19,060 bases of DNA from Promethearchaeota archaeon. GTDB taxonomy: Archaea; Asgardarchaeota; Lokiarchaeia; Sigyniarchaeales; SOKP01. Under the pieces are notes generated by a model. That model had not been told where the DNA came from and made no database searches. It worked only from the letters and a program-made list of their open reading frames with translations. The position numbers and the translations under genes were made by a program. This document shows, piece after piece, positions 1 to 19,060 of this stretch. Location of the stretch: the NCBI GenBank assembly GCA_016930515.1, contig JAFGGO010000072.1, forward strand, positions 1-19,060, in the 5' to 3' direction. Positions within the stretch are counted from its first letter, which is position 1. Each line of letters begins with the position of its first letter.

Positions 1-1
1 A

Positions 2-256
2 GAATTAAAAGAACTTATCAAAAAGGAAAAACGAGAGCTCCAAAAAAAGAAATTTAATATTATAAATAATCTTATTAACGATTTATATAATCATAAAAAT
101 TCACGCGAACATTTCAAGCTCATCTCAAATCAAATCATTCTATTACTTACTTTAACAAACCAGAAAAGGGGTTTTGATCTCTTCTTTGATGATAACGAAA
201 AAGAAGAATTTGAAGATAAAGAAATTTTAAAAAATATGCTCAAAAACGAGCTTTAA
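2..256 (+). CDS. 3' end of a hypothetical protein running in from the left edge (partial)
   Basis: Frame from base 2 is open for 84 codons (ELKELIKKEKRELQKKKFNIINNL...EFEDKEILKNMLKNEL) to TAA at 254-256, convergent with thi4. Not in the ORF track because it lacks a start. Confidence 0.7.
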   Translation, partial: ELKELIKKEKRELQKKKFNIINNLINDLYNHKNSREHFKLISNQIILLLTLTNQKRGFDLFFDDNEKEEFEDKEILKNMLKNEL

Positions 257-272
257 AAATGGATTTTATCAA

Positions 273-1055
273 CTAACCGAGTAACTTTTCCTTGATCAAT
301 GTCGATACTTTCTTTCCAGAAAGCAACATTCCACCAAAAATGGGACCCATTCGTTGTCCTCCCGAACACGCGTTTGCGGCCATGCCTGCAACATATAATC
401 CCGGATAAATTTCTTTTGTGGTTTCTAAAAGAATTTTTTCTCCGATCTCTGCGTTCATTGGCAGTTCGCCCATGATGTTTCCTGTTGAGGTGTTTAATTT
501 GGAATTTGGTATTTTTCTCAAAACGGTTTTTACAACTTCCACATCGTGACCCGTTGCGTCTATCACGCAATTGCTTTTAAAAGTGACTGGATCCACATGC
601 AATTTAGCCATTTCTACAGCCGTCCAGTTAACCACGACCCCTTTAACTTCCATTTTCTCGTTAATCTTGACGTCTTCAACTGATATCAGGTTAAAGATTT
701 TTGCTCCAGCGTCAATTGCGCCTGCCGTTAATTTTGCTACGGTTTCTATAGCGTCAGCCACGTAGTAATTTGGTTCGAATTGTTCGAGTTTTATTTTGTA
801 TTCGTCCAAGATTGGTCTTCCGTCGTCCTGTACAACGATTTTATTGAACATGATACCACCACCCAGCATCCCCCCTCCAAAAGAAAGTTTTCTTTCAAAG
901 AGTACCGTTTTAAGCCCGCTTTGTGCCAGATATTTAGCCGCTACTAACCCTGCGGGTCCTGCGCCTGCGATAATAACATCAACCTTAAGATGATCCACAA
1001 AATCTTTAGTATAAGACTCGATGATAGCTCTAGTTATAATGGTTTCGTCTAACAT
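273..1055 (-). CDS. thi4: Sulfide-dependent adenosine diphosphate thiazole synthase (Thi4, non-Cys type)
   Basis: 260 aa; DVIIAGAGPAGL dinucleotide-binding motif, FERKLSFGGG, LHVDP (His where suicide Thi4 has Cys), DATGHD, RMGPIFGGMLLSG signature. Confidence 0.95.
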   Translation of the reverse strand: MLDETIITRAIIESYTKDFVDHLKVDVIIAGAGPAGLVAAKYLAQSGLKTVLFERKLSFGGGMLGGGIMFNKIVVQDDGRPILDEYKIKLEQFEPNYYVADAIETVAKLTAGAIDAGAKIFNLISVEDVKINEKMEVKGVVVNWTAVEMAKLHVDPVTFKSNCVIDATGHDVEVVKTVLRKIPNSKLNTSTGNIMGELPMNAEIGEKILLETTKEIYPGLYVAGMAANACSGGQRMGPIFGGMLLSGKKVSTLIKEKLLG

Positions 1056-1168
1056 ATTATATCGGTTTTTTTTTGAATAGATTTATTGCTTTAGTCTTAC
1101 AACCCATATAAACCCAATTACCATGAAAAACTATATAATAATCATATATTAATTGGAGAATAAGGCTG

Positions 1169-2560
1169 TTAAAGTGAAGCTTTGTTTTTCTCGTTTCGCA
1201 AGCGAATTGCTTGTATGGCGATTGTTTCAAGTAATCTTTGCTGGTTGGATGTAAGCCAAGGACCTTCGCAATCCACAGCTGCATATGGGATTTCTGATCT
1301 ATTTGCAAGGGGACGTATAATGGCTTGGGAATTCATTGCGGGTTGACAATTAAACGAGCCAAGGTTGACAACTCCATCGTATTCGGTATTTTGAATGGAA
1401 TCTAAGTATCTACCGATTATTACAGTTGTTTCCGTGCAACTATTTAAGGTCATGAATTCATGACCTTTAACCAAAATATCTTTAAACTCCGTGCCTGAAT
1501 CAAACAATAAACCCGCTTTTTTCATGGCTTTTCGAAACGACTTGATTTGAGTTTCTATGATGCTAATTTTAGCAAGACTCCGCTTTGCTTTTTCTGCTTC
1601 CTTGATTTCATCATCAGATAGTTCCATTTCGTTGATTAAATCAACATTTAACTGCTGTTCTGGGTGAATTAATCCCTTTTTAAATCCAAATCTAAGCGAA
1701 GGCTCTGATAAGATCAAAGAAATTGTCTCCATAAAATCAACGATTTTAGGCACGACTTCCTTGCTCAGAAAAAACTGTTCAATTGGATAGTAATCGAACA
1801 TCAAGTTTAGACCACCGATAACGATGATTTTTGGTGCTTGTTGAATGGTGGTTTTTCGTGGTATCTTGCTGATTTCTCTTGCCCATTTTATCAATCCCAC
1901 TCTTGGTAGATACTTTCCTTCTTTCATTGCTTCAATGAACTCGTCAGTAATATTTTCGAAGCTCTCCATGGCGGAATCCTTATCTTCTGCGATGCAATAG
2001 AGCGAGTTTCTTGCTTCTTGAAGGTAATTTCCAATCAAGAAGAAAATGCTCTCTTGTGCGATTATTTCGCGTGGAAGGCCTAAAAATTTATTTTTGTAAT
2101 TTGGTGCGATGTAATTTATTGTGTTTTTGGCGTTTAAGCGTCTTGAAATGGAATCCCATAATACAGGCCAACCACCATTCTGGCACGGACCGTGTTGGTC
2201 AATTGGGGCTCGATAAATGGTGATTTCGTCCTCGGATCGATCTTCAGAGATATCTTTAACGACCGCACCAACTAGGGCAACTGTTGCAAGGCATTCTCTT
2301 CCCGAACAGGCTTTCCTCCCGTATTGAATGATGGAAGCATCTGTTCTTGGAGCAATACGTAAGTTTATATTGTGATTTTTGTATAGGTCTAGAACGAGTC
2401 GGCTTCCATAAGTATCCCGAGCCTCGGGAAGGACATGAGCGATTCTTGGATCGTCTAAAAATACTTGATTTCCATCGCTATCCATGATATATTCGTAATC
2501 CTCTGAAAAATGGCACTGTTGGTTCGTTAATTTTTGTTTTTCTATTACTTTTTCCATCAT
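1169..2560 (-). CDS. Partner subunit of CoA-substrate activase system (2-hydroxyacyl-CoA dehydratase-related, COG3581-like)
   Basis: 463 aa; Cys motifs CSGREC, HGPCQNG and GVVNLGSFNCQP...IPYAAVDCEG typical of the C-terminal part of large activase/dehydratase-like proteins; 3 bp downstream of and in frame with the activase gene. Confidence 0.75.
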   Translation of the reverse strand: MMEKVIEKQKLTNQQCHFSEDYEYIMDSDGNQVFLDDPRIAHVLPEARDTYGSRLVLDLYKNHNINLRIAPRTDASIIQYGRKACSGRECLATVALVGAVVKDISEDRSEDEITIYRAPIDQHGPCQNGGWPVLWDSISRRLNAKNTINYIAPNYKNKFLGLPREIIAQESIFFLIGNYLQEARNSLYCIAEDKDSAMESFENITDEFIEAMKEGKYLPRVGLIKWAREISKIPRKTTIQQAPKIIVIGGLNLMFDYYPIEQFFLSKEVVPKIVDFMETISLILSEPSLRFGFKKGLIHPEQQLNVDLINEMELSDDEIKEAEKAKRSLAKISIIETQIKSFRKAMKKAGLLFDSGTEFKDILVKGHEFMTLNSCTETTVIIGRYLDSIQNTEYDGVVNLGSFNCQPAMNSQAIIRPLANRSEIPYAAVDCEGPWLTSNQQRLLETIAIQAIRLRNEKNKASL

Positions 2561-2563
2561 TTT

Positions 2564-5494
2564 TTACATCACGCTAATATTTTGTGCTAATTTTTTATGT
2601 TGTCCCTCAATAATGTCAAGAAAAGCCTCCACGCGAGTTTCGAATCCCGCATGGGCTGTATGAGAATCGATTTCAAGGTAGCAAAACGTCGATCCTTCGA
2701 GCTCTTGGCGAAAATGGTGGTACATGATGCTATCAGGACCACAGGAAAAGCACGAAATCAGGCAAATGTATAAGTTTGGATCGTCTTGCACATGATAAAT
2801 GGCGTTTTCAATTTTTTGTGTAAAAGTCCACACATTTCTTTCGTGAACATTTTTAGCTACTTTTTGTGGAAGCAAGTCAACGGGAATTGCGTGATAACCA
2901 CGGCTTACAATCTTGCGAGGAAGTGCGAGATTTACCTCCGTAGGATAAATGACATAAGGTCTCCCGCCGATAACTACGGAAGGTTCCCCTTCGATTTCCT
3001 TGATTTTTATGGCTCCTAAGGTGTAATATTCCTCAATAAATTGCCGATAATGTTCTAATGCCGTTTTAGCAGCGTGTTCACCCTTTCTGGGATCAATACC
3101 CACGTTTTCTGCGATTTTAATGAGCTCGTCCATCGTAGTTTCGGAGCTTTCTTCTGAGAGACTAATATGAGGCGATAATATCTTTGTTGAGTGATCATCA
3201 AGGGCGGCTCGCACGATATCTGGGATGCCTGCCGTAGATGGACAAGTATACCCGTGAAGATAACCTGATGGAATATCGAATTCTATCACATAAGGTAAAA
3301 AGATATAATTCACATTTTTTTGTATTAGATCAATGACAGCACTGTATAGAAGTTCGCAAGGGTAACATATTGATCCCATTGATTTTATAGATGCACCTTT
3401 TATAGAATCCGATAGTACCACATTAAAACCAAGCTCGTTAATGAAGCGAGTATAAAAGGGAAATAAACTATGAGATGTAAGGGCCATTGGAATTCCTATT
3501 GTAGGTAATGGCTCATTTTTGTTTTGAGGACCATACTTTTCGTATATTAATTTGTTGCGCCATTCAATAAGATTATTACCTTCATTTATCTTCTTATTTT
3601 TACGCAATAATCTATATTTTGAACAATATCCCCCGAAAGGATAATTTTTACCCCTTATTGTCATGTTTTGGATCTCACAGAGATTATCACAAGCGTTGCA
3701 TCGGAAAGTGTTTTTAACGCTTATCACTCCCTCAAGGAGTTCGTTTAACTTAAAATCACGTTCTGAGGTATCACCATCGCGTAAGAGATCCAAGGTCATT
3801 AAAGCAGTTCCAACGGCTCCCATGAGTTCTGGATGTGGGGGTACGATTACTTTTCTTTGAGAACACGATGCCATTGCCAAACCAACTGCTTTATTTAGGG
3901 CAACTCCTCCAAGGAAGAGGAGATTTTCACCAATATGGCGGGGTCCTATAATTCGAGAAATGTAATTATCTGCGATGGAATATACTAAACCCGCAACAAC
4001 GTCTTCTTGTTTGGCACCTTGTTGAAGAGCGTTTCGTAAATCCGTGTTTATAAAAGCTGCACATCGTTCTCCAAACGCAATGGGTTTATTGCTATGAAGT
4101 GCGATGCTACTGATGTTTTCAACGGCAATTCCCATATCGACAGAAGCAGATTCCTCGAGAAAACTTCCCGTACCAGCAGAGCATCCTTCGTTCATGGCGT
4201 AATCAATAGGAACACCTTTAAGAAAAGATATGAATTTCGAGTCCTGTCCACCAATTTCAAATACGGTATCCACATCCGGTACTTCTTCTGTGGCGGCTCG
4301 TGCGTGAGCAAGAATTTCGTTAAAAATTAAACAATTTTCCAAGTAGACGGATACCATTTCTCGGGCCGAACCAGTTGCGCTACATTGAACAATCTCTATG
4401 GAACGATCTCCTATTTGTTCCATCAAGCTTTGGAGGCACTTTTTCGTTGCCGAAATGGGGTTTCCGAGCGTGCGCAAGTATATTCTCGCCCCAATAGATT
4501 GATCTATTATATTTAGTAATACTGCTTTAGTCGTGGTTGATCCTGCGTCAATTCCCAGTATATACTTTCCTCCTTCTTCTAATGCAATATCCTGTTCTGA
4601 ATTTACTCGATAATCAATTAGCGATTCGAGATTCTTAAGAGGATCGTGCGTTTCAAATTCTATTTTTTTTGGAAGAAACCAATTATTTATGGGCAAGACT
4701 TCTCCATCTGTATCTGAAGCGATTAATGCTGCACCAAACGCCTCTAAAAACGCACTTTCTGGAAGAAGTTTAATATCAGAATTGGGAAGAAAAGATCTCA
4801 AATCCTCAATAAACACCTGATTCAATCCCACTGCCCCAGCAATCACGATTGATTTAGTTGGCCAATCTGCCGTGAGAACCATTTCGCTGACTTTTCTCGC
4901 TAAATCGTGAATTAAGGTTTTTGCTATATCTTGGGGTAAGCATTCTCCCTTGTTAAGTTTATGAGTTGCGTCTGATTTACAATGAACCGAACAACGCGTT
5001 GCGAGTTTCGTGAATGTTCCTTTCTTGCTTTCTTCTATTCCTTGATCAAGCGTTAATCCCATTCTCTGGAGTTGTTGAACAATGAACTCTCCTGTTCCTG
5101 CGGCACATTTCGTAGTGGATATGATGTTTTTTATAACACCATTTTTTATGGGAAAAACGCTGAATGTTTCTCCACCAAGTGAGAGTAACATGTCCGGCTT
5201 GAGATCGTAATATACAAGCGCTTTTTCCAAGCATTCTGCTTCTGAAAAATATGGAAGATTGAAAAAGCTTCTTGTTGCGTGTCCAGTTATAACTAATTTT
5301 GAATTTTCGTTAACTTTATATTTTTCAAATATTTTTTCTATCTTTTCTTTTGGATGCCCCTCGTGTCTTAGGACTTCGCTAAAGATCTTTCCGTCTCTCG
5401 TTTTTCTTACCCATTTGACAGAAACGGTACCTATTTCCAAGCCTTCGAAATATAAGGGATGAATTTCTTCCTTGTTAGCAAGTTTTTGATTCAT
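2564..5494 (-). CDS. Acyl-CoA dehydratase activase: two BadF/BadG/BcrA/BcrD ASKHA ATPase domains plus DUF2229-like domain
   Basis: 976 aa; GLEIGTVSVK and GIDAGSTTTK phosphate-1 loops, LGGETF and EIGGQDSK, KCAAGTG/RCSVHCKSD and NEGCSAGTG/RCAAF Fe-S Cys motifs, CNACDNLC, ICYPC, YTCP, SCFSCGPD, EIDSHTAHAGFETRVEAF. Confidence 0.92.
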   Translation of the reverse strand: MNQKLANKEEIHPLYFEGLEIGTVSVKWVRKTRDGKIFSEVLRHEGHPKEKIEKIFEKYKVNENSKLVITGHATRSFFNLPYFSEAECLEKALVYYDLKPDMLLSLGGETFSVFPIKNGVIKNIISTTKCAAGTGEFIVQQLQRMGLTLDQGIEESKKGTFTKLATRCSVHCKSDATHKLNKGECLPQDIAKTLIHDLARKVSEMVLTADWPTKSIVIAGAVGLNQVFIEDLRSFLPNSDIKLLPESAFLEAFGAALIASDTDGEVLPINNWFLPKKIEFETHDPLKNLESLIDYRVNSEQDIALEEGGKYILGIDAGSTTTKAVLLNIIDQSIGARIYLRTLGNPISATKKCLQSLMEQIGDRSIEIVQCSATGSAREMVSVYLENCLIFNEILAHARAATEEVPDVDTVFEIGGQDSKFISFLKGVPIDYAMNEGCSAGTGSFLEESASVDMGIAVENISSIALHSNKPIAFGERCAAFINTDLRNALQQGAKQEDVVAGLVYSIADNYISRIIGPRHIGENLLFLGGVALNKAVGLAMASCSQRKVIVPPHPELMGAVGTALMTLDLLRDGDTSERDFKLNELLEGVISVKNTFRCNACDNLCEIQNMTIRGKNYPFGGYCSKYRLLRKNKKINEGNNLIEWRNKLIYEKYGPQNKNEPLPTIGIPMALTSHSLFPFYTRFINELGFNVVLSDSIKGASIKSMGSICYPCELLYSAVIDLIQKNVNYIFLPYVIEFDIPSGYLHGYTCPSTAGIPDIVRAALDDHSTKILSPHISLSEESSETTMDELIKIAENVGIDPRKGEHAAKTALEHYRQFIEEYYTLGAIKIKEIEGEPSVVIGGRPYVIYPTEVNLALPRKIVSRGYHAIPVDLLPQKVAKNVHERNVWTFTQKIENAIYHVQDDPNLYICLISCFSCGPDSIMYHHFRQELEGSTFCYLEIDSHTAHAGFETRVEAFLDIIEGQHKKLAQNISVM

Positions 5495-5673
5495 GTTAAC
5501 ACTGTTAAATTTAATTAGAAGTAATGATTTACATTGTTCACTTATAAAGTTAAACGTCAGTATTTTTTTAAGGTTTACGATACTAATACACAGTAGTACT
5601 CCCGTAATATTATAAAATCATGAATATTGATTTTAAAGGTGACTTGGATTTTATATACTTCATAATAAGAATA

Positions 5674-5693
5674 AACAAAAAATAAAAAAAAAA
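5674..5693 (-). terminator. Putative archaeal oligo-U terminator for the 5711..6175 gene
   Basis: Plus-strand A-rich run aaacaaaaaataaaaaaaaa, i.e. a T-rich tract on the minus strand about 20-40 nt after the stop codon. Confidence 0.45.
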
Positions 5694-5710
5694 GGAGTTA
5701 TTGATTACAT

Positions 5711-6175
5711 TTAATCTCCTTTAAGAGCTATGGCTAAGATACCGCCAAGAATGCATAAAATTGGATCTACAAAGAACAAGGTGCTATTAAAGGTTAAAGC
5801 CATTGTGCTTCCTCCAGCTGCAGTTAAATCAAGGACACCAACTGGTATGAAAGCTCCGACTAACGCCACGCCACCTGCAATCAAGAGGATAATTCCTCCT
5901 GGCAAACCTTTTTTAAATGCGACAATGGCCCCAACTAAGGCTAGAATTCCTAACACCAGAGTCATGATCAGGTTCAAGTAAAAGAAGGTGGGATCTGCTC
6001 CTAGGGTTGCCCAGGATTCTCCAGAGGAGCTTAGTAAGAATTCAATCGCACCAATACCTAACATGCCTATAACTCCTGCGATAGTCAGCATGATTGCGCC
6101 AATTAACCCAATAACAGCTCCAGCTACTGATTTACCCATTTTTTTATTCACGATTTTTTCTTTGATTAATACCAT
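5711..6175 (-). CDS. Hypothetical integral membrane protein (about 4 Gly/Ala-rich TM helices)
   Basis: 154 aa with four hydrophobic stretches; true start may be the internal Met of MGKSVAG; TATA-like box upstream. Confidence 0.8.
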   Translation of the reverse strand: MVLIKEKIVNKKMGKSVAGAVIGLIGAIMLTIAGVIGMLGIGAIEFLLSSSGESWATLGADPTFFYLNLIMTLVLGILALVGAIVAFKKGLPGGIILLIAGGVALVGAFIPVGVLDLTAAGGSTMALTFNSTLFFVDPILCILGGILAIALKGD

Positions 6176-6216
6176 TTCTTCTTATTGAAATGATACACAA
6201 TAATTAGTATACATTC

Positions 6217-6224
6217 TATATAAA
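6217..6224 (-). promoter_or_regulatory. Putative archaeal TATA box
   Basis: TTTATATA on the minus strand about 42-49 nt upstream of the ATG at 6175. Confidence 0.4.
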
Positions 6225-6263
6225 TGTTAAAAGATCAAATCTGACATTATTATCAATAAATGG

Positions 6264-6827
6264 TTAAGAATTCATTACTTCCTTAATCTCAGATTGGATT
6301 TTCTTGACTCTGCGACGAGCCTTGAGTAAGATTTCTGTCCTACCGTATTTTAAAATCCATTTTTTAAACCTTTCCTCGACGGTAACTTCTTTTTTTCCCG
6401 TCATGTACTTGTCAGCGAGGCAAACTATTTTTTCTTCCATTGTTTCAGGCAAGTAATTCTTTATAGGAAGCCCGACTTCTCGAGCGTCATCTTTATCCAA
6501 GCCTCCGAGAATATGTCGTTCGCAAATCCTTGCTACGCTTTCGGGAAATCCACGTTTTTTCAAAATTTTCCCACCTTCGATACCGTGATCAAAACCATGA
6601 GTTCTAGTTCGTCCTATATCGTGTAATAATGCTCCGATTTCGATTAATTCGATATTTAATTCAATTTTGGATATTTGCTTTGCGATTTCCAAGGCTTTTT
6701 TAGCTACTGCGTGAGAGTGATAACGGATGGAAAAGGGAAGTTTTAAAGTCCTTATGAGATCTAAAGCAATATTCCGATTTGGGATTATGTTAATTTCATC
6801 CATAGTTTTCAAAGAAGCGTGTATCAA
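6264..6827 (-). CDS. HD-domain metal-dependent phosphohydrolase (HDIG / archaeal TIGR00295-like)
   Basis: HSHAV, GALLHDIGR, HGIEG, ICERHI, EEKIVCLAD motifs; start uncertain (TTG at 6827 or the internal ATG of MDEIN). Confidence 0.9.
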   Translation of the reverse strand: MIHASLKTMDEINIIPNRNIALDLIRTLKLPFSIRYHSHAVAKKALEIAKQISKIELNIELIEIGALLHDIGRTRTHGFDHGIEGGKILKKRGFPESVARICERHILGGLDKDDAREVGLPIKNYLPETMEEKIVCLADKYMTGKKEVTVEERFKKWILKYGRTEILLKARRRVKKIQSEIKEVMNS

Positions 6828-6883
6828 TTATCTAAAAATATTAACATTGTATGTATTATGAAGAAAAAATCTTAATTATCTAT

Positions 6884-7375
6884 CTATAAATCCTCGTAAG
6901 GTCCAGATATTAAACCACCGATCAATCCTCCAAATACACCAGCAATTAGAGCAATAAAAATCCCTCCCAATGTGTAAATAAGATTCGTCGTGAATAGTGA
7001 CATTAGATCGACGGCAGCGAGTACACTAAGCAAGATCCATAACAAAAGATCTATTACAACCAAGATCAAGCTCGTGGTAACGCCCCTCTTTCCTCCCTTT
7101 GCAATCGTGCCACATAAATAACCAAGCAGGAGCCAAATCACGAATTGAGGTGCCAAAAAACCTAAAGGCGTCGGTTGACCTGTAAACATGGAAATGGCGT
7201 CGAATCTAAAGTTCGCTTGAAGCATTAACGATAATATAAATATCAAATTTCCTCCAGACGCATGCTGGATTTGCACGATAATCGTTCCAATATTGAAGAT
7301 GTATAATGTAAAAAACGATAGTATGATCGGAATCAAGAGCGCAAAAACCAAGCGATAATCTAATTTAGACGCCAT
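6884..7375 (-). CDS. Hypothetical integral membrane protein
   Basis: 163 aa, 4-5 hydrophobic segments, GxxxG repeats (GVFGGLIGGLISG); divergent from rps2. Confidence 0.8.
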   Translation of the reverse strand: MASKLDYRLVFALLIPIILSFFTLYIFNIGTIIVQIQHASGGNLIFILSLMLQANFRFDAISMFTGQPTPLGFLAPQFVIWLLLGYLCGTIAKGGKRGVTTSLILVVIDLLLWILLSVLAAVDLMSLFTTNLIYTLGGIFIALIAGVFGGLIGGLISGPYEDL

Positions 7376-7524
7376 GATATACTTAAAATTTGTTATTGAT
7401 GATCAATATAAGTGAGATTATTAATTTTAATATATCGATAATGAAAAAACCAAAAATTAATTATTGATCCAAAATTACTCAACCATAATAGCACATAATA
7501 GTACAGCATTTAGGCGATTTTTGC

Positions 7525-8403
7525 TTGGCTAGAAAGAAAAAAAAAACTAAAGAAGAAGAAGTAGACGCTGAAACTGCCGATTCTGACAAAGAGACTGGAG
7601 AAAAACCGTCCAAAAAGAAGAAAAGTCAGGATGCGATGGATATCGAAGATTTCGAAGAAGATTTTGAAGACGATTTGGATCTAGATCTTGAAAAAGAACT
7701 CGAACTTATAGATTCGGAAACCGTTCAAGAGGAAGATAAGATCGTGGATCAAGATGAGCAGATAAAACAACTCTATTTATCCTGCGGTATTCACATAGGA
7801 ACCAAGCTCTTGACGGGCGACGCAAGAAGATTCATATACCGACAAACGAATTACGGTTTGTATGTAATTGATTTAACGCAAACGGCTGAACGATTAGCGG
7901 TTGCTGCAAAATTCCTGAGCAAGTATGTAGAAGAAGGAAGCGATAGAGTAATCGTGTGTTCGGTCAGGAGATACGGTAAAGAACCCGTAAGAAAGTTCTG
8001 CGAAGCCTTAGGGTGCCGTGCGATTACCACACGATGGATCCCTGGAAGTATATCGAATCCTCAAATCGAAACTTACATAAAAGAAGCAGCCGTCATCGTT
8101 ATCGTGGATCCTCACGCAGATAAAGGCATCTTGAAAGAAGCACATCTCGCCCGGATCCCGGTGGTTAGCCTATTCGACACGGACGATACTCTCGCAGGGA
8201 TAGATTTGGCCATTCCCGCAAATAATCGCGGGAAAAAGGCTTTAGGTTTGGCATTTTGGATTCTTGCGAGGGCAATAATGTTAGAGCTTGGAAAGATTTC
8301 GAGCGAAGACGAGTTCCCATATACTCTCGAAGATTTTACCTCCAATATTGTTCCGATGTATCGAGGAGATCAATCACAACAACAAAGAAGCCACTCTTAT
8401 TAA
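7525..8403 (+). CDS. rps2: 30S ribosomal protein uS2 (archaeal type) with long charged N-terminal extension
   Basis: YLSCGIHIGTK, GLYVIDL, RWIPGSISNP, DP...EA...IPVVSLFDTD, IDLAIPANNRGKKALGLAFWILAR are archaeal/eukaryotic uS2 signatures. TTG start is uncertain. Confidence 0.95.
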   Translation: MARKKKKTKEEEVDAETADSDKETGEKPSKKKKSQDAMDIEDFEEDFEDDLDLDLEKELELIDSETVQEEDKIVDQDEQIKQLYLSCGIHIGTKLLTGDARRFIYRQTNYGLYVIDLTQTAERLAVAAKFLSKYVEEGSDRVIVCSVRRYGKEPVRKFCEALGCRAITTRWIPGSISNPQIETYIKEAAVIVIVDPHADKGILKEAHLARIPVVSLFDTDDTLAGIDLAIPANNRGKKALGLAFWILARAIMLELGKISSEDEFPYTLEDFTSNIVPMYRGDQSQQQRSHSY

Positions 8404-8527
8404 TTTTATTTACTACCTCTAATTTTAAAATATACTCATTTCTGTTTTGGTTTATATTAACCATTGTATTTAAAAATGGAGTTAATATTTGAAAAAAATA
8501 GCTTTTATTTTAGAAAAATATAATTTT

Positions 8528-9304
8528 TTATAAGACTTTTTCGTACAATTCGCTAATACTTTTGTATAATTGTGCATTGTTCGATATCTTTAGGAGATTT
8601 TTGCCAACAAGGTTAAACTTGCTTATTTCATCGTCATAAGGAACCACACCAAGGAATTCCACTCGATTATCCCCTATTTTTTCCACGCGATCTTTTAAAA
8701 CGCTTTCTGTATCGCTTGGAAACTTGTTTCCAAGGATCCAAATCTTTTCGAACTTGAGATTTACTTCCTTGCTAACTTCGATAATGCGTTCCATGGTGTG
8801 AAGTCCCATCTTGCTTGCGTCAGTAACAATGACGAGGTCTGTCACGTTCCTTCCTGTTTTTCTTGCGAAGTATTCAAGACCTGCAGGAGCATCGATAAGA
8901 ACAAGATCGTAATTTTTAGCGATCACATCAATTACTTGTTTTAAAGTATTATTCACGCTACAATAACACCCTTCTCCCTCGCTACGGCCCATTTCGATGA
9001 TATCAAACTCGTCCTTTTCGATGATGGCGTCAAAGACTTCGGATTCAATAATTTGATTTTTTGGAACATCCAAGGGGATTTGTCGTTTAGCGATCTTTTC
9101 CTTTAGTTCGGTCATCTTTCCACCAACCGTTTCTTTAAATCGGATTTCTTCTCCAATGATATCCGCAACATTGGCGTCTGGATCTGCGTCAATAACTAGG
9201 ATGTTCTTGTATTTCTTTGTATTAAGCACGTGTTTTAAAAGCATGATGAGCAGGGTAGACTTTCCCACACCTCCTTTTCCACTAAATGACACGATTTTCA
9301 ACAA
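8528..9304 (-). CDS. cooC: CooC/AcsF-family nickel-insertion ATPase for CO dehydrogenase/acetyl-CoA synthase
   Basis: Deviant Walker A GKGGVGKS, VIDADPDAN, MGRSEGEGCYC (CxC Ni-binding motif), LIDAPAGLEYFAR, GNK. Confidence 0.9.
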   Translation of the reverse strand: MLKIVSFSGKGGVGKSTLLIMLLKHVLNTKKYKNILVIDADPDANVADIIGEEIRFKETVGGKMTELKEKIAKRQIPLDVPKNQIIESEVFDAIIEKDEFDIIEMGRSEGEGCYCSVNNTLKQVIDVIAKNYDLVLIDAPAGLEYFARKTGRNVTDLVIVTDASKMGLHTMERIIEVSKEVNLKFEKIWILGNKFPSDTESVLKDRVEKIGDNRVEFLGVVPYDDEISKFNLVGKNLLKISNNAQLYKSISELYEKVL

Positions 9305-9500
9305 TAATCACTCTTCTTTTTCAGTTATATTTATCTTACAAGTGGAAAAAATATTCTTATCATTTAAGGTTTAATGTCATGAAATATCAAAGAATCTCAT
9401 AGATCGTTTTTGACACGATAAGTAAAATGTAGAATGACTTCAAAAACGATAATAAAATTTGGATATTAATTATTCTAAAAAAAATAAAAAAATAATACGA

Positions 9501-9839
9501 TCAAACGCTTGATCGCTTTTTATTTTTATAATAATAGAGAAACATTCTAAATCCTATAAAGAATATCATCGTAATTGGTCCAATAAAAAGCCCTGGAATT
9601 AGATTATCAGATGAATTTTGAAGGTGTGGTCCCAAATAATCCAGCGAGAATAACATGCGATTGTTATATAATAAACGCGTTGCCATGAGAAAACCCTCCT
9701 CGTTATACACGATAACCATGCTGACATCGTGCCCACCTGCGTTTTGCGTCCATATGATGTTATTTCCAGAATCCATGACGTCATCGTCCCAATCTGCTGC
9801 TTCTATATATTCATCAATGGGCTTTAAGTAAAACTTATT
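9501..9839 (-). pseudogene. 5'-truncated remnant of a Loki-CTERM-type cell-surface protein (or small 91-aa ORF from ATG 9776)
   Basis: C-terminus IPG + hydrophobic helix + KNKKR basic tail. The frame stays open for 21 codons upstream of ATG 9776 (NKFYLKPIDEYIEAADWDDDV) to a TAG at 9840-9842, with no ATG in that stretch and no signal peptide. Confidence 0.55.
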
Positions 9840-9875
9840 CTATATTTATATCTATGAAATATAAAATTCTTATCT

Positions 9876-11147
9876 TTACACCCTTCTTTGGTAATTAACG
9901 CCCTTTTTTAATCCGGAAATTGAGAACAATTCGTCTCCTTCGATGAAATCTTCTATCATGTTTTTCTCAAGGTGGTGATAAAAAATTGGTTCGAGCAAAT
10001 TCTCTCCTTCATTCAACATTCGAGTTAAGTTCTTATGAAACTGAGAGTCTTTAAGAACTGTGTTTGTAAACGGGGTATTCTTGGCCAAACGATAATAAAA
10101 TCCAATTCCTACTTGATTTGGACGATGTTTTTTGAAAAACTCTAACCCCTTTTTTGTGGAATCGAGCGATTCTCCGGGATATCCCGTCATTAGGTCAATG
10201 GATACTTGGATCTTGTATTTTGAGCAGAGATTAATGACATTTTCTAAATCTTGATAGGAGTAGCTGTTGAGAGATTGGATGCGTTCGTCAGTATCAACGG
10301 ACAGAGTAATCATGTAGGCGTTTGTTTCGCTTAACAAGTAATATAGCTTTTCGCTGTAAGGCTTTGGTTTCATGTAAAGCGCCCATTTTAAACTAATTCC
10401 GCTCTCTTTTAATGTCTCGCAAAAGCGCATTGAAAAAGACAAGTCGTTGTTGAATTCGCTATCGCACAAATGAAAGTGATTGCATCCTCTCTTTACTAAA
10501 ATTCGTAATTCATCAACAACATTCTTAATGTTTCTAAACCATATTTTTTTATTCGCCTCAACGCAATAGGGACATTGATTTGTACAACCAAAATGCGTTT
10601 GAAACCCAAAAACACCATCTTCCTTTAAATAACGAGATAATTCTATGTCCTTTCCTCTACGATGAATTAAATTAGGATCTATACCTTGTTTCCATCCGTC
10701 AATTAAATCTTCTGTGAGAGCGTTTTCTTGCCACGAATGTAAAAAGCGAGGAAATGCTATTTCTCCTGGTCCCACGATACCGTAATCTGCGCCCAAGTAC
10801 TCTAATATTTCTCTTGGCATTGATGAGAAGCCAGCACCACCTAATACGACAGGCAAATCAAATTGTTTCGCAAATTGGACTAATTTTCTAATTTTGGGCA
10901 AGTAGAAATCGCAATTGAAATAAATTCCAAAATCAACATTGCGAATCGTGAATCCAATAATGTCGTAATTTCCATTTTGTAGTTCAGTTTTAATTTCGAT
11001 CTCTGGAGTGCTGGAAAAACATAAATCCAAGATTTTTACTCGATGTTCGTGTTTCTCTATGGCTGTTTTTAAATATTCCAAGCCAATAGGGGGGACTGGC
11101 GGAACTTTCATTTGGTTTGGATTTATTAATAGGATTTTAAGCTCCAT
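9876..11147 (-). CDS. Cobalamin-binding radical SAM protein (class B; TsrM-like / lipid-biosynthesis B12-rSAM-like)
   Basis: N-terminal B12-binding domain (LLINPNQ..PPIGLEYL, GFTIRNVD, VVLGGAGFS, YGIVGPGE), CxxxCxxC at C188/C192/C195, HLCDSEFN, GYPGES. Confidence 0.92.
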   Translation of the reverse strand: MELKILLINPNQMKVPPVPPIGLEYLKTAIEKHEHRVKILDLCFSSTPEIEIKTELQNGNYDIIGFTIRNVDFGIYFNCDFYLPKIRKLVQFAKQFDLPVVLGGAGFSSMPREILEYLGADYGIVGPGEIAFPRFLHSWQENALTEDLIDGWKQGIDPNLIHRRGKDIELSRYLKEDGVFGFQTHFGCTNQCPYCVEANKKIWFRNIKNVVDELRILVKRGCNHFHLCDSEFNNDLSFSMRFCETLKESGISLKWALYMKPKPYSEKLYYLLSETNAYMITLSVDTDERIQSLNSYSYQDLENVINLCSKYKIQVSIDLMTGYPGESLDSTKKGLEFFKKHRPNQVGIGFYYRLAKNTPFTNTVLKDSQFHKNLTRMLNEGENLLEPIFYHHLEKNMIEDFIEGDELFSISGLKKGVNYQRRV

Positions 11148-11299
11148 TTTGAGTAGAATCCAGGATTATATTAATAGTGGTATTGATATATTCAATATTT
11201 TATATCAAGTTTGTGTTGTGAAAGTATCTAATTCTTCTCTAAATATTCTTAAGCTTTCTTACATGTAAAATAATAATATTACCATAATAAAGAAGGTTT

Positions 11300-11851
11300 A
11301 TGAAAAGAATCCTGGCAATTATGGGAAGCCCTCGGAAAAACGGAAACACCCACATCCTACTTTTAAAACTACTTGAAGCAGGAAAAAAAGTAGGCTCTCA
11401 AGGAGAAATGTTATTTTTAGGAGACTTGAACATAAAGGAATGCGATGGTTGCCACTCTTGCTGGAAAGGAAACGAATGTAGCAAGAACGACGATATGAAC
11501 GATATCTACAAAAAAATTGCAGATAGTGATGTGCTCGTATTTGGAACTCCCGTATATTGGTATGGTCCTACCGGGTTAATGAAGTTGTTTTTAGATAGGT
11601 GCGTCTTTTTCAATTGTGAAGAAAACAATAAGCAAATTGCAGGAAAATCTGCAGTGCTTGTCGTTCCGTTTGAAGAAAATACGCTCGAAACTGCCAAACC
11701 TCTAGTTGATCTATTTGAGAAAAGTTTTAAATATTTGAACTTGAATCTTATTGAACAACTACTCGTACCTGGGGTATACAAAAAAGGAGATGTGTTGAAA
11801 AAGAAAGACGCTATAAATCGTGCCATTGAAATAGGGACTTCAATAGTTTAA
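11300..11851 (+). CDS. Iron-sulfur flavoprotein (Isf / WrbA-like multimeric flavodoxin)
   Basis: GSPRKNGNT FMN-phosphate loop, compact CDGCHSCWKGNEC 4Fe-4S motif, DDM, GTPVYWYGPTGLMKLFLDR. Confidence 0.92.
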   Translation: MKRILAIMGSPRKNGNTHILLLKLLEAGKKVGSQGEMLFLGDLNIKECDGCHSCWKGNECSKNDDMNDIYKKIADSDVLVFGTPVYWYGPTGLMKLFLDRCVFFNCEENNKQIAGKSAVLVVPFEENTLETAKPLVDLFEKSFKYLNLNLIEQLLVPGVYKKGDVLKKKDAINRAIEIGTSIV

Positions 11852-11873
11852 ATATACTTAATCAATTAAATAC

Positions 11874-13400
11874 TTAATTTTTACCGAAAGCTTTTAATTT
11901 ATGTCCCAAATCTTCTTTAAAATTGAATTTTTGAGCGTGAAAATCGTAAATCAAATTATCAATTTGTTCTTGTTTTACCGAAAGGTCGTATTGAAAATTT
12001 TTTTTTTTTTCTGAGATGATCTGCTTGACTAATTTCTCGACCTCAGATTGCGTGTCGATATCTGGATGAACAAAAGGCAATGCGTGAATGGTTGTAATCT
12101 GAATGCTGCTAGTATTATTTAGAATTCCCTTTGCTAGATAATTATACAAAGAACTATTAAGTAATCCTAAAAAATATTCTATAGATAAGGAAGGATTTAT
12201 TAACACAAATCCAATGGCCTTGTTTGAATCCCAATAACATCCTTTTGGCATGTGTCTTGCGGCTAATTTAGAACTCACGCCACTAATCACGATGCCCTCT
12301 TCTTCAAAAGGAACGCTTTTTGGAATGTCATAGATTTTTTGAGACTCTGAATCCCAATCTAAAGCCTCCCAAATGGGCCTATAATATTGATCCGCTCCAC
12401 CGCGCTTCAAGTACGGTTTCCATTGCTCCGAATCAAGAGCGCTCCTCGGTAGAATTTTATAACGCTGATTTTTTTCAGAAATGGTTTCGTTTCGTTTTTG
12501 GAATAGTTCCGCCAATGGTGTTCCTTCAATTGCAGCAATATATTTCCTATTATCGTGCGTGTGCATCCCAATATACCCCTTTAAGTAATGCTTCAATTTA
12601 GGAGCACTTTGGAACAATTTTATGATTTCCAGTTCCATATCCGAAAAAAACAGGTTAAATGGTAATAATTCGTACATTTCTTGCTTATAAGTATGGATAA
12701 CGCTAGGATCGTCGTATTGATTTTCGTTCTCGACTCTTGGAACGACTTGCATTATGTTTTCTTTTCTATTGAGTATGTTTTCTTTCCCTGAACATTTCGT
12801 TAATATTATTATCGCAGGACTGGTGCTCACGTTTTGACTTGAAAACAAACCTTTAGGTGCGAGTAATATTTCGTTAATTTTACAATTATCAAGGATAAAT
12901 CTCCTTAACTTGGCGTGAGTTTTTAATGTGAGAAAAGAATCGCTGGTTATGAATCCAAGCCTCCCCCCTTCCTTTAAGCGCCAAATTCCATTAACAAGAA
13001 ACATGGAGTAGGTCTCATGGGCGTTGATCTTCCCGTAAATCTTTTTTAACAATTTTTTATTTTCTCGGATATAAGAACTCGACTTATTAAGATATGGAGG
13101 ATTTCCAACGATAATATCAAATTCGTTTTTTAAATCTTCGTGAAAAGACAGGAGCGTGTCCTGAGATTGAAAAGAGACCCCTAATTGAAGAATATCGCTT
13201 TCGTGGCGATTATCCAAATCAAAAGTAAAGATTTTTTCGTTATCCACTCCTGCTTTAAGTAAGGATTTCACGAATACGCCTGGTCCAACGCAAGGATCGC
13301 ATATTTTTTCTATCTTTTTCATGTTTATTAATTTAGATACGATATAGTCTGCTGTTTTTTGAGGAGTTAAAATAACACCTAATTCCTTTTTAAGGTTCAT
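11874..13400 (-). CDS. N6-adenine DNA methyltransferase, gamma class (M.TaqI/Eco57I-like) with C-terminal specificity domain; no adjacent endonuclease
   Basis: Motif X (TP), motif I DPCVGPGVF, motif IV FDIIVGNPPY, LKEGGRLGFITSDSFL, then TaqI_C-like YFLGLLNSSL...LPF. Confidence 0.9.
   Translation of the reverse strand: MNLKKELGVILTPQKTADYIVSKLINMKKIEKICDPCVGPGVFVKSLLKAGVDNEKIFTFDLDNRHESDILQLGVSFQSQDTLLSFHEDLKNEFDIIVGNPPYLNKSSSYIRENKKLLKKIYGKINAHETYSMFLVNGIWRLKEGGRLGFITSDSFLTLKTHAKLRRFILDNCKINEILLAPKGLFSSQNVSTSPAIIILTKCSGKENILNRKENIMQVVPRVENENQYDDPSVIHTYKQEMYELLPFNLFFSDMELEIIKLFQSAPKLKHYLKGYIGMHTHDNRKYIAAIEGTPLAELFQKRNETISEKNQRYKILPRSALDSEQWKPYLKRGGADQYYRPIWEALDWDSESQKIYDIPKSVPFEEEGIVISGVSSKLAARHMPKGCYWDSNKAIGFVLINPSLSIEYFLGLLNSSLYNYLAKGILNNTSSIQITTIHALPFVHPDIDTQSEVEKLVKQIISEKKKNFQYDLSVKQEQIDNLIYDFHAQKFNFKEDLGHKLKAFGKN
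11998..12010. repeat. 13-nt homopolymer (T13 plus strand, A13 coding strand) inside the methyltransferase gene
   Basis: Coding strand reads GAA AAA AAA AAA AAT (E-K-K-K-N); longest homopolymer I found in the window. Confidence 0.9.
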
Positions 13401-13504
13401 TATTGTTCTAATTCTTTGAATATTAAATATCCATTTTTTTTTGAAAATATTTATCTTATGATTCTATTATTAGTAATTCGTAAAAAATTTTATAATGATT
13501 CGAC

Positions 13505-14782
13505 TTGAGCTTGATAAAAGTATTAATCGCCGATGATTCTGCGTTCTTGAGAAAGTCAATTGCGTCGATTTTATCAGAGGAAAAATCGATAGAAATTGTC
13601 GATATGGCCATCAATGGAAGAGAAGCGATCGAAAAGGTTAATAAGCATCACCCGGATGTTCTCATATTAGATCTTTTAATGCCCGAAATGGACGGGTTAG
13701 AGGCTTTCAAACATATTATGAAAGATTATCCCGTACCAACCATAATACTTTCTGCTGTTAATCCACAAAATATGGATACTTCCGTTCAGGCCTTACTAAT
13801 GGGGGCTTTTGATTATGTTATTAAACCAGGAGGAATTGGTGCGAAAGATTTACCGAGATTTAGAGAAGAACTACGATCCAAAGTGTTGTTGGCATCCCAA
13901 TCGCAAATAACAAGAATTTACGCAAGAAAAAAAGAGCGAACCAGAAAAACTACCTTGCGACAGCAATTAATTGACGACACTTTTGAGTTTGGAGTGTATC
14001 TACGGGATCTCAAGCCGATCGAAGAAGAAGAAAGAAAGATAATTGAAGATGCTTCTGAAAAATCAAAGTTAAAACTCTGGAAGAAGGAAAAAGAAAAAGA
14101 TAAGTTAGAACCGAAATTAACAGAGGAGATTTCTCCTCCTTTAAAAAAGGAAGCAAGAATGCAAAAAATTCCGTCAATTTCGTCCAGTGTTGAAAATTTA
14201 CAAATATCAAGGCTTACAAATCCAATTATTGTTATAGGAGCAAGCGTTGGTGGTCCAAAAACAGTAAGGACCATTCTTAAAGATATGCCTCGCAGTCTCC
14301 CGGTCCCAATTTTAGTCGTTCAACATTTAAGCGAATTTTTTTTAGAATCTTTTGCCATGTCTCTTGACGCTGCATGTAAGATTAAAGTAAAGGTAGCCCA
14401 GAACGGGGAACAAATTCTTCCTGGTATAGCATATATCTCGCCAGGAGGTAAGCACATGGAAATTACTATGAAAGGAAACGAACCAATAATCAAAATATTT
14501 GAAGGAGAACCAGTTAATTTTTGCATTCCTTCTGTAGATGTTTTATTCTTTTCTGCTGCGAAATTCTTTAAGAGAAATACAATAGGGATACTTTTAACGG
14601 GAATGGGAAAAGACGGCGTAGATGGATTGGGAGTGATCAAAAACAATGGTGGAATTACAATAGCAGAATCGGAAGAAACATCGGTTCTTTATGGGATGCC
14701 CAAATTCGCAAAAGAACAAGGTGTCGCAAAACTCGTTCTCCCTAACTATAAAATAAGCGAATATATTCAGAGTCTATTGTAA
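13505..14782 (+). CDS. cheB: Chemotaxis response regulator protein-glutamate methylesterase CheB
   Basis: Receiver domain (IADDS, LILDLLMPEMDG, ILSA, GAFDYVIKP) plus methylesterase with Ser-His-Asp triad (GASVGGP, VVQH, LLTGMGKDG), PSVDVLF, YGMP; about 100-aa charged linker; TTG start. Confidence 0.95.
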   Translation: MSLIKVLIADDSAFLRKSIASILSEEKSIEIVDMAINGREAIEKVNKHHPDVLILDLLMPEMDGLEAFKHIMKDYPVPTIILSAVNPQNMDTSVQALLMGAFDYVIKPGGIGAKDLPRFREELRSKVLLASQSQITRIYARKKERTRKTTLRQQLIDDTFEFGVYLRDLKPIEEEERKIIEDASEKSKLKLWKKEKEKDKLEPKLTEEISPPLKKEARMQKIPSISSSVENLQISRLTNPIIVIGASVGGPKTVRTILKDMPRSLPVPILVVQHLSEFFLESFAMSLDAACKIKVKVAQNGEQILPGIAYISPGGKHMEITMKGNEPIIKIFEGEPVNFCIPSVDVLFFSAAKFFKRNTIGILLTGMGKDGVDGLGVIKNNGGITIAESEETSVLYGMPKFAKEQGVAKLVLPNYKISEYIQSLL

Positions 14783-14987
14783 ACTTCTGTGCTATTTTTT
14801 ATATTTTTAGTTCATCATTTTAAAAGACAAAAATAATTTCTTGATGGAATGTATAATAAAAGGCCTTTAAGAAAACGATTTAAGGGAATAATAATTTAAT
14901 AAGCCATACTCTTGAAATAAAAACTCACATTATAGGTATTTTTTTACCGTTTGGAGTTGAATCGTACTTTTAATTGGTAGAAATATT

Positions 14988-15761
14988 ATGGACGGTATTT
15001 ATACACTTAATATTTTTGTTGGTGACCTGTTTTTAACATTATTTTTATATTTGTATATTTTAGCAACTATAATTGCTCCCTTTTACTTGAAAAAAAAAGG
15101 GAAGATTTCTAAATTTGCGGCAAGAAAAACCGTACATTTATTAACTGGGCTAGTTGTGCTTTTTGCTCCCTTCCTCTCTAGACCTTACGGGCGATTCTGG
15201 GCTGTATTAGTTGCTTTTTCGTTAACAATAATTGTGTATAACACCGAAAAAAATTCAAAAATTAAAATACTTGGCGAATTATACCAAGCAATTGGTGAAG
15301 AGGCAGAAGATAAATTAAATCGTTCCTATCTTCAAGGTCCATTTCATTATTGCGTTTCTATTACTTTTTTAATTACTTTATTTGTTATCTTAGGTTTTTG
15401 GGAGGATCAAATATATCTTCCCATCGCTGGAATCCTAATTATGATTATTAGCGACACGCTTGCTAGTGTGGTTGGAAAAAAATATGGAAAAATTAAAATA
15501 AATCTTTCGTGGACGGGTACCACGAGATCTCTAGAAGGATCGTTAGTGTTTATGGCCACGGCCTTTTTATTGGCCTATTTTTCCTTTTATGTTTTTGGTT
15601 TCTTATATAGGGCGCTTTCAATAGAAGTTGTCTTCTTATATTCGATTGTAACTGCCATCGTAAGCACTGTAATAGAGTTAGTCTCTCCAAGCACGTGGGA
15701 TGATTTAACCGTTCCGATCATTTCCACGCTAGTAATGTGGATTGCATTATTTTTTATTTAA
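14988..15761 (+). CDS. CTP-dependent polyprenol/diacylglycerol kinase family membrane protein (SEC59 / phytol kinase VTE5 / Dgk1-like, COG0170)
   Basis: Multi-TM 257 aa; RKTVH, GPFHY, ISDTLASVVGKKYG, RSLEGS, ELVS...DDLTVP match the dolichol/phytol kinase motifs RKxxH, D..A..vG..fG, KSxEGS, E....DN..vP. Confidence 0.85.
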   Translation: MDGIYTLNIFVGDLFLTLFLYLYILATIIAPFYLKKKGKISKFAARKTVHLLTGLVVLFAPFLSRPYGRFWAVLVAFSLTIIVYNTEKNSKIKILGELYQAIGEEAEDKLNRSYLQGPFHYCVSITFLITLFVILGFWEDQIYLPIAGILIMIISDTLASVVGKKYGKIKINLSWTGTTRSLEGSLVFMATAFLLAYFSFYVFGFLYRALSIEVVFLYSIVTAIVSTVIELVSPSTWDDLTVPIISTLVMWIALFFI

Positions 15762-15809
15762 TATCATGTTTTTTTAATTTATTATTTGAAGAAAATAATT
15801 TGAATTGAG

Positions 15810-17207
15810 ATGTCTGGAACAAGCGAAGAATATGATGTAGTTGTTGTTGGCGCTGGTACTGGTGGTGCTATTGCTGCTCGATTTGCTGCCGAAAAAGGCT
15901 TGAAAGTTTGCTTGATCGATAGCAAGGAAAGATCCCAAATTGGTAATAAGATTTGCGGTGACGGGGTTGGCTCTGAAATCTTTGATTTTCTTAAAATCAA
16001 TCATCCAAAAGGAGAAGAACTTGCTTGTAATATTACAGGTGTTAAAATGTATTCTCCCAACTTACAAAAGTGCCTTACGATGATTGATCCAAAGCAAGCG
16101 GGATATGTTGTGAATCGGATTGAATTTGGACAAAGATTAGTTAACGAGGCATTAGATGCGGGAGTAAAAGATTTTTTTGACAACACGATGGCTTTAAAAT
16201 TGTTATATAAGGGAGATATGGTTACAGGTTTAAAAGTAAAATCTAAGCATGAGGGTGTTTCAGAACTTCGATCGAAAATAGTAGTTGACGCAAGCGGTTA
16301 TTACTCGCCATTAAGAAATCAAGTAAAGCATCCAATGGTCGAAAAAGATTTATCTAAGGCTGATTCTATCCTGTGCTTTAGAGAAATCGTTAATTTCCCT
16401 AAAAAGGATCAATTAGTTAAAGATCCCGAATATATAACGATAGTTTTGGATCAAAAACGCGCTCCAGGGGGATATGTTTGGTATTTTCCAAAAAACGAAT
16501 ATTCTGTTAATATAGGTCTTGGAGTGTTTATGGATTACAAGGGAAAGGTTAAAGATTATTATCAAAAATATGTTTTTAACGAATACATAAAATCTCCTAA
16601 TTACGAAATAGAATCTTCGGGTGGAGGTGTTGTTTCCGTGCGAAGACCTTTATGGTCGTGCGCAGAAAACGGCCTTATGCTAGTGGGGGATTCTGGATAT
16701 CAGGTTAATCCATTACACGGAGGAGGAATTGATCCCTCAATGAGGGCGGGATTGTATGCCGCAAACGCTGCGATTGACGCAATTGAGGTGGGCGATTACT
16801 CGTTGAATAAGTTATGGGCATTTAATACGGATATAATGACTACCTTCGGAGCTCAATTCGCATCCCTTGATTTGTTAAGGATGGTCTTACAGGTACTCAC
16901 AAACGAGGAGCTGAACTTTGGGCTTAGCAAGGACCTGTTAACTGAAGATGAAATTCTCAATATTGCTGAAACCGGTCATATAAACCTTTCAATAATGAAT
17001 ATGGTAACCAAGGCCATCAAGGGCTTCTCAAACACGAAATTGCTATTAGATTTAAATTACCTGCGAATTCGGATGAATGAAATTGCCAAGATCTACAGGA
17101 AATTTCCTTCGGATATCAATAAATTCGCAGATTGGAAAAATAAAGTAGTTCAAGTTTACAATAACCTTAATAAGATGGTCATTCATCCTAGAAATCATTC
17201 AAGATGA
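15810..17207 (+). CDS. Geranylgeranyl reductase (digeranylgeranylglycerophospholipid reductase family)
   Basis: YDVVVVGAGTGG FAD motif, KICGDG, VDASG, PGGYVWYFP (PxxYxWxFP GGR signature), VGDSGYQVNPLHGGGI; adjacent to GGGPS/DGGGPS. Confidence 0.92.
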   Translation: MSGTSEEYDVVVVGAGTGGAIAARFAAEKGLKVCLIDSKERSQIGNKICGDGVGSEIFDFLKINHPKGEELACNITGVKMYSPNLQKCLTMIDPKQAGYVVNRIEFGQRLVNEALDAGVKDFFDNTMALKLLYKGDMVTGLKVKSKHEGVSELRSKIVVDASGYYSPLRNQVKHPMVEKDLSKADSILCFREIVNFPKKDQLVKDPEYITIVLDQKRAPGGYVWYFPKNEYSVNIGLGVFMDYKGKVKDYYQKYVFNEYIKSPNYEIESSGGGVVSVRRPLWSCAENGLMLVGDSGYQVNPLHGGGIDPSMRAGLYAANAAIDAIEVGDYSLNKLWAFNTDIMTTFGAQFASLDLLRMVLQVLTNEELNFGLSKDLLTEDEILNIAETGHINLSIMNMVTKAIKGFSNTKLLLDLNYLRIRMNEIAKIYRKFPSDINKFADWKNKVVQVYNNLNKMVIHPRNHSR

Positions 17208-17217
17208 TAGAATACAA

Positions 17218-18045
17218 GTGATAAAAGTGGTAAACATTTTGATGGATCAATCCGAAAATAACGGAACTTATAAGCACTTGATTGAAAAAATTAATCTCGA
17301 AGGAACGCTCCATTTTTCCCTTATGGATCCTGATCCAGTTAGACAAAGACCATCAAAGGCTGCGAAGATGGCAAAATTATGCGAAAAGGCGGGAACGGAT
17401 GCTTTTTTAATTGGCGGGAGCACGGTTTTTGACCAGACCTTTGTTGATAAAACCATCGAAGCCATAAAACAAGAAGTAGAAATTCCTGTAATCATCTTTC
17501 CTGGTGGTGTTGGCAATGTATCATCCAAAGCCGACGCGATTTTTTTTATGTCTCTATTGAATTCTTCGAATCCACATTTTATTATTGGTCAACAAGCGTT
17601 AGCATCTTATACGATAAAATTAGCGCAGTTAGAATACATCTCAATGGCATATCTAATAATCGAACCGGGTGCAGCTGCAGGCTGGATTGGAGACGCTAAA
17701 TTATTTCCTCGAGCAAGACCTAAATTAACAGCTGCTTATGCCCTTGCCGCTGAAATGTTTGGATTCAAGATGGTTTATTTAGAAGCTGGTTCTGGTGGAG
17801 AAAGCATACCACCTGAAACCATCAAGCTTTGTTCTTCATTGTTATCTATTCCACTAATTGCTGGTGGCGGTGTTCAAACCAAGGAAGACGCACGGAAATT
17901 CGTCAAAGCAGGTGCCGACATCATTGTTATGGGCAGTTACATCGAGAAAACTGTATTAAAGGACAACGGTGCATCTTTAAAAGAAATAATCGACGAAATT
18001 AAAGATGCGGGCAAGAATCACTCTAAAGATTTCAAATTAAAGTAA
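17218..18045 (+). CDS. Geranylgeranylglyceryl phosphate synthase (GGGPS, group II)
   Basis: LHFSLMDPD, GTDAFLIGGS, PVIIFPG, ADAIFFMSLLNS, AYLIIEPG, VYLEAGSG, GGGV, GADIIVMGS. Start GTG 17218 or ATG 17242. Confidence 0.96.
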   Translation: MIKVVNILMDQSENNGTYKHLIEKINLEGTLHFSLMDPDPVRQRPSKAAKMAKLCEKAGTDAFLIGGSTVFDQTFVDKTIEAIKQEVEIPVIIFPGGVGNVSSKADAIFFMSLLNSSNPHFIIGQQALASYTIKLAQLEYISMAYLIIEPGAAAGWIGDAKLFPRARPKLTAAYALAAEMFGFKMVYLEAGSGGESIPPETIKLCSSLLSIPLIAGGGVQTKEDARKFVKAGADIIVMGSYIEKTVLKDNGASLKEIIDEIKDAGKNHSKDFKLK

Positions 18046-18048
18046 ATA

Positions 18049-18936
18049 GTGTACGCCGAAATGAAAGTAAAAGACATTGTTGAAATCATGCGCCCTATCA
18101 ACGATGTTATGGGTTCACTAACCGTCATCATTGGCGTTTTAAATACGAGAATGGGCATTCCAGATACGATCGTATGGATAAACTTGATTATGGGTGTGTT
18201 GACTTATATATTTATATCTGGAGCGTCAATGATAATAAACGATATATACGACCATCAAATCGATCAAATCAACAGACCAGAGCGCCCGATTCCTTCTGGA
18301 CGAATTTCTCTAAAGCAAGCAAAAATATTATTTGTTGTAATGCTCGTTATTGGAATAACTTTTTCCTTCTTAAATAGCTTGATTATTGGCTTGATACCTA
18401 TAAATGTGATCGTTGCGGCATTTTTTGGATTTATTGGTTGGTTATACGCAAAATGGGGGAAAAAAAGTGGCTTTCCTGGAAACATTCTAGTGGGCATATC
18501 TTTTTCGATAGGGCTGGTTTATGGTGCCATATTAAATGGTTACAACATTCCTTTATATATCTTATACTTTTTCCTAACATCGTTTTTCCTACTTATCGCA
18601 CGCGAAATCGTTAAAGGATGCGAGGATATCGAAGGAGATAAGATAGAAGGTGTGAAAACATTGGCATTAACTAAAGGATTAAAATACGCTCTGGTGATTT
18701 CAGTAATTTGTCAGATACTGGCAATAGTGTTCTTTATTTTACCAATTTTTACCCTTATCATCAATCCGATGCTTTTCTTGCTGACTATGAGCTTTGGTTT
18801 GGTGGTAGTATGTATTGCTCTTGTACTATCTTTGCTTTCCAAGTTAGAAAAGAAAGAATTCAGTCGCATTAGTTTATTTCTAAAAATAGGAGCCTTTTTA
18901 GGCTTACTGTCTTTTGTATGTGCTAGCATAGGTTAA
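18049..18936 (+). CDS. Digeranylgeranylglyceryl phosphate synthase (DGGGPS, UbiA prenyltransferase family)
   Basis: MRPIN, NDIYDHQIDQINRPERPIPSG (NDxxDxxxD), REIVKGCEDIEGD second acidic motif, multiple TM helices; directly follows GGGPS. Start GTG 18049 or ATG 18061. Confidence 0.92.
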   Translation: MYAEMKVKDIVEIMRPINDVMGSLTVIIGVLNTRMGIPDTIVWINLIMGVLTYIFISGASMIINDIYDHQIDQINRPERPIPSGRISLKQAKILFVVMLVIGITFSFLNSLIIGLIPINVIVAAFFGFIGWLYAKWGKKSGFPGNILVGISFSIGLVYGAILNGYNIPLYILYFFLTSFFLLIAREIVKGCEDIEGDKIEGVKTLALTKGLKYALVISVICQILAIVFFILPIFTLIINPMLFLLTMSFGLVVVCIALVLSLLSKLEKKEFSRISLFLKIGAFLGLLSFVCASIG

Positions 18937-18979
18937 AATAACTATATAAATATCATCGCCATTCCTTCTCTCGAAAATT

Positions 18980-19060
18980 TTAGATGGGGCCTATTATTTT
19001 ATTATAGTTATAATGATTCTCACTCGAAAAAGAATTATATCTAAACACAATTTCTATAAG
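18980..19060 (-). CDS. Possible 3' end of a convergent gene entering from the right edge (partial)
   Basis: Open minus frame LIEIVFRYNSFSSENHYNYNKIIGPI* ending at 18980; too short to verify. Confidence 0.25.
   Translation of the reverse strand, partial: LIEIVFRYNSFSSENHYNYNKIIGPI

Follow-up and report, generated by a model that had tools for sequence, protein, structure and literature searches.

The window analysed here is a stretch of 19,060 nt from an Asgard archaeon of Lokiarchaeia type and makes up the whole contig. Near its end, four genes on the plus strand form a block in which a kinase-like gene precedes three ether-lipid genes:

14783..14987, plus strand: A/T-rich spacer of 205 bp, flanked by the CheB stop codon at 14782 and the start codon ATG at 14988, as read from the sequence; presumed promoter region of the block
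14988..15761, plus strand: kinase-like gene for a 257-aa polytopic membrane protein, a putative SEC59/DGK1/VTE5-type lipid-alcohol kinase (from motifs, model and fold)
15762..15809, plus strand: spacer of 48 bp that contains a T7 run at 15769-15775 and, at 15778-15785, TTTATTAT, which is TATA-like; as read from the sequence
15810..17207, plus strand: GGR, digeranylgeranylglycerophospholipid reductase type, 465 aa (NF041080, E 1.3e-124; TIGR02032, E 3.5e-59; PF22578 GGR_cat, E 6e-18)
17218..18045, plus strand: GGGPS (GGGP synthase, PcrB family), 275 aa (PF01884, E 1e-52; TIGR01769, E 1e-70)
18049..18936, plus strand: DGGGPS (DGGGP synthase, UbiA prenyltransferase), 295 aa (PF01040, E 2e-36; NF009523, E 2.5e-57; NF009521, E 1.4e-48)

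The gaps between the four reading frames are 48, 10 and 3 bp, the latter two assuming GTG starts (the next ATGs, at 17242 and 18061, would give 34 and 15 bp). The first-pass annotation had described this co-oriented arrangement, and the coordinates together with curated matches downstream bear it out: GGGPS scores above the cut-offs of NF003198, TIGR01769 and TIGR01768, GGR above those of TIGR02032 and Pfam GGR_cat, and DGGGPS passes Pfam UbiA, with its best NCBIfam matches (NF009523 and NF009521) under the equivalog cut-offs. The cluster was also said to be without EgsA, CarS and GGPP synthase, and indeed neither EgsA, CarS nor a polyprenyl synthase was found on the contig; genome-wide, matches to these families lie elsewhere or are absent. 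The T-rich tract pointed out in the first spacer is present as the T7 run, and the TATA-like element lies ~28 nt upstream of the GGR ATG. T-runs of at least five occur in 13 of 19 related kinase-GGR spacers and not in three spacers of 7-26 bp. Judged from its letters, the 48-bp spacer possibly holds a terminator and an internal promoter, and a partial transcriptional uncoupling of the kinase from the lipid genes is plausible; the kinase is presumably co-expressed with GGR, GGGPS and DGGGPS.

The kinase-like protein has no Pfam or NCBIfam match at E <= 1e-3. Its best curated model is PF01148 (CTP_transf_1), where 17.6 bits (E 0.0038) fall short of the cut-off of 24 bits, and only 4 of 20 orthologues match that model at E < 0.1. 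There is a transitive link, as relatives found at ~1e-33 with the family profile (e.g. P0190) pass PF01148 (28.3 bits). Moreover, the protein carries the SEC59/DGK1/VTE5 motif set: R46-K47-x-x-H50, D156-x-x-A-x-x-x-G163-x-x-x-G167, (R/K)-(S/T)-x-E-G184, E230 and D238-(N/D)-x-x-x-P243 are invariant in all 20 orthologues and 41 more distant relatives compared, with N changed to D at position 239 in its clade. The R-K-x-x-H 'charged clamp' has been described in PfPolK, a CTP-dependent FOH/GGOH kinase, as part of its CTP pocket (10.1101/2023.07.17.549440); its R29/K30/H33 correspond to the clamp seen here, and CTP is the probable phosphate donor. The AF2 model (pLDDT 89.8) is all-helical, with ~10 helices. 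Its top four Foldseek hits are TmCdsA structures (4Q2E/4Q2G; probability 0.92-0.99, E 0.018, TM 0.34), 4Q2E ranking first (0.99), and a VIA comparison with 4Q2E gave Z 8.4 over 183 residues, a value within helical-bundle noise and obtained in a fold comparison that has no solved kinase of the SEC59/DGK1/VTE5 branch as reference. The protein is thus a polytopic membrane protein with a CdsA-like superfamily fold, and the sources name it and its close relatives 'diacylglycerol/polyprenol kinase family' or 'dolichol kinase'. On motifs, model, fold and source names, the gene falls within the CTP-transferase superfamily on the SEC59/DGK1/VTE5 branch, that of the polyprenol kinases, and not with CarS/CdsA; the family of lipid-alcohol kinases first proposed for it, with a confident model behind it, is thereby supported. 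As a candidate CarS it was rejected: it has no PF01864 match, and the GDLxGSFxKRR...DQLDF of same-family CarS is absent. Around the two invariant aspartates, the clade of this kinase reads S/A-D-T and D-D, whereas every other member reads G-D-G and D-N; the changes may mark a different substrate.

The block is conserved, on the same strand and with the kinase ~2.2 kb from GGGPS, in 16 of the 19 same-family genomes that have the kinase; it is colinear in all five same-genus genomes (5/5) and recurs in public MAGs with differing upstream flanks. That the same order persists at 50-57% kinase identity and with different flanks points to an arrangement beyond chance. The linkage spans at least five genera of one family, within which genus g3 has no kinase, genus g4 has it unlinked and one same-genus MAG carries a disrupted copy. 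The linkage is also confined to that family: outside it, the orthologue was never adjacent to lipid genes, and the gene that recurs beside it encodes a small HD-domain protein. Synteny with GGR-GGGPS-DGGGPS across Asgard genomes, suggested as a check at the outset, therefore holds within the source family and fails in the others.

The wider relatives of the kinase offer a view of its likely chemistry. Of 41 sampled, 10 carry a fused C-terminal DUF92/TIGR00297 domain (VTE6 family) and one a fused N-terminal isopentenyl-phosphate kinase (IPK); kinase-DUF92 fusions also occur in Asgard Hodarchaeales. Across 150 Asgard genomes kinase and DUF92 co-occur family by family, a pattern that, by analogy, would be that of two-step prenol salvage. 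DUF92 is present in most other Asgard families and was not found in the source genome; none of 61 same-family genomes reaches the cut-off, nor does either of the two from sister family f2 (0/2). Since DUF92 was not found there, a prenyl monophosphate would lack a recognised way of becoming the diphosphate on which GGGPS and DGGGPS depend. The one conserved context of archaeal DUF92 is uppS, a long-chain polyprenyl synthase (PMC5898192), which points to long-chain polyprenols for the ancestral kinase/DUF92 pair.

Two of the three candidate reactions in the first-pass annotation were said to bypass the need for glycerol-1-phosphate (G1P), of interest where G1PDH is missing, and this rationale does not survive the comparison. 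Orthologues are common in EgsA-positive families (23/26 genomes in f7, 17/19 in f12, 3/3 in f13 and 6/6 in f19), while in the largely EgsA-free families f2, f9 and f15 the orthologues fetched have no ether-lipid gene within ~6 kb, and in f17 and f27, also largely EgsA-free, no orthologue was found. Genus g3 has neither kinase nor EgsA, yet retains GGR-GGGPS-DGGGPS. The premise, that Lokiarchaeota lack G1PDH, is itself contested (PMC6737245). The source of G1P in these archaea is not solved by the kinase.

We tentatively favour the kinase as a C20 prenol kinase for salvage, an accessory entry beside an intact de novo route rather than a replacement for G1P. With CTP as donor, it would turn a free isoprenoid alcohol of C20 length, be it geranylgeraniol, phytol or a partly reduced form, into its monophosphate; once phosphorylated again, the chain would re-enter via GGGPS and DGGGPS, and GGR would adjust its saturation. 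The C20 substrate is presumed, and for the second kinase the single IPK or a long paralogue would be our guesses. The source genome encodes a polyprenyl-diphosphate synthase and an IPK, both de novo isoprenoid enzymes; its extra IPK-like matches are ProB and LysZ/ArgB. The presence of these two enzymes, together with the absence, unlinking and disruption of the kinase in g3, g4 and the one MAG, argues that it is accessory. A salvage role as first sketched, shorn of its G1P rationale, is the most economical reading, and the DUF92/VTE6 fusions and co-occurrence favour its third option, prenol to prenyl phosphate. GGOH kinase and GGP kinase activities have been described in archaeal membranes (Ohnuma 1996, cited in PMC9385802), with no gene assigned in that review.

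A rather doubtful alternative makes the protein a kinase for dolichol or long-chain polyprenols, which would restore the phosphorylated glycan carrier used in protein glycosylation; its place among lipid genes would then reflect no more than a common isoprenoid theme, or a chance insertion that became fixed in a single family. The source name 'dolichol kinase' of close relatives, the contextual tie of the archaeal DUF92 partner to uppS (PMC5898192) and the restriction of the linkage to one family, where g3 and g4 break it, all agree with this; a single phosphorylation would suffice, in keeping with the absence of DUF92, and the T-run may give the kinase a separate transcript. On the other hand, the linkage persists at 50-57% identity across at least five genera and varying flanks, and five longer paralogues with N-terminal membrane extensions in the same genome could act as dolichol kinases. 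Families f16 and f21, without kinase and DUF92, still have another short superfamily member, which suggests that the kinase clade is not a housekeeping enzyme, and g3 does without it altogether.

It is unlikely, in our estimate, that the kinase of this order acts on glycerol-ether lipid alcohols. In that case it would be an archaeal counterpart of Dgk1, making GGGP, DGGGP or archaetidic acid from (di)geranylgeranylglycerol or archaeol, and core lipids would rejoin the pathway immediately ahead of DGGGPS, CarS or GGR. Here too one phosphorylation is needed, matching the lineage-specific loss of DUF92; the gene adjoins enzymes whose products or substrates are exactly these monophosphates, the clade-specific substitutions flank both invariant aspartates, and Dgk1 is a member of this kinase family, in line with the family name that NCBI uses. 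At the same time, every family-invariant residue is kept and the clade's stem in the tree (0.57) is not unusually long; as a G1P bypass, this chemistry is contradicted by g3 and by the EgsA-negative f17 and f27. We know of no archaeol kinase of any family, and benthic recycling reportedly joins new glycerol to old isoprenoid chains (Takano 2010), which fits salvage at the level of the chain over that of the core lipid. It is highly improbable that the protein is a non-orthologous CDP-archaeol synthase (cytidylyltransferase) replacing CarS. CarS was not found in the source assembly (genome-wide PF01864; tblastn with same-family CarS) and the CdsA superfamily fold is shared, but the kinase has no CarS/CdsA C-terminal signature, and its relatives do have CarS (5/5 genomes in the genus, 25/25 in the family and 72/72 among the high-quality ones of the phylum), which places the gap in the assembly (94% complete).

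As a C20 prenol kinase, the protein would be a concrete, cloneable candidate for the geranylgeraniol-kinase activity of archaeal membranes known since 1996, so far without an experimentally assigned gene. It is also a candidate for isoprenoid lipid recycling by sediment archaea (Takano 2010, cited in PMC9123169), for which we know of no enzymes. The comparative pattern sets a two-step against a possible one-step salvage enzyme: in the source order the kinase family is expanded (extra long paralogues, five in the source genome), the aspartate surroundings are altered and DUF92 is absent, while everywhere else kinase and DUF92 go together. It is improbable, though it would tie these features together, that the kinase lost its DUF92 partner, changed near the aspartates and moved beside GGGPS/DGGGPS because it now phosphorylates archaeol, DGGGOH or GG-glycerol; if true, this would make it the first kinase for archaeol and give sediment archaea a direct way to re-use scavenged core lipids.

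Among known systems, yeast Dgk1, a CTP-dependent diacylglycerol kinase of the same family, takes a glycerolipid alcohol to the phosphatidate level much as archaeol would be taken to archaetidic acid, a resemblance in proposed chemistry only. We know of no archaeal example of Dgk1. With CdsA/CarS the kinase shares, going by its model, the superfamily fold, two conserved aspartates and probable CTP binding, but not the cytidylyltransferase C-terminal signature, and a canonical CarS coexists with it in all relatives. The archaeal GGOH/GGP kinase activities (1996) have the chemistry proposed here and appear in the review PMC9385802 without assigned genes. SEC59/DOLK (archaeal arCOG01881, e.g. HVO_0053, PMC5898192) matches the kinase in superfamily, motifs and source name, and both would phosphorylate an isoprenoid alcohol once, with CTP; the eukaryotic enzymes, however, have roughly double the length and carry a membrane extension at the N-terminus, which the five long paralogues have and the kinase does not, and no glycosylation genes lie near the kinase. 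Two-domain Sec59-like plus DUF92 proteins (arCOG02245, e.g. Mbar_A3310; Makarova, Galperin and Koonin 2015, PMC5898192) have an N-terminal domain of the kinase clade (profile E ~1e-28 to 1e-37), whereas the kinase is single-domain in an order without DUF92. The CTP-dependent prenol kinases VTE5 (for phytol), FOLK (for farnesol) and PfPolK share at best ~10-30% identity with the kinase, which matches no curated model. Its lineage has no VTE6/DUF92, its aspartate motifs read S-D-T and D-D instead of G-D-G and D-N, and its setting is an archaeal ether-lipid operon, not a tocopherol/quinone context. Like it, they are small polytopic membrane proteins of ~8 helices with the R-K-x-x-H clamp and two Asp motifs; VTE5/VTE6 salvage in plants and cyanobacteria resembles the DUF92/VTE6 partnership of its wider clade, and the predicted product of the kinase, like theirs, would feed UbiA-type or PcrB-type prenyltransferases.

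The ether-lipid block was recovered as the first-pass annotation had drawn it, with four genes on one strand and intergenic gaps of 48, 10 and 3 bp in gene order (the last two assume GTG starts and become 34 and 15 bp with the next ATGs):

14988-15761, + strand, kinase-like gene encoding P0001, 257 aa (ORF call)
15810-17207, + strand, GGR (NF041080, E 1e-124; GGR_cat)
17218-18045, + strand, GGGPS (PcrB, E 1e-52; TIGR01769, E 1e-70)
18049-18936, + strand, DGGGPS (UbiA, E 2e-36; NF009523, NF009521)

The annotation had also described a cluster devoid of G1P dehydrogenase (EgsA), GGPP synthase and CDP-archaeol synthase (CarS), and we found no EgsA, CarS or polyprenyl synthase anywhere on the 19,060-bp contig C124, which the window spans in full and which belongs to the Asgard MAG G000 (4.0 Mb in 190 contigs, 94% completeness, 5.3% contamination). 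GGGPS and DGGGPS share a reading frame, with only TAA-ATA preceding the GTG at 18049 (17218-18936), a junction that looks incidental because the gaps in relatives are 13-22 bp. At a distance of 4 kb upstream of the block, 9876-11147 (- strand) encodes a B12-binding radical SAM protein; its top NCBIfam match is TIGR04072, 'lipid biosynthesis B12-binding/radical SAM' (E 2e-58, below cut-off), and it could be a lipid-modifying enzyme. The window also encodes a 508-aa N6-adenine methyltransferase (11874-13400, - strand) with a resemblance, far below cut-off (E 2e-41), to the central part of BREX PglX and, adjoining it, a full CheB methylesterase/response regulator (13505-14782, + strand), which gives this Asgard genome a chemotaxis component.

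P0001 gave no Pfam or NCBIfam match at E <= 1e-3; its best curated match, PF01148 (CTP_transf_1, E 0.0038), fell below the model cut-off, and a family-profile sequence search of the PDB found no solved relative, the sole match (MtrC, E 0.03) being judged spurious. Though the curated models stay below threshold, motifs, predicted structure and source names all agree with the earlier call of a SEC59/VTE5/Dgk1-family kinase. In alignments of 20 orthologues and, separately, of 41 distant relatives, R46, H50, D156, G163, G184, E230 and D238 are invariant and K47, G167 and P243 nearly so, and the family motifs read R-K-x-x-H, D-x-x-A-x-x-x-G-x-x-x-G, (R/K)-(S/T)-x-E-G and E...D-(N/D)-x-x-x-P. An R-K-x-x-H clamp has been reported for the CTP pocket of PfPolK, a CTP-dependent farnesol/geranylgeraniol kinase (10.1101/2023.07.17.549440). 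AlphaFold gave a confident model (pLDDT 89.8, pTM 0.86). The structure it matched best was that of the CDP-DAG synthase TmCdsA (4Q2E), at probability 0.99 although E was 0.018 and TM 0.34. VIA-align aligned the two with Z 8.4 over 183 residues; a wide VIA-align search returned mostly designed helical bundles, and no membrane enzyme other than 4q2e matched over most of the model. P0001 lacks the signature GDLxGSFxKRR...DQLDF that marks the cytidylyltransferase CarS of the same family, and its close and distant relatives carry source names such as 'diacylglycerol/polyprenol kinase family', 'SEC59/DGK1/VTE5 family', 'dolichol kinase' and 'phytol kinase'. Because of these motifs, the structure, the missing CarS signature and the names, we assign P0001, with considerable confidence, to the SEC59/DGK1/VTE5 family of lipid-alcohol kinases.

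No CarS was detected in G000, whether with Pfam (PF01864) or in tblastn searches that took CarS of the same family as query, and P0001 was therefore weighed as the cytidylyltransferase of the cluster. This idea was rejected, as 25/25 same-family, 5/5 same-genus and 72/72 high-quality phylum genomes encode CarS; since the relatives all have it, we attribute its absence from G000 to an assembly gap in a 94% complete genome. CarS in the window's family, f1, is divergent (about 260-270 aa, matching the model in two pieces with an insert), and it occurs in two copies in one genus, g4. In the sister family f2, CarS and the kinase are present but a GGGPS of the window's type was not found (0/2).

Comparison across Asgard genomes located the association of kinase and lipid genes in a single family. 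In 16/19 kinase-bearing f1 genomes the kinase and GGGPS share a strand and lie about 2.2 kb apart; the 3.9-kb block is colinear throughout in all five same-genus genomes (67-73% nucleotide identity), and in public MAGs these four genes recur behind differing upstream flanks. Within f1, genus g4 has the kinase at another site and GGR divergent from GGGPS-DGGGPS, while in genus g3 no kinase match was found and SecY precedes GGR. The linkage held in f1 but in no other family compared: genomes with coordinates from f6, f7, f8, f9, f12, f13, f15 and f19 showed no adjacency, and fetched orthologues from f2, f6, f7, f8, f9, f12, f13, f15, f18, f19 and f26 had no GGR, GGGPS, DGGGPS, CarS or EgsA within about 6 kb. 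This pattern suggests a stable GGR-GGGPS-DGGGPS core that the kinase joined once, in f1, and the phylum-wide map confining the linkage to one family is new here. Outside f1 the recurrent neighbour, seen in f7, f12, f13 and f26, is a small HD-domain protein, encoded at the following loci:

L028:6828-7394
L029:7854-8510
L030:8505-9065
L040:3837-4568 or 4565-5377

MoCF_biosynth and TatD genes are also close by in f7 and f26, and HTH proteins complete the neighbour types; a 505-aa ORF in the same neighbour cluster at locus L037 may be a MoCF_biosynth-HD fusion. As none of the conserved neighbours of non-f1 orthologues is a lipid or glycosylation gene, they offer no clear functional lead.

The kinase-GGR spacer is consistently the longest of the block, and the T-rich tract noted there at first pass is indeed a T7 run at 15769-15775. 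A T-run of at least 5 follows the kinase stop in 13/19 related loci, which are not all independent, whereas three related loci have spacers of 7-26 bp and no T-run; in DNA so A/T-rich, T-runs of this kind would also arise fairly readily by chance. The window has a TATA-like TTTATTAT about 28 nt before the GGR ATG. Partial transcriptional uncoupling of the kinase from GGR is plausible.

The annotation had further proposed that the kinase, in two of its three candidate reactions, would let the pathway skip G1P, citing reports that G1P dehydrogenase is missing from some Lokiarchaeal genomes. The premise stands in part: canonical EgsA was not found in G000 and is near-absent from f1 (2/25, both weak at about 1e-33, in G040 and G065), the two weak hits gave no AraM-like tblastn match in G000, and two Fe-ADH_2 matches there were rejected as ordinary alcohol dehydrogenases. 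It is nonetheless contested, because divergent homologues of G1PDH have been described from Lokiarchaeota (Manoharan et al. 2019, PMC6737245). EgsA was likewise not found in f2 (0/2), f9, f15 or f27 and is nearly absent from f17, while f7 has a divergent form only (E about 1e-55 to 1e-63). Several observations speak against the bypass itself. Kinase orthologues are frequent in EgsA-positive families (f7 23/26, f12 17/19, f13 3/3, f19 6/6), none was found in f17 or f27, and EgsA-negative families besides f1 show no kinase/lipid-gene linkage. Genus g3 has neither kinase nor EgsA, yet retains the lipid genes. In G159, the closest same-genus MAG, the kinase (L044, contig C156, about 300-1100, aligned to window 14960-15830) carries a 58-bp frame-breaking deletion across the D156-G167 codons of the D156...G163...G167 motif, the remainder of the gene being about 80% identical; this reflects either recent pseudogenization or an error of assembly. 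A correlation of the kinase with egsA loss was rejected as uninformative or negative, the linkage having arisen once, in one family. Therefore, given the EgsA-positive orthologues, the unlinked EgsA-negative families, g3 and G159, the kinase behaves as an accessory gene and not as an obligatory bypass. This evidence against G1P bypass, like that against CarS replacement, is new here.

A profile search of 1.84 billion representatives (E <= 1e-10) returned 3,413 relatives of P0001, and in a spread of 41 of them, 10 had an N-terminal kinase domain and a C-terminal DUF92/TIGR00297 domain (VTE6 family). One other, the 487-aa P0258, fuses an archaeal isopentenyl-phosphate kinase (IPK; residues 2-226) to the kinase domain (residues 253-486), uniting two isoprenoid phosphorylation steps in one protein. 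Such DUF92 fusions are found in Asgard Hodarchaeales, and across 150 Asgard genomes the presence of kinase and DUF92 coincides at family level: the two occur together in f6, f7, f8, f9, f12, f13, f15, f18, f19 and f26, are fused in f5, and are both missing from f3, f16, f17, f20 and f21. To judge from these sequences, co-occurrence and fusion are the signature of a two-step salvage from prenol through prenyl-P to prenyl-PP.

Among the sampled lineages, only the window's order (f1 plus f2) has the kinase and lacks DUF92 (0/27 genomes of the 150-genome sample, and 0/61 genomes of f1 over cut-off). Only in this order did we find full-length 'long' paralogues (354-384 aa), each bearing about 120 aa of additional membrane sequence at the N-terminus, at 2-5 matches per genome in f1 (mostly 3-5) and 1-3 in f2. 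The five in G000 are:

C92:29717-30838
C101:6268-7365
C127:2476-3612
C132:2349-3476
C168:98066-99133

Scans of the paralogues on C92, C101, C127 and C168 detected no PlsY domain. In the tree, the order's short kinases form a well-supported clade (SH-aLRT 96) with an unremarkable stem. All 9/9 clade members that were aligned read S/A-D-T and D-D at the sites where all others read G-D-G and D-N, changes that adjoin both invariant aspartates. DUF92 loss, paralogue expansion and these motif changes are newly described here.

As to function, the annotation had the kinase feeding salvaged lipid alcohols into the pathway; shorn of its G1P-skipping rationale, this survives best in its prenol form, for which the DUF92 pairing and fusions argue. 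We tentatively favour P0001 as a possible CTP-dependent C20 prenol kinase, which would phosphorylate free geranylgeraniol or phytol-type alcohols with CTP so that the C20 chain could re-enter the pathway of the two prenyltransferases and the reductase encoded after it. The main weakness of this reading is the second phosphorylation, for which no enzyme is evident: we found no dedicated prenyl-phosphate kinase in G000, and candidate second IPK-type kinases proved to be ProB and LysZ/ArgB. De novo synthesis is an available route in G000, which encodes one true IPK and a polyprenyl synthase. Since DUF92 is absent and residues next to the active site are substituted, two single-step alternatives stay in contention, namely a dolichol/polyprenol kinase, which we regard as rather unlikely, and a kinase for archaeol, DGGGOH or GG-glycerol, which we regard as unlikely; the remaining probability falls to other substrates or to a non-kinase activity.

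In archaea, activities of a GGOH kinase and a GGP kinase have been described but not assigned to genes (Ohnuma 1996, as cited in PMC9385802), and the idea that benthic archaea recycle lipids is accepted in outline (Takano 2010, as cited in PMC9123169); our literature search returned no paper connecting Asgard archaea with dolichol or prenol kinase. The pairing and fusion of kinase and DUF92 were already known computationally (PMC5898192; PMC9782597), and archaeal DUF92 genes were linked to uppS in a 2015 analysis (PMC5898192), which hints at long-chain polyprenols as substrates of the ancestral pair. The two-step prenol salvage to which the Asgard kinase/DUF92 pairing points is shared with plants and cyanobacteria.
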